Part shown: positions 1 to 20,576 of the stretch, one piece after another
Numbering within the stretch: position 1 is the first letter of the stretch
How the letters are laid out: each line of letters begins with the position of its first letter
From: a virus
Taxonomy: Duplodnaviria; Heunggongvirae; Uroviricota; Caudoviricetes
Virus record (IMG/VR): IMGVR_UViG_642973540_000001
Length of the DNA: 20,576 bases
Direction: 5' to 3' (one strand)
Notes under the pieces: model-generated
What the model was told of the DNA's origin: nothing
The model's database searches: none
Seen by the model: only the letters and a program-made list of their open reading frames with translations
Position numbers and translations under genes: made by a program

Positions 1-2451
1 ATGAAAATGAATTACGAACATCAGGCAGTCCAGAAGAGTTCAAATACTCTGGAGACTACTCAGGCTCAGATTATGATGACTCCTGAGATGCTTGACCTTC
101 TTTCCTCTGGTGTATATGAGTACAAAGCACGTGCAGTTGTCCGTGAATTGTCTTGTAATGCACTTGACGGTCATACATTAAAGGGTAACCCTGACCAACC
201 ATTTGATATTCATTTACCAACGACTTTCGAGCCTTATTTTGAAATCCGTGATAAAGGTGTTGGTCTGTCCCACGAAGCAATCATGAACATGTACCTTAAC
301 TATGGTGCATCAACTAAGAATGACTCTAACGATTTCATTGGTGCAATGGGTATCGGTTCTAAATCTCCATTTGCAATCTCTGACTCGTTCACCGTTCGTT
401 CTTACTTCAACGGGATGGTGACCACTTATCAGGCATACAAAGAGAACGGTATCCCTAACCTGACAAAGCTGATGGAAAAACCAATGGCTGAAGGTGAAGA
501 GACTGGTCTAGCTGTACGTGTCGCCGTCCGTCAAGAGTTGATTGATGAGTTTCGTCGTGAAGCTGCTTACGTCTTTGAAACGTTCGCTGTACGCCCTAAC
601 ATCAACATTGACATTAACTACATCGACCGTAACAGCATGGTCATGGCTGAGAAGCAGGGTGTTTACACCGCTTTCCACGGCTCAGGTAACTCTTATAGTC
701 GTCGTGGTGATAGTTTCCTGTATATCGTGATGGGTTCTATCCGTTATCCTGTTAAGCTGGATGCTGTCATGACTGAAGATGAACTGGCAGCAATCAACAG
801 CAATCCGATGATTGACTCAATCGGTAGCCTGTGGGTTTACGTTCCAATCGGCTCAGTATCTATCTCTGCAAGTCGTGAGTCTCTTCAGATGAATGAGGCA
901 ACGAAGAAGTTTATCATGGATGCTTTCAAAGACATCTCATCAGACTTCATGAACGACCTTCAGAAAAGTTTTGATGACATTGATGACTACTGGAAAGCTG
1001 GTCACCATTGGGTTAACATGAAGTCCAAACTTCGTAGCCACAGTCAGATTGCATACTTTGCTAAGAACCTGACATGGAAAGGTAAAACGATTGCACGTCT
1101 GACCGAAGAGGCTGATGCTGCACGTCTTATCCCACGTCTGGACGAGTTCGGCAATCAGATGTTTAAAAAGGATTCTTCCGGTCAGCCTTTAGAGGTTAAC
1201 GGTCAGAAAATCCCTCTGATGATGAACTACGAGGCTTATTGCTACCGCTGGAGCAACCTGACCTCAACATCGTCATGGGCGAAGCGTGAGCGTTGGTCTA
1301 AGAGCAACCTCGAAACCGACATGTCTAAAGTGTCTCCGTGGAAGACAACCAACGACTATTTTAACGGTGTCTTGTTCTTTGTCTATGACCGTATCACACG
1401 TTCAGGGACTGAGAAGACAACTGGTAAAGAACAGGTGTTACGTGGTATGGGCTTTGCTTTCCAAGAGAAGACAAAGAATAGCCTGAACTATCTGTGCATG
1501 GTAGATTCACGTGCTGAAGCTGAGATTATCTGGAACCGTCACAAAGTACCAGAAGACCAGCGTCACTTTGACATGGCTTCTAACTATGAAGACTGCTACA
1601 CCCCTGCCAAACGTCAGAAAGGTGTGGTGAAGTTGTGGGTTCACAGTTATGCGGATTACCACAAGAAGCAAAACATTGGTGACTACCGTAACGGATTTAT
1701 CAACACTGGTTACGTTAACTCTGAAGAGTTCAAGGTTGATTTGTCAGTCCTTCAGGACGATGAGAACGAACACCTGTACCTTCAGTCAAACAACAACGTG
1801 ATTGTGAACGGCATCTTCAATGGTAAGGGTGCGACTGATGTTGCCAAGTTGATTGCCCCGCTTATCACTGGTAAGGTTGTGGTGTTCAACAAGGCTAACT
1901 GGAAAAAGATTCCTGAAGATTGGGAAAACGCCAGTGATGAAAATGTTGTTCGTAAACTGATTGACAAGAATCCGCGACTGTGGAAAGCTATGAACCAATC
2001 TATGATTGAGTCAGCTATGCCAGACCGCTTCAAACGTCTTGCTGCTATGGGTGTTTGTCTGCCTAAGAGCAATGACTACTTCGGTCAGTCTATGCGTGGT
2101 CGTGTTCTGAAGTGGGAAGGTGCAAGACAGATTCTGGAACAAATTTTGAATAAGCCTTGCTATTCAGTTCCACAGATGATAGACTCTTGCTCAATCAGTC
2201 ATAGCAACATTCTTGGTTCGATTTACAAGATGCTGCCAGACTGTAAGCTGAAGACTTCTATCAAGAAAGCTCGTCAGCGAATGGAAGCGGATATTGAGAA
2301 GAACAAGAACAACCTGTTCAACTCTAAGTATAAAGTGCTGAAGTTTATTGACTTCAACCGTGTGCAACTGTTAGAATTGGCAGACGCACTTGACATCGAA
2401 TTTGACAGAACGTATGTTAATGACGATGGTGTAAGGTTCTACAACCATTAA
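1..2451 (+). CDS. rIIA: RIIA-like protein with N-terminal GHKL (Hsp90/MutL-type) ATPase domain
   Basis: 816 aa. GHKL motifs VVRELSCNALD (N box), IRDKGVGL (G1), GAMGIGSKS (G2). Directly upstream of rIIB. Confidence 0.9.
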   Translation: MKMNYEHQAVQKSSNTLETTQAQIMMTPEMLDLLSSGVYEYKARAVVRELSCNALDGHTLKGNPDQPFDIHLPTTFEPYFEIRDKGVGLSHEAIMNMYLNYGASTKNDSNDFIGAMGIGSKSPFAISDSFTVRSYFNGMVTTYQAYKENGIPNLTKLMEKPMAEGEETGLAVRVAVRQELIDEFRREAAYVFETFAVRPNINIDINYIDRNSMVMAEKQGVYTAFHGSGNSYSRRGDSFLYIVMGSIRYPVKLDAVMTEDELAAINSNPMIDSIGSLWVYVPIGSVSISASRESLQMNEATKKFIMDAFKDISSDFMNDLQKSFDDIDDYWKAGHHWVNMKSKLRSHSQIAYFAKNLTWKGKTIARLTEEADAARLIPRLDEFGNQMFKKDSSGQPLEVNGQKIPLMMNYEAYCYRWSNLTSTSSWAKRERWSKSNLETDMSKVSPWKTTNDYFNGVLFFVYDRITRSGTEKTTGKEQVLRGMGFAFQEKTKNSLNYLCMVDSRAEAEIIWNRHKVPEDQRHFDMASNYEDCYTPAKRQKGVVKLWVHSYADYHKKQNIGDYRNGFINTGYVNSEEFKVDLSVLQDDENEHLYLQSNNNVIVNGIFNGKGATDVAKLIAPLITGKVVVFNKANWKKIPEDWENASDENVVRKLIDKNPRLWKAMNQSMIESAMPDRFKRLAAMGVCLPKSNDYFGQSMRGRVLKWEGARQILEQILNKPCYSVPQMIDSCSISHSNILGSIYKMLPDCKLKTSIKKARQRMEADIEKNKNNLFNSKYKVLKFIDFNRVQLLELADALDIEFDRTYVNDDGVRFYNH

Positions 2452-2458
2452 TACAAAC

Positions 2459-2474
2459 GGGCTGGAAACAGCCC
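2459..2474 (+). other. GAAA-tetraloop hairpin between rIIA and rIIB
   Basis: GGGCTG-GAAA-CAGCCC with no U-tract, so more likely an RNA stability/processing element than a terminator. Confidence 0.55.
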
Positions 2475-2502
2475 ATCTTAAACGAAGTGAAGGAAACCGA
2501 AA

Positions 2503-3630
2503 ATGACTATGACTAAAGCTCAGATTGACGCTCAGATTTTTGCAGATGTTTCTAACGGCATGACCAAAGCAGCAGCCGCTGAGAAGTATGGTACTTCAGC
2601 CCGTTCAATCGGTCGTGCCATTGAGCGCCATGAGAAGTCTGCGGGTAAATCCCCTGTCAAAGCTCCTGTAAAGGCCGCTAAGAAGACTTCTAAGAAGTCT
2701 GGTAAGAAGGCTAAGGCAACCACTAAAACCGCCCCTAAGCGTTCTGACGTGGCTAAAGCAGCCCCTTACAAGCCAGAGGAAAAGGCTCAAGTTGAGAGCA
2801 CTGTTCTGGCAGCACTGGAAAAGGGTGACAAGGTTGAATACATCAACACTTCCTCGTCTGTTGTTCTGACTCTGAACGGTGAGTCTGAGATTGTTGAAGA
2901 GACTCATCCAAACTTCAAAGCAATCCAGATTGCAATCGTATCAGGTGACTTCAAACAAGCGTTTGCTCTGATGAACATTCGTAAGTCCATTGAGTCGTTC
3001 ACTCAGGGTGCAATCACCATCAAAGGTGAAAAACTGTTCTACGGTACTATCGAAATCCGTTCAACGATTGCACAGCGCATTCTGGAACTGATGCGTCAGG
3101 GCGATGACGGCTTTAAAACTCTGGTCAGCTTCTTCGAAAAACTGATGGAAAACCCATCACGCAACTCGGTTGAACAGCTTTGGGGCTTCATCTCTCACAA
3201 CGACATTGAGATTGACTCTGAAGGTTATATCATCGGTTGGAAGCGTGTTCGTAACAACGGCAACGGTCTGGTTGACAGCCGTACCAACAAAGTGCCTAAC
3301 AACATCGGTAACATCGTGTCAATGCCTCGTTGGATGGTTGATGCGGATAAGAACGTTACCTGTTCACAGGGTCTGCATGTTGGTGCTTGGGATTACGTCC
3401 GTTCATTCTCAGGTGATACCACCATCAAGGTTCGTGTCCATCCACGTGATGTTGTGTCTGTACCAACTGACTACAACGACCAGAAGATGCGCGCTTGCCA
3501 GTACGAAGTTGTAGGTGTGGTTGACAACTCTCGTAAAATCATTGACGTGACCAACCTGAAAGGTCTGCCAGTTGAAGAAGTCGTTGTTGGTTCTGCTGGT
3601 GAACTGATTTCTCGTAAACCACGTGTCTAA
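2503..3630 (+). CDS. rIIB: RIIB-like protein
   Basis: 375 aa. N-terminal HTH-like segment (GMTKAAAAEKYGTSARSIGR), K/A-rich linker, and C-terminal rIIB-type motifs CSQGLHVG and KVRVHPRDVVSVPTDY...KMRACQYEV. Confidence 0.9.
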   Translation: MTMTKAQIDAQIFADVSNGMTKAAAAEKYGTSARSIGRAIERHEKSAGKSPVKAPVKAAKKTSKKSGKKAKATTKTAPKRSDVAKAAPYKPEEKAQVESTVLAALEKGDKVEYINTSSSVVLTLNGESEIVEETHPNFKAIQIAIVSGDFKQAFALMNIRKSIESFTQGAITIKGEKLFYGTIEIRSTIAQRILELMRQGDDGFKTLVSFFEKLMENPSRNSVEQLWGFISHNDIEIDSEGYIIGWKRVRNNGNGLVDSRTNKVPNNIGNIVSMPRWMVDADKNVTCSQGLHVGAWDYVRSFSGDTTIKVRVHPRDVVSVPTDYNDQKMRACQYEVVGVVDNSRKIIDVTNLKGLPVEEVVVGSAGELISRKPRV

Positions 3631-3637
3631 ATGAATT

Positions 3638-3651
3638 GGGGCGAAAGCCCC
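3638..3651 (+). terminator. Hairpin or weak terminator after rIIB
   Basis: GGGGC-GAAA-GCCCC followed by TCTTCT (poor U-tract). Confidence 0.45.
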
Positions 3652-3671
3652 TCTTCTAAGAGGAATAAGAG

Positions 3672-3914
3672 ATGTATTACGTGATTCTGGTTCTGGCATA
3701 CGTTGCCGCTATCCTGACTTGGCCTGTAGCAATCGTCAAGTTCCTTTACGAAATCTTCAAACTTGACTTACCTTTCTGGTCGTCATTGATTTCGAATGGT
3801 CTTGGTGGTGTCGTTGCCTTCATCATCTCAGTGGTTGTGATTGTCTTTGTAGGACGATTGCAATTTGAGAAATCATCAAAGAAACTCTTGTCACGGACTA
3901 ACCGTTGGCATTAA
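3672..3914 (+). CDS. Small membrane protein, two hydrophobic segments
   Basis: 80 aa, AGGA RBS, hydrophobic YYVILVLAYVAAILTWPVAIV and LGGVVAFIISVVVIVFV. Confidence 0.75.
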   Translation: MYYVILVLAYVAAILTWPVAIVKFLYEIFKLDLPFWSSLISNGLGGVVAFIISVVVIVFVGRLQFEKSSKKLLSRTNRWH

Positions 3915-3920
3915 ACTAAG

Positions 3921-3942
3921 GGACTCTTCGGAGTCCTTTTTT
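3921..3942 (+). terminator. Intrinsic terminator (UUCG family, copy 1)
   Basis: GGACTC-TTCG-GAGTCC-TTTTTT. Confidence 0.9.
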
Positions 3943-3955
3943 ATTTGGAGAAACC

Positions 3956-4519
3956 ATGATTGAATTCAGAGAGGGTAAACCCAAAGCAATGGGGTTGTAC
4001 CTTTGTAAAGTGAACCCTGAACCGATAACACTACCAGCAGCAGATAACAAGATTCTGTTCTTTCAGGATGACATCTGGTGGTTACCACGTTCAGATTGCC
4101 GCTACAGAGACCACGTTTATTTGTGGGCTGGCCCGATTCAAACACTAAAGCTGGAAGAGACTATTCAGGAGACATCTGTTCACAACTTCTATCACCTGAA
4201 TAAAAAGATTCCTGATGGTTATGTCTACATCGGTAGGGCTGGACAGGGTTTGAAAGAACACCCCCTACACAACCCGTTCAAGATAACTGACAAGTGTGAC
4301 CGTGATACGGTTATCAGGAAGTATGAGAATTACCTGTGGCGTGGGATGAATGATGGGACGATAGACCCTGCTTTGATTCTTTCGCTTGACGGTAAGAAAC
4401 TGGTCTGCTACTGTTCACCTCATAAGTGCCACGGTGATGTGATAGTACAAGCTATCAAGTGGTTAAAAACTGGCGACAACTTCAAAAAGATGAAGGAGAA
4501 GTATGATGCGAATAAATAA
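3956..4519 (+). CDS. Protein with C-terminal DUF4326-like domain
   Basis: 187 aa, GGAG RBS. YIGR...NPF...R..VI.KY...L.GKKLVCYCSPHKCHGDVI matches the DUF4326 pattern as recalled. Confidence 0.7.
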   Translation: MIEFREGKPKAMGLYLCKVNPEPITLPAADNKILFFQDDIWWLPRSDCRYRDHVYLWAGPIQTLKLEETIQETSVHNFYHLNKKIPDGYVYIGRAGQGLKEHPLHNPFKITDKCDRDTVIRKYENYLWRGMNDGTIDPALILSLDGKKLVCYCSPHKCHGDVIVQAIKWLKTGDNFKKMKEKYDANK

Positions 4520-4697
4520 AGATGAAGCAGTCCTGAACAGTGACGGTGAAGTTAAATCATTCACCCTGATTGTCGGTGGCAATGACTTCTTTTGCTCATG
4601 CGGTTGCAACTGTTTCCACAAACCTGACAAGACTGACTTGACAGTTTATGCTTGCAATGGTTGCGGTAAGAAATACAAGAATGCCAGTAAACGGTAG
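4503..4697 (+). CDS. Small Cys-rich, probable zinc-ribbon protein
   Basis: 64 aa, CSCGC...CNGCG, GGAG RBS, overlaps the upstream ORF end. Confidence 0.65.
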   Translation: MMRINKDEAVLNSDGEVKSFTLIVGGNDFFCSCGCNCFHKPDKTDLTVYACNGCGKKYKNASKR

Positions 4698-4723
4698 ACG
4701 AGCACTGTTATCTGTGGTAGCAT
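4695..4723 (+). promoter_or_regulatory. Sigma70-like promoter
   Basis: TAGACG-N17-TAGCAT with extended -10 TG. Confidence 0.5.
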
Positions 4724-4759
4724 GTGTCTTCGTTTAACTATAAACAGGCAAGAAAGAGA

Positions 4760-5272
4760 ATGCTGAAACAATTTATCCTTGTTGGGGCGCTCTGTATTAC
4801 ACCGTTTGGAGTTAAAGCAGTAGACTGTCCTGAGTTCTCTCAGGGTCAGGTTGCAGTTTTAAAAAAGGCTCACGCCTATGGTTCACATAACATGGGTGGT
4901 AATTGGGGAGTGGTCTTAGCGGCCATTTCCTATCAAGAATCCAGTGCTGGCGATAAGGTTGTCAACCACAAAGGTTCTTATGGTGTTTTCCAGAATAAGC
5001 TCACAACGGTAACTAACCGAACTGGTGAAAGACCAGCAGTTGCCAAAAAGAAACTTATTCGTAGTTTTGATTATTCGGCTGAACAGGCTAAGAATGAACT
5101 TGACTACTGGAACGAGAGATATTACCTTAAAACAGGACAACCAAACAATCTTACACGTGTCCTTGCTTCATACAATGCAGGTTATAATGTTTCCGCTGGC
5201 AAAGGCTATGCAAAACAGGTTAAGCAGAAGATGAAGATTGTAGAGCACTGTATCATCAATAAAGAGGGTTAA
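4760..5272 (+). CDS. Exported lytic transglycosylase (SLT/lysozyme-like fold)
   Basis: Motifs AAISYQESS (catalytic E), YGVFQ (GxxQ) and LASYNAG. Start moved from 4724 to in-frame ATG 4760, which gives signal peptide MLKQFILVGALCITPFGVKA and lies downstream of the 4695-4723 promoter. Confidence 0.7.
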   Translation: MLKQFILVGALCITPFGVKAVDCPEFSQGQVAVLKKAHAYGSHNMGGNWGVVLAAISYQESSAGDKVVNHKGSYGVFQNKLTTVTNRTGERPAVAKKKLIRSFDYSAEQAKNELDYWNERYYLKTGQPNNLTRVLASYNAGYNVSAGKGYAKQVKQKMKIVEHCIINKEG

Positions 5273-5273
5273 C

Positions 5274-5924
5274 ATGAACGAACATTCTTGCAAAGTGGCT
5301 GTACGTGGGCGTCTTGATACGACTTACAATGCTGCTATCTGTGATATTCACCACAACAACGTATCTGGTAAAGTCAGAATCTGGCGAGAGGGTGAAGCTC
5401 CAGAGTTGTCAGAAGAAGTCTTTATGAACAGCTTGGCAGTGCTGCCTGAAAAGATGCCAGAAGGTTACGATAAGAAACCTAAAGCAATTGTTGTTGATAT
5501 TGACGGTGTGATTACACACTTTGATAAAGACGGCACTCTGCTTATTTCTGGTGAACGGGAACCACATTGGCAGAATCACATGACCATTGCAGAAATGGCT
5601 ATGGAACAGGAAATCATCGTAGACCTTGTTAAGGGTCGTGTAGAGAAAGGGGCAACCCTTATTTTCCTGACTGCACGTGGTGAGTCACAGCGTGTCTCTT
5701 CAACGATAACGCTGAACAACATCTTCAACCCGTACAAGTATCATCTTTTTATGCGTGGCCTGTTTGATAACCTGACACCTGCACATATTCTGAAACGTGA
5801 CATCCTGCACACCTGCATCATGCCTTACTATGATGTTGAGTTGTTCATTGATGATACCGTATTGAATATCCAGCAGATTAATCAGGATTTCCCTCAGATT
5901 AAAACAATGCTGTATCATTCGTAA
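5274..5924 (+). CDS. HAD-family phosphatase resembling the 3'-phosphatase domain of T4 PseT/Pnk
   Basis: Motifs IVVDIDG, IFLTAR, K and LFIDD. No P-loop kinase motif seen. Confidence 0.8.
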   Translation: MNEHSCKVAVRGRLDTTYNAAICDIHHNNVSGKVRIWREGEAPELSEEVFMNSLAVLPEKMPEGYDKKPKAIVVDIDGVITHFDKDGTLLISGEREPHWQNHMTIAEMAMEQEIIVDLVKGRVEKGATLIFLTARGESQRVSSTITLNNIFNPYKYHLFMRGLFDNLTPAHILKRDILHTCIMPYYDVELFIDDTVLNIQQINQDFPQIKTMLYHS

Positions 5925-5932
5925 AAAAGTAG

Positions 5933-5962
5933 TTGACGCCACTCTATCAAGGGTGGCATAAT
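5933..5962 (+). promoter_or_regulatory. Sigma70-like promoter with inverted repeat in the spacer
   Basis: A-tract, then TTGACG-N18-CATAAT with extended -10 TG. GCCACTCT (5938-5945) pairs with AGGGTGGC (5950-5957), one G-T pair. Confidence 0.8.
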
Positions 5963-6006
5963 CTCTCCTGTCAAGACGACAAACAACTAACTAAAGAGGT
6001 TACACC

Positions 6007-6474
6007 ATGATTCAGGAAACTATCGTAGTAAACATCAATGACCTGTCAAGCAAAGTTGCTTACGTTGCTGATGTTGTCAAGGCTCAGTTCACAGGTCGCA
6101 TTTTCCGTGCTGTAAACGTGAAAAAAGATGGTGCGCTTCGTGAGTACCGTGCTCTGACTGGCGTTTCCAAGCATGTAAAAGGTGCTGGTTCAACAACCGC
6201 ACACAAACCTGAACTGCTGACCATCTACGATATGGGTCTGGCTTCAACTCTCGGTGCAGAGGGTATTCAGGCTGCTGGCGCTCCTTACCGTTCCTTCAAC
6301 ATGGAGACTACTCTGATGTTGGAATTCGTCAAGGGTGACAAGAAGACTACCTACGTCTTCATTGATGAAGCAACCAAATCAGAAATTGCTGATGCGAAAA
6401 TTAAAGCTGCTGTAGACGCAAGCTCAAGCATCACCAATCAATCTGTTGCTATCCTGCTTGGCGCTCTGAAATGA
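6007..6474 (+). CDS. Hypothetical protein, possible WYL-like (Sm/SH3) fold
   Basis: 155 aa, GAGG RBS, own promoter. KKDGALRE...IYD...YRSF pattern. ORF is well supported; the fold call is tentative. Confidence 0.75.
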   Translation: MIQETIVVNINDLSSKVAYVADVVKAQFTGRIFRAVNVKKDGALREYRALTGVSKHVKGAGSTTAHKPELLTIYDMGLASTLGAEGIQAAGAPYRSFNMETTLMLEFVKGDKKTTYVFIDEATKSEIADAKIKAAVDASSSITNQSVAILLGALK

Positions 6475-6668
6475 GTGACCTCTTAGCGCGGTTTGATGAT
6501 TTACTCTCTCATCTGAACTCTGAAGAAAATGGTATGGCTTTAGAGTTTCGTGAAGAGTTGGTGAAAGCATCTCACAAGCTGGAAAAATTAGAAGCACTTG
6601 AGAATTACGGTGTGGATAATTGGGAAGGTTACGGAGAAGCAGTCTCCAGTATTTCCGACGACGAATAA
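6471..6668 (+). CDS. Small acidic phage protein (GVDNWEGY motif)
   Basis: 65 aa, ATGA overlap with the upstream stop. Confidence 0.75.
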   Translation: MSDLLARFDDLLSHLNSEENGMALEFREELVKASHKLEKLEALENYGVDNWEGYGEAVSSISDDE

Positions 6669-6674
6669 ATCAAG

Positions 6675-6695
6675 GGACTCTTCGGAGTCCTTTTT
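6675..6695 (+). terminator. Intrinsic terminator (UUCG family, copy 2)
   Basis: GGACTC-TTCG-GAGTCC-TTTTT. Confidence 0.9.
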
Positions 6696-6710
6696 ATTAG
6701 AGGCTTGAAC

Positions 6711-7004
6711 ATGAAGTGTGAAATCATTTTTCCAATCCTTGAAGTGACAACGGGTGTTACAGTTTCTGAAGAGGCTGATAACGATGAGTTGGCAGACTTC
6801 ATCATCAAAGAGTTTGCAACACGTTACCGTATCAAACCTTCTCAGGTTAAGCTGCAAGCATTATTTGACATCAACGATGATAATCTGGTAGCATGGATTT
6901 CCCATCGTCGTTTTGACTTGGCTCACGGCCTGATTCACATGAACGGTAAGCCCGTTACTGAATTCTGGTTCCGTGCTTACAAGGATAAGAAAGGTACTGC
7001 ATAA
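6711..7004 (+). CDS. Hypothetical protein
   Basis: ATG 6711 preferred over TTG 6705 because AGAGG lies 7 nt upstream. Confidence 0.7.
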   Translation: MKCEIIFPILEVTTGVTVSEEADNDELADFIIKEFATRYRIKPSQVKLQALFDINDDNLVAWISHRRFDLAHGLIHMNGKPVTEFWFRAYKDKKGTA

Positions 7005-7369
7005 TGCTACGTCTGGTAGTCTATAAAGACACTCCGAATGCTTTACAGTCAGAAGTTTACAAGTATCTGGAACGTGATAAGTTCGGCTACCTGAACTGCA
7101 ATGACCACAATGTGAGGCACTACTTTGGTGAAGAATTCCCAAGACTTGATGTCCATGATTTCTATAAAGGGATTATCAAGACTGCTGTTTATCGCGGTGA
7201 TAACATCATCTTCGTGAACAATGCAATCTCTGCTAAGGACTTGGGAAGACTTGAACATGCCATTTATCACTTGACAGGTAAACGTGGTGTAGGGCATCAT
7301 ATCAATGTGCTGGAGTTACTTGCTCCGGTGAGTTCTCAACTGAATAAATTTTTAATGAAAAGGGTTTAA
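7004..7369 (+). CDS. Hypothetical protein
   Basis: 121 aa, TAATG coupling to the upstream ORF. Confidence 0.75.
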   Translation: MLRLVVYKDTPNALQSEVYKYLERDKFGYLNCNDHNVRHYFGEEFPRLDVHDFYKGIIKTAVYRGDNIIFVNNAISAKDLGRLEHAIYHLTGKRGVGHHINVLELLAPVSSQLNKFLMKRV

Positions 7370-7370
7370 C

Positions 7371-7937
7371 ATGAACAAGACTGCTTGCATGATTGCTGGA
7401 AAGAGTACAACTGTTGTGATGAGTGAAGAGCATGTTTCATTCTCAACTCACCATCGCTTCTCAGCTTTTCCGTATACATCTGATGATGTGGAGAAAGCGA
7501 TAATCCATCTGGCAGCAAACCATCAAGACCACATCGTGTCTTCTCAGATGGACAATGGACTTATCCAGATTCTGAAAGAAGAGTTTGGTAAGTTGCACGG
7601 TCTGGTCAGTGACCTGAACCTTGTACAGCTTCACATGGACAATGGCGTGACCATCAGTCAATTCTATCACCGTGACTTTGATGACGCTGTTACGGCTGAA
7701 GAGATTCGTTACGGTCGTGACGATAAAGGCGGATTGGTAGAGCATAAACTGCCTGTGATTATTGCTGATACAACTCGCCGTGAGTGGTGGGTAAGTCACA
7801 AAGAGATTGGTGAGGTTATTGAAACCATCAACAAGTTTGTCGTCTTTGAACCGTGGAAGTCACATGACTTGTTACTGTCCCTTATGACGGCTCAAAAGCA
7901 GTCACGTGAACGGAAACGGGACTTACCAAACTTCTAA
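7371..7937 (+). CDS. Hypothetical protein
   Basis: 188 aa, tight packing, followed by a terminator. Confidence 0.75.
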   Translation: MNKTACMIAGKSTTVVMSEEHVSFSTHHRFSAFPYTSDDVEKAIIHLAANHQDHIVSSQMDNGLIQILKEEFGKLHGLVSDLNLVQLHMDNGVTISQFYHRDFDDAVTAEEIRYGRDDKGGLVEHKLPVIIADTTRREWWVSHKEIGEVIETINKFVVFEPWKSHDLLLSLMTAQKQSRERKRDLPNF

Positions 7938-7943
7938 ACAAAT

Positions 7944-7963
7944 GGACTCTTCGGAGTCCTTTT
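7944..7963 (+). terminator. Intrinsic terminator (UUCG family, copy 3)
   Basis: GGACTC-TTCG-GAGTCC-TTTT. Confidence 0.8.
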
Positions 7964-7978
7964 CTCGTAGAGGGCTAA

Positions 7979-8335
7979 ATGAAAAACTATGTCTTAATCG
8001 CTTTACTGGTCGTGGCCTTTTTAGCAGGTTATAAGGCTTCTAACTGGCATCAATCATCTCTTGAGTTAGTGGCACAGAAAGCCGCAACAAAGGCAGGTGG
8101 AGAGTTCCAGAGTGACCAGAAACAGATTGCCTCTAACGTCATCGCATCACTTGATGACTGGAAGCAAAACAACCAATCCTTTAATGAGAGGGTAACACAT
8201 GAAAAGATTATTCAGCCTGTGTTTCTTAACAAGTGTGTTAGTGATGACTACCGCATCATGTTCAACGAAGCCACAGCCAACTTTGCAGCAAAAGCCAGTG
8301 GTGCAAGCAAATCTTCTTCAAAAGCAGGAAACTGA
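7979..8335 (+). CDS. Rz: Inner-membrane spanin (Rz-like)
   Basis: 118 aa, single N-terminal TM (YVLIALLVVAFLAGY), helical periplasmic part, overlapped by a lipoprotein gene in the +1 frame. Confidence 0.8.
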   Translation: MKNYVLIALLVVAFLAGYKASNWHQSSLELVAQKAATKAGGEFQSDQKQIASNVIASLDDWKQNNQSFNERVTHEKIIQPVFLNKCVSDDYRIMFNEATANFAAKASGASKSSSKAGN

Positions 8336-8474
8336 CGGTACGAAGTTGAAACAGCTTGACGGGACAGACGGACTTGCAGTAACATCAAGTCTTGAATATT
8401 GGCGTGACAAGTATTTCACTTGCGCGGTTCCTTATAATGGGTTGATTGATGTCATCCTGAAACAACAAAACTGA
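8199..8474 (+). CDS. Rz1: Outer-membrane spanin lipoprotein (Rz1-like)
   Basis: 91 aa, signal MKRLFSLCFLTSVLVMTTAS-C with lipobox-like TASC, Pro/Gln-rich linker, overlaps the last 137 nt of the i-spanin. Confidence 0.8.
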   Translation: MKRLFSLCFLTSVLVMTTASCSTKPQPTLQQKPVVQANLLQKQETDGTKLKQLDGTDGLAVTSSLEYWRDKYFTCAVPYNGLIDVILKQQN

Positions 8475-8481
8475 GGTTCAC

Positions 8482-9264
8482 ATGGTCGTTGACATTTTCA
8501 CTGGTGATTTGTTCACAGAGTTTCGTAAAGGTAACTTTGATGTAATCGCACAAGGTTGTAACTGTCATAACATGATGGGTGCAGGTATCGCAGTGTACTT
8601 TGCAAAGTTCTATCCTGAGTGCTTCAGTGCTGACACACAGGCATACGACTATTACACAGAGAAGGATTCTCACAAGGAAATGTTGGGTAAGATTTCTGTT
8701 GCCCTTACGAAAGACGGCCTTGTAGCTAACCTCTACACCCAATTCAACGGTGGTCGTAACGCTGATTACTTTGCTATGGCAGAGTCTTTCAAGCATCTTG
8801 ACGATTTCCTTTTAGAGAAAATCGGGAAAGGCTATCGTTTAGGTCTACCGTTTATTGGGGCTGGAATCGGAGGGCTTGATATTAATGCGGTCATTGCTCT
8901 GGCTGATTCTGTTCTGGTTAATGGTGATGTGTATTTCATTCGTCATCCAAATGATGTTAACAATTTCATCATCAGTAAACAGTTCAAAGCCAAGACGCCA
9001 GCTAACCCACGTTACACCTATCTCTTATCAGATGGGTTATTCTTCTCGGTGTGTAAGGATGGACGGGTTGATGAGTTACCCTCCAAGTTACCCTTCCAGC
9101 ATCAAAAGCTCAAGAGTTTGAAATGCTTAGGTGATGGTAAGTTAGGTGGCAAAGTGTTCACTAATAAATATGAGCGTGTATTAGAGAGTGCTCTTATTAT
9201 ACCTGCTGAGAATTGGGGTGGACAACAACTTAATATTCAGTTGGGTGATAACATACCTGAGTAA
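8482..9264 (+). CDS. Macrodomain (ADP-ribose processing) protein with C-terminal extension
   Basis: GDLF, IAQGCNC...MGAGIA, VANLYTQ and LPFIGAGIGG are canonical macrodomain motifs. About 100 extra C-terminal residues are unassigned. Confidence 0.85.
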   Translation: MVVDIFTGDLFTEFRKGNFDVIAQGCNCHNMMGAGIAVYFAKFYPECFSADTQAYDYYTEKDSHKEMLGKISVALTKDGLVANLYTQFNGGRNADYFAMAESFKHLDDFLLEKIGKGYRLGLPFIGAGIGGLDINAVIALADSVLVNGDVYFIRHPNDVNNFIISKQFKAKTPANPRYTYLLSDGLFFSVCKDGRVDELPSKLPFQHQKLKSLKCLGDGKLGGKVFTNKYERVLESALIIPAENWGGQQLNIQLGDNIPE

Positions 9265-9274
9265 TATATTTAAC

Positions 9275-9299
9275 AGCCTCCTTAATCGGGGGCTTTTTT
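9275..9299 (+). terminator. Intrinsic terminator ending the left gene block
   Basis: AGCCTCC-TTAATC-GGGGGCT followed by a T-run. Confidence 0.85.
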
Positions 9300-9318
9300 A
9301 TTTTCATTACCGGACAGC

Positions 9319-9460
9319 TTTTTCATTTTCAATTTGTGCATAGGAACTGGCAACGTTTTTTATTTTAAAATCGTGCATAAGGTCTGGCAAGAAAAATCAT
9401 TTTCGATTTGTGCATAGAAGGTCTGGAGGGGTTTTTCATTTTGAATTTGTGCATAGAGAA
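9319..9460. repeat. Four tandem 37-39 bp repeats
   Basis: Core GTGCATA at 9336, 9373, 9410 and 9449. Each is preceded by an ATTTT..AT..-type T-rich tract; the first three are followed by CTGG. Confidence 0.9.
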
Positions 9461-9594
9461 GGGAACCGCTAAATAACGCCCACCCTCCCCTCTACCGTGT
9501 GCCGAAATATCATCCGGCAGCAGTATCATTTTCAGCCTTGTAAGCATTTTGTCTTTACATTCAGAGACTTAGCCAGCCCCTCAACATGTGAAAT

Positions 9595-9624
9595 AGTATA
9601 AGCGATTTGATGAAATAACGTCAA
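9595..9624 (-). promoter_or_regulatory. Leftward sigma70-like promoter
   Basis: Minus strand reads AAAAAATCGC-TTGACG-N18-TATACT. Confidence 0.7.
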
Positions 9625-9658
9625 GCGATTTTTTAAAGAATTTTTATTTTATTTTCTG

Positions 9659-9687
9659 TTGACTTTAAATCTGGCTACCTTTATATT
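9659..9687 (+). promoter_or_regulatory. Rightward sigma70-like promoter opening the small-ORF island
   Basis: TTGACT-N17-TATATT with an AT-rich UP-like tract at 9625-9658. Confidence 0.8.
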
Positions 9688-9723
9688 TTCCGACATCGAA
9701 ACAACCTTACCGGAGTAAAAGAA

Positions 9724-10071
9724 ATGCAAGATTCATTTATTAGAATGTGTAAAGAAGTGGTTAACAACACTTGCCCTATTAATGTTATTTGCAACCCTGC
9801 TAAACATTCATACCATACCGCGATTAATTCAAAGGTATCTAATGAGGACGCTTACAAATACTTTAAAGGGTGTGTTGTTCGTTGCCCTGATGAAAAAGTT
9901 TTAGCAACAGTGTCACACGTTATCATTACACGTGCTGATAAAAACATTATTGTATTCGGTTGTTATGAGGATGCAAGCAACTACTATAAAGAGCTTTTCC
10001 CTGTTGATGAAGAAAGAGAAAAGTTTTTAGAAAAACAGTTTGACAATGGTTATCTGGTTTTAGTAAAGTAA
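9724..10071 (+). CDS. Hypothetical early protein
   Basis: 115 aa, GGAG RBS, leader CGAAACAACCTT. Confidence 0.75.
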   Translation: MQDSFIRMCKEVVNNTCPINVICNPAKHSYHTAINSKVSNEDAYKYFKGCVVRCPDEKVLATVSHVIITRADKNIIVFGCYEDASNYYKELFPVDEEREKFLEKQFDNGYLVLVK

Positions 10072-10109
10072 CCCCATCGAAACGAAACAACCTTAAACAG
10101 GAATCAAAA

Positions 10110-10775
10110 ATGAATACTCCATTTATCGTAAACAGCAAGCAACGTGCAATTCTGGCCGACAACTCTTTCAACCCTGCAATCTCAAAAGAGGGTAAAAACA
10201 TTCGGGAAGGTGTAACGGTTCAGAAGTTTTTAAACCGTATGGCTATTTATTGTGAAGGTCTGAACCCGAAAGCTGAGGTATTTTTAGAAGCCCGTGAGTA
10301 TTCACAATCGCGGGACGTTTACGGCAACCGCACGGCGCATTATTGCGTTACTGTTATGATTGACGATAAGAAAGCGGGTAAATATTATCATCCGTTTGAA
10401 ATCGTGGGAAGCGGTTCACGCCGTCAACAAGTTGGCTATGGTAAAGACAACGGCGACATTACATACAGCCTTGAAAAGTTGGGCTATCCGGTTGAACTCA
10501 TTCAGCGTTATGAAGAGACAAGCGGCGCTGTTCGTTACACTTACAAACTTACAGCTTTAGAAAATATTGAAAAACTGTTTGACGTGGCAACGGGCAATCT
10601 GTACTATAGCGCAACGGTTGAAGGTTACGAGGTTAAAGCGCCTTTGTATTCTTTGATTGAAAAGAAAATTAAAAATCTTGTCTCACGTCGTCGTGATTCA
10701 AGCCGTAAGTTTCCGGTAACTATCAGCCGTCACAAAGGTGATAAAGTTTCAAAAGTTACCCGAATTAATTTCTAA
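10110..10775 (+). CDS. Hypothetical early protein
   Basis: 221 aa, conserved leader AAACAACCTTAAACAGGAATCAAAA. Confidence 0.8.
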   Translation: MNTPFIVNSKQRAILADNSFNPAISKEGKNIREGVTVQKFLNRMAIYCEGLNPKAEVFLEAREYSQSRDVYGNRTAHYCVTVMIDDKKAGKYYHPFEIVGSGSRRQQVGYGKDNGDITYSLEKLGYPVELIQRYEETSGAVRYTYKLTALENIEKLFDVATGNLYYSATVEGYEVKAPLYSLIEKKIKNLVSRRRDSSRKFPVTISRHKGDKVSKVTRINF

Positions 10776-10776
10776 A

Positions 10777-10864
10777 AAAGTGCTTTACACGGTGTTTATA
10801 CTTCGATAGTATAAGCACCAGATAAAGAGCTTTTACAAACAACCCTTACAAAGGAATCAAAACC
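10777..10864 (+). promoter_or_regulatory. Promoter-stem-loop-RBS cassette A1
   Basis: TTTACA (10784)-N17-TAGTAT inside an imperfect inverted repeat at 10777-10833, then the ACAACCCTT-AGGAATCAAAA leader. Confidence 0.85.
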
Positions 10865-11362
10865 ATGAATGCTACTTACTCAATTGTCAAGCCAACTTTT
10901 GAAATTCGTTTCACTGCTGAACTTTCAGAGTGTTGCCCCGCTTTCTTTAGCGACCAATGGAAACTTACAAACAATCATCAGGGCGGCGTGACAATCAAAA
11001 ATCCTTTAGCTTGTCGCAATAGCTATCCTTATGCAATTCCTTTACAATGCAGCTTGTCAGAGCTTACAGCCTCTTACGCTGAACAAGGGCAAGACAACCC
11101 GTCTAAAGCGGCTTACGATAGCTTACAGGCACAGCTAAAGCGTGATTTAGAAGCCAGTGAATATTTTATCACAGGTGCAATTTTTGACCTTGAAGGAAAC
11201 GAGGTGATTAATTCTGTTGCAATGGGTTACGCTTTTGATTATTCTTTCTTAGACAAGGAATCTTTAGAAGAGGCATTAAAACGCAACATCGACGATTCAG
11301 ATTGTGAAACGCAAATGATTGAAGCGGTAGAAGAGTTTAAGAAAAGAATCTCAAAAATCTAG
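10865..11362 (+). CDS. Hypothetical early protein (acidic)
   Basis: 165 aa behind cassette A1. Confidence 0.8.
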   Translation: MNATYSIVKPTFEIRFTAELSECCPAFFSDQWKLTNNHQGGVTIKNPLACRNSYPYAIPLQCSLSELTASYAEQGQDNPSKAAYDSLQAQLKRDLEASEYFITGAIFDLEGNEVINSVAMGYAFDYSFLDKESLEEALKRNIDDSDCETQMIEAVEEFKKRISKI

Positions 11363-11431
11363 TTGCAAAGGGGTTATGGTTATGAGATTATAACCCCGTC
11401 GAAACAAACAACCCTTATAAAGGAATCAATA
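11363..11431 (+). promoter_or_regulatory. Promoter-stem-loop-RBS cassette C1
   Basis: TTGCAA-N17-GATTAT with extended -10 TG, GGGGTTAT...ATAACCCC inverted repeat, conserved leader. Confidence 0.8.
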
Positions 11432-11713
11432 ATGAATGTCACTACTTATCGCAATCTGCCCCCTGTTATGGATATTACTCTTCGAGAAGGGCACGGAAAA
11501 GAAATGCAGTTTACTGATTTACGTGCTGAATATAAGCCTTTGTGGTGGCATGATGCCGGACTTTCTAAGACTAAAAGTGGTTACGGAAAAAATATCCCTA
11601 CGCCGTGGGCTGTCAATTGGGCTGGACGGTTGCGCCGTATTTATTCAACTTGTTACGGTAACGCTGCAAGCCTACACATAAACGTTAAAGGCAAAAAGAT
11701 TGCTGTAATGTAA
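11432..11713 (+). CDS. Small phage protein (SGYG.KIPT...RRIY..CYGN type)
   Basis: True start is ATG 11432 after the AGGA RBS; the TTG at 11363 is the -35 box. 93 aa. Confidence 0.75.
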   Translation: MNVTTYRNLPPVMDITLREGHGKEMQFTDLRAEYKPLWWHDAGLSKTKSGYGKNIPTPWAVNWAGRLRRIYSTCYGNAASLHINVKGKKIAVM

Positions 11714-11800
11714 TAAAGAGCTTTACAGGGTGTTTAGAGATTGATAATCTAAGCACCTGATAAAGAGCTTTATCAATCAACCCTTATAAAGGAAAACATC
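11714..11800 (+). promoter_or_regulatory. Promoter-stem-loop-RBS cassette B1
   Basis: TTTACA (11722)-N17-TAATCT with extended -10 TG, flanked by TAAAGAGCTTTA at 11714 and 11761. Confidence 0.85.
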
Positions 11801-12217
11801 ATGATTCTTTCACCGAAGACGTTTAGCCGTTCACTGGTTGCATCAAATGATTCTAAAGCGGCTGAACGTTTCAGCGCACAAGAGCTGGTAAAGGTTGCCC
11901 GTCAATTCCTTGCAACGTTCAAAGATAATCGGGAACGTTTCGCGGCTAACGTTTTGAACTTGACAAAATCCGTCGAAAATGTAGAATTCACACAAGGCGT
12001 TATCGCTGAAATTGATGATATTATGAAGCGCGGCACTAACTACGCGATGAATGAATCAAAAGCGTTTGAATTTGCAGTTAAAACCGTGTTAGTATGTGAT
12101 TATGGATTCACTAACATTGTCTCACACGGTATCAGTGATGCACTTTGGAAAGATTCAGAAAATCGTAAATTTATGCTTGACTTGAAATCTGATTTTCTGG
12201 CACAATCTGGTTACTAA
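11801..12217 (+). CDS. Hypothetical early protein
   Basis: 138 aa behind cassette B1. Confidence 0.8.
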   Translation: MILSPKTFSRSLVASNDSKAAERFSAQELVKVARQFLATFKDNRERFAANVLNLTKSVENVEFTQGVIAEIDDIMKRGTNYAMNESKAFEFAVKTVLVCDYGFTNIVSHGISDALWKDSENRKFMLDLKSDFLAQSGY

Positions 12218-12248
12218 TCTTACTAACTCTTAAACAGGAATAAACATC

Positions 12249-12464
12249 ATGAAAATTTTCTTCTCTTCTCGTTCTGCTATGCGTTCTGCTACTTTCGGTA
12301 AAGCAACTGACAACGGCAAAGAAGCTGCAAAACGTTGGTCACGTGACTTTGCAAAGGTTATCCGCGCCAAACGTGTTGAAGTTGTTCAGCAGGTTAACAG
12401 CGTGACAGGTAAAGTAAAACCTGTTAAAGTGACTTTCCGTAAATCTCGCAAAGTGACGGCATAA
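12249..12464 (+). CDS. Small, very basic protein
   Basis: 71 aa, K/R-rich, leader CTTAAACAGGAATAAA. Confidence 0.75.
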   Translation: MKIFFSSRSAMRSATFGKATDNGKEAAKRWSRDFAKVIRAKRVEVVQQVNSVTGKVKPVKVTFRKSRKVTA

Positions 12465-12465
12465 A

Positions 12466-12801
12466 ATGACGCAATCAACAGTAAATTATCTTATGGGGGG
12501 CGGCCTTGCCGCTCTTACTATCGGGGGCTTTTACCTCTTCAACCTTATCAAAGAGGTTAAGCAGGTGGACAAAAATAAAGGGGCTGTAAAATCGTTTTTA
12601 AGCGGCCTTACAGCGGCGCAAACGTCCCTTTTGATGTCGTCTATTACTCACGGTCACAACTTTGCAGGGGACTTTATAGCGGCCTTGAATGATGCGCAAA
12701 AATATCAATATTCGGGCTTGCTTTCCGTAATTGGTTCAGGTACATTAAAGCCATATTACAGCGAGATTGTAGAATCTCATCGGGAAAAAGTAAGAGGTTA
12801 A
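12466..12801 (+). CDS. Protein with N-terminal membrane anchor
   Basis: 111 aa, YLMGGGLAALTIGGFYLFNLI. Confidence 0.7.
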   Translation: MTQSTVNYLMGGGLAALTIGGFYLFNLIKEVKQVDKNKGAVKSFLSGLTAAQTSLLMSSITHGHNFAGDFIAALNDAQKYQYSGLLSVIGSGTLKPYYSEIVESHREKVRG

Positions 12802-12803
12802 AA

Positions 12804-12938
12804 ATGATTGGTCTGGTTATCGTCTTAGGTTTTATCGGTCTGTTTGCGGCTCGCGTTATCGGTGAATGCTTAGGCTTAATCAGACCTTTCGAGGATGTCT
12901 TAGCGGAGCGTGAAACGCTCAAAAAGAAAAGGGCTTGA
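12804..12938 (+). CDS. 44-aa membrane protein (not in ORF track)
   Basis: GAGG RBS. Translated by hand as MIGLVIVLGFIGLFAARVIGECLGLIRPFEDVLAERETLKKKRA. Fills the gap between neighbours exactly. Confidence 0.7.
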   Translation: MIGLVIVLGFIGLFAARVIGECLGLIRPFEDVLAERETLKKKRA

Positions 12939-12940
12939 TA

Positions 12941-13174
12941 ATGGAAGGTTTAGCGGGTATTCTGTTTGTGTTGATGGTTGTCGTGGTGATTCTCTGGTTA
13001 GCGTTACTACCTGCAATCATTGCAAACAAGAAAGAAAGCACTAACAAGGGTTTTATAATTGGCTTAACAATCATCGGCCTGTTTTTCTTCCCTTGCTGGA
13101 TTATCGCGCTGATTTGGGCTATTGTTGATTCATCAGCTAAACCCCAAAAAGTGATTTTAGTCAAAGAAGTTTAA
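12941..13174 (+). CDS. imm: Superinfection immunity protein, T4 Imm-like
   Basis: 77 aa from ATG 12941. LLPAIIA...WIIALIWAI and C-terminal AKPQKVILVKE parallel T4 Imm as recalled (LP..IA, W....IW, QP.QVIII.E). Confidence 0.75.
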   Translation: MEGLAGILFVLMVVVVILWLALLPAIIANKKESTNKGFIIGLTIIGLFFFPCWIIALIWAIVDSSAKPQKVILVKEV

Positions 13175-13261
13175 AAAGTGCTTTACACGGTGTTTAACTT
13201 TCGATAGTATAAGCACCAGATAAAGAGCTTTTACAAACAACCCTTATAAAGGAATCAAATC
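13175..13261 (+). promoter_or_regulatory. Promoter-stem-loop-RBS cassette A2
   Basis: Near-identical to A1. TTTACA (13182)-N17-TAGTAT. Confidence 0.85.
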
Positions 13262-13849
13262 ATGCTATGTGTTCACGGCACTACCTTAGAAAACTTCAAA
13301 ATGATGATTGCCAACGAGGGCAAGCCGTCCGGTGCATGGAACGTGTCAGAATGTGATGCCGCCACCTATTTTTATCCGCTGGATAAAATCGCTAAAGCTG
13401 AATGTTTAGAGGCTGATGATTTTGATTCAGAATCAGAATATCAAGACGCTATTTTACAGGCCGCTAAACGTCACGCAAGGGGCAATGCTATGACAACAGC
13501 CGCAATTGCTGAACGTGACACAAAACTAATTGTTTTCCTTGCCGATGTCCCTGAGCACCTTTTAGAGGATGATTATTCGTGTGACAACATGGCCGATATT
13601 GCCTCTTTCATCCATGAAGATGATTTTAAGGTTGAAATGATTCAAAGAATCTGGCAATATAGCTTTTTCGGTATCTTTAGCCCTTATTGTGTTCAACCTG
13701 ATAACCCTTACATGATGTCAATGAGTTATCATCTTGAACAAATGGCAAGGGCTATTCAGAATTCAAACGCTTATCTTTATGACACTATTGAGAATTCATT
13801 AGATGAGAGTGAAGAGCAAAAAGGTTTAGAATTTTTGATAAACATCTAA
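13262..13849 (+). CDS. Hypothetical early protein, candidate ADP-ribosyltransferase-like fold
   Basis: 195 aa. N-terminal VHGTTLENFKMMIANEG, then TYFY. ORF is solid; fold is tentative. Confidence 0.75.
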   Translation: MLCVHGTTLENFKMMIANEGKPSGAWNVSECDAATYFYPLDKIAKAECLEADDFDSESEYQDAILQAAKRHARGNAMTTAAIAERDTKLIVFLADVPEHLLEDDYSCDNMADIASFIHEDDFKVEMIQRIWQYSFFGIFSPYCVQPDNPYMMSMSYHLEQMARAIQNSNAYLYDTIENSLDESEEQKGLEFLINI

Positions 13850-13927
13850 AAAATCGCTTTACAGGGGGTTATGGTTATGAGATTATAACCCCGTCGAAAC
13901 AAACAACCCTTATAAAGGAATCAAAAC
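13850..13927 (+). promoter_or_regulatory. Promoter-stem-loop-RBS cassette C2
   Basis: AAAATCGC-TTTACA (13858)-N17-GATTAT, GGGGTTAT/ATAACCCC inverted repeat. Confidence 0.85.
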
Positions 13928-14254
13928 ATGCTGCACATTGCCCACATTCAAAACTACCGTTCACGCACTGCATCAGTTAAACGCTATGGCAAGTTTAAAG
14001 CGATGCGTTTTGAATGGTCTTGTTATCGTAAAATCCTGTCTTTTGACCGCTCAAAGTTCGTTTGTCAGTCTGAACCGCTGGAAAATCGTAAACTTGAAGC
14101 CCTAGCCCGTCACGCTGGTTTAGTTCTGGCAAAACACGGTCAAGACGTGGCAAATGATTTTGTTAACCGTTGCTTTACCGCTTTACCTTACACAAATAAT
14201 CTGACAGTTGGCCTTTTTATTGAACGTGTAGAATTTTTCGCAAATACTCACTAA
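13928..14254 (+). CDS. Hypothetical early protein (basic)
   Basis: 108 aa behind cassette C2. Confidence 0.8.
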   Translation: MLHIAHIQNYRSRTASVKRYGKFKAMRFEWSCYRKILSFDRSKFVCQSEPLENRKLEALARHAGLVLAKHGQDVANDFVNRCFTALPYTNNLTVGLFIERVEFFANTH

Positions 14255-14326
14255 AAGCGATTGCAAAGGGGTTATGGTTATGAGATTATAACCCCGTCGA
14301 AACAACCCTTAAAGAGGAATCAAAAC
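14255..14326 (+). promoter_or_regulatory. Promoter-stem-loop-RBS cassette C3
   Basis: TTGCAA (14261)-N17-GATTAT, same inverted repeat, GAGGAATCAAAA RBS. Confidence 0.8.
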
Positions 14327-14560
14327 ATGTTGCATCATCAAAGCGGTATGGTATGTTTAGAAGGTGGAATCGAAATCACTTTACCGAAACTGCAAGAAAT
14401 CTATCTTGATTGGATTAACAACTTTCTAACCGTTGAACGTTTCGCAGAATACTACGCCTTAACCGTTGAAGAGGCTAACGTAATCATTCAAGCGGGGCAT
14501 AAAATACAAGGGCTTTACGCTCAAATGCTCAAAGACTTACAATCGCTTGTTTTGAACTAA
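14327..14560 (+). CDS. Small phage protein (YLDW.NNFLTVERFAEYY type, HTH-like)
   Basis: True start ATG 14327; the TTG at 14261 is the -35 box. 77 aa. Confidence 0.75.
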   Translation: MLHHQSGMVCLEGGIEITLPKLQEIYLDWINNFLTVERFAEYYALTVEEANVIIQAGHKIQGLYAQMLKDLQSLVLN

Positions 14561-14642
14561 AAAGAGCTTTACAGGGTGTTTAGAGATTGATAATCTAAGC
14601 ACCTGATAAAGAGCTTTACAGTAACCCCCGTTAAGGTGCAAA
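14561..14642 (+). promoter_or_regulatory. Promoter-stem-loop-RBS cassette B2
   Basis: Core identical to B1. TTTACA (14568)-N17-TAATCT. Leader is divergent (AAGGTG RBS). Confidence 0.85.
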
Positions 14643-14921
14643 ATGAAACTCAGTGATGCAGAATCAAAGACAGTTAACCGCTTAATGCGTGACATCGGTT
14701 TTACTATTATGACCGCCTCAAAACATGCTGTTATGGAGTGGTACAACGGCGTAATAGACGGTAAAGAAAAGATGGTAAACCTTTGGCGCTTCAATGGTGA
14801 ATTACAGTTCGAACTTTACGACAACACACTAAAAAGCCCTGTAAAGTCTACAAAGGATTTAGAACAATCTTACACGATTTGGGCAAACGGTCACTTTATC
14901 ATCAACCCCAAAAAGGTATAA
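14643..14921 (+). CDS. Hypothetical early protein
   Basis: 92 aa behind cassette B2. Confidence 0.75.
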   Translation: MKLSDAESKTVNRLMRDIGFTIMTASKHAVMEWYNGVIDGKEKMVNLWRFNGELQFELYDNTLKSPVKSTKDLEQSYTIWANGHFIINPKKV

Positions 14922-14925
14922 AATC

Positions 14926-15171
14926 ATGGTACTCTTTCCAACTATTCTTTTAATCGCTTCAAGCTGTTCTAACCTGAATTCGTGCCAATTCTCGCAGCTT
15001 GATAGCTGGCAAGATGTCCCGGCTAGTGTGAGTGTTCAGGATTGCATAGAACGCCGCAAAGACTTTCCAGATGAGGAAACAGGCTGTTTTGTGTTAGCGG
15101 GTGAAGATTCTAAAACTCTCTCACTGGAAAACGTCGAAACAGGGGAATGGGTAGAAATCGACAAAGATTAA
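14926..15171 (+). CDS. Small, possibly exported Cys-containing protein
   Basis: 81 aa, hydrophobic N-terminus ending ILLIASSC, four Cys, acidic tail. Confidence 0.65.
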   Translation: MVLFPTILLIASSCSNLNSCQFSQLDSWQDVPASVSVQDCIERRKDFPDEETGCFVLAGEDSKTLSLENVETGEWVEIDKD

Positions 15172-15186
15172 ATTATTTTTCATCAG

Positions 15187-15274
15187 GGGGCTTTACAGCC
15201 CCTTTTTCGTTTTGCTATACTCTTTTCATCGGTTCAGCACTGAACCACAAACAACCCTTAAACAGGAATAAAAC
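15187..15274 (+). promoter_or_regulatory. Fused terminator/promoter cassette E
   Basis: GGGGCT-TTAC-AGCCCC-TTTTT terminator whose loop region holds TTTACA (15192)-N18-TATACT with extended -10 TG. Then hairpin GGTTCAG-CA-CTGAACC and the conserved leader. Confidence 0.8.
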
Positions 15275-15847
15275 ATGAAAAAGTCAATCGCAATCAACCT
15301 TATCCGTTCAGCTTCAGTAATGACCCGCATCAACAAAGAAAGCTGGACTTTTCAGACTTCCTTTAGCGGTGAGTTCGCAGTAATCAACAAGGCTTACAAC
15401 GGCGTTTATTTCGTCCACACTAAAGGCAACAAGGCAACAACTCACAAAACCTTTATGGCGGCTGTTGCTTCAATCTTAGACCTTTACTTGTCAATCATTC
15501 ATGATTCTATGCGCCGTAAGATTCAGGAGCTTAAAAGCCGTTACAACTCCTTAGAAACTATGCGCTACACTCACAAAGAAAACCTGAAACGTTTTGTTAT
15601 CGCTGATGAAGTTTTAGACATCCTGCAAGGCGTAAACGGTGAAGTAGTGACCGACATCTTAACGGGTAACTTTGCAACCTATCGCACTGAATTAGCCGCT
15701 AAAGCTGCAATGAAACACCGCTACATTTCAACGGCCTACACTCTGGAAAGCGTAATAGACCGGATGTCTAAAACCACGTTTAAGACTCTGACACTGTTAC
15801 AAGCCAACTTGCCAGAATCTTTCAAAGTAACCACTTTCGACGCTTGA
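15275..15847 (+). CDS. Hypothetical early protein
   Basis: 190 aa; its TGA stop lies inside the next TTGACA. Confidence 0.8.
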   Translation: MKKSIAINLIRSASVMTRINKESWTFQTSFSGEFAVINKAYNGVYFVHTKGNKATTHKTFMAAVASILDLYLSIIHDSMRRKIQELKSRYNSLETMRYTHKENLKRFVIADEVLDILQGVNGEVVTDILTGNFATYRTELAAKAAMKHRYISTAYTLESVIDRMSKTTFKTLTLLQANLPESFKVTTFDA

Positions 15848-15911
15848 CAGTGAACAGTAAGAGGGGTTAAAATCCCCTCATCAACAAAACCTTATAAAGG
15901 AATCAAAAAAC
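15844..15911 (+). promoter_or_regulatory. Promoter-stem-loop-RBS cassette D1
   Basis: TTGACA-N18-TAAAAT, with the -10 enclosed by GAGGGG...CCCCTC. Confidence 0.85.
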
Positions 15912-16151
15912 GTGAATATCTTAAAAACTAACGATTTATGCCGCTTGATGCACAGTGATTTAGGTAAACCGTTCGTTTACTTTATTGAAGAGGGTAAAAC
16001 CTACTCTTACACGGTAAACCGTTTCGGGGCTTACGCTGCTAAAAACGGCCTTTTGATGAAGTCTAAAAAGTTACTTATCATCGCTGATGAAGATGAAAAG
16101 CCAACGATAGCCGTAAAAGTTTATTTCTACAAAAAGCCTAAAAACGTTTGA
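15912..16151 (+). CDS. Hypothetical early protein
   Basis: 79 aa, GTG start after AGGAATCAAAAAAC; stop lies inside the next TTGACA. Confidence 0.7.
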   Translation: MNILKTNDLCRLMHSDLGKPFVYFIEEGKTYSYTVNRFGAYAAKNGLLMKSKKLLIIADEDEKPTIAVKVYFYKKPKNV

Positions 16152-16219
16152 CAGTGAACAGTGAGAGGGGTTAAAATCCCCTCATCAACAAACAACCCCT
16201 TAAACAGGAATAAACAGAA
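16148..16219 (+). promoter_or_regulatory. Promoter-stem-loop-RBS cassette D2
   Basis: Near-identical to D1. Confidence 0.85.
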
Positions 16220-16471
16220 ATGGCTATCAACGTTACCGAAATTTCCAAAATCTCCATTCAGTCCGAAAGCGTTTATCTGTTGCACCGTGTTGTAACTGAC
16301 ATTTGGGACATCAAAAAAGTAATCCTTGACCAATGGGAAATTCAGGGGTTTAACCTTGAAAAGGGTAACTATCACATTGATTTTGAGTCGAAAGAGGCCG
16401 CTTTAGAACATTACCGCCAGATTGCAAATGGCATCATTGACAATCATCAAGCCGCTTTAAATTCAATCTAA
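16220..16471 (+). CDS. Hypothetical early protein
   Basis: 83 aa, last ORF of the island. Confidence 0.75.
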   Translation: MAINVTEISKISIQSESVYLLHRVVTDIWDIKKVILDQWEIQGFNLEKGNYHIDFESKEAALEHYRQIANGIIDNHQAALNSI

Positions 16472-16488
16472 TCAGACACTTAACAAAA

Positions 16489-16522
16489 AGCCCTTGACAT
16501 TCTACTTGACAGGGGCTAAAGT
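16489..16522 (+). promoter_or_regulatory. Promoter with inverted repeat facing the non-coding block
   Basis: TTGACA (16494)-N17-TAAAGT. AGCCCTTG (16489) pairs with CAGGGGCT (16510). Confidence 0.55.
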
Positions 16523-16616
16523 GTTTTAAGGGTTTTCTCTTAATCCACCCTTTCTATATTCTGTATTCCTCTCTTTAAAGACTCTTTACCATTCCTTTGA
16601 TTATCGTCTAATTGCC

Positions 16617-16914
16617 TTCTAAATGGTATTCTAAACCGTTAACACTGGCATAAAGTCCCGCTATAGTGATTCTTCTAAACAGTCTTCTAAACCGTTCCAC
16701 TCCTTCCCTAACAGTGGGAACCCCACAGGGAACCAGATTAAACAGCCTTCTATAACCCTTCTAAATCGCATTCTAAGCGGTTCTAAGTCTACCCCTTACG
16801 ATTGGGTTAGTAACCCTTCTAAGTCTCTTCTAAGAGCATTCTACGGCTTCAATTAATGATTGCTTTCACACTTGCTTTCTGTTAGTCTTCTAACCCCTTC
16901 TAAGCGTCTTCTAA
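16617..16914. repeat. Phased TTCTAA array
   Basis: 12 exact copies at 16617, 16629, 16673, 16685, 16759, 16771, 16781, 16817, 16828, 16888, 16898 and 16909; 10-12 bp apart within clusters. Confidence 0.9.
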
Positions 16915-17043
16915 GATGAATCACTGATTGCCTTATGTTCTGAATGTAGACTAAAAAGAGGCTTCAATCATTCGATTCAGAGTCTTCAAAGGTTGTCAAG
17001 ATACTGGATAATTTTACGCTATGGTTAGCCACTTTTACATTTC

Positions 17044-17426
17044 GTTAACAACTTTTTAACATCTCTGCAACATTCTATTCAGTCATCTGCATAACATCTT
17101 GACAACATTCTGTTAACATTTCTGTTACAACTCTTTAACGATTCATTAACACAATCCTGTTAAGAGTCTGTTACAACCTTGTTAAAAATTCTCGATACAA
17201 ATTAACATTTCGATAACATGGTGATTCCTCTTAAACGGCCTTTGTCAAGTCTAATAAATTCTCTTCAAACCCTTGACAATCCTGATTAGTTGAGTTGTTA
17301 AGACCCTGTTAAAATCCTGTTAAGATTGTTAAAGAGAATGGGTAAATGTTAACGGATTAGACGAATTGTTAAGAGCTTTAGAGAGTTGTTAAGAGCCTGT
17401 TAAGAGAATGTTGCAGATATGTTAAG
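17044..17426. repeat. Mirror-arranged, phased TTAACA / TGTTAA arrays
   Basis: AAC cores at 17047, 17058, 17069, 17093, 17104, 17115, 17137, 17148. GTTAA cores at 17297, 17308, 17319, 17328, 17348, 17368, 17388, 17399, 17421, plus a GTTGCA variant at 17410. Confidence 0.85.
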
Positions 17427-17648
17427 ATTTTGCAAAGGAACGGTTAACTTCTGAGAAGCGACCACTAAGCAGATATACAATTAATGTCAAAAATTGCATA
17501 AATCTTCAAAGTGACTACTCAATTAACAGTAAAGAACAGTGATTCAGATACCCTGTCAGATATGATGTGAACCCTTGATAGCACTGGTTTAGAGAAGTGG
17601 TACTGTTAATTTTTAAAAAATAGAAAATTATCTGAAAAGTTACTGACT

Positions 17649-17862
17649 GTTAAGGAAGGATGTTAAGACGTAGGTTAAGATTGATTTTAAGGCACTTCTC
17701 AGCCCTTCTCAGAGGACTTCTCAGCGAAGATAAGCAAACATATAGCTTACCAAGAGAAGCCCGTACAGAGGCTTATGAGTGGCTTCTCACGAATCCGTAC
17801 AGAAGACTTGTAGGAGATATGTTAAGAGGTGTGTTAAGGGGTCGGTTAAGAAAGGGGTTAAG
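17649..17862. repeat. GTTAAG array (12-bp period) and CTTCTCAG repeats
   Basis: GTTAAG at 17649, 17662, 17674 and at 17821, 17833, 17845, 17857. CTTCTCAG at 17695, 17705, 17717. Confidence 0.85.
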
Positions 17863-17873
17863 AAATTTTTTAG

Positions 17874-17901
17874 AAAAATAAAAAGCCTCTGAAAAGAGGC
17901 T
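17874..17901 (-). terminator. Intrinsic terminator for the leftward genes
   Basis: Minus strand AGCCTCT-TTTC-AGAGGCT-TTTTATTTTT. Confidence 0.85.
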
Positions 17902-17912
17902 CTAAAGAGGAA

Positions 17913-18104
17913 TCACAGTTTGCGGAGAGGTCTACCGTTAACCAACATGTTCAGATGGAATGTTCTCGCAACATCTTCAGGGAAATGTAAAGCAATCTTT
18001 CTCTGCATACGGTTGATGGTGTCTGCGTTGTACGGTAACCCTTTAAACTCTGATAAGACTTCTGTCAATTCAGCGTATTGTTCAGGTGTAGCGTTCTTGT
18101 ACAT
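17913..18104 (-). CDS. Hypothetical protein
   Basis: 63 aa from ATG 18104 (GGAGG RBS, TAATG overlap) rather than 18116. Confidence 0.7.
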   Translation of the reverse strand: MYKNATPEQYAELTEVLSEFKGLPYNADTINRMQRKIALHFPEDVARTFHLNMLVNGRPLRKL

Positions 18105-18337
18105 TATTCCTCCCAATATGACCAGTTCTCAACTGCGGTATCTTTAGGGTCATACAGACGCCACTCACGACGATACATGTTGAATGACATAGCTTGATAA
18201 CTATCGGTGACCGCTTCCATCTCACCTTTAGCGAGTTTCTTAGCAGTTTTACCGTCACATCCAGCCGACACTAAGAGGTTGGCAAAGGTACGACGAAACT
18301 GTTTCTTCCACTTGTTGTTCGTATAACGATGTTTCAT
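18104..18337 (-). CDS. Hypothetical basic protein
   Basis: 77 aa, GGAG RBS, ATGA overlap with the upstream small ORF. Confidence 0.75.
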   Translation of the reverse strand: MKHRYTNNKWKKQFRRTFANLLVSAGCDGKTAKKLAKGEMEAVTDSYQAMSFNMYRREWRLYDPKDTAVENWSYWEE

Positions 18338-18498
18338 GAGAATATTGCTCCAATGATTTTAGACAGACCATCGAGAAGATAACATGCAGCAAATGTGATA
18401 ACACCTGCCAAGTATGGGTTCATCAACTCGAAATGCGATACTACCAGAATCACTATCAAGGCTGCAACTACATTTTCAAAGAATTGTCCGAGCATCAT
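18334..18498 (-). CDS. 54-aa two-TM membrane protein (not in ORF track)
   Basis: Hand translation MMLGQFFENVVAALIVILVVSHFELMNPYLAGVITFAACYLLDGLSKIIGAIFS; AAGGA RBS; stop overlaps the next ATG. Confidence 0.7.
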   Translation of the reverse strand: MMLGQFFENVVAALIVILVVSHFELMNPYLAGVITFAACYLLDGLSKIIGAIFS

Positions 18499-18528
18499 TC
18501 CTCTATTTCCTTGTATGTGATTCAGATG

Positions 18529-18777
18529 TTAAATCTTTTTGAAGGTGACTGTACCGTTCTTTTCAGCAGCTTCTTTAGCAGTGTTGAAACGGTTTAACAT
18601 ATCAGCTTTGCCGGAGGCGATTGCCTGATAATCCGGTCTTTCCGCACCGCAGTATTCGCACTGCACTACGTGCTTAGGTTCACCACCTTCTATGCCATTG
18701 ATAAACTCAGACGGGATTGTCATCTCTTTAAAGGAACATCCAGCACCTGATGCAGAACACTCTGTGAAGTTATTCAT
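18529..18777 (-). CDS. Small protein with four Cys (C-x6-C ... CxxC), possible Zn binding
   Basis: 82 aa from ATG 18777 with GGAG RBS. The longer 18873 start would run through a terminator and the endolysin end. Confidence 0.7.
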   Translation of the reverse strand: MNNFTECSASGAGCSFKEMTIPSEFINGIEGGEPKHVVQCEYCGAERPDYQAIASGKADMLNRFNTAKEAAEKNGTVTFKKI

Positions 18778-18797
18778 GTTACTCTCCAATAAATGTG

Positions 18798-18819
18798 AAA
18801 AAGGACTCCGAAGAGTCCC
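18798..18819 (-). terminator. Intrinsic terminator (UUCG family, copy 4)
   Basis: Minus strand GGGACTC-TTCG-GAGTCC-TTTTT after the endolysin. Confidence 0.9.
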
Positions 18820-18826
18820 TATTATA

Positions 18827-19300
18827 TCAAACGCCATAGTTGCTGTGCAAGTAGATTTCAATCTCTTTTGCACGTCTGTTTACCAGACCTTTGCTGACAA
18901 CCTTCTTACCTTTGACAGTGATTTTATTCCACAGTGCAAATGATTTTGCAGCAGCTTCAAAGTCACCTGCCAAGTGATTTCTCAGAACACTTGAAGAAGC
19001 AAAGTTAGTCAATCCCACGTTATACGCGAAGATTACAAGAGCGTCAAACTGATTCTGCGTTGTACCTTTTACGGCCTTAGCAAGGTATTTTTCAACACCT
19101 GATTTAAAGTCATGCAAGTCCAGAGCGAGTTCAGCTTTAGCGGCTTCGAGAGTAGTTGTATCACCCATCTTAACCTTTCTTGCACGAACACTGGTATCAC
19201 CGAAACCGATAGTCGGTACACCTGCAACGTCAAGATATGCTTTTGCACTGAACCCTTCCATTACCTCAAGGGCTTGCTGACCTTTTTGAGAAACTTCCAT
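18827..19300 (-). CDS. Endolysin, GH24 phage lysozyme
   Basis: E-x8-D-x5-T triad (EGFSAKAYLDVAGVPT), TIGFG, QFDALV.FAYNVG, GLVNRR..E. No SAR or signal sequence. Confidence 0.93.
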   Translation of the reverse strand: MEVSQKGQQALEVMEGFSAKAYLDVAGVPTIGFGDTSVRARKVKMGDTTTLEAAKAELALDLHDFKSGVEKYLAKAVKGTTQNQFDALVIFAYNVGLTNFASSSVLRNHLAGDFEAAAKSFALWNKITVKGKKVVSKGLVNRRAKEIEIYLHSNYGV

Positions 19301-19321
19301 TCATGATTACCTCACGTAATT

Positions 19322-19343
19322 AAAAAGGACTCCGAAGAGTCCC
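19322..19343 (-). terminator. Intrinsic terminator (UUCG family, copy 5)
   Basis: Minus strand GGGACTC-TTCG-GAGTCC-TTTTT. Confidence 0.9.
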
Positions 19344-19349
19344 TATGAG

Positions 19350-19964
19350 TTATGCAACTGTCACAGTCGCTGTAGCAGTCTTCGCACCATCTTCAGTTGT
19401 CACTGTAATGGTTGCTGTACCTTCAGCAATAGCAGTTACCAGACCGTTTGCATCAACGGTTGCTACAGACTCGTCAGAAGACTCGTAAGTAACTTTGCTG
19501 TTTGTTGCGTTGTCAGGAGAGACCGTTGCAGTCAACTGACGAGTAGCACCTACAGCAAGATTGTTAGTTTTCGGTGCAATTGCTACACCAGTGACGCTAA
19601 CAGTCGTCGCTTTGATAACAGCGTTAAGCTGCGAGAAGAACGGTTTGACTTTATCAGTCGGGTTGAGAATTTGTTCAATCTCATATCCGTTCAGGGTCAG
19701 ATACTGAATATCGTGCAGGAAGTCAACCAGACGAACAACACGTGAAGCACTGTACATATTGGTTGCAGAGAACGGTACAGCACCCTTTGGAGTGTACTCT
19801 CCGGTCATCTCTGTAGCGACATCCATCAGACGGTTCCAGCTACCAGAGTAGAAATAGCGTGGGAAGTAATAACTCTGAACTTTACTAAAGTCAGTGATTT
19901 TACCGTCTGCTTTCGCTTTAGCGATAACCGCTGCCACGAAATCGTTAAAAGTTTCTCTAGCCAT
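19350..19964 (-). CDS. Probable virion protein with C-terminal Ig-like (Big_2) domain
   Basis: VSVTGVAI...LAVGAT.QLTATVSPDNAT...VTYESSDESVATVD.NGLVTA..EGTATITVTT is a typical Big_2 pattern. Confidence 0.88.
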   Translation of the reverse strand: MARETFNDFVAAVIAKAKADGKITDFSKVQSYYFPRYFYSGSWNRLMDVATEMTGEYTPKGAVPFSATNMYSASRVVRLVDFLHDIQYLTLNGYEIEQILNPTDKVKPFFSQLNAVIKATTVSVTGVAIAPKTNNLAVGATRQLTATVSPDNATNSKVTYESSDESVATVDANGLVTAIAEGTATITVTTEDGAKTATATVTVA

Positions 19965-19967
19965 TTC

Positions 19968-20576
19968 TTATCCTTCGTTCACAATGGTTTGGAGTTGATT
20001 CTGCATTGCTGCAAGATTACGGCGCTTGTCCAGTGAGATACCGTATTTTTCAACGTACTCTACAAGCTCTTCCTTAGACTGCTTAGACATAGCAATGCTC
20101 ATGTCAAACGGCTCAAGAGTCTTCACAGGTTCTTCATCGTTCGTCTTGAAAAGAGGTTCGATGTCATCTTGTGAATCATCAGGTGTCGCAGGAATTTCTT
20201 CAGCCACTTCATCTGTCAGACCTGACACAGTAGCACTGTAAGCGCCAAGAGTCATTGTCACAGACTTGATGGTTGCACCTGATTGTTGTTTAACCAGTGC
20301 ATTGCTCAGTGTTCTTAAAAGAGACTCAGCATTCGGGGAATGGATGATTGAATCACCATCTTTAAGGTCAGTCCGATGAACAGCAACATCAGAAGAAAGT
20401 TCTTCAGCGTCCTGTTTAACAGTGACTTTAAAGTTCGGGTTGAATGGTGTCTTAGCAACAAAACTGTTAGGGACATATTTAAAGCCCTGTCCAATCTGAT
20501 TGTACATTTCACCAATCAACTCAAGTGCGGTAGTACCCGAAAGGGTAACCGACTCGTCGGTATTGAAAGTTCTTTG
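19968..20576 (-). CDS. Hypothetical protein, 5'-truncated by the window edge; C-terminal HeH/SAP-like helical motif
   Basis: The frame stays open from 20519 to 20576 (QRTFNTDESVTLSGTTALEL...). C-terminus SKEELVEYVEKYGISLDKRRN. Confidence 0.7.
   Translation of the reverse strand, partial: QRTFNTDESVTLSGTTALELIGEMYNQIGQGFKYVPNSFVAKTPFNPNFKVTVKQDAEELSSDVAVHRTDLKDGDSIIHSPNAESLLRTLSNALVKQQSGATIKSVTMTLGAYSATVSGLTDEVAEEIPATPDDSQDDIEPLFKTNDEEPVKTLEPFDMSIAMSKQSKEELVEYVEKYGISLDKRRNLAAMQNQLQTIVNEG

Follow-up and report, generated by a model that had tools for sequence, protein, structure and literature searches.

The four direct repeats that lie in the 460-bp gap separating a Tk.4-like 'phosphatase' gene from the first early promoter of an Erwinia phage (genus Kolesnikvirus, Felix O1-like) are very probably a DNA-level protein-docking array, neither an RNA device nor a genome end. 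The window, meaning the whole 20,576-nucleotide stretch that was analyzed, is the rIIA-opened start of this phage. The array is present in it, is unique in the genome, is conserved among related genera and lies apart from the terminal repeat. We infer protein binding: the four direct sites (about 25–28 bp each, TCATTTT-N6-GTGCA) would be bound as double-stranded DNA by a sequence-specific DNA-binding protein, in an array placed directly past the terminator of the Tk.4-like gene and about 200 nt before the first early promoter. Coordinates are collected in Table 1.

Table 1. Positions in the window of the repeats, the neighboring gene and signals, the predicted RNA hairpins and the mapped genome end.
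Feature	Position	Strand	Details
Tk.4-like 'phosphatase' gene	8482..9264	+	phrog_335 'phosphatase', E 1.4e-75
Intrinsic terminator of upstream operon	9275..9300	+	hairpin 9275-9294 (7 pairs, 5 GC) and T run
Array copy 1	9319..9343	+	core TCATTTT-N6-GTGCA 9323-9340; 37.4 bits
Array copy 2	9356..9380	+	core 9360-9377, one mismatch (TTATTTT); 30.2 bits
Array copy 3	9393..9417	+	core 9397-9414; 31.0 bits
Array copy 4	9432..9456	+	core 9436-9453; 36.5 bits
C-rich tract	9479..9496	+	G-rich run in the putative leftward RNA
Hairpin 2 of putative leftward RNA	9493..9525	-	-14.1 kcal/mol, z -3.16
Hairpin 1, predicted 5' end of putative leftward RNA	9557..9587	-	-12.0 kcal/mol, z -2.95
Leftward sigma-70-type promoter (plausible)	9595..9624	-	TTGACG-N18-TATACT, 10/12 matches
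A+T-rich stretch	9625..9658	.	between back-to-back promoters; read from sequence
First early promoter	9659..9687	+	TTGACT-N17-TATATT; heads small-ORF cassettes
Physical genome end (short direct terminal repeat); outside element	17050..17488 (approximate)	.	SPARTY mapping

For whole-genome comparisons, the near-identical sister phage phiEa104 (84,565 bp) stood in for the genome of the window. Viral contigs were pattern-scanned for the array, giving 39 loci, of which the 30 on Felix O1-like contigs were used; the other nine, on non-Felix-O1 contigs, carried unrelated repeats and were dropped. The 30 other-genera loci were often near-identical and represented 20 sequence clusters. A distant 88-kb contig (L031/G002) had no near match among named phages. 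The public runs listed as containing the stretch numbered 24, all assembled contigs, and none was recorded as RNA. Contigs of four of these runs (X1, X16, X17 and X20) showed no read starts, no joints and no repeat-number variants within the array; contig cover in X20 was almost nil over 9155–9715, which proves nothing. No published description of the array was found in the literature covered, which did not include the phiEa21-4 genome paper (Lehman 2009), and searches on Felixounavirus transcriptomes and promoters, Ounavirinae origins, Felix O1 iterons and Ea21-4 RNA-seq returned nothing on it. In the accessible part of the Felix O1 genome paper the direct repeats named are different ones and do not include the array, and the accessible main text of PhageMaP makes no mention of intergenic sites in its section on Bas63.

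A repeat search recovered four copies starting at 9312, 9349, 9386 and 9425 (72–100% identical to the reference copy), in agreement with the four repeats spaced at 37, 37 and 39 that the original prediction had described, and TRF gave a period of 37 with a score of 95. The search also listed a fifth 'copy' (63%) at 9220–9251 within the upstream gene, which was regarded as chance. The exact 11-mer TTTGTGCATAG occurs three times in the 20,576-bp window, every time within the array; at up to two mismatches it was found seven times against 7.66 expected, which is not above chance, so that the signal consists of exact, clustered copies. Using a 25-nt weight matrix on the window and the whole of phiEa104, the four copies scored 30.2–37.4 bits and the next best site 12.8. 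The core at up to two mismatches was found in phiEa104 as four clustered sites in the array and 17 scattered, unclustered ones, while 20 shuffles gave 2–14. One two-mismatch site outside the array, at 64885 in the gap of the replication module, falls within a 5' leader beside a start codon and is no copy of the repeat. The core had been called near-palindromic, a description that fits TGCA only: in other genera the flanks do not stay palindromic, and the repeat search found no inverted arms around the direct repeats.

In blastn searches 270 phage records were matched, and outside Kolesnikvirus only the repeat part (query 23–115) aligned, at 72–77% identity. Conservation and copy number in relatives had been proposed as a check, and the array was found to be kept: among the window and 30 contigs (n = 31), 27 sequences have four copies, three have three and one has five. 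All copies are on the same strand in these 31 sequences, the sole exception being an extra minus-strand match in L031. The internal N6 is fixed and copies are spaced at 36–45, 73–75 or 148 nt. When variable columns per 40 were counted in five Kolesnikvirus sequences, the terminator and array (9259–9458) had 2–4 and the coding flanks 6–12, with one bin of 2; the array thus varies less than the flanking genes, a sign of purifying selection.

The surroundings of the array are also shared. The upstream gene had no Pfam match at E ≤ 0.01, and its homologues in relatives are annotated as Tk.4, phosphatase or, in one relative, macro domain; it is the left neighbor of the array in every genus examined and precedes it in L031 too. 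The predicted hairpin at 9275–9294 was found, followed by a T run. This terminator is invariant in seven of seven Kolesnikvirus sequences, and a terminator precedes the array in every case; the stem at 9275–9294 read on the minus strand contains a C-A mismatch with no T run after it. Past the last copy, 27 of 30 loci have a G/C-asymmetric tract, which may be of either polarity. In Kolesnikvirus this is the C-rich tract, which is invariant in the genus and in whose best 30-nt window G minus C is -14, as extreme as the most skewed of 2000 random window segments; roughly half of the relatives show the opposite polarity, and the sequence from array to early promoter exists in two unrelated versions, C-rich or G-rich. 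The rightward 'island' promoter was found where it had been described, back-to-back with the leftward one. From the start of the last copy to this promoter the distance is 222 nt in 3/3 Kolesnikvirus loci and 188–198 nt in 22 of 23 other-genera loci. The downstream flanking gene is a genus-specific ORF with no assigned function. The window contains no tRNA genes and no Rfam matches at gathering thresholds, and Rfam returned only two sub-threshold, terminator-like matches in 9200–9720.

These features bear on what a bound protein would do. A phage or host protein on the four sites might control the first early promoter (by shut-off, activation or looping) or insulate the cassettes against read-through from the upstream operon, with no role in replication, a tentative reading that we consider only slightly less likely than the origin proposed below. 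It is favored by a distance from last copy to early promoter that stays constant although the intervening sequence has two unrelated versions, by a terminator always preceding the array, and by the lack of a skew signal and of an initiator gene nearby. Operators usually overlap or adjoin the promoter that they control, whereas these sites are about 200 nt away; many other early-cassette promoters (9.7–16.5 kb) are without such sites, and no regulator gene for the array was identified among the proteins scanned.

The most likely job of the docking array, though still a tentative reading, is that of an iteron-type replication origin or a related nucleoprotein platform that would be opened with the help of transcription close by. 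The early promoter of every genus points away from the array and keeps a fixed distance to it, with the strongly G/C-asymmetric tract in between; in Kolesnikvirus an extra leftward transcript, bearing two hairpins (one at its 5' end, the second conserved) as well as a G-rich run, would enter the array and could act as an R-loop or primer-type activator, or else be a small regulatory RNA in its own right. Many relatives lack the leftward promoter and the C-rich polarity that a G-rich RNA requires, so transcription into the array is not the general mechanism, and the fixed distance to the early promoter fits transcription control equally well as an origin. At least three repeats of 17–28 bp in the same orientation at one locus are expected of iterons, and the array has four. 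Helically phased spacing (about 11 or 22 bp) is also expected, and was not found: the spacing is 37, 37 and 39 here and 36–148 in relatives. A search for a cognate initiator among 58 proteins gave no Rep, O, DnaA-like or HTH family, and no DNA-binding family was named in these proteins, from the window and phiEa104, by Pfam or PHROGs. In phiEa104 the GC skew tracks gene direction, with no switch at 9.4 kb and a lower value to the right of the array, and the replication genes are more than 20 kb from the array and have their own divergent promoter region. Sites for IHF, CRP, Fis, Fur, Lrp, ArgR, sigma-54 and sigma-E were compared as consensus sequences with the motif by eye, and none fits.

The leftward promoter of the original prediction is present on the minus strand as described. 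Promoter-like sites in 8900–10200 numbered six, compared with 3.7 ± 1.9 in shuffles, and the leftward promoter alone is at chance level. In nine of nine Kolesnikvirus sequences the -10 hexamer is invariant and the -35 is TTGACG or TTGACC; 5 of the 18 spacer positions vary in the genus. It is absent from 22 of 23 other-genera loci, and the 23rd has one weak match (9/12) at another position. Since the repeats are kept where this promoter is missing, it cannot explain them. The motif AAAAAATCGCT, reported upstream of both this promoter and cassette C2, does have exact copies at 9624–9634 (minus) and 13848–13858 (plus), but the sharing is not significant: at up to one mismatch three copies were found where 0.95 would be expected, a number also attained in 9 of 100 shuffles. 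The element is a plausible promoter and appears to be a Kolesnikvirus-specific add-on.

Folding of the minus strand from this promoter gave two hairpins. On the plus strand, the hairpin 1 region folded at -2.6 kcal/mol (z 0.05). Hairpin 1 includes four G-U pairs, with one GU-to-GC change and zero breaking changes among eight distinct sequences, and 9539–9578 has no variable columns in five Kolesnikvirus sequences. Hairpin 2 forms in five of five sequence variants, including ST-3 with its 7-nt deletion; two pairs change from GC to AU on both sides, and one pair changes from CG to UG. The first ~130 nt (9457–9588) gave -40.8 kcal/mol (z -2.25) on the minus strand and -23.3 (z -0.83) on the plus strand. 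For the proposed 5' structure, 268 of 268 cells were paired with two double-change pairs, and the covariation score was reached by none of 500 shuffles, in a test comprising eight distinct, closely related sequences only and a structure derived from those same sequences. Hairpins confined to the minus strand and accompanied by compensatory changes make a genus-specific leftward RNA plausible, and a small folded leftward RNA is probably made in Kolesnikvirus. Between 9588 and 9250 no terminator-like site was found on the minus strand, leaving this RNA without a defined 3' end. It had been stated that no ORF with an RBS lies downstream of the promoter; there is indeed no Shine-Dalgarno sequence, although a 60-aa ATG ORF exists on the minus strand from 9547 to 9365. 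This ORF is broken by the 7-nt deletion in ST-3 and by a stop codon in Rouille/Coenus; judged by these alignments it is not conserved and the region is not coding.

The original prediction also offered an RNA of ~290 nt, transcribed from the leftward promoter, whose four repeats would titrate, as decoy or sponge, an RNA-binding protein or a protein of host defence. This is very unlikely. The promoter is conserved within Kolesnikvirus, the 5' leader is structured in a strand-specific manner, and the array as minus-strand RNA is less structured than shuffled sequence (z +1.31), as a sponge for a single-strand-binding protein could be. In addition, Kolesnikvirus has a ProQ/FinO-domain gene of its own (PF04352; 66.1 bits, cut-off 27), present in six of six Kolesnikvirus records and in none of nine other Ounavirinae searched; as co-occurrence of this gene with the promoter amounts to one lineage event, it has little weight. 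Against the sponge, the repeats persist in genera without the leftward promoter, the RNA is not bounded by a terminator and has no Rfam match, and its complementary matches elsewhere in the genome are no more numerous than chance predicts (five of at least 11 nt, 5.15 expected). That the repeats are the functional part of an RNA is not supported: they occur without the promoter in 22/23 other-genera loci, are unstructured and vary in spacing. CRISPR-type arrays have repeats of 28–37 nt and spacers of similar length. A CRISPR-like mini-array or RNA anti-CRISPR was considered and rejected, the period here being 37–39 nt with only 12–14 nt between 25-nt cores.

The suggestion of an iteron-like array at a genome end or terminase site survives in one part, the repeat array being real; that the array is a genome end or a terminase recognition site (pac/cos-type) is extremely improbable. 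According to the accessible text of its report, the sister phage SPARTY has a 439-bp terminal repeat determined by PhageTerm (PMC8928762). In the SPARTY record bases 1–439 equal bases 85056–85494, and base 1 corresponds to approximately 17488 of the window. The terminal repeat therefore maps to ~17050–17488, about 7.6–8.2 kb from the array, in a region where TTCTAA and TGTTAA repeats are dense. The end of one X16 contig, at 17467, is close to this mapped position. Records of EAP4 and BoyaciRG1, both from one laboratory, have duplicated start and end sequence over ~8.7–10.2 kb of the window, and several metagenome contigs break within 100–210 nt of the array, as a terminus there would predict. 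The EAP4 and BoyaciRG1 overlaps, however, have unequal lengths, internal jumps and non-identical copies, like assembly overlaps; among the broken contigs one ends in sequencing adapter and another is chimeric, and a 55-bp end repeat in G002 is the size of an assembler k-mer overlap. In the records of coliphages E9 and H12, for which direct terminal repeats were determined by PhageTerm (PMC11737134), the array is 6.7–6.8 kb from a record end.

The position of the array relative to the mapped end raises the further idea of a cis-acting stop or anchor for T5-like two-step entry, possibly through membrane-bound DnaA on TTATGCACA-like ends, which we regard as quite unlikely. Once the first ~8 kb, with the small early-gene cassettes, had entered, the incoming DNA would be held by a host or early phage protein bound at the array. 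The distance from the mapped left end to the array is 7.6–8.2 kb (about 9.5%), which places it exactly where the block of small self-promoted ORFs has its inner edge, and every copy in Kolesnikvirus differs from TT(A/T)TNCACA by one mismatch. The N position of this DnaA box is invariably C in the repeats. The window shows no enrichment of DnaA boxes with one mismatch (48, where 60.9 would be expected), and in Felixounavirus the box-like end matches at 6–7 of 9 positions whereas the non-box half, TCATTTT, is invariant. Two-step injection is not known to us from any Felix O1-like phage. In the accessible portion of a preprint by Davison (10.1101/866236), the first-step boundary of T5 is described as a strongly conserved region of repeats that is not translated and contains DnaA boxes; the sites given there are paired boxes in inverted repeats, whereas the array has direct repeats without inverted arms. 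That the array brakes a T5-style entry, with ~8 kb (~25 small early genes) entering first, then a pause and then the rest, has a low probability. If true, the Kolesnikvirus leftward RNA and the ProQ/FinO-like protein would be a second layer of control.

Felix O1-like phages are widely used in Salmonella typing and in biocontrol of Salmonella, E. coli and fire blight. As a single non-coding element that is better preserved than its neighboring genes in every genus examined, the array is the best available handle on either the replication origin or the early-gene control of these phages. In phage engineering, it should stay intact when the adjoining variable early cassettes are swapped. If the pairing of leftward RNA and ProQ/FinO-domain protein were true, a virulent phage would carry its own RNA together with an RNA chaperone; this is a lead only.

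Comparison with known systems was made for the docking array and for the putative RNA. The T5 iss, as described in the accessible part of the preprint (10.1101/866236), resembles the array in having untranslated repeats that are better conserved than the neighboring small ORFs, in DnaA-box likeness, and in a position ~8–9% in from a genome end at the inner edge of the small early genes. According to the same portion, it differs in being made up of palindromes and nested inverted repeats that span 1.2 kb within a terminal repeat of 10 kb and in having DnaA boxes paired 3 bp apart, whereas box-likeness in the array is weak and the array is outside the 439-bp terminal repeat.

In FinP/FinO, an antisense RNA acts with a ProQ/FinO chaperone. 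The putative leftward RNA is similarly small and promoter-proximal with two stem-loops, in a genus with its own ProQ/FinO-domain gene; unlike FinP, its structured part overlaps no antisense target gene and has no terminator hairpin with a 3' tail, it has no Rfam similarity, and the RNA-protein link is co-occurrence in one lineage only. Transcription-activated origins include the T7 primary origin, the T4 oriF/oriG R-loop, ColE1 RNA II and mitochondrial CSB II. As in these, the Kolesnikvirus promoter would fire into an A+T-rich non-coding stretch, the putative transcript has conserved 5' hairpins and a G-rich run ~90–110 nt from its start, and the array borders the early region, close to one terminus of a linear genome that has a terminal repeat. 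It differs in that the promoter is of the host sigma-70 type and absent from sister genera that keep the array, and in that the polarity of the G/C tract is reversed in about half of the relatives.

Iteron-type origins include the phage lambda ori with four O-protein sites, P1 oriR and T4 oriE. The array differs from these in having no adjacent or internal initiator gene and non-palindromic sites, and from classic iterons (~22-bp phasing) in its spacing of 36–148 nt, which is not helically phased. It resembles them in being a single locus of several same-direction repeats of ~20–28 bp, usually four, in an A+T-rich, non-coding region that has promoters nearby and is more conserved than the neighboring genes.

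The segment 9200-9720 matched 232 phage records (blastn), of which 34, from Erwinia, Salmonella, Hafnia and Enterobacter phages, had at least 80% query cover at 88-99.8% identity; all eight of these 34 whose taxonomy was looked up belong to Kolesnikvirus (subfamily Ounavirinae, Felix O1-like). Because the coordinates of phages phiEa104 and SB18 agree with those of the window to within 1 base, the window is the initial 20.5 kb of a Felix O1-like genome opened at rIIA. The array and its promoters sit in a gap of 460 bp, bounded by a Tk.4-like "phosphatase" gene and the first small early ORF (table). The four repeats and their spacings, the terminator and both promoters (the leftward one and a rightward TTGACT-17-TATATT) were found as and where the original prediction placed them.

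Features of the gap and its borders, in window coordinates
Feature	Position	Strand	Details
Tk.4-like "phosphatase" gene	8482-9264		phrog_335
Terminator	9275-9294		
Array copy starts	9312, 9349, 9386, 9425		spacing 37, 37, 39
Hairpin 2	9493-9525	minus	present in 5 of 5 sequence variants
Hairpin 1	9557-9587	minus	-12.0 vs -2.6 kcal/mol on the plus strand; four G-U pairs
Leftward promoter	9624-9595	minus	TTGACG-18-TATACT
First ORF in a long series of small early genes	9724-10071		

The exact 11-mer TTTGTGCATAG occurred three times in the window, each time within the array. With a 25-nt matrix the four copies scored 30-37 bits, and the best non-array site in the window and the 84,565-bp phiEa104 genome scored at most 12.8 bits. 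Outside Kolesnikvirus, roughly 200 phage records (Escherichia, Salmonella and Shigella) aligned with the gap by blastn, but only over the repeat part (query 123-215, 72-77% identity). When viral contigs were scanned for a pattern of two copies, 39 loci came up; 9 with unrelated repeats were excluded and 30 Felix O1-like loci were kept, which form 20 sequence clusters and hence are not 30 independent observations. Repeat number was compared among these relatives, as originally proposed, and the repeats were kept: a count of the core TCATTTT-N6-GTGCA, with up to 2 mismatches allowed, over the window and the 30 loci gave four copies in 27 sequences, three in 3 and five in 1. The core followed the strand of the upstream gene throughout, the sole exception being one extra minus-strand match in the distant contig L031; the inner N6 had constant length in all copies, and copy spacings were 37/37/39, 73/39/45, 75/41/45 or 36/148/38. 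Among 61 distinct copies, positions T1, A3, T4-T6, G14, T15, G16 and A18 were invariant or nearly so, and the core was preceded by a G-rich block and by a run of A or T. With a fixed bipartite core, fixed copy number, free spacing and single orientation, the copies look like putative protein-binding sites on DNA, unlike folded RNA. The same bipartite core with free spacing, and a minus-strand fold weaker than that of shuffled sequence (z +1.31), speak against the earlier proposal that the repeats are the functional part of an RNA; neither strand of the entire 293-nt stretch gave a folding signal (z -0.71 and +0.31). Two repeat units contain minus-strand promoter-like matches, TTGCCA-17-TAAAAT (9362-9390) and TTGCCA-17-GAAAAT (9325-9353), which are probably incidental, since their -35-like part lies in non-conserved spacer and is absent from other genera.

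Among five Kolesnikvirus sequences, the terminator and array (9259-9458) had 2-4 variable columns per 40 and 9539-9578 had none, vs 6-12 in the coding flanks (2 in one bin), so the gap is more strictly kept than the adjoining genes. All genera share one order: the terminator comes first, followed by the four sites, then a tract of strong G/C asymmetry and finally a rightward sigma-70-type promoter. In 27 of 30 loci the tract attained |G minus C| of at least 10 over 30 nt (background mean 7.1, 95th percentile 11); read on the array strand, 15 of these tracts were C-rich and 12 G-rich. The last copy lay 222 nt from the rightward promoter in all three Kolesnikvirus loci. In other genera the distance was 188-198 nt in all but one of 23 loci; the exception, L047, reads 243 nt because the strict pattern misses its last copy. 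One of two metagenome contigs (L026 and L035) ends in sequencing adapter directly past the C-rich tract, and the other turns into GC-rich foreign sequence past the third copy; several contigs of the same sample break 100-210 nt from the array. These breaks likely reflect co-occurring strains with two alternative spacer versions.

The leftward promoter was in the same place in all nine Kolesnikvirus sequences examined, with an invariant -10 hexamer, a -35 of TTGACG or TTGACC, and a spacer in which 5 of 18 positions differ between the two species. Among the 23 loci of other genera, the same scan gave only one minus-strand promoter match, weak (9/12) and in a different place, in the viral-contig locus L036. 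By sequence comparison, the putative leftward promoter is a Kolesnikvirus feature, and the array is older and more widespread. The upstream motif AAAAAATCGCT, said to be shared with another cassette, is real, but its sharing is not significant. Past the leftward promoter, folding was confined to the minus strand: 9457-9588 gave -40.8 kcal/mol (z -2.25) vs -23.3 for the plus strand (z -0.83). Two pairs of hairpin 2 carry double substitutions (GC to AU) and a third a single one (CG to UG); in phage ST-3 a 7-nt deletion joins its two stems into a single 8-bp stem. All substitutions in predicted stems kept pairing (268/268 cells), a count from 8 distinct, closely related sequences from which the structure itself was derived, so this evidence for a predicted structured leader is suggestive, not proof. 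A terminator scan found no terminator for the putative leftward RNA, Rfam gave no relative, and no complementary targets scored above chance. The claim that no ORF with a ribosome-binding site lies downstream was nearly right: a 60-aa minus-strand ORF (9547 to 9365) does exist, but it lacks a Shine-Dalgarno sequence; it was rejected as a gene, being disrupted by the 7-nt deletion in ST-3 and by a stop codon in Rouille/Coenus.

A 153-aa ProQ/FinO-domain protein (PF04352, 66.1 bits, cut-off 27) is encoded outside the window at phiEa104 83526-83987 (38526-38987 of L012, our phiEa104 sequence), and its gene was present in 6/6 Kolesnikvirus records searched vs 0/9 other Ounavirinae. A virulent phage carrying its own predicted RNA chaperone suggests that it may have its own RNA partners too. 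Elsewhere, a 65-aa ORF (6471-6668) matched the T7 gp5.9 RecBCD-inhibitor family (PF25708, E 1.7e-15), and phiEa104 gp091 (L012:19193-19669), an HNH endonuclease with an AP2-type DNA-binding domain, adjoins the DNA polymerase gene, as expected of a homing endonuclease.

The alternative that the array marks a genome end did not hold. The announcement of Hafnia phage SPARTY gives a T7-like direct terminal repeat of 439 bp, from PhageTerm (PMC8928762). The SPARTY record, whose base 1 falls at window ~17488, carries this repeat at both ends; the repeat thus maps to ~17050-17488, within an ORF-free stretch between convergent gene blocks (16472-17900, 1.2-1.4 kb) that is crowded with short repeats. 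The array is thus separated from the physical left end by 7.6-8.2 kb and borders the early-cassette block on its inner side. A 613-bp repeat was reported for a Felix O1-like coliphage (PMC6454146), and direct terminal repeats from PhageTerm for coliphages E9 and H12 (PMC11737134), in whose records the array lies 6.7-6.8 kb from one end. The duplicated record ends of EAP4 and BoyaciRG1, which cover the gap, were rejected as termini, being irregular assembly overlaps. TTCTAA occurs 12 times in 16617-16909, TGTTAA 16 times in 17111-17832 and plus-strand GTTAAGA 12 times, all in 17159-17857; in L031 the interval from the four-site array to the early promoter is itself occupied by a similar TGTTAA cluster. 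Plus-strand GC skew is negative at 13000-17000 (to -0.18 at 16-17 kb, phiEa104) despite plus-strand genes.

We tentatively rank first an iteron-type origin aided by neighbouring transcription, which would fit the single locus, four sites, A+T richness, strand-asymmetric tract and flanking promoters; in Kolesnikvirus, a putative transcript with a G-rich run would enter the array. GC skew gave no support for an origin at the array, the replication genes are distant, no DNA-binding or initiator family was found among 58 proteins (Pfam and PHROGs), and one-mismatch DnaA boxes in the copies were neither above chance nor conserved. The fixed distance from array to early promoter places second, at only slightly lower probability, a transcription-control or boundary role. 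In the accessible portions of the literature on Felix O1-like phages, the Felix O1 genome paper included, no paper describing the array was found. By analogy with T5, the array might instead, though much less probably, act as an entry stop, a reading that is attractive on position alone.

Follow-up and report, generated by a model that had tools for sequence, protein, structure and literature searches.

Repeated promoter-hairpin-leader cassettes in a small-ORF island of a Felix O1-like Erwinia phage and their likeness to the PeSL system

Cassettes and cargo of the island

The window, a 20,576-nt stretch of viral DNA (IMGVR_UViG_642973540_000001), was placed by its relatives as the left 20.5 kb of a Kolesnikvirus genome of the phiEa21-4/phiEa104 type (Ounavirinae). 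Small ORFs, 17 in number and unrelated to one another, alternate with 13-14 intergenic cassettes in the island at 9659-16522 (Table 1), and the repetition of these cassettes in a Felix O1-like Erwinia phage, observed in an earlier note on this DNA, is confirmed. Copies of the same family, described there as near-identical, had 95% identity over 87 nt in family A (10775/13173), 100% over 60 nt in family C (11370/13865, with a third copy at 14268) and 96% over 49 nt in family D (15840/16144), and the copies of family B lie at 11713/14559. The second promoter element, P2, was also grouped as family D3 at 70%; its TTGACA lies within the end of ORF1 and its -10, TAAAGT, adjoins the stop codon. The overlap of cassettes with upstream stop codons could likewise be read on the sequence, where TAG at 11360-11362 abuts TTGCAA at 11363, and TTGACA contains the TGA both at 15845 and at 16149.

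The leader motif AACAACCYTTAHAVAGGAAT, with up to 3 mismatches allowed, had 11 matches in the window against 0.04 expected, all of them on the + strand at 10085-16211 and none elsewhere in the window. In a complete relative of 84,565 bp (a 52%-word relative, used for the whole-genome check), the leader again occurred in 11 copies, all within the same block. The earlier note had counted ten cassettes with a shared leader; the leader and families A-E are real, and the leader of B2 is a different one. The copy at 12222 stands without a promoter. Leader likeness was 0.74-0.79 within a genome (window, Sf17 and SUSP2) and 0.46-0.49 between Kolesnikvirus and other genera, and paralogous leaders had genome-specific variants in common; judged by their sequences, the leaders are genus-specific.

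The cargo ORFs fall in 17 different PHROGs and blastp among them gave no match to one another, and paralogous gene duplication is ruled out because the ORFs show no similarity. An annotation was obtained for only one of the 17 (12941-13174, Imm-like), and no cargo ORF scored above any curated Pfam cut-off; the host-takeover and anti-defence roles suggested for the cargo in the earlier note are not supported by this. Domain searches found neither a DNA-binding nor a recombinase domain in the island ORFs, and no recombinase is listed in the annotations of relatives for the 20-kb window region. Tandem repeats or a CRISPR-like array are ruled out, since what separates the repeats are complete genes, each with its own start. 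Over 9200-17900, no Rfam family was matched at E up to 0.1.

The assembled contigs of four sequencing runs contained no joints, which has no bearing on transcript ends, circles or deletions, and they break at cassettes, as contigs do at repeats. A loose cassette pattern run against IMG/VR gave 56 single matches, which were chance-like and were discarded.

Table 1. Elements of the island, with positions counted from the first nucleotide of the window (z, hairpin against shuffles)
Element	Position	Strand	Features
P1, first island promoter	9659..9723	+	TTGACT-17-TATATT, diverged leader, no significant hairpin (z +1.17)
P2, degenerate C-type cassette	10040..10109	+	followed by shared leader; z +0.9
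A1 cassette	10773..10864	+	TTTACA-17-TAGTAT in three-tier hairpin (-26 kcal/mol), then shared leader
C1 cassette	11360..11431	+	TTGCAA right after stop TAG; hairpin, then leader; z -3.35
B1 cassette	11711..11800	+	A-type design with other inner stem, then leader; z -4.85
Leader-only copy	12218..12248	+	precedes four-gene run 12249-13174
A2 cassette	13172..13261	+	family A; z -4.0
C2 cassette, TTTACA version	13847..13927	+	family C; z -2.55
C3 cassette	14252..14326	+	family C; z -3.39
B2 cassette	14558..14642	+	different, non-shared leader; z -4.77; chimeric in Ea_Tu10
E cassette	15169..15274	+	TTTACA in terminator-hairpin loop, -10 TATACT, second hairpin, leader; z -3.83
D1 cassette	15844..15911	+	TTGACA includes ORF190 stop; TAAAAT in loop of 6-bp GC hairpin
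D2 cassette	16148..16219	+	provides last two codons and stop of ORF79
T, terminal promoter-in-hairpin element	16469..16545	+	TTGACA-17-TAAAGT after last ORF; z -4.13
17 cargo ORFs	9724..16471	+	cassette-linked small ORFs; starts 1-9: 9724, 10110, 10865, 11432, 11801, 12249, 12466, 12804, 12941; starts 10-17: 13262, 13928, 14327, 14643, 14926, 15275, 15912, 16220

Promoter positions and hairpins

The sigma70-like -35/-10 consensus was matched at every promoter-bearing cassette, with A-runs upstream of the -35. Neither CTTTACA nor the 17-nt spacer varied in the 23 distinct A/B-type cassettes compared across five genomes, and T25, A26 and T30 of the -10 (TAnnnT) were likewise invariant, whereas the adjacent positions varied. 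This conservation of TTTACA-17-TAnnnT shows selection on what are predicted to be expression signals.

An inverted repeat had been claimed for each cassette. Hairpins were stronger than those of shuffled sequences in family A (z -6.3 and -4.0), family B (-4.9 and -4.8), family C (-3.4, -2.6 and -3.4) and family E (-3.8), and the claim is weak for family D (-2.0 and -1.6); P1 (9659) and P2 (10040) had no significant hairpin against shuffles (+1.2 and +0.9). In C1 the hairpin is a 12-bp stem, GGGGTTAT.../...ATAACCCC, which covers the spacer and the -10. The A/B-type stem was 87.9% paired, compared with 22-53% when the partner columns were slid; it contains changes from G:C to U:A, U.G is dominant at one pair, and pairing is kept across genera. 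The E cassette has the canonical form of an intrinsic terminator, a GC-rich hairpin followed by a U-tract, and A and B end in a run of four U that belongs to the outer stem. For C and D, terminator activity is uncertain because their hairpins have no U-tract.

Gene gain, loss and replacement at cassettes

In Kolesnikvirus, the D locus was found in three states. M7 and FIfi106 carry D-ORF79, Rouille, Harbringer, Ea_Tu10, SE5 and Ep030 carry D-ORF83, and the window, phiEa104, SunLIRen and SeKF_13 carry D1-ORF79-D2-ORF83; both ORFs are also present in ST-3. Between M7 and Rouille, which both belong to the species M7, the D promoter and hairpin are identical, the leader and ORF differ, and the sequences rejoin at the stop codon; element T forms the conserved right flank of this ORF79/ORF83 replacement. 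The single D cassette of Ep030 is a D1/D2 chimera, being D1-type in its 5' part and D2-type in its 3' part. Ep030 also lacks 13265-13898 (deletion of ORF195) with the junction within the shared leader, and its A2 copy is A1-like and joined to ORF108. Two of the clearest junctions come from this genome, whose record is marked UNVERIFIED and in which repeat-driven misassembly is possible. The B2 cassette of Ea_Tu10 is chimeric between lineages, and a mosaic switch point of Ea_Tu10 and SE5 falls inside the E cassette. The breakpoints of ORF gain and loss, which the earlier note had expected in the cassettes, were thus located there, with single chimeric cassettes left behind.

The same cassette design was observed in Felix O1, Sf17 and SUSP2. 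Compared with Felix O1, PMBT20 lacks ORF22 and has one merged cassette in place of 21|22 and 22|23, GEC_vB_BS carries three inserted ORFs between two copies of hairpin-plus-leader, and ORF15 is replaced among Felix O1 relatives with junctions 37 nt before the ATG and 1 nt after the stop. In the 258 records compared with the Felix O1 island, blocks of homology repeatedly end at cassette positions, and at least 80% of the island is covered in only nine of these records. Gene order differs between genera, with orthologues of window ORFs 13 and 16 located elsewhere in other genera, so neither ORF content nor order is fixed across Ounavirinae.

The genome paper of Felix O1 lists intergenic direct repeats (Whichard et al. 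2010, PMC3185647), of 57 bp between genes 15/16 and 19/20 and of 39 bp between 18/19 and 20/21, which are the counterparts of the A/B-type and D-type cassettes, respectively. The paper treats them purely as repeats, naming no promoter-hairpin-leader design and no part in gene turnover, and describes temporal transcription control as unknown (PMC3185647). RT-PCR timing in Felix O1 is mixed and speaks against uniformly early expression: ORFs 16, 20, 21 and 22 peak at 5 min, but ORFs 17, 19 and 23 peak at 25 min.

Within Kolesnikvirus, 14 of the 17 ORFs keep their content and order at 86% nucleotide identity. Only four gene-sized indels were present in 20.5 kb, too few to set the island above its flanks in plasticity, and one of them (6471-6666) has no link to a cassette. 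Mosaic switch points, called by strict Viterbi segmentation with a matched null in place of a first smoothing (6/7 in cassettes), fell in cassettes in four of six cases, with a null probability of 0.29 per point (binomial p about 0.06), which is only suggestive of enrichment. Intergenic breakpoints are also partly expected, because gene-breaking variants go unseen. The view of the island as a plug-in platform is upheld for cassette-bounded gain, loss and replacement of ORFs but not for amplification or circle formation, and with 14 of the 17 ORFs fixed within the genus the term overstates the observed rate of turnover.

Origin and use of the cassettes

PeSL cassettes were described in the T4-like phages RB49/phi1, PST and nt-1 (Arbiol et al. 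2010, PMC2839356; Comeau et al. 2014, PMC4122927), and the island cassettes match the PeSL definition (PMC2839356) point by point. They comprise a predicted intergenic sigma70-like promoter with an A/T-rich tract upstream, and a stem-loop between or over the -35 and -10, often of the form GGGG...CCCC, which is weak here for family D. They are clustered among small ORFans (16 of the 17 ORFs being without annotation), and the motif borders the ORF indels and replacements by which close relatives differ, one chimeric motif being left behind. The likeness rests on this design and on the junctions, promoter and terminator activity being predicted for the island. The host lineage differs: the relatives are Ounavirinae (Kolesnikvirus) and not T4-like myoviruses, and the cassettes would therefore work like PeSLs outside the T4-like set. 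Whereas PeSLs occur in several hyperplastic regions, the cassettes here form one array on one strand beside a large non-coding block. Unlike PeSLs, the A and B cassettes also enclose the whole promoter in a three-tier hairpin flanked by A- and U-rich sequence, and the repeat includes a genus-specific standard leader, in which a junction can itself fall.

The array resembles integron cassettes in that small genes without mutual similarity all point the same way and are separated by a repeated element. In contrast to integrons, no integrase or recombinase was found in relatives' annotations or among the island ORF domains, the repeats are promoters and leaders rather than attC, each unit has its own promoter, and the junctions fit homologous instead of site-specific recombination. 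Small early genes are also clustered near a genome end in the host-takeover module of the Bacillus phage SPO1 and in the T5 and T7 early regions, where each gene or nearly each has a strong promoter of the host type as well as a strong ribosome site. We know of no description of near-identical repeated cassettes acting as recombination linkers in SPO1, T5 or T7, and T4-like phages are to our knowledge the only ones for which modular shuffling by PeSLs is documented so far.

With these cassettes, a second phage lineage quite likely has a PeSL-like system, in the form of a presumably early ORFan island with homology-driven linkers. Each gene or short run of genes would be an insulated expression unit served by a cassette of about 70-100 nt, made of an A-rich tract and host sigma70 promoter, a hairpin over or around the promoter and a standard 5' leader with a ribosome site. 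The sense-strand hairpin would form only in transcripts coming from upstream and would attenuate or stabilise them. General homologous recombination may take the cassettes as linkers, because they are the only long sequences common to otherwise unrelated genes. Exchange between neighbouring copies would delete a gene and leave one chimeric cassette, exchange between genomes would swap or add a leader-plus-gene unit, and copies within one genome would homogenise one another.

The same repeats could be early promoters, terminators and ribosome sites of the ordinary kind, whose likeness is maintained only by selection for strong expression, with recombination rare, incidental and not shaping gene content. 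The near-fixed gene content within the genus, the non-significant enrichment of switch points, the survivorship expected for intergenic junctions and the conserved TTTACA-17-TAnnnT agree with this explanation, which is nevertheless unlikely, as single chimeric cassettes stand exactly where two copies had flanked a lost gene in two genera, the cassette flanks of a replacement within one species are identical, an insertion has duplicated cassette parts on both sides, paralogous leaders have genome-specific variants in common, and mosaicism is heavy in the Felix O1 island, where homology blocks end at cassettes. The inverted repeats could instead be double-stranded DNA operators, at which a dimeric phage or host regulator shuts the early promoters and the RNA fold is irrelevant. 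They do overlap the -35, spacer or -10, where repressors act; against this, stem sequences differ among A-E and among genera with pairing kept by two-sided changes, the dominant U.G pair is a C.A mismatch on the other strand, and the island ORFs carry no DNA-binding domain in the searches made. The two-sided changes and the U.G state therefore fit a sense-strand fold and not a shared DNA recognition sequence, and an operator role is very improbable.

Active mobility, in which a dedicated function recognises the G-run/C-run hairpins and moves circles of cassette plus gene in true gene capture, would suit the likeness to PeSLs, for which mini-circles formed by exchange between adjacent motifs were reported (PMC2839356), and the tandem D1-ORF79-D2-ORF83, which needs an insertion-like event with its left junction outside any long repeat. 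It is considered improbable, since neither the relatives' 20-kb annotations nor the island ORF domains contain a recombinase and every clean junction falls within a stretch of homology of 27-85 nt, for which general recombination is a sufficient explanation. Also doubtful is that Ounavirinae have a dedicated system for capturing and shuffling genes, in which circles are excised and re-inserted at other cassettes, homogenisation within the genome keeps the linkers compatible, and the hairpin couples upstream termination to the next promoter. The first reading of the cassettes as a PeSL-analogous platform is partly supported, and the homology-driven PeSL-like system remains the preferred reading, with general recombination as its presumed pathway and any selective value of the plasticity presumed as well.

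Felix O1-like phages are in wide use for the typing of Salmonella and for the biological control of fire blight, E. coli and Salmonella. That an unrelated myovirus subfamily has the same design, supported at the level of junctions, points to a general solution, by which virulent phages may hold and exchange small early ORFans as insulated, self-expressing units. The cassettes mark likely sites of gene-content variation in Felix O1-like phages, and would offer ready-made sites and expression signals for phage engineering.

Cassette families and cargo of the island

Megablast searches with 9400-16800 and with the entire window returned 34 close records, all Kolesnikvirus (Ounavirinae), with 96-98% identity for phiEa104, SunLIRen, ST-3 and SE5 and ~86% for the M7 group. 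The window opens with rIIA, followed by the phosphatase gene, a 400-nt non-coding stretch, the island (9659-16522), an ORF-free block of ~1.2 kb and lysis genes oriented leftward; the label "Felix O1-like" in the earlier note was thus right.

Repeat families A to D described in that note were recovered by a repeat search of the window (table), and its overlaps with upstream stop codons (TAG meeting TTGCAA at 11362/3, TGA inside TTGACA at 15845 and 16149) match the sequence. The leader motif (up to 3 mismatches) occurs 11 times in the window, every copy on the + strand between 10085 and 16211, against 0.04 copies expected from shuffles; a complete relative of 84,565 bp also has 11, all within the equivalent block and none elsewhere. 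The 17 island ORFs fall in 17 different PHROGs (16 of unknown function, one Imm-like), none scored above the Pfam cut-off, and blastp among them gave no match of one ORF to another. The described array was thus confirmed with small corrections: B2 has a leader of its own, unlike the shared one, a leader copy without a promoter stands before a four-gene run, and the promoters at 9659 and 10040 have folds no better than shuffles.

Between 10773 and 14642, the cassette order A-C-B is repeated as A-C-C-B, a pattern not seen in Sf17 or SUSP2, and may go back to an ancient segmental duplication whose cargo was exchanged afterwards. The 71-aa basic ORF has 74% DNA identity to Aeromonas phage CC2 (231 kb) over its first part (12253-12363), and its first ~40 residues match three further PHROGs; this piece of cargo may be common to different phage families. 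In deposited annotations, M7 gp111 (L002 6282-6953) begins at an upstream in-frame start and reads through the A2 cassette, while phiEa104 gp020 and gp026 (L001 3605-3814, 6247-6354) are shorter than the ORFs behind the leaders; these starts look misplaced.

Features of the window and their positions
Feature	Position	Observation
Family A	10775, 13173	95% over 87 nt
Family B	11713, 14559	
Family C	11370, 13865, 14268	first two identical over 60 nt; third with a short indel
Family D	15840, 16144	96% over 49 nt
Leader without promoter	12222	
71-aa basic ORF	12249-12464	
ORF79	15912-16151	missing in SE5, Ep030, Harbringer, Ea_Tu10, with one D instead of D1 + D2
ORF83 + D2	16145-16468	missing in M7, FIfi106
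ORF195 + C2 promoter	13265-13898	missing in Ep030
65-codon ORF (outside island)	6471-6666	missing in Ep030, SunLIRen, ST-3, SeKF_13; present in Harbringer, Ea_Tu10, FIfi106
16-nt hairpin GGACTCTTCGGAGTCC	3921, 6675, 7944, 18803, 19325	five identical copies, outside island

The hairpin GGACTCTTCGGAGTCC is a predicted terminator in either orientation and gives the genome a second type of repeated punctuation. At 16469-17660, a terminal promoter-in-hairpin element (TTGACA at 16494) points into the ORF-free block; the equivalent of ~17467 is the end of the M7 record and the start of the SPARTY record, and small indels cluster at 17776-17903. This region may contain the genome terminus or an origin.

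Fold and conservation of the promoter hairpins

The RNA folds of A, B, C and E were clearly better than those of shuffles, and that of D weakly better. A and B fold into a three-tier hairpin of ~58 nt (-21 to -28 kcal/mol), in whose outer stem the A-run upstream of the -35 box pairs with the U-run downstream of the conserved GATAAAGAGC box, and therefore the entire A/B promoter lies inside the hairpin.

An alignment of 23 distinct A/B-type cassettes was made from the window, M7, Ea_Tu10, phiEa104, FIfi106, Felix O1, Sf17 and SUSP2. CTTTACA was invariant, as were T25, A26 and T30 (first-sequence numbering), which correspond to the first, second and last base of a -10 hexamer exactly 17 nt past TTTACA. 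The loop and the three -10 positions in between were freely variable. A functional sigma70 promoter should look like this, and the cassettes are predicted to carry one. In the stem, 87.9% of cells were paired, compared with 22-53% when the 3' partners were slid. One pair changed from G:C to U:A between genera and another varied among U:A, G:C and A:U. A further pair was U.G in 20 of the 23 cassettes and otherwise C:G (two) or U:A (one); we infer that the fold matters on the sense strand, because the dominant U.G would become a C.A mismatch on the other strand. A transcript from the cassette's own promoter would begin where the inner stem ends on its 3' side, so the hairpin would arise solely in RNA that enters from upstream, where it would fit a terminator, an attenuator or a 3'-end stabiliser of the preceding unit.

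Gene turnover and mosaicism within Kolesnikvirus

The window was aligned to ten relatives and every indel of at least 20 nt was listed, giving four gene-sized differences. The earlier note had proposed to ask whether breakpoints of ORF gain or loss fall in the cassettes; they do for ORF79, ORF83/D2 and ORF195 but not for 6471-6666, where the ends carry no cassette, junction similarity is only a few bases and the ORF is coupled to the upstream gene by ATGA. In Ep030, of the window's own species, the single D has a D1-type 5' part and a D2-type leader, with the crossover confined to a shared stretch of ~28 nt containing the hairpin; at the ORF195 locus of this phage, an A-type promoter leads to ORF108 with the junction within the shared leader. 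In the window, ORF79 takes its final two codons and its stop from D2. Rouille (species M7) has ORF83 in place of ORF79. M7 and Rouille have the same D promoter and hairpin, part ways in the leader and the ORF, and become alike again from the stop codon just upstream of the terminal promoter-hairpin element; the exchanged unit is thus leader plus gene, bounded by two conserved cassettes. Three states of the D locus were found (ORF79 alone, ORF83 alone, both), two per species.

The two Ep030 deletions and its A2 copy, which is A1-like, are possibly assembly errors at repeats because that record is UNVERIFIED; the D-locus states, however, were seen repeatedly in records that several laboratories deposited. 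That junctions lie between genes is also to be expected in part, since variants that disrupt a gene are lost. Content and order of 14 of the 17 island ORFs are constant across both Kolesnikvirus species, and four gene-sized indels are too few for claiming that events are more frequent in the island.

Mosaicism was also examined. Harbringer has an M7-type island within a window-type backbone (otherwise 96-99% like the window), with parent switches at 9538-9608 and 16987-16992 in the non-coding blocks flanking the island, which appears to have been exchanged whole, as a single module. Within the island of Ea_Tu10 the parental type changes several times, and the B2 of this phage is a composite of an M7-type and a window-type part. 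By Viterbi segmentation, with a null that keeps informative sites spaced as they are, four of six distinct island switch points overlap cassettes (chance 0.29 each; binomial p ~0.06), an enrichment that is suggestive only. In addition, contigs of other samples depart from the window in or beside cassettes and run on into different sequence at 11772 (run X17, with a different leader and ATG beyond) and at 12233 and 16077 (run X16), and may be further cargo variants.

Islands of other genera and likeness to PeSL cassettes

Felix O1, Sf17 (Mooglevirus) and SUSP2 (Suspvirus) share the layout downstream of the phosphatase gene: 500 nt of non-coding sequence, 9-17 small ORFs with cassettes of ~85-90 nt between them, and a long non-coding block. 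The A/B type is the most frequent cassette there, accompanied by D-like and truncated ones. A 41-nt remnant in Sf17 (L070 7150-7190), with the 5' stem joined straight to the leader, and a SUSP2 cassette without a -35 (L071 24367-24414) look like scars of within-cassette exchange.

A distant blastn of 50,697 phage records with the island as query matched, outside Kolesnikvirus, hardly anything but the A and B cassettes, and none of the island ORFs. Homologues of 9 of the 17 window ORFs were found in the islands of other genera, where the two solid ones (of ORFs 13 and 16) differ in relative position. Leaders are genus-specific (CCCTTAnAnAGGAAT in Kolesnikvirus, CCTAAACTGGAGA in other genera): likeness over 22 nt is 0.74-0.79 within the window, Sf17 and SUSP2, and 0.46-0.49 between Kolesnikvirus and the others. 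Leader paralogues of Sf17 and of SUSP2 also have genome-specific variants in common, and together these patterns point to homogenisation among copies.

The Felix O1 island is covered to 80% or more by only 9 of 258 records, and homology blocks in these 258 repeatedly end at cassette coordinates. Two close relatives, PMBT20 and GEC_vB_BS, 98% identical in the shared block, were compared with Felix O1. PMBT20 lacks ORF22 and has a single cassette that combines the 5' part of 21/22 with the 3' part of 22/23; GEC_vB_BS has three additional ORFs between two copies of hairpin plus leader; in both, ORF15 has been replaced, the junctions lying 37 nt upstream of the ATG and 1 nt past the stop.

The Felix O1 genome paper lists intergenic repeats of 57 and 39 bp without interpretation and states temporal control as unknown; in its RT-PCR table, island ORFs 16, 20, 21 and 22 are classed as 5 min and 17, 19 and 23 as 25 min (PMC3185647). 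PeSLs (promoter-early stem-loop cassettes) consist of a sigma70-like promoter, an A/T-rich upstream tract and a stem-loop, often GGGG...CCCC, lying between the boxes, over either or beside them. They are concentrated among ORFans, RB49/phi1 indels leave one chimeric PeSL, and promoter activity, terminator activity and mini-circles have been demonstrated (Arbiol et al. 2010, PMC2839356); other T4-likes also have PeSLs (Comeau et al. 2014, PMC4122927). Among the papers searched, none joins PeSL terms with Felix O1, Ounavirinae or Felixounavirus.

All sequence-level features of PeSLs are found here, in a different phage lineage (Ounavirinae versus T4-like). The plug-in platform proposed earlier is supported in its design and in cassettes being recombination junctions, but not in cargo function, amplification or rate. 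The window cassettes would thus be of the PeSL kind, newly recognised in Ounavirinae, with a standard leader included in the repeat.

Follow-up and report, generated by a model that had tools for sequence, protein, structure and literature searches.

Which function is served by a 1.25-kb block of phage DNA that contains no genes and is filled with short boxes recurring at about one turn of the helix? This question is posed by positions 16617–17862 of the window, i.e. of the complete stretch of 20,576 nucleotides analysed here, which covers the initial 20.6 kb of the genome of a Kolesnikvirus, an Erwinia phage belonging to the Felix O1-like myoviruses. A sequence-only reading had described the block as non-coding, had placed most of its boxes on one face of the helix and had proposed a nucleoprotein platform that wraps the DNA, with three possible functions: a replication origin, a loading site for the small terminase or an injection pause signal.

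The non-coding gap and its surroundings

The non-coding character of the block holds, and its extent is slightly larger than first reported, comprising a gap of 1.44 kb (16472–17912). The sole open reading frame of at least 40 amino acids within this gap (17660–17881) was rejected as a gene, as it is interrupted by stops or frameshifts in six out of ten aligned relatives and overlaps the box arrays. Small early genes pointing rightward are found on one side of the gap and leftward lysis and tail genes on the other, the latter ending in an intrinsic terminator on the minus strand (17882–17903). At the opposite edge, a predicted sigma-70-like promoter (16494–16522, plus strand) with TTGACA, a 17-nt spacer and TAAAGT matches the consensus at 10 of 12 positions and is embedded in a hairpin-like element. 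This site reads rightward into the repeat block with no ORF downstream and is invariant in ten Kolesnikvirus genomes, except for position 16503, at which one of the ten differs. Scanning the block against Rfam revealed no RNA family near any threshold. Judged by the records of close relatives described below, the gap is the concatemer junction of this Felix O1-like Kolesnikvirus, at which the linear chromosome would begin and end.

A short terminal repeat with conserved boundaries

The records of the relatives M7 and SPARTY were both opened inside the gap. SPARTY displays exact repeats of 439 bp at its two ends, which are 100% identical and map to 17028–17466 of the window, and M7 displays exact, 100% identical repeats of 444 bp at both ends, which map to 17025–17468. 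The termini of SPARTY have been assigned with PhageTerm to the class 'DTR like T7' (PMC8928762), and for the Felix O1-like phage UAB_Phi87 a direct terminal repeat (DTR) of 608 bp has been determined by Bal31 digestion in combination with run-off sequencing (PMC4837284). By homology, the segment 17028–17466 corresponds to the short exact DTR found at both virion ends of close relatives. In the phage of the window itself the assignment of a 439-bp DTR is based on homology to the SPARTY and M7 records, at 95–98% identity. A repeat of this kind is expected to occur in one copy per end in packaged DNA and in one copy per junction in the concatemer or the assembly. Because M7 and SPARTY differ by 2–3 nt at each boundary, the cut positions are not fixed to the nucleotide. 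Logan contigs from four runs, covering 16000–18400, bridge the junction without starts or ends and are uninformative either way with respect to the termini.

In the Felixounavirus records I14.1 and Ro111lw, exact DTRs of 581 and 613 bp, respectively, open at GCCCC and stop just before AAGCAGATATACA, and the same words are present in the window. The left boundary word reads GCC, any base, C, about 8 nt and TTAACA. The right boundary element (17426–17480, plus strand) is composed of TTTTGCAAAG, about 25 nt, CCACT as the last bases of the repeat and AAGCAGATATACA directly behind the repeat end; the DTRs deposited for SPARTY, I14.1 and Ro111lw end precisely ahead of AAGCAG. Both words are common to the window, to all 30 Ounavirinae-type IMG/VR loci and to four deposited DTRs; the two DTR boundaries are conserved words throughout the subfamily Ounavirinae.

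For Fifi318, bp 1 was taken from PhageTerm according to its paper; the record opens upstream of the terminase operon and contains no terminal repeat. Treating this record as a conflict with the mapped ends was set aside, and it does not constitute counter-evidence.

Arrangement of the boxes

The positions and steps given by the sequence-only reading for TTCTAA, the AAC core, GTTAA and GTTAAG are all exact. The terminal repeat within the block and the two outward-facing ladders in its middle had been overlooked. In total, about 45 boxes are distributed over 1.25 kb, about 33 of which are of the TGTTA type, and each terminal repeat harbors about 25.

Left of the repeat, 12 exact TTCTAA boxes, mostly in the form CTTCTAA, are arranged on the plus strand in a single orientation and in five clusters (16617–16915). 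They start at 16617, 16629, 16673, 16685, 16759, 16771, 16781, 16817, 16828, 16888, 16898 and 16909, with steps within the clusters of 12, 12, 12, 10, 11, 10 and 11 bp. A variable spacer (16916–17027), which occurs in two haplotype groups and has a mean conservation of 69%, connects this array to the terminal repeat.

The TGTTA-type boxes composing the repeat itself follow a lattice with a period of about 10.3–11 bp and form two ladders, each facing outward to its boundary. The leftward-facing ladder (17045–17150, minus strand) begins 17 bp to the right of the left DTR boundary and consists of about 9–11 boxes, mostly at a pitch of 11 bp, with minus-strand chains of up to four boxes 11 bp apart. 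On the plus strand these boxes appear as TTAACA, TGCAACA or AACA cores, the AACA cores at 17047, 17058, 17069, 17093, 17104 and 17115 being spaced mostly by 11 bp. Three rightward TGTTA boxes at 11-bp steps (17158, 17169 and 17180) and two leftward boxes (17202–17218) occupy the center of the repeat (17158–17218). The rightward-facing ladder (17296–17425, plus strand) contains ten TGTTA-type boxes with steps of 11, 11, 9, 20, 20, 20, 11, 11 and 11 bp, i.e. GTTAA at 17297, 17308, 17319, 17328, 17348, 17368, 17388, 17399 and 17421 and the variant GTTGCA at 17410. Its 20-bp units are made up of TGTTAAGA alternating with a weaker TTAGA-type box. The two ladders represent imperfect inverted repeats of 46–47 nt.

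Right of the repeat, GTTAA boxes are located at 17605, 17649, 17662 and 17674, the last two steps measuring 13 and 12 bp (17604–17680, plus strand). These boxes surround a conserved AT-rich tract (17606–17640), which has a counterpart at the corresponding site of Felix O1-type genomes. Three CTTCTCAG boxes at steps of 10 and 12 bp follow (17695–17724, plus strand); they are one base off the CTTCTAAG box of the left flank and share its orientation. Four GTTAAG boxes at 17821, 17833, 17845 and 17857, i.e. at exact 12-bp steps, complete the block (17820–17862, plus strand), so that the repeat has a CTTCTAA array to its left and a GTTAAG array to its right, each of a single orientation.

The boxes are strongly enriched. 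None of 2000 dinucleotide-preserving shuffles equalled any of the observed counts, which are 12 for TTCTAA (1.5 expected), 17 for TGTTAA (0.8 expected) and 14 for GTTAAG (0.65 expected). Moreover, a periodicity of about 10–11.5 bp exceeds its controls: the best period is 11.25 bp for TTCTAA, with equally good values in 5 of 5000 random placements, and 10.25 bp for the GTTAA array at 17297–17421 (8 of 5000), and the periodicity of all GTTAA sites pooled on the plus strand is equalled by 124 of 5000 placements. In a spectrum calculated without reference to motifs, 26 of 49 sliding 150-nt segments of the block surpass the 99th percentile of the remaining window in power between 9.5 and 12.5 bp. 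With the 84.5-kb record of phiEa104 as a proxy for the whole genome of the phage, 12 of 32 copies of TGTTAAG were found inside 0.7 kb of the junction, and a second cluster is absent from this record.

Conservation of boxes and spacing

Comparison of ten Kolesnikvirus genomes revealed that the arrays are 95–98% conserved, whereas the flanking coding sequences reach 82–89%. The TTCTAA array is conserved to 97% (82% in the adjacent coding sequence), each of the two ladders to 98% and the right-flank boxes at 17604–17680 to 95%. All four GTTAAG boxes at 17820–17862 are retained in the ten genomes, while the intervening spacers vary. In 22 diverged junctions of the Felix O1 type, the column identity amounts to 0.947 for boxes and 0.860 for spacers (Mann-Whitney p = 6e-10). 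The pooled distances between boxes are quantised, with 11 bp observed 271 times, 20 bp 70 times, 33 bp 39 times, 9 bp 36 times and 22 bp 21 times, and the quantised spacing of the right ladder is found again in the 22 diverged relatives. The arrangement of the boxes on one face of the helix is supported, and the phasing is conserved across genera. Repeats generated by slippage and devoid of function were rejected as an explanation, as the arrays are more conserved than the neighboring genes and the boxes more than the spacers.

Comparison with known genome ends

The DTRs of UAB_Phi87 (608 bp), SPARTY (439 bp), M7, I14.1 and Ro111lw represent the same element at the same place with the same boundary words. 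Published reports on Felix O1-like DTRs give lengths and positions only (PMC4837284; PMC8928762). In the Felix O1-like literature that could be searched, no description was found of the phased ladders and their inverted order, of the arrays in the flanks or of the conservation of these features.

The closest architectural counterpart is phage T7, whose short-repeat arrays SRL and SRR were reportedly named by Dunn and Studier in 1983 and are, to our knowledge, themselves of unsettled function. Re-examination of T7 revealed 13 CCTAAAG boxes in a single orientation around a 160-bp DTR, two on its left, three inside and eight on its right, and the analogy to T7 drawn by the sequence-only reading is borne out on T7 itself. 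In both phages a short exact DTR is accompanied by a short motif whose many copies point the same way, some within the repeat and others next to it, and the window contains arrays of the T7 kind, with at least ten equally oriented copies of a 6–7 bp motif in and around the DTR. A further common feature is an upstream promoter directed toward the junction, represented by phiOR as annotated in the T7 record and by the sigma-70-like site at 16494 in the window. However, the motifs TGTTA and CTTCTAA are unrelated to CCTAAAG, and the steps of 11, 9 or 20 bp follow the helix, in contrast to 13 or 25–26 bp in T7. In addition, two outward ladders of inverted symmetry fill the repeat of the window, a feature absent from T7; the boxes number about 45 in 1.25 kb as opposed to about 13–19 in T7, and the phage of the window is a myovirus whose large terminase carries a T4-type N-terminal domain. 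Motifs and spacings being compared, no sequence homology to the T7 arrays was detected, and the resemblance is architectural and not one of descent.

Short boxes clustered to both sides of the site cut by a terminase are also known from P1 pac and lambda cosB, where they are bound by the recognition subunit, assisted in lambda cosB by a host DNA-bending protein. The clustering of repeated boxes around a cut site is shared with the window. However, P1 pac and lambda cosB contain 3–7 boxes in about 160–200 bp and give rise to headful or cohesive ends, not to an exact repeat duplicated at both termini.

Proposed formation of the genome ends

Among the three functions offered by the sequence-only reading, the best fit is packaging, since the physical ends of the genome lie in the block; the origin is left without specific support, and for an injection pause no support was found. 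It is probable, though by no means certain, that the block is a genome-end region whose phased, putative protein-binding boxes mark and process the ends during packaging. The boxes would be bound by a protein whose subunits assemble head-to-tail on a single helical face, and the resulting nucleoprotein complex would flag the junction to the terminase and set the cuts at both boundaries. A single complex might nick opposite strands at the two boundaries, which would fit the two-fold symmetry of the ladders, and fill-in synthesis after nicking could then duplicate the repeat, as has been proposed for T7. The flank arrays, each of one orientation, would supply the polarity of the junction; with their other motif and their steps of 12–13 bp, they may involve more than one protein or function.

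Candidates for the binding protein are a recognition subunit of the phage or a host factor. In Fifi318, the large terminase gene is preceded by three genes, none of which matched a small-terminase family; their only matches were families of unknown function.

Resemblance to binding sites of ArcA

It is possible, albeit doubtful, that the TGTTA ladders of the DTR are binding sites for phosphorylated ArcA (ArcA-P) or another host regulator of the OmpR/PhoB family. The phage could use such a regulator as a host factor when its ends are processed or to cap these ends, or the ladders could be a decoy that titrates ArcA; all of these would be compatible with a role in packaging. ArcA sites are direct repeats of the 10-bp element ATGTTAAAAA with the conserved core TGTTA, arranged 11 bp from center to center with additional elements at 11 or 22 bp (PMC3798270, PMC4173790). 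In the DTR, seven strict TGTTA pairs with a spacing of exactly 11 bp occur in chains of two to three, and chains of up to four are obtained with a looser core modelled on published ArcA box variants. No strict 11-bp pair is present outside the DTR in the 20.6-kb window. Moreover, the variants TGTTGC, TGTAA and TGTGA are also frequent among 128 published ArcA boxes. An OmpR/PhoB-type DNA-binding domain is encoded by neither phiEa104 nor Felix O1, which is in favor of a regulator supplied by the host, and all hosts of Ounavirinae known to us are Enterobacterales and carry ArcA.

However, the conserved steps of 9 and 20 bp in the right ladder deviate from the spacing rule of ArcA, as do the 12–13 bp steps of the flank arrays; at putP, an element at a 12-bp step is left unprotected by ArcA (PMC3798270). 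The boxes read TGTTAAGA or TGTTAAAA, and their 3' half (GA, GAG), although partly A/T-rich, is poorer in A/T than the ArcA element. A 5-bp core in combination with helical spacing could also reflect convergence with an unrelated protein of the phage. Finally, Felix O1-like phages grow well under aeration, a condition of low ArcA-P levels, and because of this good growth an essential role of ArcA is unlikely.

Taken further, the DTR would be a purpose-built operator array of the ArcA type with about 25 boxes per repeat and two repeats per genome, so that ArcA coats both ends; this we regard as unlikely. Phage and host sites share the TGTTA core, the 11-bp direct repeats, chains of at least three elements and similar variants. 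E. coli sites, however, comprise two to five elements at promoters, whereas at the genome end of the phage about 25 are divided between two ladders of opposite direction. The phage boxes further differ by their steps of 9 and 20 bp and by a 3' half that is poorer in A/T. The searched papers contain no link between ArcA and terminal repeats of Felix O1-like phages. If true, binding of ArcA would constitute a new kind of phage-host link, with a global redox regulator at the ends of a viral chromosome, and coating would make ArcA either a host factor of end formation or the target of a decoy, by which ArcA-P would be depleted and respiration de-repressed in hosts at low oxygen. An IMG/VR scan for four TGTTA cores at 11-bp pitch yielded more than 118 matches and is too unspecific for a test of host range; the matches listed lie mostly outside the Ounavirinae set with the boundary words and include contigs labelled GVMAG.

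Possible roles in replication or DNA entry

A replication origin in the block, with the boxes as iterons and the AT-rich tract at 17606–17640 as unwinding element, would account for dense, phased and strongly conserved boxes adjoining a conserved AT-rich tract, and the single-stranded DTR folds as a long imperfect hairpin (z = -3.4). In addition, we know of no mapped origin in the Felix O1-like group. However, the AT-rich tract is the only element of an iteron-type origin that is present: the block contains no DnaA boxes, its boxes are 5–7 bp long and number about 45 instead of the usual 3–6 iterons of 17–22 bp, and its neighbors are small early ORFs and lysis genes, with no gene for an initiator or for replication beside it. 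Moreover, the termini measured in relatives coincide exactly with the block and already account for its uniqueness and conservation. An origin at this site is improbable.

Action of the arrays at or after DNA entry, either as an injection pause of the T5 kind or as sites for a protein that shields the incoming ends against host exonuclease, is highly improbable. The distance from the arrays to each physical end is no more than a few hundred bp, and the small early genes at the right end are driven by host promoters and read toward that end. However, a repeat of 439 bp with no conserved ORF is unlike the terminal repeat of T5, which spans roughly 10 kb and carries the pre-early genes; two-step injection is not known in the Felix O1-like group, and symmetrical arrays at both ends suit the formation of ends better than a one-sided pause.

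Consequences for genome maps

Except for T7, little is understood of the way in which short exact terminal repeats are recognized, cut and duplicated. With the Felix O1 group, a second and richer system under strong constraint becomes available, with conserved boundary words, symmetric ladders, polar flank arrays and a lattice maintained across genera. Annotation of 17028–17466 as terminal repeat would moreover lead to corrected maps of phages used or studied for the biocontrol of fire blight and Salmonella.

Most Kolesnikvirus records were opened elsewhere, often at rIIA, and because of this the true ends are collapsed and hidden in an unannotated 'intergenic' gap. In the record of the window, which was opened at rIIA, the repeat is for this reason collapsed and unannotated. 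Among 34 matching Kolesnikvirus records, 22 span the junction uninterrupted, e.g. phiEa104 and SB18. Some annotators have placed spurious small coding sequences on the junction gap.

A non-coding convergent gap filled with phased repeats

The last rightward gene stops at 16471 and the leftward genes end at 17913, so that the block (16472-17912) represents a 1.44-kb convergent gap. Its counterpart in Felix O1 is a convergent gap of 1.6 kb (12306-13927). The gap region is matched by 34 phage records with 91-98% identity, every one a Felix O1-like myovirus of the genus Kolesnikvirus; these include phiEa104, SB18, SunLIRen, M7 and SPARTY, with Erwinia, Salmonella, Hafnia and Cronobacter as hosts, and the window coordinates are those of records opened at rIIA. 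In agreement with the sequence-only reading the block is non-coding, since its sole ORF of at least 40 aa (17660-17881) is broken in six of ten relatives. Over the same interval, CDSs are annotated in the GenBank records of M7 (gp001, gp002), vEam_W_28, Coenus and PMBT37. These annotations are probably spurious, because the reading frame, besides being interrupted, is composed of GTTAAG boxes.

All motif positions and steps listed in the sequence-only reading proved exact on re-count. TTCTAA, TGTTAA and GTTAAG are present in 12, 17 and 14 copies against 0.65-1.5 expected, counts equalled in none of 2000 shuffles. The proposed helical periodicity was likewise borne out: the strongest period is 11.25 bp for TTCTAA and 10.25 bp for the GTTAA array, with equally good values in 5 and 8 of 5000 random placements, respectively, and in a motif-free Fourier scan 26 of 49 block windows exceeded the 99th percentile of the remaining window. 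Of the 32 TGTTAAG copies in the whole phiEa104 genome, 12 lie at the junction, and the genome shows no second cluster.

Position of the genome ends

The records of M7 and SPARTY are opened inside the gap and carry exact repeats of 444 and 439 bp at both record ends, which correspond to 17025-17468 and 17028-17466 of the window. The SPARTY ends were obtained with PhageTerm and assigned to the class of direct-terminal-repeat phages like T7 (PMC8928762). Within the Felix O1-like group, a 608-bp repeat was determined for UAB_Phi87 by Bal31 digestion and run-off sequencing (PMC4837284), and short terminal repeats were inferred for Felix O1 (PMC3185647). In Felixounavirus, the records I14.1 and Ro111lw have exact repeats of 581 and 613 bp, which align with 12771-13339 of Felix O1. 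All PhageTerm-type records begin with GCC-any base-C and stop directly before AAGCAGATATACA. A scan of IMG/VR detected the right boundary word at 30 Ounavirinae-type loci, each with 16-24 TGTTA boxes upstream of it; the left word, where found, lies upstream of the right word by 570-658 bp, or by 439 bp at the Kolesnikvirus locus.

The terminal repeats of relatives mapping into the gap, in combination with the common boundary words, identify the block as the concatemer junction; 17028-17466 is the terminal repeat, for the window's phage by homology at 95-98% identity. Thus, the functions originally considered are supported in part: the packaging option fits, and a replication origin or an injection pause signal is unsupported. 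Terminal repeats of the group are already published, but no paper describing the box ladders was found in the literature searched.

Two records deserve comment. Escherichia phage vB_EcoM_I14.1 (PP892526.1) is listed as Tequintavirus (T5-like) in the GenBank taxonomy line; its label has probably been swapped with that of the co-assembled phage I14, since its sequence and paper place it in Felixounavirus. For Fifi318 (PQ051114.1), the announcement states that bp 1 follows the genome as rearranged by PhageTerm. The deposited sequence begins after the tRNA array, upstream of the terminase operon, and is devoid of a terminal repeat; in its coordinates, the true repeat falls at about 76.3-76.8 kb.

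Architecture of the junction

From left to right, the junction opens with a strong sigma-70-like promoter on the plus strand (16494-16522; TTGACA, 17-nt spacer, TAAAGT), which is embedded in a hairpin-like element and directed rightward at the repeats; no ORF follows it. It is followed by the left-flank array of 12 TTCTAA boxes in five clusters, all on the plus strand (16617-16915), and a variable spacer of ~110 bp. Within the repeat, about 9-11 minus-strand boxes make up a left ladder (17045-17150). The centre is short and mixed, with three boxes pointing rightward and two leftward, and 10 plus-strand boxes form a right ladder (17296-17425). On the right flank, the conserved AAGCAGATATACA word is followed by an AT-rich tract and by GTTAA(G) boxes stepping by 13 and 12 bp. 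Next are three CTTCTCAG boxes and a run of four GTTAAG boxes, each exactly 12 bp from the next, and then the terminator that serves the leftward genes. Both ladders point toward their own boundary and form imperfect inverted repeats of 46-47 nt with each other; folded as a single strand, the repeat pairs end to end (z = -3.4).

In the right ladder, the 20-bp units (17355-17394) consist of a strong TGTTAAGA box alternating with a weaker one of TTAGA type at a distance of 9-11 bp; the weaker box resembles CTTCTAA of the left flank when reverse-complemented. The AT-rich tract (17606-17640), some 140 bp beyond the right end of the repeat, keeps this position in Felix O1-type junctions. Copies of CAGATAT lie close to the right repeat boundary on either side of it (17413, 17471 and 17558), with GAGATAT at 17814; in Felix O1-type genomes a second CAGATAT follows a few bases past the boundary word. 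This word may belong to the cleavage signal.

Conservation of the box lattice

Among ten Kolesnikviruses the arrays are 95-98% conserved, compared with 82% and 89% for the flanking coding sequences, and the variable portions of the gap fall between the arrays. The promoter is invariant except for position 16503, which differs in one genome. At 17820-17862 the four GTTAAG boxes are kept with spacers differing among relatives. Two patches between the near-invariant arrays (16926-17012 and 17797-17815) vary, forming two haplotype groups with an indel of 12-24 bp among the differences; at both patches the window carries the minority form.

In 22 Felix O1-type junctions whose identity to one reference junction (L033) is only 72-88%, identity reaches 0.947 in box columns versus 0.860 in array spacers (p = 6e-10). 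Pooled box spacings fall on discrete values (11 bp in 271 cases, 20 bp in 70, 33 bp in 39, 9 bp in 36 and 22 bp in 21), and the step order near the right boundary is common to the diverged junctions and the window. The left-flank motif varies by genus, being CTTCTAA in the window and CTCTATA- or CTTATAA-type in Felix O1; therefore the architecture is kept, not sequence alone.

The predominant 11-bp step recalls the host regulator ArcA, whose element ATGTTAAAAA has a TGTTA core and recurs 11 bp centre-to-centre, with additional elements at 11 or 22 bp, elements at a 12-bp step not being bound (PMC3798270, PMC4173790). The window contains seven strict TGTTA pairs spaced by exactly 11 bp, all of them within the repeat; TGTTGC and similar variants are frequent among 128 published ArcA boxes, and phiEa104 and Felix O1 encode no OmpR/PhoB-type domain. 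However, several features speak against ArcA: steps of 9 and 20 bp are conserved, the flank arrays step by 12-13 bp, and the 3' half of the phage boxes is less A/T-rich. Judging from motif and spacing, it is rather unlikely that these are real ArcA binding sites.

Proposed mechanism and comparison with T7

Beyond the observed position of the ends, their boundaries and the box lattice with its symmetry and conservation, a packaging mechanism may be proposed. The boxes would be binding sites on which a protein aligns head-to-tail along one helix face, and the resulting complex would mark the junction for the terminase and set the cuts. The two boundaries could be nicked on opposite strands, consistent with the two-fold symmetry of the ladders, and subsequent fill-in would provide each daughter genome with a full repeat. 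Polarity possibly stems from the flank arrays, which have one orientation. No recognisable small-terminase family was found beside the large terminase. Since early host-promoter-driven genes are located at the right physical end, this end may, speculatively, enter first and be packaged last.

Re-examination of T7, which has a 160-bp repeat, revealed 13 CCTAAAG boxes (two left of, three inside and eight right of the repeat) in a single orientation at 13- or 25-26-bp steps, with promoter phiOR upstream. The architecture is the same in kind, but motif, pitch and scale differ, the arrays display no sequence homology, and T7 has no inverted ladders. The promoter at 16494-16522 may parallel phiOR, which reads toward the T7 junction. 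At the corresponding position, Felix O1 has terminator-like hairpins.
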